Of a DNA stretch of 64,000 nt, positions 1 through 64,000 are shown piece by piece (position 1 is the stretch's first letter; every line of letters starts with the position of its first letter). The DNA is from Psilocybe cubensis (lineage: Eukaryota). The stretch covers positions 372,001 through 436,000 of the forward strand of contig CM038998.1 of assembly GCA_017499595.2 (NCBI GenBank), written 5' to 3'. A program made the position numbers and the translations under genes. The notes under the pieces are model-generated. The model did not search any database and was not told the DNA's origin. It was given only the letters and a program-made list of their open reading frames with translations.

Positions 1-381
1 AGACTGACCAAGTATTTCTTATAATGAATGGATGAACATACCCATAGAGGAGCATCAAGGCTAAAGTTGTGGCGCCCAAATTTCATTCGAAAGGGGTTCT
101 AAATGACCCCCCTGAGAAATATTCCAGTCAATGGGAGAGGACTGTGACACTGTGTGTCATAGAATAAAACTCTTTTGACTTGACGAGTGATAGGATTTAA
201 CCAAAGATATTGTTTGTGTTACCCACTCCTATGACAAAGAATCATATGCTCCGTCATGCCGGTTTAAACATTTGTTCCGTTTATCATCTGACTTTTGTTT
301 GGCGTCGGTCGTGGGAGCGTAAGTAGACCAGTGACTGGTCATTGAAGAGGGAGCGGATTCCCTTCAAAAAGAACCTATACC

Positions 382-3179
382 ATGCTGACATCAAGCAGTC
401 AATCAAAAACACAAACAACTCTGAGGAATGCCTCTGGTGGCAAGCGAAAAATCGATGATTACTTTCCCAAAAGGCGTTTAGATGCGACACAGTCGCCTTC
501 ACAAGCCACCGCCGCATCAGTGACTCCAAAGCCAACATCGATCACAGCCGACGATGGAAGCGCCGCCGCCAACCAGCCGGCGGCAAAGCGGGTGAAGCGG
601 GAGGAGACCGTCGGAGAGAAAAAGACCAAGCTACGGCAGAACTCGCGGGCAAAGTTGCGCATGTTCCCTTTGTTTCCATTCGATGTTATACTCGAGGTGA
701 GCCTTTCGTTCCACGCGTTTTTAGCGCGTTTTGACGCGACAAAGATCTTCAGCCACCTAGTGCCCCTGGATCTCCTTCATCTGAGCCGGACCACCAAAGA
801 TCTTCGCGCGATTATTATGCACCGTTCATCTGCAGCGGTGTGGAGGTCTGCAATGGCCAGCGTGCGCGGAATGCCTTTGTGTCCTGAAGATGTGTCGATA
901 CCCTCTTGGGCCCATTTAGTATTTGACACATATTGCCAGGTGCGGTTTTTCATAAAATACACGAATTATTGCTCATTTGTTTCAAGAATTGCTTGGCTCC
1001 AAATGTCAGATACGTTAATTTCGAGTTACGCGTGCGGATTTGTACAAAATGCTCCAAGTTTATGCAAGTCATTTCTCGCACTCGGGACTTTGAAGCGCTG
1101 ATAATTCCACGGATAGGCTTTTCTCAGCTGGCGAATTGGACCTCGCAAAAGATGAATTCCACAAGATCTTGCACGGGGTGCTTATGTTCAGCACATGGAA
1201 CTCAAGTATGCATAAAACAAGTCAAAAATTTCTGGCTTACAGACCCTCTGTTCTAGGGGAAGATATGACCTGTACGGTCAAGGAAAAGGAAGAGTTTATA
1301 GAAAAGTACAATACCATGCCTCAGCACGAACGTCATCAACTTATTGAAACGAAGAGAGCTGCTAAAAGATGTCACAAAAAGGTACTTCTTGCCAAAAATA
1401 GTCTTCGTCTTTGTCCCCTTTTCATCTCGTTTCTAGCTGGCTTGTCAATGGAACGACTGGTTCGAGGAGCGTACAGAAAGTCGCCTAGCCAAAATTTTCT
1501 CTATACGGCTTTACAGGTCTAATGTGTACGTTTCGAATTCATTTTACCGTCCATTTTCTTGACCATTATCCGTCTAGCATTCGCAAGAAGTTACGGGAGC
1601 TTGGTTACAGCTCTGAACTGTTCTTTCTCGACCAATTGAGCATTGGAATCTGTGCTATCAGACCGTTACCGGATCATGAACCTCTTGATGACCTTCCCGA
1701 CGTCAGAAAACCTCAGCCTTTGACGGAGAAAGGTCTGTTCACGATCTGACCTCTCATCCCTTTTTTCTTACAATCCATATTTACAGGCTGGGAGAGAATC
1801 AAGCCCAGGCTTATCAAACACATGGAAAAAACGAGAGTGCTCGTCAACAGTAACAATCAATTACGGTTGGTCCAGAAACGTGAGGCGCTCCTCCATAACG
1901 CTTATGTCTGTTGGCGCCGTACACCGGACGTTCTGGCAGCGTATCCTCCGGATATGTTTCTGCCTGGCGTCGCTGATATTCTCGCTTCTCCTCCCTTCTG
2001 TGAGTTTATTCAGAATGGACGGCAGACGCAGGAAGAGGACTTTGATCACGAACGTGCTACGGATCTCATCAAAGCTCATTATCCCCTGCTGATGACAAAG
2101 TGGAGGAAGGAAAAAGTGGGGAAGCTGTTTGAAGATCTGATATCTTCTCGCTCCTTCGTGTGCGACTTTCTCGCCGAGTATATCACTCTTCCGTACATTT
2201 CCATGGAGCGGAAATTGCACTATCTGGAACGAGCGATATGTGTCTTCCGGTGCAACGACTTTTCAGTTCATTACGCTTACAACACCAAACGGTTCAAGGA
2301 CGACGGGATCTGGGACGAAGGTTCGCCAAGGCACCTCTGGGATGTTAACGAAGACCACGAGCCCTGTCTCTGGTACCCCCATTTTTTATTCCATCCATGT
2401 ACAACAATGGCCCATGACGACTGGTATGACCGCGAAAAACCGGCACTCTCCATGGAAAACGAGTACAAAAGGAATATGGTAAGGGTCCCCTGGGATAGCG
2501 ACAAACTCAAGTTTGACGAGACGGCATCGAAAATTGTCAGGCAGCTTCTGAAAACTGCTGGCTTACCGATCACGACGACCACTGAGGAAATGGATGATCT
2601 TGACCACCGATTTGTGTGCTTGAAATGCACATTCGGTGCTAAATGCAATGGCTCGCGTGTAGTCCGAGTTTGGTCGTGGCGAGACGCGGTGAGCACGATC
2701 GAGCGTAAATTATATTGATATCCCAGCCTCATTGATTGTGGGACAGGTGCAACACTCCATGAAAGCCCATTTCGGCAGTTCTATTGTGACGTGGGAGTGC
2801 CTATCCCCTGAAGATGCCCAAATCGCTAGAAAGTTACAAATTGCCGAAGGAAATAAGCGTGGATATCTGGACTATCCCGCGAACCGATCCTCCAAACGCT
2901 GGAGATGTATGTGCTGTCGTGATACCCCCTCTGATGTTGGCAGAATGAGGTTGTCGAGAATGAAGAATCATTTTCTGTCTAACCCGTTAGTATTTTATCA
3001 TCTTTATGTCGTTGTGCTACTCTGTCGTTGGCCTTACTCACTCCATTTATGATCTCTGCAGATTCGACCATCCCGAATTCGAACTTGATAGAGAAGATGA
3101 ATTGTATTATGAGGCGCTTGATTACTGTCCTCGTAAGCTTCCGCCTGTCAGAATGGCTCCAGCAGCACAGACGCCATGA
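382..3179 (+). CDS. F-box domain protein, Agaricomycete expanded family (multi-exon)
   Basis: F-box-like FPLFPFDVILE|IFSHLVPLDLLHLSRTTKDLR then W..A..G.P.CPED.S.PSWAHLVFD..CQ.C. Later Cys motifs RFVCLKC and WRCMCC. ORFs 382, 1136, 1522, 1822 and 2732 join through short GT-AG introns; the last exon ends ...MAPAAQTP-TGA at 3179. Confidence 0.8.
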
Positions 3180-3641
3180 AATTCATTACACCGTATCTAT
3201 ACAATTGAAAAATCCGAGTATGGTTGATTTGTACGGCCAAGCATATTAACAGGGATCAGAGCTTGTGTGTTGCTTTTGTGTGGTGTACCTTAAGGAGGCA
3301 ATGAGGCTCAAGCCTATAGATAGGTACTGTTTAACCATTACTCGATGCACCTATACATATTTATGCTAAAACAAGACCCCTGTTGATTTAATTAGCGCCA
3401 ATAAGGGCATGTGGGACGAGCAACTTCACAACATCGTGTTCTGTGTTTGAACTTCGTGTGGATTCCTCTCACCCAAATAGACGTAACGACAGCAAACCTC
3501 CTTGCCTTGAGACAATTTTGGGTTTCTGCTCACAGGTAAGTAGAAGTATAAAACTGAGAACACTAAGAAAGGTTTGTGGTATCTTGTATCTTTCTCTTCA
3601 TTCCCCCCTTTTCTGTTTCTAGAGCTCCTTTCAGGCCACCT

Positions 3642-4368
3642 ATGTCTTGCAATTTTTTTCCGGATTGTACTTGCTCAAATACGATCCCGCATACTAAATC
3701 CTCAGGATCGCTCAATATTGAAAGTCCACGCCCGATACAGGGTTGGAAGACCTCTGCTCTACCTGTAAGTTACACACGCTGACTTGAGCACATTTGCTTG
3801 ACCATGTTCATCCGAATAGTGGATAAATAGAGAGGATTATGGCGTCGATCCTATCCAGTCAAACCCAGTTCTAGAGGAGCAAACTAACACCCGCATTTTA
3901 TACAGCGATATGCAAATCGGAGGAATTGATAACGTGGACCCAGCAATGTTCGATAGCACCGCGGCTCTGCCCATCTTCAACGATGGAGACATGGACTCAA
4001 ATTTCGCCAATTACGCCCCCCACGCTACGGAAAATTTTGTAAATGAACGGTGGACTCCTTCCGAGCCCGCCCCGCTCCAGGCGGTAAATGTGTCCGGCTT
4101 CGATAGTGCTCTTCGGCTTTACGGTGTGCAAACGTTCACGTCTCCTCTTGTGCCCATGACATTTCTCTACCCTTCCAACGTTTTCTATCCGTTATTCCAG
4201 TCACCTGTCCTGATTATCAGCCCTTCTTTTATCTGTCAATCAACTTGGGCAACGGGGTTTTGGACTGCGGTAAACGAAGAGAGAATTTGCGCGTTTATTG
4301 GCGTTCACGTTCAGCCCTTGTTGTATAACAATGGGCAACCTTATCGTTATGTTGAAGATTTTCAATGA
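3642..4368 (+). CDS. Hypothetical protein, 2 coding exons
   Basis: ATG at 3642 (MSCNFFPDCTC...) splices through a gtaagt...aatag intron (~3765-3818) in frame into WINREDYGVDPIQ... and ORF 3910-4368. No recognisable domain. Confidence 0.45.
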
Positions 4369-5165
4369 TCATGACGATGCTGGAAAGGTTTGTCCAATTA
4401 TCAGTAGGCCCATATGAAATAGTATGATGTACCTTCTTCAGAAAAAAAATTATTATTGCATGCCTCAAAATATGGGATGGTGCATACCTTTTCAGTTAAT
4501 TCGTTTGTAGGACTATCATTCAAGGGGCCCCTAAAATTGCAAAGGGCGTTAGTACGCACCACATGTGTTTAATCTGTACGTGTTCGTTCTACCGAAAACC
4601 ATCCGCTGCGGACAGAGATGTTCCTTTAAAGGCGGCAGGTAAATAGCATGACTCGATGGCATCACTATCAGGACGTACCGTTATCGCATCACATCTTACA
4701 GATTTCCTGAACGAGGCTTGTCGGAACGAATTCTTGAAAAGATTGTTGTTTTACGTTCCTTCCTGAACACAGGGGTCATTTCGCATCGTTCTTCTATGTG
4801 TCTCCGAGGATCGATAACAATCAGTGTGGGATTTCCATACCTACAATCAGTCGGAATATCCAATGGAATTCAGACCTGCATGACTCGTTGTTAGATCGAG
4901 AACTGCACACAACGATTAGAAGCATGTCATCTTTTTAAAATAAAATCATGTTAGATGCGATGGGATGTGTGATCGACGCACGCAGCACAGCCCCCACAGC
5001 CTACTGGAACTATAAAGCGACGTCGAATTGCCCTGGAGCCTCCCTATCGATCTTCCACAGGAAGGTAAGTGCCCTAGTCCACAGCTTCTAGCCATTTTTT
5101 GACATGTCATCTTCCTCGATAACGTAGACGATGCGTGCCTCAAGGTTCATGGCCTCAAGACCGGC

Positions 5166-5715
5166 TGTAAGAGGTGAGGATAGCGATCGCTTTCCTGAGT
5201 CCTTCGTACTCTGGCTGATCATTCTATCCTTAGCTTGAATCGTGCCATCAAGAAACCGTTCGCAACGTCGGTTGGCACTGTAGTAGGTTCTGATAATTGA
5301 GATGGACTAAAACATAAAAAAGAACTGGTAAATAGACGATACCGAGATAGACGTAGTTGAGGTGCAGACAGATATAACTGACAAACAGCAAAGCGCCACG
5401 GACCACCGACAGGGAGTAATCGACACGCAAGAAGCCATCGACACAAAACGGCGGCATCCTCGACAGACGACACGACACAATACGACCAGTTAGAATCGAC
5501 AAGCGACTCGGCACATACAGCACACGACAACCAGCAACACCTAAGACTTCAAGCCTCAAGACCTCAAGGTTCCTGGGGAAGGGGAGCTTGGACGACCAGG
5601 CCATATCATTAGACGGTGGCTGGGCGGAGCGGCTCTCCTCGTGCATACCTTGTCGTTGGTCCCTGGGCTTCGACTCCTCAGCGAGTCGGGGTGTGGTCTT
5701 GCTGGTGCAGGAACA
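5166..5715 (-). mobile_element. Possible solo or partial LTR relic
   Basis: About 550 bp bounded by TG...CA (TGTAAGAGG...GGAACA), strong strand skew and repeated CCTCAAG words. No TSD and no partner LTR in the window. Confidence 0.35.
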
Positions 5716-5960
5716 CACCTTACCAAATGCACGTTAAAAACAACCTTGTGCTCTTCAGTCGTTCGCGTCGATCTAGTATTTCGAACGAGTCAAAGTAGAT
5801 AGATGAATAGATTGCGGAGTATGATTCCTAGTTGATGCCTCAAGAGCGCAAATGCTATTCAGCGATTCAGCAAATACACAGATAAGAAAAAAAAGGATAT
5901 AAATTAGTTTCGCTGATGATTAGTACTTGAGCTCTTTTCGATATTCAGGCGCGGACATGT

Positions 5961-8434
5961 CTACCAAATGCCCGTGTTCCATTCCTTCCACGTCGACGTC
6001 GCCTTGATCCATTCGAGGAGCTCAGAGCGTTTCACTTGTGTGCCTTTGTCTGCGCTCTCAATCTTGACTTTCTTGCCATCGACAAGCTCCCATCGTTGTT
6101 CTTTGACGGTCACAAGTCCGGCTTTGAGTTCGTCGGCGCCAAGGATGATCGCGAATGGCACCTCGTCCTTCTCACCCGCTGCAAACTGAGCAGCGATCTT
6201 GGGCTTGGATTTGGCGAGGAAGTCAGACTGTAGATCATAAAGCCACGCGAGACATCGCGTTAGAATGAGGGATATCATATACATTGCAAGTGAAAACAGA
6301 CCTTGATACCAGCAGCTCTAAGCTCCGTAACCAGCTCAACACGCTCCGCCAACAGTCCATCACCCGCGCTCATAACGTACACCATCGTGCCCTTCGCGCG
6401 ACCGCCCTTCTCCACCCACTTAGGCCACACCAGAGCAAAGATACGGTCCACGCCGATACTGACACCCACACAGGGTGTACTGCCGCCAGGGCCCATCGCC
6501 TTCTTGCCCTCTTTCGAGTTGGGGTCCACTCCAGCGGCGCCGGCAAGGAACGCACCCACAAGCCCGTCATACCGCCCACCGGCGGCGATGGACCCCACGC
6601 CGACTTGGGATTCGTCGATCTCTTTCTCTTCGTCGTCGGCAGCAGTGGCTGCGGACTTGGACTTCTTCTTGGGAGCGGGTGCAGGTGTAGGTGGGGCAGC
6701 GTCGGAGGGAGGTGCGGCGAGTGCGTTGGCATCCTTGAACCCAGGTGGTGCGCTGGCTTCTACGATTGCCTCATAGATGATTCCTGTGTAGTAGTCGAGA
6801 CCGCGAGCCAGTGACATGTCGAAAGAGATCTGTAAAATGTTTAAGTACGCAGCACCGAAGAAGAAGAAAAAAATCTTGTCACTTTGTCGAGAATCTTGTA
6901 CGCCTTGAGCAGGCCAAAGAGGATAGACATTTCGCTGAGGCCTTGTTTAGCACTTTTGTTTGAGGAAAGCAATTCGTCGGCCTCCAGAAGTGCCAAGAGT
7001 TCAGGTCCACCTGCAGACTGTTGAGCTATGTGAAGAATAGGCAGTGAACATACGAACCTTTGTGCTTGACGTATTCTCCAATCTTGTCGGCCACAGCTGG
7101 ATCAAGGCCTTTCTCCTCCGTCATCTCCTTCTTCACCTCGGCCCATGGAAGCTGGGTAACGAGTCAGAATTAGGTTGCACAAAAAGAAATATAAAGTATA
7201 CCTTGTCTAATTTGTCTACAGCAGATGAAATACTTCTAATCTTTTCGGCGGGAACACCGCATACTTCAAAGATGCCGTCGAGAATTTTACGGTGGTTGAG
7301 CTTGATGGTGAATTCACCAACGTCGAGCTTGGAAAGAACAGTGCAAAGCATGCTCAAGATTTCGCCATCGGGAATCATGGGATCCCAGTGCCCTGTGATA
7401 TCAAAGTCCTACAGGAACATAAACAACTGAACGATCAAAAAGCGTGAACTGAACATACGGCTTGCATGAACTCTCGCATTCTGCCTTTGCTCATCACCGG
7501 GTTGTCACGTCGATATACCTTTCCGACCTGCCAGATCTTGCTCTGGGGCGCGGTACCTCCAATCATGGCGACATATCTGGCGAGAGGAACGGTGTGGTCG
7601 TATCGCAGTGCTAACTCTTCACCTCCCTGGTCCTTGAGATCGAAAATGAGCTTTGCGTCCTCGCCATACTTGTCCGTCAACACGTCCTTGCGCTCGAACA
7701 CGGGCGTGTCAAGACAAGAACCACCGTACGTTGTGAATGTATCCTTAATGATACGGTCGATGTGTTCGCGACAGAACATCTCGGCGGGGCCATAGTCACG
7801 GGTACCCTAATGGCAAAGAAAAAGAGAGGACATTAATTACGGAACGAAATAAAGTAATACCAGAACATACCTTGGCAGTCTTCAGCAAAAGCCTCTCCTT
7901 CTTCTTCTTTTCCTGAACCTGTTGATCTCCTCCTTCAACCTTCTCAGCCTTCTCCTTCTTCTCCTTCCCAGCACCTTTGGCAAGCGCTAGCGACTTTTTC
8001 AGATCCGAAAGTGTCTTCTTCGCGTCGTCCAGGGGCTCTCCCTTTAACCTCAGTTCGTTGAACTTTGCGGTTTGAACGACGATCTCTGCCTCTAGTTCGG
8101 CGATGCTTAAACCCGATGTAGACGCCATCGTCGATTGCGTTCGTCGATCGTGTGATATAGATCCTTGGTGGGGAGGTAAGACGGAGGCGATATCAATGAA
8201 CCTGCCTGGGCTTCGTAAAATCGGGGTTTTCAAGACTGCCTTTGCTAAAGCGGTCCTAGAAGTACACGAAATGCGTTGAAAGCTATGAAAACGGCGACAC
8301 TGACGACCCTTGATCGTCGGTGAGTTGTGGGCAGTGTCGATGGAAACGAAATGTGAGGTAGACTCTGAAACTAGCTGGCGATATAGAGACCTTGCTGACG
8401 ATGATACAGATAAAGAAGGAGCTTTATGGATCAT
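5961..8434 (-). CDS. HTS1: Histidyl-tRNA synthetase (class II), probably serving both cytosol and mitochondria
   Basis: [87 protein letters not shown] and an anticodon-binding C-terminus. In-frame ATGs at 8434 and 8128. Confidence 0.97.
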
Positions 8435-9140
8435 CCAGCTCTAATTATCTTTTTCGGTGGATGCCAAATTTCCGTGTGACCGTTGGCGGAGGCAAGATCG
8501 TTTGTGACGTCGGCTAAGTCGGCCGCGGCAGCTTCGGTTCTCCTGATCAGACTCAGCCTGGAAAGAATTAGTGCAAAAGAATCCTGGACAGAAATTCGAA
8601 CAGACTATCATTTATTCCTAGCTTTTCCCGGTAGCCCAACCATCGACCTTGCGCAAAATTAGGGAACGAAATAGAAGATATCTTTTGCTCCAAAGTCAAC
8701 AGGCCCGCCGATGTCCCACATCCATGATTATACAGACATAAGCCTTTCGGGCTAAAACACAAAGTCTACATAACAAAGTGTATCATAAAAATCGTAAAAC
8801 AAGGCAACGGAATTTAAGGCGAAAAGCTCTGTGTTAATGACTCGCAGTCAAGTTCAGTAAAGTAAGTACCAGTTCGTACCGGAAAGGTATATAAATTACT
8901 CGTTCCTAATATTCGTATAGCGCATGTCGATCGTCATTAGCGTAAGCAACACCATCCACCCCTCGACACACACTTCTAGTCTTGGATACAACATTCCTAC
9001 ACCTCCGTATTTCTTTACTACACTGGTATCATCCATCTCCTCGTACAAAAACGTAACTTTGGTCATCACAAATAGTCTGTTTCACCACTGCCAACCGATG
9101 AGCTTCAAAGATCGATAGACCATATGGATCGACCAGTCAT

Positions 9141-10863
9141 TCAGGCCTTCTTCCCTTTGGGGGTGCTTGGAATTGATCCGTTTCCTTGAATTTGCTCCTT
9201 TGCATCGCGCCACACACCATTGGCATCTCGTCGCTGGACTCTGAAGCAAGCGACGCCCAAGTACTCCGTGATATCGCCAATGACAAGGGTCACAAAGCGC
9301 GCGTACGCGATAAACGAGACGGCAAGGGTAATCCACACAAAGATCGTAGTGTGCTTCTGCGAGCGTTGGATAATCGGAGACCTACGAGTCAACGCCTCCG
9401 TCAATTTCTGCCCACTCAAATACACACAACCAAAATGACAAAACTTACATTCCGAATAACGGCAGGTTGGCGTCGAGCCCGCCGAGGAAGCTCCACACCC
9501 ACACCCAGTCCCAGACAGGGAACTTATCCTTCGTAACGTGTGCCAAGATCATGCGGCCAACCATATGTGCGAACTGGAGACCCCACGCGCAGAGGAACGG
9601 CACGAAGGCGGCGGAGTCGATGATATACGAGTTGTTGAATTTGGGGTGGGAGAGCCAGAGGATCTGAAGGATGGAGGTCAATAGGAAAGGGAATAGGAGC
9701 AGCAGCGGAGGAGTAGTTGAGTGGGTTAGATGTCCCGCAGATGAGGATTTTGATTTCAGAGAGAGAGCGCGTCGGACGTTCATGTAGGACGTGATGATGT
9801 TGAATCCGAGCCCCAGAGCACCGAAGACCATAAATGACTCGTTAAGGGGAAGATCTGGGAGTCTGCTGATCAGAGGGACGTGGTTAAGGCGGGTAAATGT
9901 CCAAATTCCCTGTTCCCAAAAGCCAGGACCTAATGGGGGTCAGGTATGTTAATGTGAAGGGAAAAAAGTCGCGCACCGTAGAAGCCACTGATGATATAGA
10001 TGGCCACAATCATCAATATTCCTTCCACAGGGCCAGAGAAATATCCCAAGTACAGTTGGCCGGTATGATACTCCTCCCAAGTTGTGAGGTAGAAATTGGC
10101 AAGGGTGGCAATTTGAGATGCTACTGTCCACCAGCTTCGTCCGAGCCCTAGAGCGCGAGATGCGAGAATCACTTCGAGCTTCGGGTCCGAAAGGTTAGAC
10201 AAGGAAGAAAACCAGCAGTAGCGTTTCTTACAGTCGTGTTCAGCGCGTCACAACCTGTCAACGACAAGAAAGGAAATTTGAGAATCGCCTGCACGACACA
10301 TGGCACCAGAACACGCACCATGATCAAACAACTCCCCAAGTGGTCCAGCCATTCCTGTTCTTCGTGCTTGCTTACTGCAAAAGAGATAAGGACCTACAAA
10401 CGTTATTATATCAAAGAACGTACCCATCGATGGCATCCAAAGTCTGATAAGCAAACAAACTGAACCCCCATGTGAAGTAGATCCATTGTGGTGGTCCTTG
10501 GTCTGGTGAGCCGTCTTTTTCTGTGAGGTAGCATGGGTCGTAGTAGATGAGCGTGAAGAAGTTTAGGAAGATGATAGATAGGCCGGTAAGTGTGATCTGA
10601 TGTCGCCCTTGAGCAAAAAAACGCTGTCAGAGAAGAAAAATCGCAACATACCGTGTTGGGAGCTATGTTCAAAGGCCACAATGTGACGAACCAAGTCCAA
10701 AATGGATTAAGAACGTAGCCCGAAAGCAATGACCTATGAAAATCAGATTTAATAATGCTCAATGACTCTGCAATGATGCATCTGGTAGAACTTACTTATC
10801 AACACCCTTGTAGGCATATTTCTTAAGATTCTCGAGGTTCTGCTGCGGGATATAACGACCCAT
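9141..10863 (-). CDS. Choline/ethanolamine phosphotransferase (CPT1/EPT1 family, CDP-alcohol phosphotransferase)
   Basis: Spliced MGRYIPQQNLENLKKYAYKGVDKSLLS...APNTITL and the CDP-alcohol motif LDAIDG|KQARRTGMAGPLGELFDHG|CD; FYLTTWEEYHTG, GPVEG; several transmembrane segments. Confidence 0.95.
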
Positions 10864-12524
10864 TATACGATATATTTCTGAAATCAGGAATATGATTAAA
10901 AATGCTTAACAACTGTACACGACGATGCTCGCGACGTTGTGTGTACAACCATATTTGCGTCATTAATGACCATGGTTACTACCCCGTCGGTGTATCGACA
11001 GAATTTGATGTGAAAATTGGACGCACTACTTGGTATTAGATGAAAAACTCCAGTTCTAATGGTTAGCCGCACCTCCGAGTTCAAACCCGGAGCGAAAGGG
11101 GGAGGAGGAAAGAGTTGTAAACACGAGCCACGTCGATGACGGTGAGTGGATATCGTACACGAACCTTTTTGATCGAAAAAATGCGGTCCTCATCGCACGT
11201 GATCCAACTTCGGACCGATTAGGGGCTACGCGCTACCCTTCAAAACAGCAGAAACTGATGTCTTTTCTCAACTTGAGTGCAAAAAATTTAGGAACACTTT
11301 TATGCTTCACAAATAGTACCCAATTGCTCAAAAAAAAGTAGTCCAATATACCTCCACTGTGAAATTCTATCCAAATGTGTTGCCGGTCAGCAAAAGGGAT
11401 CCCAGGATCACGCTCAAGCTGTCACATTACGACCGAAACTCCGACCCGATATCTTTTATTGGTTCGGCTTCTTTCTGTGACTTGTTGCGATCATTGTTAT
11501 GACCTGTGGGCGCTTAACAGTCGGTTTACCGTCTCAAGATTGTTCAGCAGACGAAATATAGGGGAAAAAAGAGGTGGGGTCTAGGGTACTCTATTAATAG
11601 AACTAGGAAGATTCTCCGAGGTATACCCCATCAATTTACGATTTGGCCCATCGATAAGTCGGCTTCAGAGGGTACAAATAAAGAGGGTGCTTACTACTGC
11701 TTACGGGATTCCCTGATCTATCTGAGCTGTACATAGGTATATCCACATGAATTTTTGAGCAATGACAGTGAGGTGATGACTTGAATTTCACTACTCGAGT
11801 TTTCCTCCAAAAACGAGAGGTTGATTCTTGAGGCTATGCCAAAAATATCAGTTTCTAGTACAACAAAGCGCTCTTGAGTATTGTGATATTCACTGTGCTA
11901 CTATGCTCTCTCCGCAGTAAGTATAACGTCGAGGGAGGTAGGATATTCACACGGTTTAATTTTTTTAAACTTCTGTTCATTCTCAGAACATCATAGAACG
12001 CCGAACAGATGTGCTGGCGCGGGTCCAATAAAGGGCACATCGCTTTCGTCTCAACGAAACACGGTCACGCATTGCACATACGTTTTGGGACCGTGACTCC
12101 AAGGGTCTCCGCTTAATTTCTGTGGCATTACCCTTCCTTTCCTCACCTACCCACTTCTGCCTACTTCTCCCCCGACCATTTATCCCTCACCAGCAATCGT
12201 TACAGCTTATTGCTGCAGTAAGTAGTCTTCCAGCACCTAGTAGAATTATTTGACCGAACAGCCGTAGGATCCAAAGTTTCTGCGACTTCCCCATTCCCGT
12301 GAGGATTGAGCGCATTTAGCGAGGTATGTTCTTGGGCTCTAGTAAGCAATAAGGCCCAGTCGCTGATGAGGCCTCTTAGTTGCGCACATTCTCGCACCAC
12401 GAATAAACCACTATCGACTCCGTGTCTGAATCCGCAAACCGTGAGTTCATCACCAGAGGTAATGCCTTGGAGTACTCTCTCAACGACTAATTCCGATTGT
12501 AGGCAGGTCGGTTTTTCTATAACG

Positions 12525-14641
12525 ATGGCTCATTCATCCCAATTACAATCATCATACGAATCCCACCCGTCCATCTTTGTGCCCTCTTCTTCCTCTACCT
12601 CCTCTGCCGCGTCGCTTCCCCCTACGAAGAAAGATTTCCTTTCTCGGCAACACTGTCCTTGTGTACGCTTCACAGACACTTCAATGTCATGTCGCCAGCG
12701 AATTCTACAGGGGAACTTATGCGAAAGTTGTCGTTGGAAAGACGCGACCGAACGGTTAATCATGAACTGCGAAATGTTTCTTCGAGGAGAAATAGGTTCT
12801 ATGGCGCATGAAGGCAAGTTATATATAACAAGCTGCGAGACGCCGTCGATGGCTTACCTTACTTATCAGATACAAATGTATCCGCCGTGAGTGTCAGAGG
12901 CACCGGATGTCACCAGCGCAATGATTGCCCCCTTCCCGATGCCGTCAATGCCATCCAACGGCTATCTTCAAGGTGTCTTGCGATTTCAGACCGCAACCGC
13001 GCACCCTGCCAGACTTGTAATGTGTGCCGCTCCGGCATGCAGATTCAAGCGGTCCTGGCAGCCACTCTAAACCTATATTGGCGCTACAAATGCATCATTA
13101 TAAGACGCGCAAATGAAACTCACGACCCAATAACCTCAAAACTCCCCAACGAGCTTGTCGTCATTATATTCAAATTCGCGTGTGATGACGACTGGGATGG
13201 GCCGCTGACTTTAGGCGCGGTATGCCAGCAATGGCGCGCCATAATCTACGCAACGCCGTCATTTTGGACGACAATCTGGCTAAATGTCAAGCTTGCCTTC
13301 GGCAGCAGTTATAACCCAGATAGTGCAATGTCGAGTCGAAATCAGAGGAAGATGGATTTGTTCCGTGGATGGCTTGCACGTAGTGGTGAACTCCCAATTT
13401 CGTTATGGCTTACCTTGGGGAAGAAGTACACGGGGCAGGCCAACGAAATTCAGCGCGAGCTTCGACAGGACGAGGTCGAGCGGGAGTTTGGGCCCTTTGT
13501 TGCTCTAGTAAACAGCTACTCGTCGAGGTTCAAATTCATTGACATAGAAGCTCTACAAAGTATGCTGCTAGCCCTCGGGCCAGCGTACGAAGGACCGTTG
13601 CTCCGACGCTTGAAGATAACGGCTTTGGACGGGGGGCATTATTACACTCCGGAAAAGGAAGACGAAGATACCGAGGAGGAATTTACTGCCATATCGCGTC
13701 AGGCAGCCGATGGACGCAATCTGGAGCTGTTCTTGATTAACCACGAATTCAACAACATCGACTGCCAAAGGTTAAATGTAACAAACATTTCATCTCAATA
13801 TTTTGAAACAGAATCACTACTTCGAGCTCTAAAAGAAACTCCAGACGTTCTTGAGTGTAGGATGGCGTATTATATTCACACTCCACTCGCTACCGCGGAG
13901 CCAGTCACTCATTTACGTCTTACAAGCCTATCGATAAAGGATGGGTTGAATCAAGGACTGGAAATTTTGATGGAGGTATGCCTCCCGTCTTTAAAAGTCC
14001 TCAAGGTACACCTACCCGGGCAGTCCGATGTCGTCGACAACTGCATCCTGATCTCGGAGTTCATTCACAACTCCAACTGCAAGCTGACTGAATTGGAACT
14101 TTTTTTTGCCAATCTTCAAGAAAACGAGGTTGAGGCGATAATGGCGTACCTTTTATGGACACGACTTTTGCACGATCTCGAGGAATTCACTTTGCTCAAG
14201 TTGGATTTCAACCCCGATTCATTGTTCGATGTTTTGAGTCGTAGCTCATTGAATGGAATACATTCCGCATACGCTAAAGAAGACGGAAACTGCAAGTACG
14301 ACCACCTAAATCCCCAGGAGGTAGACCCGGACACGATGGTTTTCCTCCCTAGTTTGAAATCATTCACATATTCCTTGACTACGTCCGACCTCCGCGACAC
14401 TATACCTTGGAATACTTTGGTTGATTCCTTTGGGCCCCTGTCAAAGGCCCAACGTCGACCCTTGACAAGCGTCAAAATCATCCCCGAGTGGAAACTCGGC
14501 AATCTGAAGACGACAAAACCGCTTCTGGATTCCCTCTCCCTCTCCCAAGATTCCGTAAAAAATCTTATCACGGCCATACAAGCGGGATGCCACATAATGC
14601 TGCCTGCAGAGATTGAAGAAGATGATCTAGCAGAAGTATAA
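12525..14641 (+). CDS. F-box-like protein with degenerate LRR-type C-terminus
   Basis: HDPITSKLPNELVVIIFKFAC...PLTLGAVCQQWRAIIYATPSFWTTI and WLARSGELPISL are typical Agaricomycete F-box-like motifs. Exon 1 (12525-12813) joins in frame through a 56-nt GC-AG intron (12814-12869). Confidence 0.85.
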
Positions 14642-16333
14642 ATCACAAACACTAAAAGTTATGAATCACGACGATATTGCCATTTATGTCCAGCCATTGC
14701 CATCTATGCACATTATTTCTGTATATCTACATCATCCAGCACCATATGTACAGTATTTACACTACAAATCTATGTCAACATAATACTCATGTCGCGTTTG
14801 AATGAGTAAACCTCCTCCTCCAGGTTGTTCGTTATGCATAGTAGTAACATGATGCAACTCTATTTACATTCTAGTAGCCTCTCGACGAATGTATAAGCTA
14901 GAGGTATTTTTCAGACCCTATATGCTTCAATAAGCTTACTCACATTTTATTTACTTCAAGCCGCCAATCCACGTTTAGAGGTCACAAAATATCAACTGTC
15001 GCCACCGTGTCAGTACAGTTGTGTCGCAACGCGCGACTATAGACGCGCGTCGCGCGGTGACTACAGACACGCGTCGCATGATGGGCCTGTCACTGTCACT
15101 GCACTGCCTTAGGTAATGACAACAGCGGGTTGAGGAGAAGCCGAGATTCCATGTCTGACCTTTTTCACCTTTCCACTTGCCTTCCTCCCGAGGTCCAAAT
15201 TCTTCTCTCAAGTTTCTATCAGACCAGCGGATTCAGCACATTATGTGTGTCTAACGACTGTGGAGCAAGCATATGACCTACATCGTTTTGCATTGCATGG
15301 AAAATCCACAAGAGTTTCCACCATCCCACAGAAAAGGTTCGGAATACTGATTCGTCGACAACTCAACGTTGTGCACCTTGCTTATGTGTACTGTTTGCTA
15401 GAGCCCGAAATTTCTGCGGAAGAAAGCCTCAAATTCATGTGGTGGCTCTCATGTGTCTTCAAGTAGATGTCCTCTACGTTTTTTGCCTCAGACAACACGA
15501 TGCCGTTACCCTACATTGTGCTCTCTATTGAACCTCTCAAAAACGACCCTCAAAAACGCACCCTGTCAAGAAGACGCCAAAAGACGTCCCTAAAGCGGGC
15601 AACTTGCCAAATGGTTAATCATTTGATCACGCTGAGCTAATTAAAGTAGCCTCGTACATGCAGTGGCCACAAAGTCGAGAAAATTTGGGCTTTCTTTTGA
15701 ACGTCATGTCTATTTGTGGCTGCAAATTTAGAGACAACACAAAGGTCCTGCGCATGCTGTTCGATTATTTTTTCAATTCCATTTTTCCCACTGTCTACTC
15801 ATGATATCCGTTTAAATAGGCTCAGAATATAGATTGAATTCGGTGAGTGTAATATCTCGACTTATTACGTTCCAGTATATAATGATCCAGATACAGGGCT
15901 TCTTGATGATTGTTGTGGCTTTGCATACTTGTGTCACTTCCGAAATGGGACTTAACTAGTTAACTAGCAATTGCATATTCCTGGACGCTCTATAAGCGAA
16001 CTTGTTCATCCATTCTTTCAAGGTTGTATACACCAAGCTTATCCCCTTTGTTTGCCGCCGGTGTTTTGGAGCTGCGATGCGCAAAAAACCAATAGGACGC
16101 ACGATAGCCTTTGCATTGTTTATTCGGACCACTTAAAGGTTGGAAACAAGGTCTAAGTGACCTGTCTTTAAAGCTCTCTATCCATTATGTCCGTCATAGT
16201 TGGGCTTCAACGACAAAGGAGTCCGAATAAGTTGAGCACTTTTGCTTGACATCTTCCGCTACATTTGTGGCAGGTAAAGTAAGGGGTTGATTCGAGTCTG
16301 CTTTTTCTTTAATATTTACAGGGGGCATGGGGG

Positions 16334-16340
16334 TATAAAA
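16334..16340 (+). promoter_or_regulatory. TATA box of family copy A
   Basis: TATAAAA 90 bp upstream of ATG 16424; copies C and D have a TATA box at a similar distance. Confidence 0.6.
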
Positions 16341-16423
16341 GAAAAACCAACTCACAGTTATTCCTCAGTTCTACATTCAAGAACCCGGGCGGTCCATTGC
16401 TAACAAGCAAACAAATCTCAACG

Positions 16424-19245
16424 ATGTCTAAATCGACGAACAACCTCATTTTTCGCAACTGTGAGTGTGATCTCATCGCGACGTCGCGCAGACATGAAAA
16501 TCTGACATTTGTGCAGTCTTGACTGACGATGTTGTGTCCACCAAGGCGACAGCCTTCGTAAGATTTTAATGCCTCATCGGATAACAATTGTCGCTCACAC
16601 CCCAGTAGACGCCGGATATCATCCCCCACTTTGGCAACAAAGTCGATCCGGCGGTTTTGATCAGTGAATACGACCTGTTCATGAGCCTCCCGCTTCAACC
16701 AAGCGAGACCAACAATGTCTTTTTCAGAGGACAGACGACCTCTAGCGTTACCGCAGGATCCAAGACTGCCGTTGTTCTCCGTGCGGTTCCCAGCGAGCTC
16801 ATCTTGTGGCCTCAAGTTTGGAACCAAGTCAAGCCCACTGGCCCAGGGCCTCTCGTTATCGATACTTCCACTCCCAACTCAGGTACGCTAAACATCATTA
16901 ACGTACAATGACTATACTAAAGGAGGTGTTTATCAGTGGTTGCATTGGGCACACCGTTCGCATTTAAGCCACCAAACATGGGCGGGTTCAACACCACGCT
17001 GATCGCCACGCAGTCTCCAGTTCCGGCTGTGGTCAACTCGAAGACACGTTTCAGGGACGCGTTGCAAGCACCACCTGCTAATGCCAACAACTGGCAGGAC
17101 ATGGTCGACTTTATCAACAACGACACATCGACCGTCTTTTACAATGTAATTTTCTTTGGAAGCTTGTCATATGAAACCTTGCTCACCATTAATATCTAGG
17201 TCGTTGTCGCGGACCCTAACGCACCAGTCATCAGTGTCTCCACACGCCTTCGGGTTATCGACGATGGTACATCCCCTCTCAACTTTTTGATAACCCTTGC
17301 AGTATGTTCTTGCTTGACTATAATTTGGCAATACAATTAACACACGATAGACTTCGACGATGCCAGCGGGAACATCTGTGTCTATGTCTTCCCCAAGTGG
17401 GATGATCAATCTGGACAAGGTCGCTCTCACAGATGATATTGGAGTTCATGTCAGCCTCTCGGGCGGATTTGACGACATCATCACACTCAACATCTTCCCC
17501 GCGGCAGAAGATACGATTGAGACGTTTGCTTGGGTCTCCCTTCAAGCAAGCATTGTCGTGCCCCAAACTGGTCTCATCCCCATCAGCGAAGTCTTTTTGC
17601 TTGGATCCCTTAACGTTGTGTTCCACGATGACGCTACCACCAACTTGAGGTTCTCGAGTCCAACCGCCAATCAGCTTAAGGAACATCTCAAAGTGAAGAA
17701 AGCTGAAGCTCAGGCTGTCGTGGTTCAGGAAGGCACTGTTGGGACCACTGACGTTATCAGTGGTGCAGCAACTGGATGGTGGTTCCGTGATGCGATCGGC
17801 GACACAAACTCATTCCCTCGAACGTCTGTTGTGTCTCATTCACCTGGTGTGCATTTTTCATCTTTTCGTCTCGATTAAAATTATAATTTAGCATACCATA
17901 GACATCCAACCCGTTGGAAATGTTCCTCAATCTGATTCACAGACCATTCTTGGAGGTTCCAATGCCAATACGGATTGGTCGGATGCGAATGCCATCGATG
18001 TGAGCCAAGGCGCACCCAACTTTATATATTTACGAGGGAATTGCACATTGGGAAACGATTTCGTGACCGAATTCAGGCTGTTCTGTGTTCCAAACGCCAT
18101 CCTGATCTACCCGACCAACTATGCTCAGTTCTCAGTCACTGACTTCGACGTCAATGGAGACCCTTTCGTTGCCACTCGCACCATCACATCGACCTCTGCA
18201 AATAGTTTCAATGTACTGGACACGGCGTTTGACTTGTTGAACCCACTACCTCTGCCATCGGGAAGTGACCACTACTGCCTAATCGCTGAATCGCGCAATC
18301 CTACTGCCGACAACCCGGACCCTGATTGGCCGCATGAAGACACAGGCGCATTTGCTTCGGGTGAGTTGTGGTCTTCATTAGATTCTCAGAAGGAACTCAC
18401 CGTCGGTCTCATAGCCGCTGGATTCAACACGTGGGTTGCTAGTAACCCCGATGTCTGTGTGAGGGATATCACATACCAGGCTGGTGGTGCTCAAATAATC
18501 TGCACCGCCCTCATCTCTATTCCAGGAGGTGTGTTCCCCTCCTCTGCTGAGTGGACGTTGGAGGTAGATGCGGTGAACGCCCCTGTTGGTTCTTCCTGTA
18601 TGTATTTCAGCTTCACTTTCCTTTAAAATGCATCAAACAACTGATTTGTACAGGGGCTTTAACTGGAAATGGTCCTTCGGTTCCTGGTCTCTCCATCGGT
18701 TTTGCTCGGACAACCATTACCAATCAGGTTTAGTTATATTTGCTTTTGATCATTAATGCGGAAACTAATCAGTCAATTACTGTAGCAGTCTGAAGGTTGC
18801 CATTTCACTGGTCTTCCGTCGAGCGGCTACTCGTTCTCGGTTATCTTGCAATGGTTCTCCGAAGGCTTCACTCCTGGTGATGGCATGACCCTCTCCTTCG
18901 TTTTGTTCACGACTTCTGCCCCCACGTAGGTTTCATCCCTTCTCCCATGAAGTAAATCTCACGTTTGTGGATCACAGGGCAAATGTGAATACCAGCAACT
19001 TTTTCAAGGACGCTGTATCCCTTCCTCACAGAGCAGTCGACTGGCCTTTCACCGTTGGTATCCACCACCCAGGAATTGAGAACCAAGGTGACGGTAAGAA
19101 AAACAACAAAGGATACCTCGGTCGCCGCTACAAGGAGATTGGGCCTAACCAATGGCCTTACACGATGTCTAACAACTTCAAGACAATCCCGCCTACTGTT
19201 GTCTACTCCGTCGGCGGAGATAGCTGGAACTTCAAGTTCTCCTAA
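16424..19245 (+). CDS. Uncharacterised tandem-domain protein family, copy A (11 exons, 760 aa)
   Basis: Exons 16424-16460, 16517-16557, 16609-16882, 16937-17145, 17200-17301, 17351-17846, 17902-18360, 18415-18597, 18654-18727, 18786-18925, 18978-19245 total 2283 nt with an open frame and GT-AG introns. Paralogous exon by exon with 48141-51010 and 59531-62382. Confidence 0.9.
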
Positions 19246-19589
19246 TGGTCGGCACGGATGACGAGGACGCATAATAGACAATGGTTACAATGAAAATTGG
19301 AAGCTGAACTACGGTACTTAATGAGAAATATAAAAGCATAAAAAAACTTTGTTTTACTACTATGACAAAGATGTTGTGGCATTGGTCAATGTGTGTCTGT
19401 ATATATGTAGGCCAGTCACAACGCTCTATGAGCTCATTAAGTTTGTAGTGGGGGCCACAAACTGCCTCCTTTCATGACGCCCACCGTCATGACGAGCATG
19501 AAATTATGGTACGCTACTTCACGCTATAGCCAAAAATCAGGATTTTAGCAGGATCCTCTGATTTTGTCCCTGATCATATAAGTTGTAAG

Positions 19590-20520
19590 TTTGGCTTGCT
19601 TGATGGTTTCAGTACTTCGCCGAAGTCTTTGTCTTGTAGTGTTCGGAAAGGCCTTCATTCCGGAGGTTTCTGTGGTATGCCGTTGTAATACCATCCGTCA
19701 ATCTCGTAAGTCTAGTTTTCTTAACTGGAGGATGGTGTCTCTCTGTCACTTGCCTTTATTTGACTGGATCTAGAATCTTCCCATCCTCTCGCTCTCCATG
19801 GCGCCAGAGCGAGATATGTTATCTCCGGTTTTGGTGTGATAAAGTGCTTCCAGGGCTTTAATATATTCTTCTAGTACGTCTGCATTGGATTGTATCCTGT
19901 CTAGCAGTGAATCGAGCATCGAGTGATTTTAGTCTGTTCTTTAGGTCAGTATTGGGTTTAGCTATGTTAGCGTCCATTTTTGTTGTTTTTGTGCTTGCAA
20001 AGTTTCTTGTGAATGTCGAGACATACCCTAACATTCTTGAATATTTTTGTGTCGAGTGGATTGTGGTTTATATTTTTAACGATGTCATCAACTTGAACTT
20101 GGGCGGCGTTTCAGATGGTTTTGATTGCTTTTATGAGTTTCTTGTTCTTTATAAGGGAGTAGGACGGTCCATCTGCTTTCCCCAATGAAGGGAGATTCGG
20201 AACTTTTGAATCCCGTTGAAACCGTCATGGCATGGTTAGTTTTACTAATTTGGCCTGAGGCTAGTTGTAGTTACGGGTCGCATTATAGGTATATTTTGGT
20301 TGTGTACAATCTATCCTGCAGTAGGATTGGGTTGTGTCTTGAGAGTATGTAAAGACAGCTTCATTTAGGTGTGCTTTGAACCACCCATCTATGAATCCTG
20401 CTTCCATGAGTATCTGTAGACTTGTGACTATTTTCTTTTGGTTTTTGTACGCTGGGAGGTAGCCTATGGCTTCATCTACAATGTTAAAATTGCTTAACAC
20501 AAATTCTAGGGTCGGAGGGC
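19590..20520 (-). mobile_element. Degenerate non-LTR retrotransposon (LINE) fragment, AP-endonuclease region
   Basis: Minus-strand LSNFNIVDEAIGYLP (cf. LGDFNxVEDxxDRLP), FIDGW..H...VFTY...QS..RID, NHAM.V, P.IGESRW and E.E....*...NK.K..RDTI..L, broken by stops and frameshifts. Confidence 0.7.
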
Positions 20521-20522
20521 TT

Positions 20523-21470
20523 CCATCTAATACAAACAACTTCAATGTACTGCACACAGCCTTTGACTTGTTAAATTCATTGCCTCCACCACCGGGACTT
20601 GACCACTACACCGAGTCGAGCAATCCTACTGCCGACAATCCGGACCCAGACTGGATACATGAAGACACAGGCATATCTGCTTCGAGTGAGTCGTGGTCGT
20701 CAGTAGATCAGAACGGACTCGGATTCATCGTCGGTTGTTTAGCTGCTGGATTCAACACTTGGGTTGCTCGTAGCCCTGATGGCTGCGTGCAGAGTACCAC
20801 ATACCAGGACAGTGGCGCACAGATGACCTGCACCGCCCATATTGATATTCCAGCCGGTGTATACCCCTCGTCTGCTGAGTGGACGCTGGAGGTAGATGCG
20901 CAAAATGCCCCTGTCGGTTCTTCCTGTATGCGTTCTCCGTCACTTCCCTTTACAACGGATTAAATAATTGAACTGTGTAGGGGCTTTAACTGCATATGGA
21001 CCTTCAGTTCCTGGTATTTCCATTGGCTTCTCCCGGACAACCATTACCGATCAGGTTTGTCAGGCAATAATGCACAGATAATTATTAATAATTACTGTAG
21101 GAGTCCGAGGAATGCCACTTTACTGGCATTCCATCGAGTGGATACTCATTCTCCGTTGTTCTTCAATGGTTCTCGGAGGGAAAGGCTCCTGGCACTGACA
21201 TGAGCTTCTCCATCGTTTTATCGACTACCTCCCCCCCTGAGTATGTTTCATGGCTTCTCCCATGAAATAAATCTCATATTACCGTGACAATACAGGGGAA
21301 CCGTGAATACCAATAACAACAAAGTACACCTTGGCCGCCGCCGCTACAAGGAGATTGGGTCCAACCAATGGCCACATGCGGAGATGGACAAGGATGACAA
21401 CTTGAAGTCAATCCCGCCTGATATCGTCTACTCCGTCGGCGGAGACCACTGGAACTTCAAGTTCTCCTAA
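20523..21470 (+). pseudogene. 5'-truncated copy B of the tandem-domain family
   Basis: Homologous to the end of exon 7 through exon 11 of copy A (FNVLHTAFDLLN...NPTADNPDPDW.HEDTG...EWTLEVDA...DHWNFKFS-TAA), with introns retained. Exons 1-6 are missing, DHYCLIAE is reduced to DHYTE, and the last exon lacks the DWPFTVGIHHPG block. Confidence 0.85.
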
Positions 21471-22358
21471 TTGCTCGGCACAAGCTGGTAAATCGAAATT
21501 GGTAAACACTGTAAAGAAATCTTGAGACTGGGATACGGTACTATTTCACAAATATAAAAGCAACAAAAAAATCTATGCTTAACTACGACAGAGTTGTAGT
21601 GGGGTTGGACAATGTGATCACAAGTGTATATGAAAACCATCATTCTGACTCCACTGAGGTTCTAGAGGATGTCATTTAAATAATCGAAGGTCAGGGCCAT
21701 AATTAATATATTCAGTTTCTACGACAGAGATGTGGTGGCTCCGAAGGGCGAAAAAATCAAATCGACAATGCGAGTCCTTGTCCTCGTATTGGCTACGGTA
21801 CTATTCGTAAAAGCAAAACGCAAAAACTATGTCCTACTACTGCCACAGAGATGTTGTGGCAGCGTCCACCCAATATGGGTAATTGGGTAATCGATCCGAA
21901 AGAGGATGGGAGGCCGAGACTAGCCCTTGCTGAGCTTGGTTGTAACGTCCCTGTGCGTTTACTGTGGCGATATCGTTACCAGTAACGTGGTGCCATTTCT
22001 TGAGGGGGGGTTGGAATATCGACATCCTTTCTCAAGAAAAATTCGCCATGACGAAAGAGATCATCGAGGATATTGTTAGCAATGTCGCAGGGTTGTAGGA
22101 AGAGCTTTTTTTCGACCCTATTCAGTTTATCAGTATATAACTGAAGAAGTATCATATCATACCGGCGCCGCTCCAATGATAGCCCACTATCAGCTCATCG
22201 AAATCATCAACTACCCATACTAAGTCCCCAATGTATGTTCATACAATAATTATATTTTGAACTTCCTTCTCGACCTTGGAAAAGTGTTGAAGCGAGAAAC
22301 AATGTTGAATACAAGCGAAGATGATATATAGATGACATCAAAGATCATATTTGTGTAT

Positions 22359-23841
22359 TCAGTTTGCACTATCGTCTTCTTGCTTCCAGCCAAAGGCATC
22401 ACCGCATTGGCCTAATCGCTCGCACACTTTGACCACTTTATGATCATCTATATTTGCGACGGAGAAGCGTATCCACCTATCCACTTCTTCAACCTTTACG
22501 TCGGCTTCTACATTTTTCCAATCTTCATCGTTCCGCTCGCGGTCTTGATCACCCTTGTCACCGCTCTCTTTCTCCTCCAAAAAAAAGGATGAAGGTAGTG
22601 TCACAACCCCGACTTGCTCAGCGAGTCTCCGGCTGACATCTGTCGCCTTCACATACAGGAACGGGTGCTTCACGTACGCGTAATAGCCTCCTTGTGCTCC
22701 AATATGCCATTTTTCGGGTAACCGTGACTTGAATAGCTGGTGTCGCGCATGCACCTGCTTGGCGGTGGTAGTGATAAAAGACCGTAGCTCGGGGAGCAGA
22801 GGTGCAAGTGCCATTTGAATGGGACGTGGAGCGCAAATTTGCAGAGTATCCAGAATAGATTTGATAGAACGAAGGAGGATTGGCGATGCCACAATGGCAC
22901 CCAGGCGGTGTCCAGGTAAACAGTATGCTTTCGAGAACGAGAAAAGATGTATAAAGGTGCTTCGCCACGCAAGGCTGTTTGCATTTGAGAACACGGTGTG
23001 AGGAGGGGACCCGGTGACGATAAAATCGCGGTATGTTTCGTCGACGATGAGTGCAACTCGAAACTCCGCTGCTAACGCGGCAAACTCTGAAATGAGGGTT
23101 GGAGAATATGTGGCACCTGTAGGATTGTTTGGAGTCACGAGTACAATGGCCTTGGTGTTTTTGGTGATGAGTTCCCGACAACGATCAACAGAAGGGGTGA
23201 AACCATCCTCTGGACGCGTTGTAAGAGGGATCGTCTTAATCCCTAGGAGTGTCAAAGTCATTCTAAATGCCGTCAGGATGCGTTTGAACGATCCACGAGA
23301 GGCATCTTACTGGTGGTTAAAGTACCTGAGAGATTTCAGCAATTGAATAGGAATCATGAGGGTACAATTTTTTGCACTCACCAAGGCACCGGCAGAATAA
23401 TTTCATCACCTGCGTCTGCCACACTCATCGTAGTCGCTACAAACGCCAAATTACAGCCAGATGTCAAAGCTACGTCATCTGCGTTGATGTCAGAGTTCGA
23501 GCCATATACAAGTTTCATCTGGCCAACGAGTGCTTGACGTAGGTCGGGTTCGCCATCCCATCGTGTATAACCAAAGCTGGTAGGAGAGGACGCTGCTTTT
23601 CCTAATGCAGATTGGACAGAATCAGGTGGGGGAACTCCGGGAACTCCTTGAGACATGTCAAGTAAGGGTCGCTTTTCAGAGGGTTTGTATCGACTTGCCC
23701 ATTCGTAAGCAAGAGGAATGCTACAATGCCATTGTCAGACCTATGGACAGAACGACAAGAAGGAAGGGTTCATGGAACTCACGGTGGAGCTATTGTTGAT
23801 AATACACCACGCGAAACTCTAAATCCCAGTGAGGTCGACAT
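22359..23841 (-). CDS. PLP-dependent aminotransferase class I/II
   Basis: MSTSLGFRVSRGVLSTIAPP|IPLAYEWA...LLDMSQGVPG, GCNLAF, PWYFNH, LVTPNNPTG, LIVDETY, FSFSKAYCLPGHRLG (PLP lysine), WIRFSVAN. Confidence 0.93.
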
Positions 23842-24031
23842 TGGATAAACACCTGGCAATATCTATGCGTCGGCGGCTATGTGGTTCGAGAACAAGACTT
23901 TGGAGAAAGGGTGAGAGCAATCGCGATGGCGTTATCGAACTAATCGGACCGGTAAGCCGTAGGAATCAAATACGAAAAGAGAGCACGTACGGAAAACGCA
24001 AAGGAGACCATCGACACAATACTTCAAAATA

Positions 24032-24929
24032 TCATTTTGTGCCAGTACTTCCAATTCCCATCTCAACAACATACTCTTCTCTGCCAATTCTCCTCATTTC
24101 CTCAACAACTTTGCCAACTTTTTGAAACTCTTTCCAGCGAGGGTGCCCTTCCGTTGAATCATCATCAAGCAGTGTCCGATCGCATTCGCGTGGCTGCAGA
24201 GGTTCGACAAATCGCACTTTCAAAGCAAGCCATTGCATGGCCTTGACATTCTCAACAAACTCTTCGATGTTCTGGCGATCTCCTTGAGCGTAGATAACGC
24301 CAGGGTAGCCCACTTTGGCAAAGCCAGTCAGAGACAAGGAGGATGACCACTGTTGTAAAGAACGTCGTTTATTAGGGGATATTAGGTGATGAGATGTGAA
24401 CAGGACATGGTAGGGTTCGACAGGAGACCGCCCTATAGCAGATGCTGGTAAGGGAGAGTTGTCAGTGCCGCAATGACGTTCGTGTTCTTCGTGCAGTAGC
24501 GGAAGCAAATGTAAGGAGACGAGTTGATAAATTGGGAACCTATAATTGATATCAATCAGCGAATGAAATGTGGAAAACTTGCGAAACGCACTCCGAGTCT
24601 GAGATTTCCTCCAATTTGTTGGAAATGAAAGAGTTCCACCAGTCTTGTTGGGAGCGCGACATATCCTCGCCCTTGACAGATACAGCACTCCCTCTCCCCC
24701 CTGCGGCAGAAAACGCAACTTCAAACCATGTTTTATAGCCAATAAGACGTATGCTGAAGAGCGCTGGGGATTCCAGGCGGTGAGTAGAATCTGGATCTAG
24801 GGAATATGCATCTAACGCTTCGGTCCATCCAGAATTGTCGTCGATAAATCTGAGTTCTTCATCAGGAAGCAATGAACATTTAATGAGTTGAAGTTCTTCG
24901 AGTTGGCGCGTTATAGACTCGGATAACAT
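24032..24929 (-). CDS. RWD-domain / DUF1115 (RWDD2-like) protein, 2 exons
   Basis: N-terminal RQLEELQLIKCSL (RWD start) and C-terminal SHHLISPNKRR...LTGFAKVGYPGVIYAQG; one intron at ~24540-24590. Confidence 0.8.
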
Positions 24930-25190
24930 TGAACGTTTAAGGTGATGCAGCAGAAATAATAAAGGGCTTTCCACTTTCAGTTTGAAAAAATCGGAGCAAA
25001 GATCGGAGTTGGAAACTCGACGAGCTTACTTAGCCAACGGCATAGCGGCATCAGTCTCGCTTTGATTCCTCACAGGCTCGCACTGAGTTTGGCATCAGAC
25101 AAATGTTGTGTTTTCTGTCAAATTATTCCAATGTTGGAATTGTATTACAAGGTAAAGAAGGCATCATGGATGATATAGGCAGCCTCCTAA

Positions 25191-27568
25191 TCAGAGTCCA
25201 GCTTTTGTCCTAATGAAAAGTCCATCCCAGCACTTAAATCCGACATCAGTCGAGATCTAATAGGAATTTTAACTTTAAGTGACATGTATGAAGAAACGTG
25301 TATATTGGCACATACCGTCGTGGAGTTACACATAACTGCAACAGGCGCACCCGTTTCGGTAGTAGCAAAAATGTCTTTGGCTACGATGTTTACAGCTGAG
25401 AGAAATGTCAATGAGAACACTGGTAGAGTGTAGGTTGGATAGACATCTACCGGTGTCAGGATATAAATCAAATATTACCACTTCTTTCCCTGTAGCTCCA
25501 GGTACAGAATACCTGATAAAGTGATGAGTTTATATAAATTAACGGAAGACTATGAGCTTACCAGCAAGGGTCGCTTACACAGGATCCCTCAACGTATGGA
25601 ACACTGTCATAATATAGGAAGTGAGAATATTGCTTAGGGAGAACGCCATACACTGTACGAACTCTTTTACTATACCAACAAAATTTTGGAATAAAAAGTC
25701 TTCGATATGTGTATTGTTGGTACTTGTCGTGTTTGGTTTGGGACCAACCTTGAAATAAATGTCAATGATTTTGACATCCCAGGCTTCACAAGAAAATGTC
25801 CCTCACTCCTTGATCCCAATAGCTACGTTAGGAGAGTCATTAAATAAACTTGATATATACGACAGTCGACAACACTCACTTTTGTGTCACATATATCTGG
25901 AGAAACCATGGAAAGTGAGGAGATTGATATGTGAGAATGGTGTGGATATAACTCACAGGAAACGGCACTCCTTCAAAGGCAATATTCTTCCAAGTGATGC
26001 TGGTAACAACTGTCAATTAATGTTCAGATTTATGAAAAAATGAAGCATACTTCCTCGCGAGGCCATTCCCCCCTGTCCAGCTCTTAAATCTTGCACCATA
26101 CAAGGTGTTTTTCTATTGACATGATAGCGCGTTAGCCTAGTAAAAATCAACTGTCTGTCAATGCCATGCATACCATAACAATATTTTCGATTCTGTGCGG
26201 TACATCAGCTTACGAGAGACAACGCATCGAACTTGCATGAGGCTTACAAAACGTTTTGAACATCAGCAACAGAGCCCCCTTTCCCTAATGATCCAATTGA
26301 GAGGCCGTGACCTCCTTCGCAATACGAATCCCTGAGGGCCTGTTAGTTAGCTGAAAGCAATCCCGTTAAGGTCAAATGGCACCTGAAGTGTATGTTTTTG
26401 GCCCCACTTCCAACAGTTAGGCAGTCGTCGCCATTTTGAATATGGTTGTTTTCAAACAACATGTTCGTCCCGCCAGCTGAAAATCCTGTATTTCATGAGT
26501 TAATCAGAAGGTCGTTTACGAAAACAATTTCGAGTACCATCTCTGTAATAGGCGATCAGGATAACTTGTGGAGGCGTTTCGTATAAGTACAATTATAATG
26601 CACTTACGTGTTGAACGGGAAGGACTTCATTGGCCTTGATTAGAATGCTGTAGAGACTACACTGAGGTGTAGAGTAATCTTACGCTAGTATCCGACACAG
26701 CGACGATCTTATTATTGAAAGCATGGAGGTTGTTTGAACCACTTGTAGCGAAGTTCCAACCAATAGGCTGCAGTTCAACATATGGCAAATCAGCAGGATG
26801 CATTTGTATTCCAATCCATAAATACCACCAACTTTCCAGATTTTCATGTCTCGAATTACGCCGTTGTTTATCTTGCTGAACGCCCATCCATGTGGGCGAT
26901 TAACTTGCTGTTGAGCATCCCACCACTAATTAGGGGTGTTAACAGACGAGAATCATAGATCGTCAAATAAGGAAATCTCGGCTCACCGCTTGCCCATGGC
27001 CATCTACCCACCCCCATTTTGGATTTGTTGATCCCCGTAAGGTGACATTGTTGCCTCCAGTAAATGTGAACCTATACGCATGTTGTACAGTTTGAATACA
27101 AACGAGAATATTACTCGCTAGTCGAGACCCACCATGACCCCGAGAACGCCTGTTGAAATACGTTCAACAAAAGAAAGGGTAAAAAATAGATCCTCAGAGC
27201 ATACCGAAGACCCAACGATGGCTTATTGTTAGAGTGGACAAGGAAAAAATTAGAAATACGCCTTTCTGAGGTGGTCAAACTTGATGCTTACCTTGGATTG
27301 TCGGAATATCAGAAGGATATGTCAGGTTCCCTTCAATGACAACCTCAACATTGTTAAGGATTGGGAAGGTCAATGGTGTGAATATGTTGTAGGTGATGCC
27401 CTCTTTGAAAAGAATGGTTGAATTGGTGGAAAACTTTGGAAGAGCGGCAAGCAGTGCTGGGGTGTCATCTTTCCCAGAGATATGTGGAACAGTGAATGTG
27501 TTCCATGCGTAAACTCCGATAGCGCAGGAGAGGAACTGTATGAGTATCTGAAAGGTAAGTGGGATCAT
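25191..27568 (-). CDS. Secreted glycoside hydrolase family 28 (polygalacturonase-like)
   Basis: Hydrophobic signal peptide, DDTPALL, and GH28 catalytic motifs across exons: FPFNT|DG, NGDDCL, GHGLSIGSLG, ARFKSW. The last exon ends ...KCWDGLFIRTKAGL-TGA. Confidence 0.92.
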
Positions 27569-28220
27569 TGTTGGAGTCGCCTGGACGTTCGAAGCTATGA
27601 TGGATCTTTAAGAGCTTGTTATCTCAACATGGAGAGTCCGGTATGTTTTAAAGAGTCATCGCGTCGACAAAGAAGCTAGTCTTTGCCTTCTGTCTTCCTT
27701 CCATGTGACGGGGATCGATGTTGCTAGTTCAATGAATGTATGGATGGCCGACAGCTGGCTACAGAAAATGACCGCGTTATGCTATGCGACGTTCCGGTCG
27801 GACCGCCTCCCGAGATGGACACGTTGCTTAACAAGGCTAAGTCGAAGCGGAATATTGATGGGTGTTGATTGACATAGAGGTGTTTCGAAGGAACTTCCAT
27901 TACCCATGTTTTCACTAAGACAGCTGTCTGTATAGGCGCGTTGAGAGTACTAATTTGATGTACCTGTACAGTGCCTGGGCAGCTGTATGTGGATGCTAAA
28001 AGGTTTGGCAAGTGTCAAATGCCAGACTCTCGCCGCATTTTCTCCTTTGTTGTTTGCGAGATGCTGTGACTCCGAGCCACTAATTAACATAAAGTGGCAT
28101 CTGACCTTCACATTACCTAAACATTGAATTGATGTCTATGCTATCCGATTCAACCGTTAACTTTACAGATAGTGTATACCTCGAACGAAAAAGAGTAAAA
28201 AAACCTTTCCAATGAAGTTT

Positions 28221-30448
28221 TTAATCAATCCATTCTGGCTCAACCGATGGAAGCCATCTGGCCATAGGGATATAAGGCTTCCCGTCTTCCTCCTTGAGAT
28301 CCATACGCATCTTAACTGTGCGGTGTATCTTCACTCCCTCTAATCGCTGCTTAGGGATCACCCGTCCGCGTCCGCGATTGATCCTAATCAACGATCAGTG
28401 GTTGCTCAAAAGACATAAGAGGAAACATACGATAGTCTTGTAGCCCAAGAGTCATCATCCTTTTGGAATTTGATTTTCTGCGGTATAAGCTCCAGAATCC
28501 ACCAGGACTTAGAAATCTTAAGCATATCGTTCTTATCGCTTAGTGCGTCCGCCAGATCTTCCTCTTCCTCGTTGACAAAGTCGTCGACAGTTGCTGATGC
28601 ACCGTTGAGACTTAGAATTCTGAGATCTCTTGTTTTCTGCGGGGGTGCACCTGAAAATTCTGTCACTGGATCCGGTCGATCTTTTACATGAGGCCATAGG
28701 GTGCATGGGTCAATGCCCGCTATCTTGAAAGAGTCACGGTGAAACATAATGCCAGTGCGCAATTTGAAGCACTCTCGAATCATCCAGCGCAGCGAGATGC
28801 GTGCTAGATTATTGCGAACCTCATTCTTGACAGCGCCTCCTCCAACATCTGGACCAATCGACCGTCAAAATGGTTGAGACCGAATTTTGAGTTTGAAGAA
28901 CAAACCGCAATGACACCCAGCAAACCACACCTCCTCCACATTGGTACGATGTTGTCCATGTGTGTATTGTCGTTCTAGTTCGCGTAAGGTATGCTTTCGC
29001 TTTGACTTTCTTACCGATGGATGCACTTCGTTCCATTTCAGCCCCAGCTCCATTTCCTCATGCGTAGGACGATTAAAAAAATTTGGTTTGAATCGCACAC
29101 GATGCTCATCAAGAGCCAAAGCTTGTCGGAAGTTTTTGACGTGCGTATTGAATGTCGTGAAAGGTAAGCGTTTTGGAATGATACCGACAGACCCAACAGT
29201 ATCCCTGAACTATATGAGTCAACTATCTCTGGATAGTGAATGATGGCTTACCAGACGCCGATTAGCTCGATATCAACATCAATGGAAAAGGCCTTCTTGA
29301 AGGCAGCACTTTGTTCCCACCCTCTTTGGTCTTCACGAGAATACATCTTGTATGCGAATGGGACTTGCTGGTGGTTGTCTCTGGGAAGTAACCCGACCTT
29401 TCGGAGTCATCAAAATCAAGTCTGATTTCATTTCCAACACGAAGCTTGTACCTTATGGAGCCTGACGGAGAATATGATTGAGAAAGCAGTCATCTGGACA
29501 AAATTTAGCGCTGAATACTCACATTCCGGCAAGCGCTCTGGCCGTATCTGTAAATACCATCTCACGTTAGACATGTCGTTTATTAAAGGAGTGGCGGAAC
29601 ACGGGAACACGTACAGGCACCTCTGGAAAAACCTGAATGGGGTGTAATCATATTAATATCGCGTATCATGAATTATAATGGAATCGCCCACCGAACAGGA
29701 ATATCTTATCCCCAGCCTTGTCTGATATTTTAAGCTTTCAGGAATTTGCGTCCCCATGATATGGCATGAGATACATACAATTTTGCATGAGGAATTCGTA
29801 GCCTCCTGACATCGCCGAACGGATTATCAGATGTGTGAAATAAAAACTGCGCAGATAGCAAATTACCCATAACATGAGCATCGAGATGAACGCCGACCAT
29901 GGTGTCCATGAGCTTGTGCAATTTGGCCATCATAGGTTTTGCAATTTGAGGGATTGTATATGTGCCGATACCAGCCTTGAGAAGACTCGGCAATGAGAAT
30001 TACGGCAAAACGGAAATAAAGGGGCTTACTTGATAATACACCATCTGCTGCTCTGGTTCGTCTTTCCGCAACATCGAGAAGAAGTTTACGATGTTCGAGT
30101 TCTGTTCTCTTCCCCTCAGCTCATGGACCGAATAAAGGAAGAAGGGGGACTGACGTCATCGTCAAACTGGTCGCCTGAACTCATTTGCGGAGGCAAAGGC
30201 AAGGTAAGAAACGAAAAGTTTGGGCTTTGAGGGTACTGACCTGTTCCATCGAAGCACAGAATGACAGTTCGATGTTTGTGTGTAGGGGGAATAGTAGGCT
30301 CCAGTTTATCGTAAAATCCAGAGTCGCCTTCAGCTCTAGGAGAGGTAGTTTTAGGGAATCCAGGGTACTGGTCGCTTATAGACGAATCAGTAGATAGTGC
30401 CTTTTCGTCGATAGAGGTCATAGTTTTGCTGCGGGCTCGCGTGTGCAT
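28221..30448 (-). CDS. DUF2235 alpha/beta hydrolase (Tle1 phospholipase-like)
   Basis: ILCFDGTGDQF...NSNIV, YYQAGIGTY, FGFSRGAYTARALAG (nucleophile serine), GVWDTVGSVG, RQALALDEHR, EVWFAGCHCDVGGG, HRTVK.RM. Confidence 0.92.
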
Positions 30449-31723
30449 TGTGGCCAGGCGAGAGTCGAGGGGTGCTTTGATAGTCCAGTGTAATTTTCTT
30501 ATAAAGATTTTTGAAGGTCCCAGGGTGTGTTTTGACAGGTCATATTTATTGACATCCTTATTCGCCTTAAAGCGCACTAGTACGAAAAGAGCAGTTGTCT
30601 CTCGGCAATGATGTCTGATGGAGTGTCATGGGCATATCACATTGGACTTGACTTCGAAGGGTGAGGTTGAAAAGAACTCGGAATAGAACGAAGATGCCCG
30701 CCAACCATCGACATAAGGCACGGAGTGGAAGAGTACAGGTCCTTTGATATTTTGGCTTGAGGCTTGCATCATTTACCAATGGCAGTCCCACGAACACAAT
30801 TGTGGCGATGGCTAATGAGGGCAGGTTGATCCACTCTCGGGATTTCATTAGCGTAAGCTTCGAAGGAGCTAATAAATCGAAGCTCCTATGAAACACTGAC
30901 ACCACATCGCATCATAAAGCCACTATGGGCGTTAGGTAGAGATGCAGCTGTGAATAAATTTCGGGGTCATGAGCTGATGCCAACACTTTGCCACAGCACG
31001 AGGTTGCGAAGACGACTTCTGGACGTTGGGTAAACATGAAGATAAGATATCCAACAGATATATCAATCTTTTACATTGAAAACGACGGACCTTGAAGATA
31101 CTTGGTCAATGTCCCGTCATGAAGTTTAAAGCTTGCTCAGAGGCTCCAAGTCTCGCTTCTTCACATGGATCACCGGGATCATGACTTCAGGAATCAATGA
31201 ATAGCTTTTGTAGGTAATTAGGAGTAGGAGGTTCATTTCGCGTTGGATTCGAGGTACATTAGATTTCCGAACCCGGAGAACTCAACGAGAGCTTGGGCGA
31301 GGGATGTCTCGGCTCTCCACCTAATTTTTGCGCACGCGGTCGGGGCCGGGCATGTCACATGATACAGTTAAAACTCCGATTTAATGTCGAAAGGGGCTAT
31401 AAAATTACCCAAATAAGTTAGCTAGTTCGCCAGAGAACATTATTGGAACACAAGCTGTTTTTAAGAAATCTTTGGTCTCAGATATTTCAGGTTATGTCAC
31501 TAGAAATGGATGTCAAGCATTTCAAGTCTCTCTGCGTCAAAAAAATCATAACAATAGTTACAAGCTTAGCTTATTGAAGTTATTCTATCGCTGCAAGGCT
31601 CAAAGACACAGTCTTATTCTTGACTGCGCTTGGTACGTGGAAAGAGCGAGAACTAACTTCATGCGTATTGAACGTATGCTCAACGTATCATAATATTTGC
31701 GCGCTTACTTATTATAAATAATA

Positions 31724-32333
31724 GTGCTACTCAATTATCTTTTCTACGATGTTGTTTAATTTTTAAAAACATGTGGAACAGTTTAGCCGACGTGCTTGGT
31801 AGTAAATTCATGTGGTGCACATCATGGCGGTATTTGAATCTATCAATACCCATGCCGAACGGCCGTTCTCAAAGTTATCAGTAGCCATCTAATCGTCTTC
31901 GCTAGAATCCCCCTATTCGTATCTATTTCTTCCAATATGGCGCGTAATTCGCGCGTTAGAGAGACAGCATGCACCTAGGTATCAGCAAAATAAGGATCTC
32001 ACTTCCTGGGAAAGAATGGCAATTTTCCTCATTAACAATGCAAAAACAGTTGTGTGAAGTTCAGGGGCTGAGAGGCTTGCTCTAGATGGGTGGAATTGTT
32101 GACAGAATGCGCACCTTGCCAGGTATTGGGAAAAATAGCTGAAAACGCGCGCAAAGAGAATAAAGACGCGGTTGCTGCGGTCGGCATGTTGGCCGCTTTC
32201 AAGCTCATTCAAACTCAGAAAGGCACACCATCAGTATACACCACATGAATTTTACTACCAAGCACGTCGGCTAAACTGTTCCACATGGTTTTAAAAATTA
32301 AACAACATCGTAAAAAAGAGAATTGAGTAGCAC
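31724..32333. mobile_element. MITE (non-autonomous DNA element) with ~95-bp TIRs
   Basis: GTGCTACTCAATT...CATGTGGTG (31724-~31818) is the near-perfect reverse complement of ~32237-32333. Both sides carry the direct repeat TAATA (31719-31723, 32334-32338). No coding capacity. Confidence 0.85.
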
Positions 32334-32600
32334 TAATACGCTGAAGGTGTATTGAATTCCAATCTTATCTTATCTATCGTTTCTCCCGGCGGATTCACGA
32401 CCGGATCTGGCACAGCCCCAAAGCATGATGTAAATCACCGAATAAAAGAACACATGTCGGACTTCAGCCGGTCCCATTGGGTTTTTAATATAGGCCCTTT
32501 CATGACCTTGAACCATCTTGCCGTGTTCTTCCACCTTTCAAACATCCACACAAATCGAATGTGGTGTTAAAAACCCCTCATACCCAATTCCATTGATTTC

Positions 32601-35600
32601 ATGGGCTCAGGAGGCAAGGACAAAGAGCCAAGACAAAAGAAGAAACCAGGGCGCGTGTACGTCACTCTTCATTAATGCTATTGCGCAATGTATTCACTTT
32701 CGAGATGACTGCAAAGACCTACTTCATGCAAGGAATGTAGAAGACTGAAGCTGCGTTGCGACCGCAATGTGAGAGCCCCCTTGCTCGTCTGTCCATGAAC
32801 AGCGCCCATGGTGTCACTGTCGGCGCTGTTTGTCCACGTGTGCAACGCCCAAATTCTAACCATCCCCGCCCGTAGGTTCCCTGCGAAAAATGTGTTTCGA
32901 GAGGTTGTGGATCGATCTGTCCAGATGGCAAGTATCTGATCATTTGAATGCCCATTCCCGTATTCGAATTGATATATATTCGTATAGGAGTTTTGCAACC
33001 TGGCAAAGGAGGCCGTTTATACTTGGCCGACACAGAAGAATTGTACAATCGTATCGAAGACATTTCTTCTCGTAACCGGGAACTAGAGGCGGCCCTTCGC
33101 AAACTCCAGGAAACAGTTTCTCCAGAACAACCACATCCGCTACTGGCGACGAATGTGCTCAGACTGAACACTCAGCAAGGCACCCCGTCTGAGCCCAGTA
33201 CATCTTCCTCTAGCAAGTCACCTTCAACTTCAAGAATCAGCCCAACGACGCACCCACCAGAAACTGATCTCCCGGGAATGAAAGTAGACGAAGAGCAGCA
33301 TGTTGTGGATGCATTTGGTATGTCCTTCTCTCTCTTATTCTGGTATTAGCTCAGTAAACACATCAATCACAAGGCACTTTGGCAGTTAATCGACTAGGGG
33401 AATCGAGCTTCCTCGGTAGGAGTGCTCGCCCGGAGGTGTGTAACTTTCTATTTCTCCATTTATTTTACTCATGTTCTACCTGTTAGTATCTGGTAACGGT
33501 ATGGATGTTTGAGATATTTTTGTTGCCCGTATGCTCATGCTATCTTAGGTTACAAATCTACCACGAAGAATGCACCGGCCTGCTCTTCCACGATTAAGCC
33601 TACGAATAAGAGAGGCATCATTTCCAGAAAGAGAGCTTTACAACGACACTCTTCTCGCTGAGATTCTAGAGTTTCTCCCCCCACAGGCCGAGGCTCTGCA
33701 TTTGTGCGAAGTGTATCTGGAATATGGGAAATATTTGTGAGACCAAGTATAGCCGTATGTGGAAAGAAGTTCTGAAGTTCTGACACATTTTTAGGTATGC
33801 ACCCATTTCGAAGCATGAGCTTCTAGAGGAAACTCTGGCAGTGGTATACCGAGCAAGGCAAGTATGCACGATCTTCGTATGTCCCTTTTCCATTAATATG
33901 ACATATCACAGGCACTTTGGAGGTTTCGAGCATCATCATTTACTATCCCTTCTTTACATTGTGTTTTCCATCGCTACACTCTTCAATCCTAATCAACAAC
34001 CTTTCTCTACCGATGCCCAGGAATATTATTACCTATCACGAACATCGCTTGGATTTACACAGCCCTTTCACGAGACATCTCTAACCTCCATTCAGATTCT
34101 AGTAGGCTACTTCTTTCCCCTCGTGGCAAATATTCTCACTCTCCTGCTGTCGTAGATTCACATGGCCCACTATATAGAACTAAGTGATATGGAACCGGAG
34201 GGCTTTGAATCCGCATGGATACATGTCGGAAATGCTGTACGTCTTGGGATGAAGGTGCGTGTTTGTCTATGCTTTGTTCTTTATGATTGATCATGTACAC
34301 AGGCTGGCCTGAGTGAGTCTCCAGTGCACCATTTCTCAGGGAGAGTACTGAGACTAATATGCCATATTGAAAGATCTCAACAGTACACGATGGAAGCTTC
34401 CGGAAATCGTGGTACAGCGGCGCCATGACTTATTTTGGAGGTTGTTTGTGACGGATACATGGTCGGTATGTCACTGGGCGTACATCGTTGTTCACTGCCT
34501 TGTTTTGTTGATATAAATGATACCAGAGCTTTTATCTTGGCAGATTTCCCAGTATATCCACAGGCCATTTTGACTGTCCTGCTCCGTCCAACACAGTTGA
34601 CTCAAATCATGATTCAACCGATTGTACGTCAAAACCTATCTTTAGAATATCCCCGTCCATCTGAAATTCCTCTCTATCAGTTTACCAATGGAATATCAGT
34701 TTCGCAATTCTTCTCCACGATGTATTACAAACGGCATTCGGACCGAAGGAGCCACCTTATTCCACCATCACAGACCTCGACCGTAAAATTCGAGATTTTC
34801 ACGTCCCAAGTCAATGGATAACGCCAGACGAAGGTATGGAAGAACCGCCCCTTGAAATTGCAATGTATCGTTGGCTCGTTCTTTCTGCTAAAGAGATAAG
34901 TGAGTCAATATCATTAAGAGTTTCCAATTTGCTCGTTACTAACTCGAGGACGCCAGCGCTTCTCAATTTACATCGCTCCTACTTTGCACTTGCCCTTCAA
35001 GAATCGTCTGGTGATCTCCAGCGGCATCGATACCTCCCTTCTGTTGTAGCTATATACCGTTCATCGTGGAGACTCGTCCGAGGCCTTGCACTAACATGGA
35101 CAGTCATACCCAAATTTCTTGCTCGGGTTACTCTTGCGTGGTCGCATGGCCTCTCAGCTGCTGTATGTATTGTCATATCCATCTGATCAATGACCCACAT
35201 AATTGATCTATTGTCGTTATCTTACCCACCTAGGTTGTGCTATGCCTTTTGGTGACGCGTGCCCCTACATCTCCTCTGACAACGCCAGCTTTAGAAGAAT
35301 TAGACCATTTAAATTCTTTATTCGATTCAGCTGCACCTTCGTGTGGGCCAGCTGAGAAATTGCTGGTCCGTATTTATTTATTTCTTTGCGCTGATGAAAC
35401 CAAACGATTTTCCCCTAGAATTCTGTCCAAACGCTCCGCCGTAAAGCGCAAGAGGCGGTTGGTCTCCCACACTTCCGTTTCCACCACACTGACGAGGGTA
35501 CCTCGATATCCACAACAGAGCTTGACAGGTTGAATGGCAAGACATATCTGCATACGGACAATGGGTCTTCAGGGGGGCCGACAACAATGGATCCTCGGTC

Positions 35601-36144
35601 GCGTGCAACGTCGGTAACCATCTCTGATATCGCCGATGGTCATAACCGTCCCTCTCCTTTCCACAACCACAACATCGCCAATTTGCACCCGACGATAGTA
35701 CGCGACCTACGTGAATTCAGTCATTATAACGCCATATCCACCACTCCTTCGTCCATGTCTTTTTCTGACGTCCCTAGCGTTCCACTTCCTACAACTCATA
35801 CACAATCTCATTCGAACCCGCGAACACTAGCTCCTCCGCCACCGCCGAGAGATCCTTCGCCTGAGACTGATAAACTGCTTCTACAACAGTTTGATCCTAC
35901 TCCTTCCGCTTCACAATCTCAACCACTCCTTCCTCCTCGCAATGAATCGCTCTTCCAGTCTCTCCAGGCAGCAACATACTTCCACACCCAACCAGATTCA
36001 TTCCTAGATCCGCGCTCCCGAATGGGAATGGGAATGATGTTCGCGCCAGGTTTTCAAAGCGGCTTTACTGGTGGTTACGGTGCATCGCCCATCGCCCTGG
36101 ATCCATCGTGGAACAACTTCGTCGAGCAACTTGGGTTCGGTTAA
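32601..36144 (+). CDS. Zn(II)2Cys6 fungal transcription factor with fungal-specific middle domain
   Basis: Spliced N-terminus SCKECRRLKLRCDRN|VPCEKCVSRGCGSICPDG (Cx2Cx6Cx5Cx2Cx4Cx3C pattern), a coiled coil, middle-region motifs (AWIHVGNAVRLG..AGL; LHRSYFALAL) and C-terminal WNNFVEQLGF. Many exons including microexons. Confidence 0.93.
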
Positions 36145-36433
36145 CATTTTTCATGACAAACACATCTTCCCTAACCATCCTTCCGAGCTAATCCCTGTAT
36201 GCATGTGAAAGAAATTTAGTAAGTGTTAGCGACCTCAGTTCGACAATAATGCCTGTATGTATTATCACTTTCATTCTACAATATATACCCGCCTCTGGAT
36301 GTTTCGTCATGAGCTTCTCGATACGGTTAAAGAACGGTGGTTTAAGATGATGCTATATTCACAAAGAGTCAATTATCAACCAGACCTAGTACCCGTGAAT
36401 TTATGTTTGATATTTTTTGCAAAACATTCTCTC

Positions 36434-38736
<2,303 letters not shown>

Positions 38737-39008
38737 TGAAAAGGAAGGCAACGCGTGCTTTTTCTGCCGGATCACAAGACAGTTGAAGATTACGTAATTA
38801 ATCACCACACACTCAAACGAAGCCTTGGCGGAAAACAAACGGCGAAGTTGAACACATCGACTAGCACATTATTGTAAAAACAGTTATCCACTATAAGAAA
38901 TATTGTTGGGAGTGGTTAATTTTAAAGAATATTTCTAGCATTTCGATGAAAAATAGTTGAAGTCGGGACTCGATCGACGGCATTGTTTTGTAACATAAAA
39001 ATTCAAGT

Positions 39009-39763
39009 TCAGAAATCTTTTTGGGCACCAGGTTGGGCGGCTCTCTCTTCGTAGGGGTGTTCCCTAATTGTATTAGGGATACGTACTTGGGTATTAGTAC
39101 TCAGATAAAGCGCAGAATTCATCTTAGCAACGAGTGATTGATCTCGCCGAGCCTGATCACGAATTTCCAGCAGCCTAAGATTCGAAAAGTTGGCTTCAAT
39201 GTAGACCCGGAACGTTAAATTTCACTTGTATTGATAAACCTTACCAATTCGGTATTTTGAAGCCTGAGCCTGGGGCATCAGTGTTCAGCGGTGTTACGCC
39301 CCGAGCTTCTGACGTAGAGCTTGGATCCCCAAAGACATCTCCTTCAGACAGTGTCTTCCTTTAGAACGGGTAAGCCTTGCAAATCGTATACACGCTTTTG
39401 AGAGATACTTACTTGACTCTCCGCAGTGGATTCATAAGTGACGGCTGGAAGTCTGATCTTTTGTTCGACTTATGGAGGGTAAGCTTCTTACTGGGACTTA
39501 TCTCATCAGGTGTATCGCCGATGATAGTGGTAGCACGCTTAGATCGCACACTTCTATGGCGAGAACGCTTTGGCTCTTGTTCCTATCAACCTGCTTTCAG
39601 GATGACTGGGACATGCAAAAACTCTGATACTTACATCGATTCCTGGTGAGTCTGCAGGCGCCTCCGACTGTGCTCGTTTCCGCTTACGGGATTCATCCTT
39701 AGATCCCGAAGGCGACAGAGAAGGAACTTTCGTTGATGAGGATGAAGGGACGGTGAAGGACAT
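39009..39763 (-). CDS. Hypothetical Ser/Lys/Arg-rich protein (multi-exon, 5' end uncertain)
   Basis: Consecutive exons joined by GTAAG...AG introns keep an open frame: SKDESRKRKRAQSE...GID|EQEPKRSRHRS...NPLRRVK|KTLSEGDVFG...KIPNW|LLEIRDQARR. It carries NLS-like basic clusters. Confidence 0.5.
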
Positions 39764-42355
39764 CAGTGGATAAGCTAAGGGAGAAGGTCAGCTTCAGATG
39801 CTGTACTTATACTTCTGGAACGATAGGTGTAAGTGTGTGTGTGAATGTAGGAAGTTAAAAGAAACCCAGTTGACTCACGCTGGTATAGGTTCGTGACTGG
39901 GTACTACCGACCGATGGGAGTCATATTATAGCACCACGAGGTCTGAGACGAAGTATAGGACACTCACCGTGCCTTCGAGGTGAGATGTTTTGACCCATAA
40001 TGAATAGTATTGACTCACAGGAAATTAATCAACCAATTGTGTCCCTGCGAAATTCAATGAGGACCATGAATCTCGAAGTTAAACAGGAGTTTCCGATGCA
40101 AGAACTACAGTTTGGAAAATCATACATATTAAAGCACGAACATTGGTGGAAACGCACGGAACTTCAATCATTACCGTCTGGTGGGTAGCGCTGGATGTAA
40201 GCTGTGCTTTCATTCACATGTGACACTCTTCCGTGCGGCGGGACGGCTGTGGCTTTAACCTTCAATTGAAGCTTATAGTATCCATGTATTTACACGTTCT
40301 TTATTGGACCAAGACTAATAATGATAAAGAAAGAGATAGAGAGCAGCTACCCTTAAACAGAAAGTGGGACCCAAAACAACTAAATGATAAATGAACGGCC
40401 TGAAACGGCGCATCGCCATCAGGTTGCTGCCGACCGTGGGTGGGCGCTCCGTGGTCTAAATTTAGACTAGCCGTTGGGGTCGAACTTGAATTGGACAAGA
40501 GGTTCCTTGGACCTGTTTTCTACATTTGGATTCTACCCATCTATTCGAAGATTCACATGGATAACAGAACATATTTTATGCTTTAATTTTCTCCAGTAAT
40601 CATTATTGGAGCTATAGGGGTGTGGAGCGGCGGCAAACCTAGTATTAGGAGTAGATGATTCGGATATCTGATTTTATATTTGCGTTGAAGGTAAATGACC
40701 CTATTTTATTTCTAATATACGTTAAACAATCTAGATCTTTTTTCAATCACCAGGCTATCTCTTCCAATGCCAACGGTCAACATCATTGTGGTGATTGCAC
40801 ATTTGTAACGACAAACTGGACCCCATACCATTGGTGTATATCACGAAACTATCAGATATCAATTAGTGATGTAATGATACTCAAGCTTTTCAATGTAGAT
40901 TCTACCCAGATCGCTAAGACATCTCAGAGTAATTGATTTTGCAGAATGTAACGGACCTGATGGCCATTAAGCGCCGACAAGAAACTATATAGGAGATCAT
41001 TATTGCAACATTGAAGATGCTCTGTACAACTACAGAGGCGCCAATCAAGAGCGAGAATGGAAGTACATTTCAGTTTCTCTCTGAATACCAATTACAATGT
41101 ATGTACTGATATAATTGCATAGTAATTAACCCAGACTGTGTGAGCCGAGTTGTCCGAGCTGATTTGCCTCCATCGGTGCTCTGAGGGTACCTATCCAAAG
41201 AGATTAGATACCTTTATAAGAACACTCTGATTTGATATCCACGACCCCGATTGCCCATGACAAACTCATTACGCCTCTTTAGAAGCTTTTCTTCGGTGGA
41301 ACACTCAAGGTTATATTTAGACCAAACTGTGTGATTCCGAAAGACCTCGTGTCCTTGAGCGAGCGCCTGTGATTAGCCACAAATTTCATCAATCAGGTGT
41401 CTTGTAGTACACGTTTAACAACGTGTTTTTGCTGCGTAATAAAACCTGCGTCCAGATCAATATGGATTGACCGCAAGTCAATTGCACCTGTTTCATTAGG
41501 TACTATATGAGGAGAGGGACAGACCCAGGGAAGCTGCGCCGATGCCCAGAACTCCTGAACGAGGTTACCACGCAGCACACAGGCGCATAAACAGCATTGC
41601 TAGTGAATACGGTGAGTCAATGGATCCCTCAAGGCCCGTTACCCATAGAATCCTTCAAAGGAATGTGAATTGAACAAGTCTATTTAGCAAACTATTGACA
41701 GAATAAGGATATGGAACATGCATGTACATTGGCGATGAAAGGTAAAGGAGACAAATATAGTACTACAACTGTGAAAAATGCAACCGATAATGGCGATGGG
41801 TATATTATCTATTCTACATGCAAAAAAATGGATTCCGAGAGGAGTATGCCTTAAAAGTTCATCCGTACAAAAATATCCAGAATTTGTCGGAGTTAAATAT
41901 GAGTATTGCGTTATCGGGGAGGGGATTTCAGTGCAAAAGGAAATGGTCGTCAAAGCAGATACGAAAGAATGAATCGTTATATAACCAAGATATCCATATA
42001 CGGTTCGCAATCCATGTGTTTGGATGTACAGTTTCTTTAGTCGCACACACGCAACGTAAGAAGGGGGTACCTGTAGAATGAAGAGAAGCGATGAACATAA
42101 GATGCAGACAAAAAATTTTTGTAAGAAAACTCACAAGGACCAAGAAAGCATGAGAAAGCAGCGATAGACAATAAAGGAAAGTTCAGGAAATGTGAAGTCA
42201 ATGGAATGCGATGCGATGCGAAAGCGAGCAGTCAGGGGGAAAGTCGTAAGGTGTCATCGAGACAGTATTCGTTAGAGGTCGTGTCGTGAAATGATGCAGA
42301 GTAAATACGTGGAGAAGAGTAGAAGAATGGAAGAGGAAGACCATCGAAGCAGAAC

Positions 42356-43012
42356 TTATGCGGACTGTCCTACAATGTTACCGTGTATATCGAACTGGGG
42401 GCAGGGCAGATGGTTTTCGACGAGCATGCCTACCAGCATCATTGCCCGTTCTCTCCAGATATCCCTCTCTCGGTTTAGTCGGTTGACGTCGTCTTCCAGC
42501 CGTCTGAGAATCTCCGCCTTTCGTTTGCGGCTGCGACGTGCAGCAAGCGTATTTAATTTTTTCTTGTACTCTTTACGCTCAGCCGCAGTTGCATTCTCGG
42601 AGAGTGGCTCGAGCTCCTCTTCTTCGTCAAACTCATCTTCTTCATCTGATGTGGCAGGGCGACGTCGGTGTCGGACGTGTCGTGGAGGAACCACAGTGCG
42701 GTAAGGTGTTACTGTGTTCTGCCGACGCGCTAGAGGTGCCGATGGTCGCTGAACAACGTGACCCTCTGGGTTGATTCTACGAAAGTTGTACCCTTGGGAT
42801 TCATTATAGTCCATCGGATAGTCTGTCCCAGTGAGTGATGACGACCCAGATTCGGCAGAAATGGACCGAGAATGGTGAGCCATGCCTGATGGTCCTGAAA
42901 CTACTCCGAATTGAGGGGCCTCCAGCTTTGAACTTGGCATATCAAAGATTGTCGTAAGTGAAGCTAGCGCCTCTAATTCTTGCATCTCTTGCTTTGTGAT
43001 TGGGGTCTGCAT
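42356..43012 (-). CDS. bZIP transcription factor (Gcn4/Cpc1-like basic region), intronless
   Basis: ERKEYKKKLNTLAARRSRKRKAEILRRLEDDVNRLNRERDIW: N-x7-R basic motif and a leucine zipper, preceded by an acidic patch. The frame stays open upstream to ATG 43291. Confidence 0.88.
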   Translation of the reverse strand: MQTPITKQEMQELEALASLTTIFDMPSSKLEAPQFGVVSGPSGMAHHSRSISAESGSSSLTGTDYPMDYNESQGYNFRRINPEGHVVQRPSAPLARRQNTVTPYRTVVPPRHVRHRRRPATSDEEDEFDEEEELEPLSENATAAERKEYKKKLNTLAARRSRKRKAEILRRLEDDVNRLNRERDIWRERAMMLVGMLVENHLPCPQFDIHGNIVGQSA

Positions 43013-45814
43013 TGCGACTTGACGTGCCAGTGTAGGTGGTGATGATTGTGTGTGGGGTGTTGTGTGTAGAATTTGACTTTGTTGCGGCACGGTTGAGTCA
43101 GAGTTAGAGATAGTGCTGGGCCAGAAGGTTAATTGGTTATATGTTGTCGAGAGTATCGTGTTAGACGCGTCGAAAGACAGGTTGAAAGTGGAATGAGTAC
43201 TGTGAGTAAGGAAGAGTAAATATGAGTGGCACCCAGATTTAAGTATGGTGAAGCTACCGCCTTGCTGTGCGTCGATTATAATTAACTCCATTCATTATGG
43301 CATCCCGACGCATCCAGTGAAGTTTCCCGCGCCGTGTCATATTGAGTCACACAGCATCAGGAGACTCAGGTACCGACGATGAGGCCGATCGTGTCCAGCA
43401 GTGGTCCATTCGCCACCGAATCCGTCTCCTAACTTTCCGCAATCGATCATCCGCACACCTTTGGGTACTCCACAACCGTTTGAAGATAAAATCAAGCTGC
43501 TGTTGTTGCAAGGTGGGACTGGAAGTATAACATGTACCATACATCCCACGTGGGAACTCCCAAAATCAAAGCTGTTGCTTTAGGTCACGTTCTTAGACAG
43601 TCGCTGTCGTCGTCAAGGGCGTATGGGTAGAGGGTACACGTCGGGTATCTGTCGCTGTCCACTGTACAACATACTGAGCTGGCAGCTTCATGAAGATACA
43701 GCTTCCCAAGTCCATTGTGAGGCACTGTTCACTCGCCAGTGTTCGCGTAGGGCTCAAGCTCATTTCGGCGGTGAGCAACGGGCAAAGGCTGCTGACCCTG
43801 GTCTTTCGGCCCGTGCTTTGGGCGCCGTCTCCGTAGCCGGATGCACAGCCTCAAGTAGGCGCGCGGCGCCTGATGCGCCACTTCTTATTTTGGTAAGAGG
43901 CGGCACAAGTTGCACAAGTTGTGGACATGTTGGTTCTATCCCATGAACTGGAGATAGGGTAGTTTTTTACATGCTATACATTGTACTTACCTTTGACAAG
44001 GACTTTTCACTGGATTTGTATTTCTTCAAGCTATTGTACCTCATCCAAAATAGCCAACGAATCTCGATTCGGGTGTTCTGCGGAGACCATAAATCTGCCA
44101 TCCTTATATGCAGCATATCGTATAAGATATAGTTTAGTAATATGAATAGGCTGATTAGAATATTTTTGGTGTAAATTATTTCGTTGAAAATAACATACAA
44201 ACCGCTAAATGCACAGCACATTAGTAGAACACCTTGATTATGGGTTGAATATCAATTGTGTACGGCGAAGTCGGATAAAGATACAGTATGATAAACTTCT
44301 AGTACTTCCATTAGATCATTCCTTTCCATTTAAGGTCTGTCCATGCGGATGTTTGTAAGTACAAGAGTCATATACGTGGAAGGAGTTGACAAACCACTTA
44401 TCTTGTCCTTTGTTTTCCCGAGGATAACCTGATCCTTCACAAAAATGGAGGTAGCCTCTAGATGTGGCTGCGCTACCTCTACAGCATCTGTTATTGAGCC
44501 CAAAAAGAGTATTTGGAATAGAGAGCGCTCGGTTGCGAAAATAAAGGTTCCTGCGCGGTTGTGACTTGATTAATTGCTTGGGCACTGCGCCTGAGCTTAC
44601 AGTTGAAAGCTACATTTGAGAATTGACATGGGCGCGGCACCGAAAGTCCTCCCCTTCCGCTCGACATAGAAGACATACATCTACATAACTTTTTTCTTAT
44701 CTTTGAACAAAGACTGAGGTCACACGCCTCTGACAATGCATGTAAATGGGATGTCTTACTGAGGCAGTGTTTATTCCGCATGCAGATGAAGGAAATAGCA
44801 GTTGTAAAGAGGTTTGGAGAGCGTTAAACCTTTCGACGATATTTTCATTATCGGGTATGAGCTGTGGGCCTTGTTGCTGGGGACAATGCATGTTTAATTT
44901 GTGAGGTCATGATCCACGATGCTGTTCAGCGACAGCGACGGGTCACGTCGAACAGAAGATAATTGATGGATTGATGCGTGCCTGCTTGATGTCACGTCGA
45001 TATGTTGGCCGAATGTAACTCCGAACTTGCCCTTACCCAGGCCATCTGATGGCTCCACATCATCCAGCGCTCGCCAAAACAAGGCTGTACTCAGTCCTGA
45101 ATTATTTCCCAACGACCCTATATTTCAACCACAAATCTACCTATCCCTTTTCATCAACTCCCAGAAGAAGGGACCAAATTTCTAATACTAATAGTAATAC
45201 CGATATCAGGGATGCACATAGCAGATACATAAGGTATGAAGCCTGATGTGACTGAAAGCCACCTGGACCATTCCAAAGTTCTGTTCATGTTATCAAGGAA
45301 TGACGATGAAAAAAATGCCGTCTGTGTTGTAAAACCTTTGGCCATGTATGCCATGTAAGCATCAATATAAGAGGAATTTGTGGGTGGTATTCGAGCCTTT
45401 TCTCTTGTGTCCGTAATACAGCGAAGAACTGGGCAGCTCCTACAGCAAATCAGGAGTAGTAGTATGTGGTGGACTGATAAAATGAGGATGTTCCTCGCCA
45501 GTGGCGACTCCGATTAATGGGAATGGTGCGAATCCGCATTATTTATGACATGAATTGTCAATTTATGAGACAGCTTTCTTAGCACCTTGTGGGTGGTATA
45601 TTGCAAGCATATTGAACTATTTTTCAGGACCGACCTTTGCAAATTTTGAGGAGGAGAACATGGTGGGTCGAGGTGAGCCCAGAAGGTTTCAATTTAGACG
45701 TCGTTGACTGGCCAGCGATCACGCTGTTGATGGCCATTGCGGGAATTTCCGGTCAACCCGAACGAACCCATTTTCGCTTGCAACCCCCTCTCCCTCATCG
45801 TCACCCACCCGATA

Positions 45815-46283
45815 ATGCGCTCCCAAATCGTCTCCACCGTCCTCCGCACCGCCGCTCGCCCTTCTCTCGCCACCAGGAGTGCGCGTCCTACCGCCTTCGC
45901 TCTTCGTGCTGCCAGTGGTCACGCCCAGGAGTCCTTTGAGTCGTTCTCGGAACGCTACGTCGAGTTTTTCAAAAATGCGGAAGACCTTTTCGAGGTCCAG
46001 CGTGGACTCAACAACTGCTTCGCCCACGATCTCGTTCCATCTCCCGCCGTCGTTGAGGCCGCTGTCCGCGCTGCCCGACGTGTGAACGACTACGCGACCG
46101 CTATTCGCGTCTTTGAGGGTGTTAAGGAGAAGGTTGAAAACAAGTCGCAGTATGAGGCTTACGTCCAGGAGCTGAAACCTTTGCGAGAGGAGCTCGGTAT
46201 GTCTACTTTTAACTGTTTATGCCCTTTCTAGACCTAATCTTTTTGCAGGTCTCGTGTTGAAGGAGGAGTTGTACTCTTCATAA
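45815..46283 (+). CDS. COX6: Cytochrome c oxidase subunit VI (COX5A/Va family)
   Basis: Mitochondrial presequence, then ESFESFSERYVEFF...FEVQRGLNNCFAHDLVPSP.VVEAAVRAARRVNDYATAIRVFEGVKEKVEN...LREELG. Intron 46197-46248; last exon GLVLKEELYSS-TAA. Confidence 0.97.
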
Positions 46284-48038
46284 AAGATTTTTTCTGCACC
46301 GTTTAGGTATTTCGTATCTACATACCCCTTACCGCCGCATATTGACTTTTTACAGATAGATAGAGCGAAAGAATAATCATTTATGCCTACTCTGTTACTT
46401 TATACGGCCATGGAGGTGCCATGCAAACATTCTTTTCCCTTATCGAATCCAAGTTCCCTCAATTTTTTCGCATTTCGGAGGCAAGCTAGCTCAACTAATC
46501 ATCCGAGTGGCGGCAAGCGACTTATAACGCGCATATATGTACTTGGAGGCACCCGTATATTCATCCAGTTCAGAGTCGAGGCCCGTTGTCCGATATGCCA
46601 CGGCAGCTCCAAATATGGATGCGCGGCATTTTCCTTTTCTGCATTTCGCAATTTCATATGTTGTCAACTGAAGTGTTTACAGCCCAATGAATCTACCATG
46701 TGCCCCGCCTTTCAGGGAAATATGTTCGTCAAATGTATTACCATGTTGTCTACGGCAGCATCAAGGTCTGTCTATCACTTTCTGTATGTTCGTATATGCG
46801 CCTAGTTTATCTCGAACGAGTTTGTATTGTTGGATATAATCCGAAAACTTCTAGGTTTTGGCAAGTTATGATTCTCTTAATATGTGTAGATTGTAACCAA
46901 TCGCTTTATGGCTAAAACTTTGCTCAAGACCACTGGCGGAACTGTTATTCCTTGACCAACTGGACACTGGTGCTCCTGGATACCTCTACACGATACCTCG
47001 ACGCGACTGCTCCTTGCGACTATCTGCACCTTTGATCACCTTTGTGACACAGATAAGACTCTTCTGTTGCTCTGGTGACCACATCTTTATCGTCGATGCA
47101 TCCATCGTTCTTGGGTGCTAAAGGCTTTGACCGTTTTGTTATCTGTGCCCTGAACGTTGAACTCTCTGAATTCGTTACCGGATGCCTCACGGTCACGACC
47201 ACCACATATACAACACTGCACGAAGAATGAATCGCCAATTTCAGCGACAGAAGAACCTCACCGCATCTCACTTATTCCTATCGTAGAATGTGTCTATCTG
47301 GCTGTGGATGCAGATTCTCGTCTGTTCTCGGATTTACGACGACAAACTCGGTCGTGCGGCGTCGTAAAAATGGAGCTACCCAGCACGTCAGGCCATAATT
47401 GTTAGATGCGTGTTCCAGGTATATTCTAGCCCATAATTCATAGACCTAAAACAGTCTACATAAACGACATTACGTCTCAGCAATAAGCAGTCCAGACTTC
47501 AAAAGACAAGTACCGTTTTACCGGTCATCTGATTTTTTCACCTTGTTGACCTTGCTTACAACTACAATCACTTCTCAGACTTTATTCAATTCTCCAGGTT
47601 CGAGGAGCCAAATCTGTAGGGTTTGTTTATATTTGTTACCATCCAATTCAACGCAGTGTCCCATTTACACTCTACCATCGGATGTAATACCTAGCTGAGT
47701 CTGGTTTCTAACGCTTCGTTGAGGTGATAAACAGTCTCTAATGATTCGATCCAGCCCTTGAGCCATAGACAAACATGCAGAAGCTGAATCTGCAAGTTTT
47801 CTTTTTGTTCTGTTGCCCTTTCAATTCAGCGCACGGTTCCGTTTATACTTGGCCGTTGGGTGTAATATTTGGCGAAGTCTCTGCCTTTCTAAAATTTTGT
47901 CGAGGTATGGAACAGTCCCTAAACCTTTGATCTAGCCATGCCTTGATGCCTCTGGATTAATATTGTGTTTGGCCCGGTAGAGGTGAGACGATTCTGTTCG
48001 ATTTTTGTCTACCTGGATGGATTTGGCTGACCCAGCAA

Positions 48039-48045
48039 TATATAA
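48039..48045 (+). promoter_or_regulatory. TATA box of family copy C
   Basis: TATATAA 102 bp upstream of ATG 48141. Confidence 0.55.
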
Positions 48046-48140
48046 GGTCATCTTTTTTTCAAACGACGTTCGGTTTTTTAATTCTCAAATAGCTCCAACT
48101 ATAAAGTCGTGTCGCAAGCTTTAAACCTCTCTCTTCAAGG

Positions 48141-51010
48141 ATGCTGCATAAACAGGCCCACAGTTTGATCTTTCGCAACTGTAAGTTGATTAAGGATCAA
48201 AGAACGTTTATTCGCTGATCGCTATTCAGTTTTAACGACCGATTATACGTCCACTAAGGCGACGGCCTTTGTGAGTATCAACCTTCACAACGTATACTGC
48301 AAATTTCAATTGGTGGCAATTATATATCCCTGCAGACTCCAGATATCATTCCTCAGTTTGGTAACACCGTCGATCCGGCCCTTTTGATCGACGAATACGA
48401 CCAGTTTATCGGTCTTCCTGTTCAACCAAGCGAAAGAAACAATATTTACGTTCGAGGAAAAACGACATCGAATGTGGTGCCGGGATCTAAAACTGCTATC
48501 GTTCTCCGTGCCGTACCGAGCGAACTCATTTTATGGCCTCAAGCGTGGAACAAGGTGACACCGACTGGTCCAGGACCCTTGGTTATTGATTCTTCTATTC
48601 CCAACAAAGGTAATGGTTCAAATTGTTGGAAAGTATAGCATTACTAACCGCTGTTGCTAGTTGTTACGTTAAGCACGCCTTTCCAATTTTCACCGTCCAA
48701 CCTGTGTGGTTTCAACTTTGCGTTGATTGCTACACAAACCCCACTCCCTGAAACCAAACGAAACACTCGTCTGAGAGACACATTGCCTCCTCCTCCTCCT
48801 GACGCTAAAAATTGGAGAGAACTCGTCAACTTCTTCAACACCGACACTTCGACAGTTTATTATAACGTATGATGACATGCTTTTTGTTAGGAGAATGACA
48901 ACTAATCTAAATGATAGGTCGTCGTCGCAGATCCAAATGCTCCTGTCATCAGTGTTTCTACGCGTCTCCGTGTTGTTGACAATGGTTCAGACCCACTCAA
49001 CTTCAGAATTACCATTGAGGTATTTGCTTCATATCATATGGTTAAGACGAAACATTAACGTAAATGTCACTTTGTAGACCTCGATAATGCCGGAGGGAAC
49101 CTTTGTATCTCTCTCTTCCTCGACTGGTCTGATCAGCCTTCAAAAGACTCGTCTTGCAGACGACATTGGTGTCCGGGTTAAGTTGGCGCCGGGATTTGAC
49201 GACATTATTACTCTTTGTATCTTTCCTGACCCTAAAGGCATCATCGAAACCTTCGCCTGGGTATCACTCCAAGCTAGTATTATTCCACCTCAGACAGTAA
49301 ATTCTGGAGCCACCCCAATCAGCAAAGTCGTCTTACTTGGTGCTCTGAATATCATTTTCCACGACGACGCTGCCACGAACTTGAAACATGCAAGTCCTGC
49401 GGCAAATCAACTAAAGAAGCTGGTTGAGACGGTAAACATGGGGGAAAGGAGCGAGGTTCCTCATGCCCAAGCGGGTACCATTACTTCTCAGAGTACTAAC
49501 GTAACCGGTGCTGCAAATGGATGGTGGTTCCGTGATGCTATAGGCGATCATAACCTCTTTCCGAGGACGGCCAGCCTGTGTCATTCACCTGGTATGGGTG
49601 TACTTAATCTTCTGGAAGTATATTTCTGATCCGCTGCTCCGCAGATATTCAACCTGTAGGTATAACACCCAGGTCCGACTCTCAGCAAATTCTAGGCGGG
49701 TCAAATGCGAATACGGATTGGACCGATGCGAATCGTGTGGTTATTCAACAAGGCGCGCCGAACTACATATACGTTCGTGGAAATTGCACATTGGGTAGTG
49801 ACTATCCCGTTCAAATGCGACTCTTCTGTGTCCCAAGCGCTTTACTCCTTTACCCGCCTATGTATTCGCAATTCTCGGTCACTGACGCTGATGACCACAG
49901 TAATCCGTTTGTTGCCATTCGAAACATCACATCTACTTCTTACAATAGTTTCAATGTGGTGGACACGGCGTTCGACCTCTTAAACCCTCAGCGTCCACCA
50001 TCAGGAAGTGATCACTACTGTCTAATTGCCGAGACTCGCAGTCCGACTACCGAGAACCCCGACCCGGATTGGCCACACGAAGACACAGGCTCATTTAGCT
50101 CAGGTATTTAAATATCTGTGTCTGATAAATCGATTCAAGCCAATTGACCTTTGCTTCATTAGGCGCTGGATTCAACACATGGATAGGTAGCACCCCTACC
50201 GTCTGTTGGAGAAATGTTGGTTACAAGACTGGTGGTGCCCAAGTTATATGTTCTACCAATGTCACAATTCCAGCTGGACTATATTCGTCATCTACTCAGT
50301 GGACATTGGAAGTCGATGCCGACAACGCCCCTGTCGGTTCCGCTTGTGCGTATACATCCTATTCGAGACTTATAATGAAGCATTTACAAATTGACCTCTG
50401 CAGGGTCGTTGACTGGAAATGGCCCTTCAATTCCAGGTGTCAACATCGGATTTGCTCAAACAACAATTACGGCCCCAAACATGGTCTGCGTGCATTCTAG
50501 CTTTGGATTTATATTGGCGGACTAAAGGGACAATTCTAGGTTGAAGGATGCCACTTTACTGGGCTTCCCGCTACCGGATACTCATTCTCAGTCGTCCTTC
50601 AATGGTTTTCCAATGGCAAAACTCCCGGAAATAATATGAAATTCTCTTTCCTTTTGTATACAACACAACGAACCACAAGGTAGGCTTCTTCATGACTACT
50701 TGCATATCTCGTGAAACTTACACTATCTCAACGTACTAGCGCAAACGGTAAATTGATGAAAACTACCACCGCTAGGACCCACCGCCAAGAAGCAGCTGAT
50801 TGGCCATTTACGGTCGGTATACATCATCCAGGAGTCGAGGACAAAGGCGACGGCAACAAGAAGCACATAGGATATCTCGGTCACCGCTTCAAGAAGGTCG
50901 GACGCAACCCTTGGCCTCATGCGAAGGTGGACAAGGTGACTAAGTTGAAATCCGTCTCACCTGTTCCCGTCTATGCTATTGGTTCGGACCACTGGAACGT
51001 GAAATTCTGA
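48141..51010 (+). CDS. Uncharacterised tandem-domain protein family, copy C (11 exons)
   Basis: MLHKQAHSLIFRNF|LTTDYTSTKATAF|TPDIIPQFGN... with equivalent intron positions to copy A and an open frame through DHWNVKF-TGA. Confidence 0.9.
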
Positions 51011-51594
51011 TAATATACGCAAATCTCTAAAACTCGTTCTTTGTATTTTACTTCGTTCCCTTTCATCACAACTAACAAAAAAAATCTTGTATTGATCGTT
51101 TTAGGGCCATTTATAAATAAACCTACCTTTGATATAATACCCGTTTGAAGATGCGTCGAAAGTGACAGATCGAGCACGATTAAGTAGTACTAAATGGTAA
51201 CTCTGTGAAAGGAAGGAAGGAGGAATGTGTCGTGACAAGGTACACTGGTCTCTCGAGTGAAGATTGCACCTATCTAGTAGCCTGTCGTATATGCGGCTTT
51301 CTAGATTTTCATTTACGAGGTCCTACCAGACCAAATCAATCAATCTTCATACATACACGAATCATCTACTCTGTCCAAAACGACAGTGGCATATGAGTGA
51401 AGCCTTTCCCGCACAGTTTCCTCACTTGGTAGAAGCCAGAGATTGCACTAGATGAAACCACGGACGCATGTGCAGCTGTAAAAATTACGGTGCTGTCGTC
51501 TTTAAGCGACTTCGGGAGCTTGTGGACCTTCAGAATTGAAATACAACCCGACTAGTCGGTCGTATTTGGGGTTTACCGATCATGGGGGTGGGTA

Positions 51595-51824
51595 TGTTAT
51601 CTGCCAGTTATCTGCCCGGAAGATTCCGAGAGGACATAGTTTCGCTCTTTACTCGACAACTCCACGGTTTTAGACTGTGAAAGTTGACATTGACGTTGTT
51701 TATAGGCAATAAAAGACTAATATCACTTCAGATTTATAAATGAGTGAGTGAGTGAGCTCAGAAACATGAATATGTTATCTGCCACAGCCAATGTTATCTG
51801 CCACTCCCCTATTGTTATCTGCCA
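51595..51824 (+). repeat. Five subterminal (T)GTTATCTGCC(A) direct repeats
   Basis: Copies start at 51595, 51607, 51773, 51792 and 51813, beginning immediately inside the left TIR. Confidence 0.85.
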
Positions 51825-52071
51825 GCACACCATTTTCAGTCCATTAGCTAATGCATTCTAAATTCCCAACTCTGTTATGGTACCAAAATCGTAACTGGTT
51901 GCGACGAACAAACGACAAAACTTGATAACTCTTGCACTACATTCAATATCCAACATTTGCTCTGTGTAGCATTGAGCCAGAAGTACAGGTATGTCCTTTC
52001 AATCAGCCTGGAGCGTAGAACAAGTTTATTTATCCATTTGTTTATGTACTATTAAACTTGCAGCAACTTGA

Positions 52072-55000
52072 ATGTCGACAAACATTTCAGTTCTATCCGG
52101 AGAAGATCAGGAATCCAGTTCCATTAAAACTGCACGCTCCCATAGCAATATGTCAACCATTGCCCCCGTACAACCACCGCCAGCGGAAACTTTTCATGAC
52201 ACGTCTGAGTTTGTTCGTGACCGTGATGTTACGGGTACGTTAATTAAATCACGTACGTGTCAATGACGTGTTGTACTAACCAACACCGTGTAAACGATGC
52301 ACCTATAGATAGTGAAGCAGATGACGAGTTTGGCTTGGAGTTGGAATTAACAATTGAAGATCTATTTGCTCTTGATGAACTTGAACGTGAAGAGTTGCAA
52401 AAATGGGACAAAAAGGCAAAGCAGGGCAATAGTAAGCAATTAACTACTTTGCAACATTCCTTTACACTCGTTATATTTACTGTTTATCTATACCCATAGA
52501 ATCAGCACCCGAATCCCTCTCACCAATAGCCGAAGATCAGCAGTCAACAGTAACAGATGCCGCTCATATATCCGTTAGGAGTGAGAAGGAGGATCAAACT
52601 CCGTCTCAAATAACCCTTGCACAGCTTCGTGAAGTTGCTTTGCGCTCACAGCGCCGTACGTGTGGATATTTTTGTAAGAGCATTGTACTAACAGTACTCA
52701 TTTTAGAGCCATTTTTTACCCCATATGCTACATACGAGGATAGCGAAACGGATGATGATGCAGACATTAGTGATTGTGAAGACGAGCCCGGGAAACAAAA
52801 ACAAGAGCCTTCTAAGCCAAATGCGAAAGAGAAGCAATCAGGTAAGTTCCGTATGTCTGTGACACTGTATGGGCTTTATATCTCAATGTTGGATTTAATA
52901 GGCTGGTTTAAAAGACCGCAGCATATGCCGGAATGGCTATATGACTTTTTTGTGACTACGGTGCAGCCACTAATCTACGCAAAGCACGGCAGAAAGCGTA
53001 GAATGCCTGCCATGTTTTCCGATAACACTCGAGCATATGCGCCGCTGTCATTCTGGATAAATCCTCCCGAGCCTTGCATTTTACTTTCTAAGTATCGATT
53101 CAATCTTCCCACGCTCTGGCGCCCACGGATCTATGTCTGGATTCCTCACGACTTTGTGAGATCTATGTGCTGCCCAAACTGTGGAAGTCCTCTAGAGAAG
53201 AATGGAGCCTCACGTCCCCGTCGAATTATTGACATTGAAGACAATTTTTATATTGTAACATGGAAATATTACTGCCGTGACGGGTGCAAGTCGGCATTTC
53301 GAGGTTGGAACACAGCCATAATCAATTCTTTGCCTGCATACCTGCGATTGGCCTTTCCAGCGGTGCTTTCTCGCCGGAGCGGTGTCTCCACGCGCCTTTT
53401 ACGTCAACTCCGAGTTTGTAACCAACATAAAATGGGTCCGAGTGGCTATCGGTCAATGTTGCTTGAAAATCACACTTTCAAATTCAACCAAATTCAAAAC
53501 CAATATCTCGAGGCAGTTTTTGAGATGGTTCGTGGACAGCAGCATGCGGCATCAACAGGACAGGAAACATTGCATGCATTTGTTCCTCCAAAGGCTGATT
53601 CATTTGGGAACTTTACGGACCTCGACAAATATGCTGGATTTGTTCCAAGCGAGCGATACCTTGCAAGCATGATGAATAAAGCTATTGAATGGGATGAGGG
53701 AGATGCTAACCAGCACACTGCGTGTCTTGCTCCCGACCAAATTGCAATTGATGACTCACACAAGGTAGCGTTGTCAAATATGTTAGATATATTACATTTA
53801 TTCTATCTAATCTCCCTTGTTTTAGGTCAATAAACATATTGCAAAAGTTGATGGTGTACCGGTTTTTACCGCACTATTTACATGCATGGACTCGAAATAC
53901 ATACGAGGACAGGCATTGACGCTCACCAAGTCTCATGAAGAACGTGCAGGTCCCCTGCAGCAAATAGCTAATTCAATACATCGCTATGGACACGATAGAC
54001 CAAGTGTCATGTACTCTGATGATCCAGTCAAGGTAAGCTCATATATGAATATTTCTATCAGTAAGAAGGTCTTAAAATTAGCCTATTCTAAGGACAAACC
54101 GCTTCTATCCAGTGCTTTCCCGGAACTCTTTGAAGATTTAACACCAACAGCGGCTGCTCATGGCTTGACAGCGCTCAACTTACCTAATGACATCAAAGTG
54201 TCCTGGCTGGCATCGTGGGATGTGACAGAATCTACACTTTCTGCTCTCATGTCGTCGCTTGATTCTGATTCTGACCAATATCTGTGTGTTAGCCTTGATG
54301 CTGAATGGAACTTGTCACGCAAAATTGGAGTGTCAATCATTCAAATTGCCCCTCACAACCTTCCAAATATTATCTATATCATACCCGTACGTGATAATCC
54401 AACTATATTTAAACAGTACCGTGACCAACTATTATCAAGGTTCATAAATTTGGTGACAGACTACCACCATCACTCCTCCGGCTTTTAATATCAAACCAAG
54501 TCTTTAAAGTTGGATCCGGGATCAAGGGCGACATCACTCGATTGAAAAAACAGTTTCCAATTCTAAGCTCGCAGCTGACTTTCAACGTCATTGACTTGAA
54601 AGAATACTGCATTGAGCGTGGATTAATTGCGCGAAAGGCATCTGGATCGCTTGAAGCTCTATGTGAGGGTATTCTCAAGCAGTACCTTCCCAAAGAGCAA
54701 CGGCTCAGACGATGTGAGGACTGGGAACTCAAATCACTAAGCGCCGACCTTCTTCATTACGCTGCACGTGACGTCTTTGCATCGCGCATACTTTTTGAAA
54801 AGGCAATGGAATGCGCGCCTATTTCCCGTCCACGGTTTGACTCACCGGCCGGAACACCTATTGCTCTTCTTTCTCAGGAAGGTAGCGACCCAATTGCATA
54901 TGGTGTCATATCTCCCAATCAACCAACATCACTCGGAAACATTCGGGTTAAAACACCAAATCGCAACCGCCTTGTCCTTGATATAAGCACTGTACTATCA

Positions 55001-57514
55001 CCCTCGGCCGCTGTTATGCTTCATTTGCCATCACTGGGACAGAACCGAAAGGGAAAGACAAAATCGGGAGCTCTTACATTAGAGCAAATACGGGCGTCAT
55101 CCTTGGATCCAAAAACATCCACGTTTAAAATTGTTGCACCGCTCTTGTTAATCGAATTTGATTTTCGAGCATCACCGTCTAAGGTAAGTAAACTGTTACA
55201 ATGAATGTGAATCCATATTAACCCTCAAAATTTCAGTTAATTGACAATACATTGCAACCTAATGACGTGGCATCCAATCAGCGCACAGTTTTAAAGGACA
55301 ATCAGCGGCTTACCGGGTCTAGTACCAAGGAGGATAGCTTGTTGGATGATACTGCCTCTGTGGTCGATGATTTAATCGATGAAACTGAGGTGTCATCTCA
55401 AGACACATTGGATCTGGTTGCTTTGGACATGCTCGAGGCATACTCAAAGGTTGAAAATTCCGAAGGTTTGTTAAATAAAGCTTGCAATGATTGATTTAGT
55501 CTCATATTCATTAAATATCATTAGATACTCAAATAGTGCGGCCTACCACCCAGCCCTCTATTGTGGATACTCTTCAAAAGTTGATTAATTCACCACCCGA
55601 CGCAAAATCCGAGTATACACGCGTGAAGAAGGATATTTTCCACGCATTTCATATGATTCCCATGTCAGTAAATCATGGCGCACGTCCATCTTTTCTCCGT
55701 GCCATGCGTGATCATTTGATGCGCTGGGACCCCACAATCCAAATGGTAGTCGATGAAGCCTGCCGGAAACACTTTAACCTTACGTTTGAGCAAATGCTAC
55801 TCAGAAATCCTCGATTTATTGCCGAACGCACCCCACGATATGTCCCCTCTCCAAGTGTCCTTGTTCCCGCTCTAAAACTGGTCTTTGAGACATTCGGAAA
55901 CGCCTTGGATGTCAAGACAGGATTGCCATTATTCAATGCAGATGCACATCAGAAGGCCAACGCTGTAATTGAGCTTGCACGCGAAGGCTACCTCTCTGAC
56001 ATTGAAGGAGTTGTCCTATACGAGCGAGCAGGAATTGACAAATATGGCCTTCAAAAGTATAAATGCTTACGTGGAACAAACAATGTTGAAGGCGGCCCAC
56101 ATGGTGACATTTACCGAAAGTTTGGCGCTCTTCATGGTGAGCTTTTAATTGCTTAGATATTTTTATAGGACTGATTTTTTTGGATTTTTTGTTATAAAGC
56201 GGGTCCAAGACTCACCGTTAACTGCCTGACTGATCATAGAACATGGTACAATCTACAGGTCAGTTGTTAACATTCTTCATTGACAAGGACTAATAATGTA
56301 CTTGTTTCCAGGCATTTGCAAAACATGTCTTTGGCGTAGACTGGGATTATCACCACGATATTGCATTGATAAACCGAACTTCCTTTCTTCTAAATTATCT
56401 ATCTGATACTATCGATGGATCGGCCTCATATACCGAGTGGATCAATGGGGATCTTTATGAAAGAACTAACGAGGAGTTTGGGATCTGCAAGTTTCCGGGT
56501 AAATTTTAATTTACTAACTTTCTATTGCTCATACTCATGCTGTTTAGATTCACTTCGTATTCGACTGGGAATGGAGTCATATAGCACTCAGGCTGAAGTC
56601 GAGTATCGTCTCAGCTCCAGTGACAGTTGGCTTCGTAAGCGACAAGGCCTGGCTCTTCCAGTATTGCCACCAACGACACTGGAGGCCCGGAAGTATTTCT
56701 TTTCAAAAATTCGCGATTTTGCTGCTCTGGCCAATGATGCCGGCCAAAGTCGGATCAATTTTGAAGCATTTGCGCAGGAGTGGAACCGAACAGCAAACGG
56801 AAAGGATCGAGTATACATTACTACTGAGGTACTAGCAGCCTACTCCAAAACATGGGAAAAAACAACCAATATTTGGGCATCACAAGAACTCATTCAAGAC
56901 AAGCTCGAGGTTCTTCAACAGACAGCAAATGTATTTGCTGCAGAGAAGCAAACCTTTCCAGTATACCTGTCTGGAACATCCGTCTCAACACAGCCTCGAC
57001 ACGGAGTGATTGAAATACCGGAGTCATCGCAATCAGGCAATGTTCCATCTTCGCTCTCTGTTGGTCTTTCAATATCCCGTCCCGCATTACCCACTCCTGG
57101 CCCTACACAGAATATTGATAACTCTGTGATTGATCCCCACTTACTATCTCTTTCTGGTCCAAGGCCTCGTGGCTTAGTGCGGTGAGTATTCACACTGTGG
57201 TTCTCTATCTCAATTTCTCAATTTAATCTCATTGCATCCCGTGTAGTACAGTGTCTGTAACACCGTCACTGGAAAGTCAAAATGAAGACTTGAATATTAC
57301 AAATGAGCGTCCAGCAAAGCGCCGACGCACTGTCCCTGAAAGCGAACGTAAACGTTCCATTCGTAAATGTCGTCGATGCCTCAAAACTACGTGTGCAGGG
57401 AACAGTAATGTACTCAACTGTACCGTTGAGTGCAAGGTTCCGTGTAAAAAATGCAAGCGCACAACAGATTGTCGAGGCGTGGATGGCGGTCGATTCTGCA
57501 CATGGGAAGGGTAG
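52072..57514 (+). CDS. Transposase: Zn ribbon (DUF6729/zf-ISL3-like) + DDE core + inserted DEDDy 3'-5' exonuclease + C-terminal Cys cluster (~14 exons, ~1,550 aa)
   Basis: CPNCG...RRIIDIED...KYYCRDGC; IAIDDSHK; VMYSDDP; exonuclease motifs SLDAEW / IKGDITRL / HYAARDV; RVKKDIFHAF; KCLRGTNNVEGG; RKCRRC...C...C...CKKC...C...C. All exons join in frame through GT-AG introns. The start codon is tentative. Confidence 0.85.
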
Positions 57515-59438
57515 TAATATCATTTTTAATGCTTTATTAACAATTAGAAATATACAGTCGGCCGTGTTCATGACTTTTAAACTACAAGTATTCTACCGAA
57601 CGTCAAGTCCTTTGCAAATTCAGAGTTCAATGTCTCACGCTTTTGGATACACGTGATGCCAGTGAAACATTGGTAATCCCTCTCCATTTTCCTCTTTTTT
57701 TCTTCATTTTTCGCATTCAATACCCACCCCCATCGACGGAAAACCGTATTTGGCCCTGTCCAATTAGGCTTAGTAAGTCAAAGTTCAAGGTCCGCTTTGT
57801 GACTGATGTGACGAAATTGCGGCCCTCTTGTCAATAACGACGGTTTTGACTGGCTTCCACCATCTTCAATCCCCTTCCCATTGCCATTCCTATGGAGGCT
57901 TTCATTTCATGCCTGTACATAGTAGAATATTAAGATTTTGCTCTCCATGAAGCACTGACCCGACATATCATGGCGCGAGAATGACAATTTTTTGTTATGG
58001 CACTTTCTCACGGAACTGGAAAGGAACAAGTACTACAGAATTATGAAGGTAGTCATTCATAAATATTTCGTGAACGGTTTTCAGTGGCATGGTGATGATT
58101 TTTGTGGTACAGGCCGGTGCTATCCAACAATCTACGTTGATTAAAGATTATCTACGCTGCCTACGTCATTGGGAGTGACATCGAAGTGACAGTCCGAGAC
58201 AAGGCCAAGCACAGTCGGACTTTGAATCATCAAATCGGTGGCATCGAAATACGACCGACTAGTCCGGTCGTATTTCAATTCAGAAGGTCCCTAATTAACA
58301 CCGTGCTTCCCTTGAACTATTCCTCCTACAATTCGTATGCCAACAATACTACTGAGGAACGTTTGAGTTATAGAAAAGAATGAGCATGTAATATTCATTG
58401 ACTGAAAGCCTAGAACCCTGATCAGGGTGTGCTTAGCCAAACACGCATGGTAAATTTCGTCTAGTCACTTACTTGTCTAGTCATTCGAACAGTATGTGCG
58501 AACGTGTAATTGGCGGATCACGAAGGCACCTTGCGCCCACAACAAAGAAAATTGTTGCTAGAAGTACACGTCGATCAATGACGGGTGATCATTGGTGTAC
58601 AGATTTTCATCTTCAGGGCCCAGGCTTTAAGGAAAACTCTGGCGCAGCTTTGACTGATGACCTGGCATTTGATGCCCTTTCATTGGCATCAAGTGTTCAT
58701 CCTAGACGTCAAGTGGCTAGATAATATCCTACATAGACTTTGCCCACTGACCTTGAACGAAAGTATAATTTTCCATACTGGTTACTCCCGATTTTAGGTA
58801 GCATGTTTAATATACTTGGTAGTTTAATAAAGTATTGTTCAAGAGGCTTGAATATGTGTCCCTGTCCTGTGAGCCGTTGCTTCGCAGGATGAGAGCCTGC
58901 GAGCCAATTACTTTCTACTTGCTTTGTATGAGCTTTCTTCGCCCTTACAGCTGGGCGGTAATGCCAGCACAAAAGCAGAATGCCGCCATAGAGAAAGAAT
59001 CATTTAAAATGTGTGGTAAATCGAGCGCTTTGCAAGAACGACTTTGGCCCCTGATTAAATCTCAGCCTACAGACGCAAGTGGATAGAATTAAATTAGATG
59101 ATCACGGAAAATTGTGCAGTTATAGCCATGCATAAGGCATACCTGCCTGGTCTTATTTTGAATTTCATTCGAACACGGGGAAGGTCACCTTGTAAAGGTA
59201 AAGCCTCTCAGAGAAGGAGGTCTGGTAGCTGCTTGGAAGCTACACAATAGTTGATAACTTTTTGCCAAATCGATCCAGCGTCACTGTAATGAACACTTGA
59301 CCTGAGCGTGCGCCATGCGCCAACTTAATAGTGCTATGTATCCGATACATGATGCGTGAGGAATGGATTGATGCCGCCTTTGGTACAGCACGATTCGGCT
59401 GGATTGCTTTAGTACGATGTATCTGCTTGACGCGAAGA

Positions 59439-59445
59439 TATATAA
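59439..59445 (+). promoter_or_regulatory. TATA box of family copy D
   Basis: TATATAA 92 bp upstream of ATG 59531. Confidence 0.55.
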
Positions 59446-59530
59446 GCCAGCAAATTTCTCCAAGAATTCTCAAGTTCTACCTCTCCAAGAACTCCTGAGT
59501 CTCAAGCTTCACACAGCCTTTACTTCAAAA

Positions 59531-62382
59531 ATGTCTAAACAAACCAACAAGTTAATCTTTCGCAACTGTGAGCTCGATGCGTCACATAGATTACCTGATC
59601 GCTAACTACTAGATAGTCTTAACCCCCGATTATCCGTCGACCAAGGCGACTGCGTTCGTAAGTATTGTCTTTTTTACAATACAGCACATTTTTTTTACAT
59701 TTATACCACAGACGCCAGATATCATCCCACATTATGGCAACACAATCGATCCGGCACATTTGATCGACGAATATCGCCTGTTCATCAGCCTACCCGTCCA
59801 ACCAAATGAGATAAACAACGTGTACATACGAGGAAAAACGACCTCCAATATGTCGCAAGAATCTAAAACTGCTGTTGTTCTTCGAGCCGTACCTAGTGAG
59901 CTCATCTTGTGGCCTCAAGTGTGGAACAAAGTGAAGCCTACTGGCCCGGGGCCCTTGGTTATGGATACTTCTACCCCAAACAAAGGTAAATGCTCAATAT
60001 CATTGGCAGAAATTCAGTACTGAAGACCATTCAGTGGTTGCTCCGGCTACGCCTTTCCAATTCACGCCATCCAATATGTGCGGTTTCAACTTTGCATTAA
60101 TTGCCACACAGGCTCCAGTACCGAAAATGGAACCAAACACCCGTCTGAGGGATGCGTTGCCGTCTCCTCCTGCGGATGTTAAGAACTGGAAAGAGTTCGT
60201 CCAATTTTTGAACAATGACAATTCAACAGTCTACTATAATGTATGTCTAATTATGTTACATCCATTTAAAAAAACGAGCGTTAACCATGAATGACTAGGT
60301 CATTGTTGCGGATCCAAAAGCTCCTGTAATCAGTGTCTCTACGCGTCTTCGTGTTGTAGACGACGGCACTGTCCCGCTTGACTTCAGAATTACCATTGAG
60401 GTACTTAACCTATTGCGGGTGGTCATGATGCAAAAGTTCTGAACATGTTACAGACCTCAATGATGCCAGAGGGAACCTTTGTATCTCTCTCTTCTTCAAC
60501 TGGCATAGTCAGCCTTCAGAAGTCTGTTTTGGTAGATGATATTGGAGTTCGGGTTAATTTAGCGCCCGGGTTCGACGACACCATTACTCTTAATATCTTC
60601 CCAGGACCCGAGGACACCATCGAGACATTCGCCTGGGTATCTCTTCAGGCCAGTATTGTTACACCCCAGACAGAACCTGCCGGAGGCACCCCAATCAGCA
60701 ATGTTGTCTTGCTTGGCGCTCTGAACATCGTTTTCCATGATGACGCTACCACTAATTTGAGGCACGCAAGTCATGCAGCAAACGAGCTTAGGAAGCATGT
60801 TATTCAGGCACAGGCAGAAAACAAGGTCGACATGGTTCATGCTGCTGCTGCCATTGCCCAGAATACGAATGTGAGAGGTTCTGCAACTGGATGGTGGTTC
60901 CGTGATGCTATGGGAGATCCAAACTACTTCCCACGGACAGTTAGTTTGTGTCATTCACCTGGTAGGATTCCACTCGTTTGTTTAAAAACATTATTCTGAC
61001 GTCTGCGCTATATAGACATTCAACCCGTAGGCACAAGGCCTATGTCCAATTCTCAACAAATTCTCGGTTGGTCAAATTCCAATGTGGATTATACCGACGT
61101 GAATCGCGTAGCTCTTCAACAAGGAGCGCCGAACTACATTTATCTGCGTGGGAATTGCACTTTGGGCAACGATTATCCTGTGCAAATGCGACTCTTCTAT
61201 GTCCCAAACGCTTTGCTCCTTTACCCACCTATGTATTCACAGTTCTCAGTCACTGACCTGGACGATCATAGCGACCCATTTACCGCTATTCGAACCATCA
61301 AGTCTACGAACTACAACAGTTTCAATGTGGTGGACAAGGCCTTCGACCTCTTAAACCCTTTGCCCCCACCGCCGGGAAGTGACCACTACTGTCTCATTGC
61401 CGAGGCCCGCAGTCCTACTTTTGACAATCCTGATCCACACTGGCCACATGAAGACACTGGTGCATTTGGCTCAGGTAATTAATTACCTTTATTGAATAAA
61501 ATACTTCAGCCAAATGACCATTGGTTTTCTAGGTGCCGGGTTCAACGCATGGATTGGTAGTACTCCTACTGTCAGCTGGAGAAACATTGGTTATCAATCC
61601 GGCGGTGCTCAGCTCATAGTTAGTACGAATGTCACCATTCCGCCTTATTTATACTCGTCGTCTACCAACTGGACTGTGGAAGTAGACGCCCAGAATGCCC
61701 CTGTCGGTTCTTCTTGTGCGTATTCATTTATTCTATTTCAGACTGGGCATGGAGCATTTTAAATTATCATCTACTGCAGGGGCGTTAACTGGAAACGGGC
61801 CTTCGATCCCAGGTCTCGACATCGGGTTTTCTCTCTCGCCAATTACGTCTTCAAACATGGTCTGCACGCATTTTGGTTTTCGAAGTATATTCTGACTTAC
61901 GGAACCACTATAGATCCAAGGATGCCACTTTACTGGACTTCCGGTTACCGGATATACGTTCTCTGCCGTACTGCAATGGTTCTCCAATGGTAAGACTGCT
62001 GGAGACAACATGAAAATCTCTTTGCTTCTGTATACGACCGACGCAGGCCCAGGCCCTGGGTAAGCTTCTTAATTCAGGATACATCCACAAATGCAAGTTG
62101 AATCAAAATGCCAGGCCAATCCGGTTTAAAGAAGCCACTCCTGCCAAGACTCTTCCCAAAGAGGCAGCCAATTGGCCATTTACGGTCGGTATACATCATC
62201 CAGGAATAGAAGACAAAGGCGACGGCAAAAAGAAACACACAAAATATTTGGGACATCGCTTCAAGAAGGCCGGGGCCAACCATTGGCCTCATATGAAGGT
62301 GGACAAAATAACCAAGTTAACCGGTATCGTGCCTACTCGCATCTATTCTATTGGATCGGACCACTGGAACGTGAGGGTCTGA
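59531..62382 (+). CDS. Uncharacterised tandem-domain protein family, copy D (11 exons)
   Basis: MSKQTNKLIFRNF|LTPDYPSTKATAF|TPDIIPHYGN... with equivalent intron positions to copies A and C and an open frame through DHWNVRV-TGA. Confidence 0.9.
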
Positions 62383-62815
62383 TCAGTCATCAAAATGTTT
62401 GCTGTGCATTCTACTTCGAATCTTTTCACAATCACTTAGAAATTTGCTTGCTTATATCACATTCCCGGGCTTGCTGTTGCCCCAAGTAACATGCACTTTG
62501 TATACGTCGAAAAACCAATTTACCTTGACTTTTGTTTGCCGTTTCAGCCTTATGTGACTTGTTCATCGTCCGCCAATGCTTCAAATCATTCAGTTCCACC
62601 GTTTTCCTCAACCGAGACACTCAAATTTCACCTCTTCTAGAGATAGCGGTGAATATATAACGATATAGACACGGGTAATAACAAGTGTGTATAGCAAAAC
62701 AGACAAAAGAGAATATGTGCAAAATGAACCCAGCGAGTCCGTACCGGGCAGATATGTAGGTGGATGAATTGATGAGATGAAAGTGGAGATAAATGTTTAT
62801 GTGAGAATGGGGCAA

Positions 62816-63420
62816 TTTTTTTTTTTTTTTTTTTGTGTTAACGCCTCTAAGGGGAGGGCCCCTCCTTTGGCTTTGTAGCTACTCTTCTACCTAAGCAGCT
62901 CCCTGAGCTGTGAAACGGCCTTCTTTGGCCTGCCCTTGCGCTCTGAGAGGCCCTCACGTCCTCTCACTGAGCCCAGTCTATCCTAGACTGTTTAGGGTAG
63001 CACCTCCGGCGCCTCTTTTTAGGCTTCTCTTCCTCTACTTTTCCTCCTTTCTTCCGTTTCTTGTCCCTATTTTGCGCCTTCCGGCGGCTAGGTTTGTTTT
63101 GTTGCCTTTTCTCAGTCTTCTTCCCCCTGAGAATGGGGCATATGTGATTGTGAACGAAACAGAAATAGAGATAGAAAAGATGAAAAAGGGAAACAAGCAC
63201 TGACATCTATAGGTAGAAAAAAAAGGCAAAGGAAAAAGAAGATATTGCATGGATGGATGGGGGCATGGAAGAGGGGAAATGCGTAACAGTCTTTAAAGAG
63301 ACGAGAGATATGATACGAAAGGGAAACAATGCCAGAGAAAGGACGCGGACATCCCCGCTTCATGGATAGTACAATCGTGTGGGTAGGGGGTAGGTGAGCG
63401 AGCATGCATGTCCGTGAAAG
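62816..63420 (-). mobile_element. Possible 3' end (poly-A tail and UTR) of a non-LTR retroelement; right boundary uncertain
   Basis: T19 run at 62816-62834 next to a GC-rich stem-loop (AAGGGGAGGGCCCCTCCTT) and strongly skewed purine/pyrimidine tracts. No reverse transcriptase motifs seen. Confidence 0.4.
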
Positions 63421-64000
63421 GTTGGTAGAGGAGAACGAAGAGTCCTACAACGGTGACGCATTGAGAGTTGCCGTCTCCTTCGTTCGTCAGATGAGTACAT
63501 AATTACTTGGTATCAAGCTGGTTCATAGTCATACTGTCTCACTCGGGCCAGTCAGTCGCATATGGTCATATCTTGTAGATTGTAAATAAACCGAATACAA
63601 TGGTAAAAATAGTGAAATGGAGCTTGTTTCTTCTCGAAGTTTGCTAACAAGTAAGGCTAGCCCAGAAAAGGTTTTTGTATTGGACAGGGAGTTGGAACTA
63701 CTAATTTACAACCTGTTCTGGCCCTCTACCAACGGATGTGGGCGGTGGCTGAGTAGTCGACGAGCAACCGTATCCCCTCCTTTTTACTAGCAAAGTAGAA
63801 TTGTTAGTCAGGTAGATTAGGAACCGCTGAGTGCATCAGGGGTCATCCTCTGCACTTCCATCGGTTGCCTATGCCATGGAGAGAAATCGGCCTCCTATCC
63901 GTCGCCCTCTTCATCACCCAAATCTACTACCCGCCTATGTATTACAAAATTGCTAAGCACGACGCACCAGAAATGAGACAGATGACCTACTTACTAGTCT

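Follow-up and report, generated by a model that had tools for sequence, protein, structure and literature searches.

An intact exonuclease-bearing DNA transposon of Psilocybe cubensis, best read as a member of the Dada superfamily

Boundaries and gene of the element

The window analysed here, a stretch of 64,000 nucleotides from Psilocybe cubensis (GCA_017499595.2 CM038998.1:372001-436000), contains at positions 51570-57745 an element of 6176 bp that carries terminal inverted repeats (TIRs), is flanked by a target site duplication (TSD) and encloses a transposase gene. Its features, in window positions, are as follows.

51562-51569, unstranded: left TSD copy, GTATTTGG, 8 bp, perfect repeat
51570-51595, + strand: left TIR (GGTTTACC...TGGGTAT), paired with the right TIR
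51596-51823, + strand: subterminal direct repeats GTTATCTGCC, five copies, at 51596, 51607, 51774, 51793 and 51814
52072-57514, + strand: transposase gene, 14 exons by predicted splicing, 1557 aa, no stop
52072-52234, 52309-52431, 52500-52655, 52707-52841, 52902-53764, 53826-54032, 54093-54386, + strand: exons 1-7
54440-55183, 55237-55465, 55525-56136, 56200-56258, 56312-56498, 56548-57181, 57247-57514, + strand: exons 8-14
53171-53287, + strand: N-terminal four-Cys zinc ribbon (C283, C286, C317, C321), inside Pfam DUF6729
53750-53752, + strand: catalytic D476 (first D), in IAIDDSHK (53741-53764)
54018-54020, + strand: catalytic D545 (second D), in VMYSDD (54006-54023)
54162-54820, + strand: WRN-like DEDDy 3'-5' exonuclease (D618, E620, D678, Y754, D758), inserted in the transposase core and spanning the intron 54387-54439
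55632-55643, + strand: DxxH signature D1008-I-F-H1011, in KKDIFHAF (55626-55649)
56088-56090, + strand: catalytic E1160, assigned by conservation, in RGTNNVEGG (56070-56096)
57368-57499, + strand: Cys-only cluster at the C-terminus, C1510-C1553, behind a basic NLS-like stretch (KRRR...KRSIRK)
57720-57745, - strand: right TIR (...GGAAAACC), paired with the left TIR
57746-57753, unstranded: right TSD copy, GTATTTGG

The original prediction of inverted repeats of about 25 bp starting with GG is borne out by a pair of 26-nt TIRs that are complementary at 22/26 positions (85%). This pair stands out among the 27 inverted pairs found in a scan of 51000-58300; with every placement in the 7.3 kb counted, at least 22 matches in 26 would arise by chance with a probability of about 0.008. 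The ends are also conserved across elements, GGTTT.CC and TGGGT being common to eight termini of five elements. The predicted TSD of 8 bp, or 9 if an adjacent C were counted, is a perfect repeat whose chance of occurring at fixed places is 1.5e-5. The ninth common base, the C beside GTATTTGG, is ambiguous in the P. cubensis copy, and the length is settled at 8 bp because two other complete elements (L196 and L203, described below) show 8. The subterminal repeat GTTATCTGCC, as a 12-mer, has four matches against 0.42 expected, and in both of these elements the motif also occurs, at a distance of 200-250 nt from the left end; such repeats are likely to be transposase binding sites.

The gene had been proposed to hold one open frame of about 14 exons, and it does: its 13 predicted introns are all GT..AG and 49-74 nt long, and homologues from other genera are colinear with the protein over approximately 1300-1500 residues at 45-58% identity. 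A deposited model, P0045, is identical to the 1557-aa protein over residues 370-1175 and 1258-1469, skips exons 11-12 and is without exons 1-4 and 14. Of nine exon translations two have a Pfam match, exon 5 with DUF6729 (E 1.3e-19) and exon 8 with DNA_pol_A_exo1 (E 2.1e-7), and seven have none. As had been anticipated, annotation goes no further than this, relatives being deposited under names such as 'Exonuclease 3'-5' domain-containing protein 2' or 'Werner Syndrome-like exonuclease'; databases mislabel a transposon gene as an exonuclease of the host. The matches from word-based protein searches were all fungal, with many paralogues per genome, and many of the relatives' gene models are truncated.

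Empty sites and other copies

Both empty sites and further copies with different 8-bp duplications, to which the original prediction had looked for confirmation, were found. In reads from another strain (run X8), 77 reads join position 51560 to 57745, with nine ambiguous letters, and skip 6184 bp, which is the length of the element plus one TSD copy (6176 + 8) and thus marks a precise empty site; a contig of X12 has the same empty junction. Also in X8, some 500 reads begin to match at 51569/51570 behind unlike flanks, with a consensus agreement of 0.39-0.43. The interior depth in this run is approximately single-copy, many such reads are 90-95% alike, and some may stem from paralogues. Two complete elements were found in metagenome contigs, one of 6130 bp with 28-nt perfect TIRs and the TSD AAAAGAAG (L196, 5137-11266) and one of 5973 bp with the TSD CTTATTGT (L203, 6145-12117). 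Their ends are the same as those of the P. cubensis element (GGTTTACC...GGTAAACC) and their TSDs differ. The duplication is 8 bp in 3/3 complete copies, with TIRs of 24-28 nt.

The target of the P. cubensis element is a multicopy repeat and not a small-RNA gene: Rfam gave no match at E <=1 in the window interval 50800-59800, and no tRNA was found in the window, nor was there an Rfam or tRNA match at the targets of the other two elements. The element is an intact, complete cut-and-paste transposon that is probably still mobile at present.

Catalytic core, inserted exonuclease and fold

The four motifs that had been read from the sequence (IAIDDSHK, VMYSDD, KKDIFHAF and RGTNNVEGG) are all present in the order and at the positions proposed, and their key residues are strongly conserved when counted among 50 homologues. 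D476 is D in 43 of them and a gap in the remaining seven, with no other residue, and D545 is D in 48, with two gaps; in the DxxH signature the D is kept in 47/50 and the H in 48/50, and E1160 is E in 46/50. The zinc-ribbon cysteines are kept in 36-42 of the 50, most of the remainder being gaps. At the other end of the protein, the pattern of the C-terminal cluster, which has no His and is not CCHC, recurs near the C-terminus of eight other family members. The protein is a DDE transposase (D476, D545, E1160, with D1008-x-x-H1011) that carries an exonuclease inside its core.

This inserted domain matches the WRN exonuclease by profile (E 1.8e-31) and by structure (2e6l, Z 24.8, rmsd 1.9, 183 residues aligned). 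It keeps every catalytic residue of the DEDDy exonucleases WRN, EXD2 and Nibbler (D, E, D, Y, D), and these residues are conserved in 48-50 of the 50 homologues. Whereas WRN-type domains elsewhere are attached to helicases or stand alone, here the domain is embedded in a transposase catalytic core, where a small beta-rich domain accompanies it between the second D and DxxH.

The RNase H-like fold proposed as a check on the prediction is seen in two structural models (pLDDT 78.8 and 76.7), which have the order beta1-beta2-beta3-alpha1-beta4-alpha2, with D476 on beta-1 (by DSSP of the models) and D545 just after beta-4. Outside the exonuclease, the closest solved fold is the IS256-family transposase ISCth4 (6xg8_A, Z 10.6, rmsd 3.8 over 234 aligned residues), all the rest of the 50 matches listed being exonucleases. 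With the N-terminal half taken separately, the same structure was the sole Foldseek match with E <=0.001 (8.6e-4; Z 6.5), retroviral integrase cores coming next at Z 5-6, and in this model it is residues 476-570 that the integrase and transposase cores match; Hermes and the P element reached a Z of only 4.3. At the level of these models, both the exonuclease fold and that of the core's N-terminal half can be considered established. The helix bearing E1160 is poorly modelled (pLDDT <50 at P0045 789-807) because P0045 lacks exons 11-12.

Placement among DDE transposases

The element is best read as a new member of Dada, compared here by its published description, and not as a new ISL3-like lineage. 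Dada was described in 2013 by Kojima and Jurka, with DxxH in its definition, an N-terminal CCCC zinc finger, another zinc finger (CCHC) at the C-terminus, introns and lengths of 4666-10979 bp; in Laccaria bicolor Dada a DEDDy exonuclease lies between the second D and DxxH, a layout characteristic of the Laccaria and Ectocarpus branch (PMC3706591). To the reading that the element is an intact, autonomous DNA transposon and belongs, within this superfamily, to the fungal branch that bears an exonuclease, we give a probability of about 0.8; the placement is made by published layout and not by direct alignment. The novelty claimed in the original prediction is therefore lost, since the element nests by layout in a superfamily already described, the very circumstance that the original prediction had named as removing it, and the contrast it drew between DxFH and the CxxH of eukaryotic families does not hold, Dada itself being defined with DxxH (PMC3706591).

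The likeness to the two Laccaria families, Dada-1_LB and Dada-2_LB, extends to DxxH, the position of the DEDDy exonuclease, the N-terminal CCCC, a C-terminal zinc-binding cluster and many introns; they measure 5.65 and 7.8 kb by coordinates, against about 6 kb here, and their host likewise belongs to Agaricales. In Dada-U6_DR, whose catalytic residues are D567, D635 and E811 (PMC3706591), the two aspartates are 68 residues apart, against 69 in the P. cubensis element, and the second D lies 176 residues from E, against 615 here, or about 180 when the insert of about 435 aa is subtracted. Fungal Dada have been reported in four phyla, a range into which the named relatives in Agaricomycetes, Mucorales and a chytrid fit, and the Dada core matches no Pfam family (PMC5751038), as is also the case here. 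It is a lead only that in the ESM Atlas clusters with DUF6729 occur most often in Chordata, the group that supplies the main Dada hosts.

There are differences from the described families, which have TSDs of 6-7 bp, take genes for U6, U1 or tRNA as their targets and, in the U6 and U1 families, are without TIRs (PMC3706591), whereas the TSD here is 8 bp, the TIRs are 24-28 nt long, and none of the three targets is a small-RNA gene. The zinc finger of Dada-U6_DR is Cx4C...CxxC and that of the P. cubensis element CxxC...CxxxC, and the C-terminal cluster, although at the same end as the CCHC finger of Dada, is without His. Dada is delimited by sequence similarity to reference transposases; small-RNA-gene targeting is true of many of its families but not all, and families without definable termini are still classed with it (PMC3706591). 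The text consulted does not describe the termini of the Laccaria families.

The original prediction had further placed the element in an ISL3/IS256/MULE radiation, closer to ISL3. The first part stands, as the DDE transposase encoded here falls in the C/DxxH group that includes IS256 and MULE, but the second is unsupported, and it seems to us improbable that the element represents a eukaryotic lineage of its own, outside Dada and in direct alliance with bacterial ISL3. The consensus of 21 ISL3 transposases reads C..Cg...r..r.l...Rv.C..c, has D.FHv 21 columns after the second D, and contains Eg.N..ik, against CPxCG...PRRxxD...YYCRxGC, DIFH and VEGG in the fungal family. Both have a similar zinc-ribbon pattern at the N-terminus (CxxCG...C..C), D.FH past the second D, and E-G, the N after E-G being absent from the fungal family, a likeness that is real but stays at the motif level and is not significant. 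ISL3 elements also make 8-bp duplications and have GG ends. From DxxH to E there are 152 residues in the P. cubensis element, nearer to the approximately 132 columns of ISL3 than to the 86 or so of IS256 (counted on consensus), and a literature search found no paper relevantly linking Dada and ISL3.

The profile comparison that had been suggested as a check argues against this alliance. When slices of the family were compared by hhalign with ISL3, IS256 and IS66, the probability against ISL3 was at most 2.3% for every slice, the best N-terminal match not being colinear, and the zinc ribbon scored 0.4%, no better than with IS66 (0.6%); for the family against IS256 the probability was 15-44%, not significant. 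The method has power, because a control of ISL3 against IS256 scored 97.9% (E 5e-13). Pfam PF01610 (DDE_Tnp_ISL3) had no match in nine exon translations, 36 partial members and 18 members. The spacing of 69 between the two aspartates is like that of IS256 (66) and Dada-U6_DR, not that of ISL3 (about 55), and Dada had already been described with this exonuclease layout (PMC3706591). We found no solved ISL3 structures for comparison. At the level of sequence profiles, the ISL3 affinity is unsupported, and the support for IS256 is weak.

With IS256, D1, D2, an FP motif 14 residues past D2 and C/DxxH all align, D545 with the second D and DIFH with C.vH, and T-N-x-[IV]-E before the catalytic E is common to both; IS256 and ISCth4 are nevertheless bacterial, measure some 400 aa, lack introns, a zinc ribbon and an exonuclease, and have CxxH, not DxxH, and a shorter insertion domain (about 86 against 152). 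Another reading is that of a divergent MuDR/MULE, hAT, P or Kolobok member that captured an exonuclease independently, for which the odds appear low. TSDs of 8 bp are the typical length in hAT and are also known from MuDR and P (PMC3706591, PMC10045372), the best fold match, ISCth4, belongs to Transposase_mut/IS256 by sequence (E 4.7e-42) and is deposited as 'Mutator family transposase', one of the 18 members has a faint MULE match (E 0.13), and PF20700 Mutator is found on one Atlas row at 0.86, a lead only. Against it, PF00872 (Transposase_mut), MULE and hAT gave no significant match in the same nine exon translations, 36 partial members and 18 members, Hermes and the P element scored poorly in the fold comparison, and the zinc ribbon, the spacing of the aspartates and the exonuclease position match published Dada.

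That the locus is a gene of the host, in which an exonuclease like WRN or EXD2 has been fused to an immobile, domesticated transposase, would agree with the deposited names and the fully conserved exonuclease residues but is very improbable, as TIRs and 8-bp TSDs bound the gene in all three copies, there are empty sites and numerous copies behind unlike flanks, the DDE and DxxH residues are conserved, and paralogues and truncated models abound. Zisupton makes 8-bp duplications, and membership of KDZ (Kyakuja-Dileera-Zisupton), a group common in Agaricomycetes, is hinted at by Atlas rows at 0.88-0.90 for exon 5 that carry the KDZ-associated Cys clusters CxC4/CxC5 (leads only), but we give it very little credence, as no KDZ transposase or CxC family was among the Pfam matches of the single sequences scanned, the DxxH signature and IS256-like fold point elsewhere, and no paper joining Kyakuja and exonuclease was found in a literature search.

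The element would probably be mobilised as follows. The zinc ribbon and the helical region before the core would bind the ends (GGTTTACC-N11-CTGGGT) and the subterminal GTTATCTGCC; the DDE site would cut at the GG/CC termini and join them to a target whose strands are cut 8 bp apart; and the built-in exonuclease would probably trim exposed 3' ends or flanks. A wider and rather unlikely possibility is that exonuclease-bearing fungal elements, perhaps all Dada, are what corresponds in eukaryotes to the bacterial ISL3/IS256 stock, sharing with ISL3 the zinc ribbon, D.FH, E-G, 8-bp TSDs and GG ends, and may move via abutted-end (circular or tandem) intermediates. IS256-type elements move through such intermediates, and the idea takes a hint from X8 reads in which the right end runs into the left one with exactly 6 nt between them; two different spacer sequences occur, each in four reads.

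Ends, gene and copies of the element

The element is bounded by inverted repeats and, directly outside them, by a perfect direct duplication, at the following window coordinates.

51570-57745: the whole Psilocybe element, 6176 bp, bounded by 26-nt inverted repeats
51570-51595 and 57720-57745: terminal inverted repeat arms, 85% complementary (22/26)
51562-51569 and 57746-57753: target-site duplication GTATTTGG, directly outside both arms

By computation, arm matches of at least 22/26 are expected about 0.008 times anywhere in 7.3 kb, and the probability of an exact 8-mer at two fixed positions is 1.5e-5. The motif GTTATCTGCC forms a subterminal repeat, with five occurrences in the 255 nt nearest the left end and no occurrence at the right end. 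Between the ends, 14 exons and 13 GT..AG introns (49-74 nt) join into one frame of 1557 amino acids. This model is supported by the deposited Psilocybe cubensis protein P0045 ('Exonuclease 3'-5' domain-containing protein 2'), which agrees with it at every residue of 370-1175 and 1258-1469 but leaves out exons 11-12 and has no exons 1-4 or 14; by homologues from other genera, which include the parts omitted from P0045 and are colinear with the model; and by the paralogue P0002 ('Werner Syndrome-like exonuclease'), 80.6% identical over the full length. The inverted repeats, the 8-bp duplication and the open frame confirm the original observation of an intact, bounded transposon. Run X13, guessed to be RNA, has zero depth inside the element and is uninformative on its expression.

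The window holds no second copy. When exon 10 (five query sequences) was used to scan metagenome contigs, 29 loci were found, three of which (L196, L203 and L217) were long enough to expect both ends. The L196 element (6130 bp) has inverted repeats of 28 nt that match perfectly, with AAAAGAAG as its duplication. The L203 element (5973 bp) has inverted repeats of 24 nt that are 83% complementary, and its duplication, CTTATTGT, is of 8 bp because the ninth base is unlike on the two sides; no such ends were found at L217. Other copies with different 8-bp duplications, as sought by the original prediction, therefore exist, and integration is staggered by 8 bp. Both metagenome elements encode the protein from residue 191 through the C-terminal Cys cluster, and both carry the GTTATCTGCC motif again, at 200-250 nt from the left end. 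The ends are conserved: eight ends of five elements share G1 G2 T3 T4 T5 C7 C8 and T20 G21 G22 G23 T24, and our locus with the two metagenome copies defines them as GGTTTACC-N11-CTGGGT, termini of a branch for which none are given in the text of PMC3706591. At L217, the subterminal motif appears as perfect 25-nt palindromes (706-730 and 903-927; AGTTATCTGCCATGGCAGATAACTT), an arrangement which suggests a site that may be bound by a dimer.

Protein domains and affinity to bacterial transposases

Pfam recognizes only DUF6729 in exon 5 (E 1.3e-19) and a 3'-5' exonuclease family in exon 8 (E 2.1e-7), with no match for seven of nine exon translations, and NCBIfam gave only sub-threshold polymerase/exonuclease rows. 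The same two Pfam families were all that was found in 36 partial and 18 longer relatives, except for one MULE match (E 0.13) among the longer ones, the sole transposase family in these scans. The DDE, DxxH and DEDDy residues are conserved.

Residue conservation across 50 homologues
D476: first catalytic D, kept in 43/50 (7 gaps)
D545: second catalytic D, kept in 48/50
D1008 / H1011: DxxH, kept in 47/50 / 48/50
E1160: catalytic E, kept in 46/50
D618, E620, D678, Y754, D758: exonuclease, kept in 48-50 of 50
C283, C286, C317, C321: zinc ribbon, kept in 36-42 of 50

DUF6729, for which a literature search found no paper, appears to correspond, in such transposases, to the zinc ribbon plus the stretch that precedes the catalytic core.

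Structure prediction shows an RNase H-like half-fold and an exonuclease fold in the same protein. Because whole-model fold searches were filled by exonucleases, the N-terminal half was also folded alone, and AlphaFold models were obtained for P0045 (52 sequences, pLDDT 78.8) and for the N-terminal fragment P0004 (63 sequences, pLDDT 76.7). Both are predicted as beta1-beta2-beta3-alpha1-beta4-alpha2, with D476 on beta-1 and D545 directly after beta-4; the helix with E1160 is modelled at low confidence, since the two following exons are missing from P0045. The inserted domain is of the WRN exonuclease type (2e6l, Z 24.8, rmsd 1.9, 183 residues aligned; profile E 1.8e-31), and a profile search against PDB sequences gave exonucleases only and no transposase. 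Among the best 50 matches of the long model, the only non-exonuclease is the ISCth4 transposase 6xg8_A (Z 10.6, rmsd 3.8, 234 aligned), assigned by sequence to Transposase_mut/IS256 (E 4.7e-42). With the N-terminal half, Foldseek gives a single match at E <=0.001, 6xg8_A (8.6e-4), which also comes first in VIA-align (Z 6.5, but rmsd 10.6), ahead of retroviral integrase cores (Z 5-6) and of the P element and Hermes (Z 4.3); for this predicted half the Z values are too low to stand alone, and it is the composition of the match list that is informative. ESM Atlas matches were taken as leads only. Between the exonuclease and a disordered acidic linker, a beta-rich domain is confidently modelled (residues 787-887, ~54860-55160).

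In the original prediction, the element belongs to the ISL3/IS256/MULE radiation and looks closer to ISL3. Slices of the Psilocybe family alignment were compared by hhalign, without secondary structure, with alignments of 21 ISL3, 25 IS256, 15 IS66 and 7 IS4/IS5 transposases from one bacterial phylum.

Profile comparisons by hhalign (weak values are no proof of distance, given one-phylum sets, no secondary structure and n=7 for IS4)
D1-D2 region vs IS256 (85 columns; D1, D2 and FP aligned): probability 43.6%, E 2.4e-4
Core minus exonuclease columns vs IS256 (DIFH on C.vH): 15% local, 29% global; E 1.8e-3 local, 1.1e-4 global
Any slice vs ISL3: probability <=2.3%, E >=0.02
Any slice vs IS66 or IS4: probability <=0.6%, E >=0.09
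Control, ISL3 vs IS256: probability 97.9%, E 5e-13

The likeness to ISL3 at the level of motifs is real, the ISL3 consensus reading C..Cg...r..r.l...Rv.C..c, D.FHv and Eg.N..ik, but a closer affinity to that family, though still conceivable, is unsupported: hhalign gives it at most 2.3%, with the limits on weak values stated in the table, and both T-N-x-[IV]-E and the D1-D2 spacing of the Psilocybe family fit IS256. The top N-terminal match to ISL3 is not colinear, and the zinc ribbon scores 0.4% against ISL3, no better than 0.6% against IS66. No solved ISL3 structure was found, so that the fold is indecisive between ISL3 and IS256. The Psilocybe family belongs to the IS256/ISL3-like C/DxxH group.

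Assignment to the Dada superfamily

Dada transposases are DDE enzymes in which a DxxH motif follows the second D, encoded by intron-containing elements of 4666-10979 bp according to the text of Kojima and Jurka (2013, PMC3706591), and the layout published there is that of the Psilocybe element, in the same fungal order as Laccaria. The catalytic residues given for Dada-U6_DR (D567, D635 and E811; PMC3706591) are spaced much as here: 68 residues vs 69 from D1 to D2, and 176 vs ~180 from D2 to E once the ~435-aa insert is subtracted. The text of Muszewska et al. (2017, PMC5751038) records Dada from four phyla of fungi, with a core for which Pfam has no matching family, and the Psilocybe family agrees on both counts. 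Species names were available for 18 of 20 relatives looked up, and all 18 are Agaricomycetes, Mucorales or a chytrid; word-based searches meant to connect the family with Dada of animals or with Laccaria proteins returned proteins from fungi alone (one search covered 2845-5000 aa). On the shared layout, spacings and fungal range we file the element under the exonuclease-bearing fungal branch of Dada, as a new member, with a probability of about 0.8.

Two traits set it apart from described Dada, for which PMC3706591 reports, in its text, duplications of 6-7 bp and insertion into U6, U1 or tRNA genes. Unlike these, all three complete copies (the window, L196 and L203) have 8-bp duplications, and Rfam and tRNA searches found no small-RNA gene at any of their insertion sites. 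Furthermore, the U6 and U1 families are reported there without terminal inverted repeats, in contrast to the 24-28 nt of the Psilocybe and metagenome copies. The same text also says that every Dada whose termini could be clearly defined sat in a small-RNA gene, which implies that termini were left undefined there for the Laccaria families; target specificity thus characterizes many Dada families without being the criterion of membership. Literature searches found no paper linking Dada with ISL3 and none pairing Kyakuja with an exonuclease. The original interpretation is partly supported: the element is best read not as a new kind but as a Dada-type transposon, ordinary in kind (Dada, 2013), yet clean, apparently intact and with well-defined ends.

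In such an enzyme, binding of the ends and of the GTTATCTGCC repeats would fall to the zinc ribbon together with the helices that precede the core, cutting and joining would be done by the DDE site, and the exonuclease could trim 3' ends, as Kojima and Jurka proposed in the text of PMC3706591; a basic stretch ahead of the C-terminal Cys cluster may serve nuclear import. At E <=0.001, a protein search found 1130 representative clusters, and members of this family are widely mis-annotated as host exonucleases: hundreds of fungal entries named '3'-5' exonuclease', 'Werner syndrome-like exonuclease', 'EXD2' or 'DUF6729 protein' are its transposases.

Empty sites and the target region

Empty sites, also anticipated, were found in two public runs. 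In X8, raw reads from another strain that bears the same species label, a junction from 51560 to 57745 is spanned by 77 reads; it skips 6184 bp (9 ambiguous letters), exactly the element plus one copy of the 8-bp duplication, and an X12 contig begins at 57745 with the left flank in front. These are probably paralogous copies of the target, because the target region 57756-58443 has ~4x single-copy depth in X8 and because contigs of X11 and X12 and 19 X8 reads lack, at the orthologous locus, a block of 8062 bp (51302-59363; joint 51301->59364). The block comprises the transposon, the repeat around it and ~1.1 kb more, has neither inverted repeats nor a duplication of its own, and includes a stretch (58444-58787) of almost zero depth in all four runs. 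An X13 contig of 4.9 kb also contains the region 57756-58443, with a GT..AG intron of 64 nt (58047-58110); from the depth of the region and this contig, the target is a multicopy, possibly transcribed repeat.

The open frame, the perfect duplication and the presence or absence between strains suggest recent activity. Since the window copy looks intact and polymorphic between strains, it is a candidate for testing the role of an exonuclease inside a DDE transposase. About 500 X8 reads start matching at 51569/51570 behind unlike flanks (agreement 0.39-0.43), so the left end is present at many sites. Some 470-570 X8 reads share only 51570-51606 and 51772-51803 before passing into one uniform different sequence (agreement 0.88-0.99), suggesting a related subfamily of higher copy number or a non-autonomous derivative with the same ends. 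Elements of the IS256 type form circles with short spacers. Other X8 reads join the right end at 57745 back to the left end at 51569/51570 across 6 nt, with two spacers (TTCGT plus G, and AATCAC; four reads each), and may stem from circles, from copies arranged head to tail or from chimeras; for Dada, tandem copies with 6 bp between them are described in the text of Kojima and Jurka (PMC3706591).

A 44-nt inverted repeat with the palindromic core GACTAGTCGGTCGTATTT (two matches in the window vs 0.05 expected) lies at 51524-51567 and 58247-58290, bracketing the element and ~500 bp of its right flank, with the transposon at the inner edge of the left arm. A neighbouring gene (50240-50679), located upstream of the polymorphic block, has two GT..AG introns (50346-50403 and 50483-50538), as seen in an X13 contig.

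Follow-up and report, generated by a model that had tools for sequence, protein, structure and literature searches.

A 14-exon gene predicted to encode a Dada-type transposase of 1557 amino acids occupies positions 52072-57514 (+ strand) of the analysed window, a 64,000-nt stretch of Psilocybe cubensis DNA (assembly GCA_017499595.2, contig CM038998.1, 372,001-436,000, forward). Its exons lie at 52072-52234, 52309-52431, 52500-52655, 52707-52841, 52902-53764, 53826-54032, 54093-54386, 54440-55183, 55237-55465, 55525-56136, 56200-56258, 56312-56498, 56548-57181 and 57247-57514, all on the + strand. The 4674-nt coding sequence has GT-AG borders at every intron and one stop codon, at its end, and the model is colinear with homologues, also in tblastn comparisons. 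The public protein P0001, which matches exon 8 with 100% identity, is a truncated version of this model. Members of the gene family are publicly named 'Exonuclease 3'-5' domain-containing protein 2' or 'Werner Syndrome-like exonuclease'. A paralogue with 92% identity was found in P. cubensis itself, and Favolaschia and Mycena genomes contain several copies each. The two ORFs upstream of the gene gave no match in Pfam.

The gene is bracketed by 57-nt inverted repeats, at 51524-51580 (+, starting GGACCTTCAGAATTGAAATAC) and 58234-58290 (-), which are 84% complementary and give a blastn alignment of 44 nt at 93%. The left repeat is a candidate terminal or sub-terminal repeat, and the right one contains a perfect 12-bp stem palindrome. 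A 21-nt end motif occurs at two places in the window, both at the inverted repeats, with 0.01 occurrences expected. The left sub-terminal region also holds five exact direct copies of GTTATCTGCC (51596-51823, +), the only exact copies in the window, the right end having none; they are possible transposase-binding sites. With the inverted repeats taken as candidate ends, no 6-7-mer match adjoining them was found that could represent a target-site duplication, and the four 6-mers shared within about 135 nt of the repeats are at chance level. No tRNA gene or fragment was found flanking the element, and Rfam gave no match across 50500-59500, either at gathering score or with E up to 5, and so no snRNA target. 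The element is apparently an intact transposon copy.

Domain organization of the encoded protein

In the N-terminal part, a CCCC zinc finger (DUF6729; 53171-53287, +) was detected with PF20499 (E 1.3e-19). It comprises C283-x2-C286 and C317-x3-C321, lies 155 residues ahead of the first catalytic Asp (D1), and its four Cys are kept in 37/38, 37/39, 44/44 and 39/45 aligned relatives, respectively. The first half of a predicted RNase H-like core follows at 53750-54020 (+), running from D476 (in AIDDSHK, codon 53750-53752) across the intron at 53765-53825 to D545 (in YSDD, codon 54018-54020), a D1-D2 spacing of 69. The second half (55632-56090, +) comprises strand β5, the DxxH motif, an insertion domain made of alpha-helices, and E1160 as the catalytic Glu, and was modelled with pLDDT 91-97; here DxxH is DIFH (D1008, H1011; 55632-55643), and E1160 (56088-56090) lies within GTNNVEGGPH. 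YSDD upstream of the exonuclease described below and DIFH and NNVEGG downstream of it are read in one spliced frame.

Between the exonuclease and the second core half lie two further segments. One is a conserved beta-rich domain of unclassified family (54821-55162, +; strands at P0001 418-518, pLDDT about 85-95), which follows the exonuclease directly, has no match in Pfam, and was recognized by a family HMM in 99 of 199 proteins; its mean pairwise identity is 0.32. The other is an acidic linker (55163-55600, +, containing the introns 55184-55236 and 55466-55524), which is predicted to be disordered (pLDDT <50, P0001 523-613). The protein ends in a Cys-rich tail (57368-57499, +; residues 1510-1553) with a basic KRRR stretch ahead of it. 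The tail lies where Dada carries its C-terminal finger and has nine Cys but no His, and a similar tail is present in the gene models of 12 of 62 relatives.

The exonuclease domain and its place in the core

A reading made from the sequence alone had placed a complete DEDDy 3'-5' exonuclease after the second catalytic Asp and ahead of the DxxH/Glu region. The motifs it listed (LDAEW, ExoII, SLxxL..DW and YAARD) are present in the + strand translation: ExoI LDAEW (D618/E620) at 54294-54308, ExoII FKVGSGIKGDITRL (D678) beginning at 54503, SLEAL...EDW downstream of ExoII, and ExoIII YAARD (Y754/D758) at 54758-54772. This set is far above chance expectation. Exon 8 alone matched PF01612 with E 2.2e-7, and residues 225-399 of P0001 did so with E 2.1e-10 (41.1 bits, curated cut-off 23.6). 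The WRN exonuclease was matched to the domain by Foldseek (E 3.7e-10, TM 0.81), by VIA-align (Z 24.7, rmsd 2.0, 184/186 residues, 23% identity) and by a PDB profile search (E 3.3e-11), and further exonuclease matches included EXD2, Nibbler/mut-7, RNase D and Rrp6. The fold and all five DEDDy residues are shared with WRN, EXD2, Nibbler/mut-7 and RNase D; those exonucleases are, however, free enzymes or a helicase N-terminal domain, whereas the P. cubensis domain is predicted to be an internal insertion in a transposase. PF01612 and the DnaQ-like fold confirm a complete predicted DEDDy 3'-5' exonuclease domain. The interval first proposed for it, 54280-54790, does contain the exonuclease, but not as one uninterrupted piece: the domain is split into two exon parts by a 53-nt GT-AG intron (54387-54439), and the fold spans 54162-54820 (+), that is, residues 573-774 of the 1557-residue protein and 204-405 of P0001.

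An AlphaFold model built with a 62-sequence alignment had a pLDDT of 80.1 and a pTM of 0.70. With 18 close relatives, the N-terminal half of the core remained below pLDDT 50, and the 62-sequence alignment resolved it (β1 with D, β2, β3, helix and β4 with D; pLDDT 77-93). In P0001 numbering, the order is β1 (D107), β2, β3, helix, β4 (D176) and helices, then the exonuclease (204-405), the beta domain (418-518) and the disordered stretch (523-613), followed by β5 (636-638), DxxH, the helical domain and a helix with E791. A discrete DnaQ-like domain inside an RNase H fold, which an AlphaFold model had been expected to reveal, was thereby recovered, and in the model both flanks of the exonuclease belong to one RNase H-like fold. 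The predicted catalytic core belongs to the C/DxxH class of DDE cores (D476, D545, DxxH 1008-1011 and E1160). The module inserted into it, about 430 residues long, is modelled as the WRN-like exonuclease plus the small beta domain and the acidic linker, and its predicted site is the loop that leads from the helix behind the second Asp to the DxxH strand. The insertion thus lies after the second Asp and before the Glu, as had been proposed, but not at the usual site of the helical insertion domain, since that domain is still present after DxxH (P0001 656-755) and the exonuclease occupies a separate loop upstream of DxxH.

The exonuclease might instead be a separate gene, nested in or between two transposase fragments and fused to them only by the gene model, considering that P0001 differs from the 14-exon model and that the latter is itself predicted from sequence. 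We regard this as extremely improbable. Short canonical introns join the frames without stops, the same domain order recurs in independent gene predictions from many genomes in three fungal phyla, and the RNase H fold of the model requires both flanks in a single chain, which counts against a separate exonuclease gene.

We compared the whole AlphaFold model with 48,161 chains using VIA-align. The IS256-family transposase ISCth4 was matched with Z 10.4 (rmsd 3.8, 235 residues aligned), a whole-model score that the caveats given with the tool rank as moderate, and it was the sole non-exonuclease among the 50 matches listed; this search barely probes the non-exonuclease parts, so that nothing follows from Hermes, P element, RAG1 and Transib not being among those 50. 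ISCth4 has the residues D175/D241/C262xxH265/E348 and a helical insertion domain (PDB 6xg8; PMC7780238), with a D-D spacing of 66 compared with 69 in P. cubensis. An RNase H-like DDE core with a C/DxxH motif starting a helical insertion domain before the Glu is common to ISCth4, MuDR/MULE, hAT, P and Kolobok, and the P. cubensis protein is predicted to share it. No sequence similarity to these groups was detected, however: in Pfam, four full-length proteins gave no MULE, Mutator or other transposase family with E up to 1, and the PDB profile search with E up to 10 returned exonucleases and two weak unrelated rows, with no transposase. An Atlas lead to PF20700 (Mutator) was weak, with a score of 0.86.

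Conservation among fungal relatives

Relatives were surveyed with phmmer, using the best 150 of 1130 hits. Across 62 fungal relatives, the core residues were conserved at D1 (52/52), D2 (60/60), the D and H of DxxH (57/61 and 60/61) and the catalytic Glu (58/61), and the exonuclease residues at D (58/59), E (59/59), D (60/61), Y (62/62) and D (62/62). Mean pairwise identity was 0.44 and 0.46 in the core halves and 0.37 in the exonuclease, with the acidic linker poorly conserved at 0.16. The exonuclease lay between the core halves in 72 of the 74 proteins having both, and the homologue survey that had been suggested as a check found it in 107 of the 108 relatives that were long enough to judge, their sequence ahead of DxxH exceeding 250 residues. 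Thirteen relatives had no precomputed PF01612 annotation; nine of them match the family exonuclease HMM, three stop just past D1-D2 and one is out of order. A Mucorales-seeded search retrieved 26 Mucorales-type proteins, 21 of them with PF01612. No clear full-length relative devoid of the exonuclease was seen in the sampled relatives, the exonuclease-less animal Dada lying outside this sample. The survey indicates that nearly all sampled fungal relatives, which include Agaricomycetes, Mrakia, Mucorales and a chytrid, have the exonuclease.

Two conserved nuclease centres in one polypeptide, as the sequence-only reading had suggested, are supported by residue conservation, the ISCth4 match, the gene model, the AlphaFold topology and the colinear architecture of relatives. 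The exonuclease residues and those of DDE and DxxH are conserved to the same degree, which fits an active transposase. This also bears on whether these proteins could be a domesticated host family, in which a WRN/EXD2-like exonuclease absorbed a transposase-derived domain and became immobile. The public annotation as an exonuclease, the strong conservation across Agaricomycetes and the failure to find a target-site duplication at the repeats would agree with such a history. We nevertheless consider it very unlikely, given the equal conservation of both sets of catalytic residues, the several divergent copies per genome, the inverted repeats around the gene and the presence of the same architecture in consensus-built repeat families of Laccaria (PMC3706591).

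Relation to Dada and proposed role of the exonuclease

The combination of an exonuclease with a transposase core, and the idea that it trims 3' ends, were already published in 2013 (PMC3706591). Kojima and Jurka described, in Laccaria bicolor (Dada-1_LB and Dada-2_LB) and Ectocarpus (Dada-1_ES), Dada elements in which a DEDDy exonuclease sits after the second D and ahead of DxxH, and proposed that it trims cleaved 3' ends (PMC3706591). The exonuclease of P. cubensis occupies the same site, between D545 and D1008. As defined in that paper, Dada has a DDE core with DxxH, a CCCC finger at the N-terminus and proteins of about 1400 aa encoded by several exons, and further traits are a CCHC zinc finger at the C-terminus and a 6-7 bp target-site duplication (PMC3706591). 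The D1-D2 spacing of 68 in Dada-U6_DR is close to that in P. cubensis, and its finger lies 135 residues from D1 instead of 155 (PMC3706591). Animal and Perkinsus Dada are inserted in multicopy small RNA genes (U6, U1, tRNA); the paper demonstrates this targeting only for families with definable termini, names no target in its account of the Laccaria families and reports that no terminal inverted repeats were found for Dada-U6/U1 (PMC3706591). The P. cubensis copy differs from the Dada described there in its 57-nt inverted repeats and its all-Cys C-terminal finger, and neither a 6-7 bp duplication nor a tRNA/snRNA target was recognized. Judged by published motifs, spacing and architecture, the element is very probably a Dada-superfamily transposon with an exonuclease module.

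These differences could also mean that the element belongs to a distinct C/DxxH superfamily near MuDR/IS256 that gained its DEDDy exonuclease independently of Dada. The comparison with Dada rests on its published description; the long inverted repeats and lack of a small-RNA target are unlike described Dada, the C-terminal finger lacks the CCHC pattern, ISCth4, the best transposase match by structure, belongs to the IS256 family, and the faint Atlas lead points to Mutator. On the other hand, the insertion point, the CCCC finger and the D-D spacing fit published Dada, as do a multi-exon protein of roughly 1500 aa and a host in the Agaricales, like Laccaria. Dada itself was placed near MuDR, hAT, P, Kolobok and IS256 (PMC3706591), and the full-length proteins lacked any MULE or other transposase match in Pfam with E up to 1. 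A separate superfamily therefore appears highly improbable. The groups compared above are not described as having an exonuclease inside the core, and the N- and C-terminal fingers of Dada differ from theirs. KolobokD offers a partial parallel as another C/DxxH-group DDE transposon with a DnaQ-like 3'-5' exonuclease; its exonuclease, listed among 'accessory proteins' and proposed to degrade DNA intermediates starting at the 3' end, is however of the DEDDh type (TREX/ERI1-like) and belongs to another superfamily, whereas that of P. cubensis is DEDDy (PMC9587614).

For this Dada element, the DDE centre would cut and join the ends of the transposon, and the exonuclease tethered to it would trim 3' ends arising from excision or integration, at either the transposon or the flanks of the donor. 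We give such an end-trimming role about an even chance. An unlikely but distinct scenario is that fungal Dada with an exonuclease work unlike animal Dada, with true inverted-repeat ends, no dependence on small-RNA-gene targets and a conserved three-part insert with a role other than trimming, for instance on RNA (silencing small RNAs) or in donor-site resection that steers repair. Trimming of cut ends or of excision footprints, and action on silencing RNAs, had also been suggested in the sequence-only reading.

The P. cubensis copy is a new member of Dada, publicly annotated as a WRN-/EXD2-like host exonuclease. The main value of the finding is corrective, in that a gene publicly named as a host exonuclease is, by this evidence, a Dada transposase, which affects how genes are counted and repeats annotated in the genomes of Psilocybe and other mushrooms. 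Among the fungal relatives sampled, the exonuclease is spread more widely than the account of 2013, with its two named species, had shown (PMC3706591), and an apparently intact copy with candidate ends provides a concrete element in which the role of an exonuclease within a DDE transposase may be probed.

Gene structure and the exonuclease domain

The window is of fungal origin, its introns being short and of the GT-AG type. Joining its reading frames by script gave a transposase gene of 14 exons (52072-57514, + strand), every intron of which is GT-AG. The coding sequence of 4674 nt encodes 1557 aa with a single, terminal stop, and the gene model aligns colinearly with full-length homologues, also by tblastn. 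Exon 8 is 100% identical to the Psilocybe cubensis protein P0001, publicly named 'Exonuclease 3'-5' domain-containing protein 2', and a paralogue at 92% identity (P0002) carries the name 'Werner Syndrome-like exonuclease'. The public model P0001 is shorter than ours: it begins at residue 370 of the 14-exon version, leaves out exons 11-12 (56200-56498) and does not include the last exon (57247-57514). Upstream of the element, two open frames, one of 167 and one of 123 aa (49608-50500, + strand), had no match in Pfam.

A complete DEDDy exonuclease had been proposed by a sequence-only reading, and all of its motifs were found in the 1557-aa protein: ExoI as LDAEW (D618, E620), ExoII as IKGD (D678) and ExoIII as YAARD (Y754, D758), in a domain interrupted by a 53-nt intron (54387-54439, + strand). 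Pfam PF01612 was matched by exon 8 alone (E 2.2e-7) and by P0001 (E 2.1e-10; 41.1 bits, cut-off 23.6). A PDB profile search built from 18 relatives retrieved the WRN exonuclease (E 3.3e-11) and EXD2 (7.7e-7). WRN was also matched by Foldseek with the first AlphaFold model (E 3.7e-10, TM 0.81) and by VIA-align with the better one (Z 24.7, rmsd 2.0, 184/186 residues), where it was followed by Nibbler, RNase D, Exd1, Klenow and Rrp6. The proposed exonuclease domain is confirmed.

Position of the exonuclease in the transposase core

DUF6729 (PF20499) was detected in exon 5 (E 1.3e-19), and nothing beyond this domain and the exonuclease was recognised in the protein by Pfam and PDB profile searches. 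With 18 close relatives, AlphaFold modelled the segment surrounding the first two Asp at pLDDT < 50; with 62 relatives (alignment A3, identity down to 24%), the model reached pLDDT 80.1 and pTM 0.70. In P0001 numbering, to which 369 is added to obtain positions in the 1557-aa protein, the latter model predicts a strand bearing D107 (104-109), two further strands (127-132 and 137-143), a helix (148-164) and a strand (173-175) with D176 immediately after it. Helices then extend to residue 203, followed by the exonuclease (204-405), a beta-rich domain (418-518), an acidic disordered stretch (523-613), a strand (636-638) leading into D639-x-x-H642, a helical domain (656-755), a hairpin (768-783) and a helix ending in E791 (788-791). 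The modelled order is that of an RNase H-like fold, b1-b2-b3-a-b4 ... b5 ... aE. The beta-rich domain, which adjoins the 3' side of the exonuclease (54821-55162), is conserved and confidently modelled; it has no match in Pfam and was found by its family HMM in 99 of the 199 stored relatives.

When the whole model was searched with VIA-align against 48,161 PDB representatives, the ISCth4 transposase (6xg8) was the sole non-exonuclease among the 50 matches listed, at a moderate Z of 10.4 (rmsd 3.8, 235 residues aligned). ISCth4 is described as an IS256-family enzyme, kin to eukaryotic MULEs, with catalytic residues D175/D241/E348 and a C262xxH265 motif that opens a helical insertion domain (PMC7780238). 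The modelled Psilocybe protein likewise has its C/DxxH motif ahead of a helical insertion domain. In the model, the exonuclease forms an additional insert in the loop that connects the helix behind the second Asp to strand b5, and the strand/helix order together with the ISCth4 match indicates that it is additional to the helical domain rather than a replacement for it. The earlier proposal of an exonuclease inside the core is therefore borne out, as a discrete WRN-like domain set inside the RNase H-like order. That proposal noted that transposases of this clade tolerate an insertion domain, usually helical, between the second Asp and the Glu; here the helical domain is retained after DxxH, and the exonuclease sits at a separate site.

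Conservation and distribution among relatives

Exon 10 as a phmmer query against 1.84 billion representatives yielded 1130 proteins at E <= 0.001, of which the best 150 were listed. Family HMMs made from alignment A2 were applied to all 199 stored proteins, and in 72 of the 74 having both core halves the exonuclease lies between them; the exceptions are P0054, with its parts in the wrong order, and P0101, with no exonuclease between the halves. Among proteins with more than 250 residues ahead of DxxH, 107 of 108 contain the exonuclease. In A3, the transposase triad is conserved (D1 52/52, D2 60/60, E 58/61), as are DxxH (D 57/61, H 60/61) and the exonuclease residues (D 58/59, E 59/59, D 60/61, Y 62/62, D 62/62), so that the homologue survey shows the acidic residues of this domain to be near-invariant. 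The conservation of both sets supports two nuclease centres in one chain, with the exonuclease tethered, in the model, within the DDE core. The exonuclease has a mean pairwise identity of 0.37, compared with 0.44 and 0.46 in the core halves; the beta domain stands at 0.32 and the acidic linker at 0.16.

Named members belong to Agaricales, Polyporales, Boletales, Atheliales, Trechisporales, Mrakia, Mucorales and the chytrid Podochytrium, with multiple copies in several genomes. One predicted Podochytrium sp. protein (P0086, 3352 aa) contains three consecutive D1D2-exonuclease-DxxH units, which suggests tandem copies merged by gene prediction and is reminiscent of the tandem Dada-U1 insertions described in PMC3706591. 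In Apophysomyces sp. (Mucorales), P0207 (1437 aa) combines DUF6729 with SH3 domains (PF14604, PF00018, PF07653), and PF01612 is absent from its precomputed Pfam matches, which may point to a variant of the architecture or to a chimeric gene prediction.

Relation to Dada transposons and possible function

The Dada superfamily is described by Kojima & Jurka (2013) as having a DDE transposase with DxxH, a motif shared with hAT, Kolobok, P, MuDR and IS256, in multi-exon proteins of ~1400 aa with an N-terminal CCCC and a C-terminal CCHC finger; its elements span 4.7-11 kb, produce 6-7 bp duplications and target U6, U1 or tRNA genes, Dada-U6 and Dada-U1 having no terminal inverted repeats (PMC3706591). 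The Psilocybe protein is Dada-like in its DxxH, in where the exonuclease lies, and in protein size and number of exons; its C283, C286, C317 and C321 are conserved and correspond to the CCCC finger, and D1 and D2 are 69 residues apart, against 68 in Dada-U6_DR. The C-terminal finger differs, being all-Cys instead of CCHC. Judged by the published description, the protein fits Dada in most respects, and the gene very probably encodes a genuine and apparently intact transposase of the Dada type in which a DEDDy exonuclease is embedded.

Candidate ends are 57-nt inverted repeats, 84% complementary (51524-51580 and 58234-58290), 548 nt ahead of the start codon and 720 nt past the stop. Their outer 21 nt have no further occurrence in the window (0.01 expected). 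The right repeat carries a perfect 12-bp palindrome, and five exact copies of GTTATCTGCC stand immediately inward of the left repeat, with none at the right end. Another pair of inverted repeats, 26 nt long and 85% complementary (51570-51595 and 57720-57745), adjoins the outer repeat on the left and lies ~490 nt inward of the outer repeat on the right; this offset may come from inserted or additional sequence on the right-hand side, or the pair may be sub-terminal repeats. Neither a target-site duplication nor a small-RNA gene was found at the element's flanks.

In C/DxxH transposases, the DDE site is reported to cut and join the transposon ends while the helical insertion domain guides DNA (PMC7780238). 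The embedded exonuclease would trim 3' ends arising at excision or integration, a proposal whose chances we regard as evenly balanced. Alternatively, it could resect the donor site for repair or act on RNA; enzymes acting on DNA (WRN, EXD2) and on RNA (Nibbler/mut-7, RNase D) are both among its closest structural matches, and the fold therefore does not discriminate between the two substrates. The embedded exonuclease and the trimming proposal, which were the finding and main inference of the sequence-only reading, were published in 2013 (PMC3706591); 1,023 Dada elements carrying the domain were subsequently reported from four fungal phyla (Muszewska et al. 2017; PMC5751038), and a 2022 paper describes KolobokD with a DEDDh exonuclease (PMC9587614). 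This kind of transposase has therefore been known since 2013, and the Psilocybe copy is an added example. It corrects the public annotation, which labels this Dada-type transposase an EXD2-like exonuclease of the host, and provides a testable element for the role of the embedded exonuclease.
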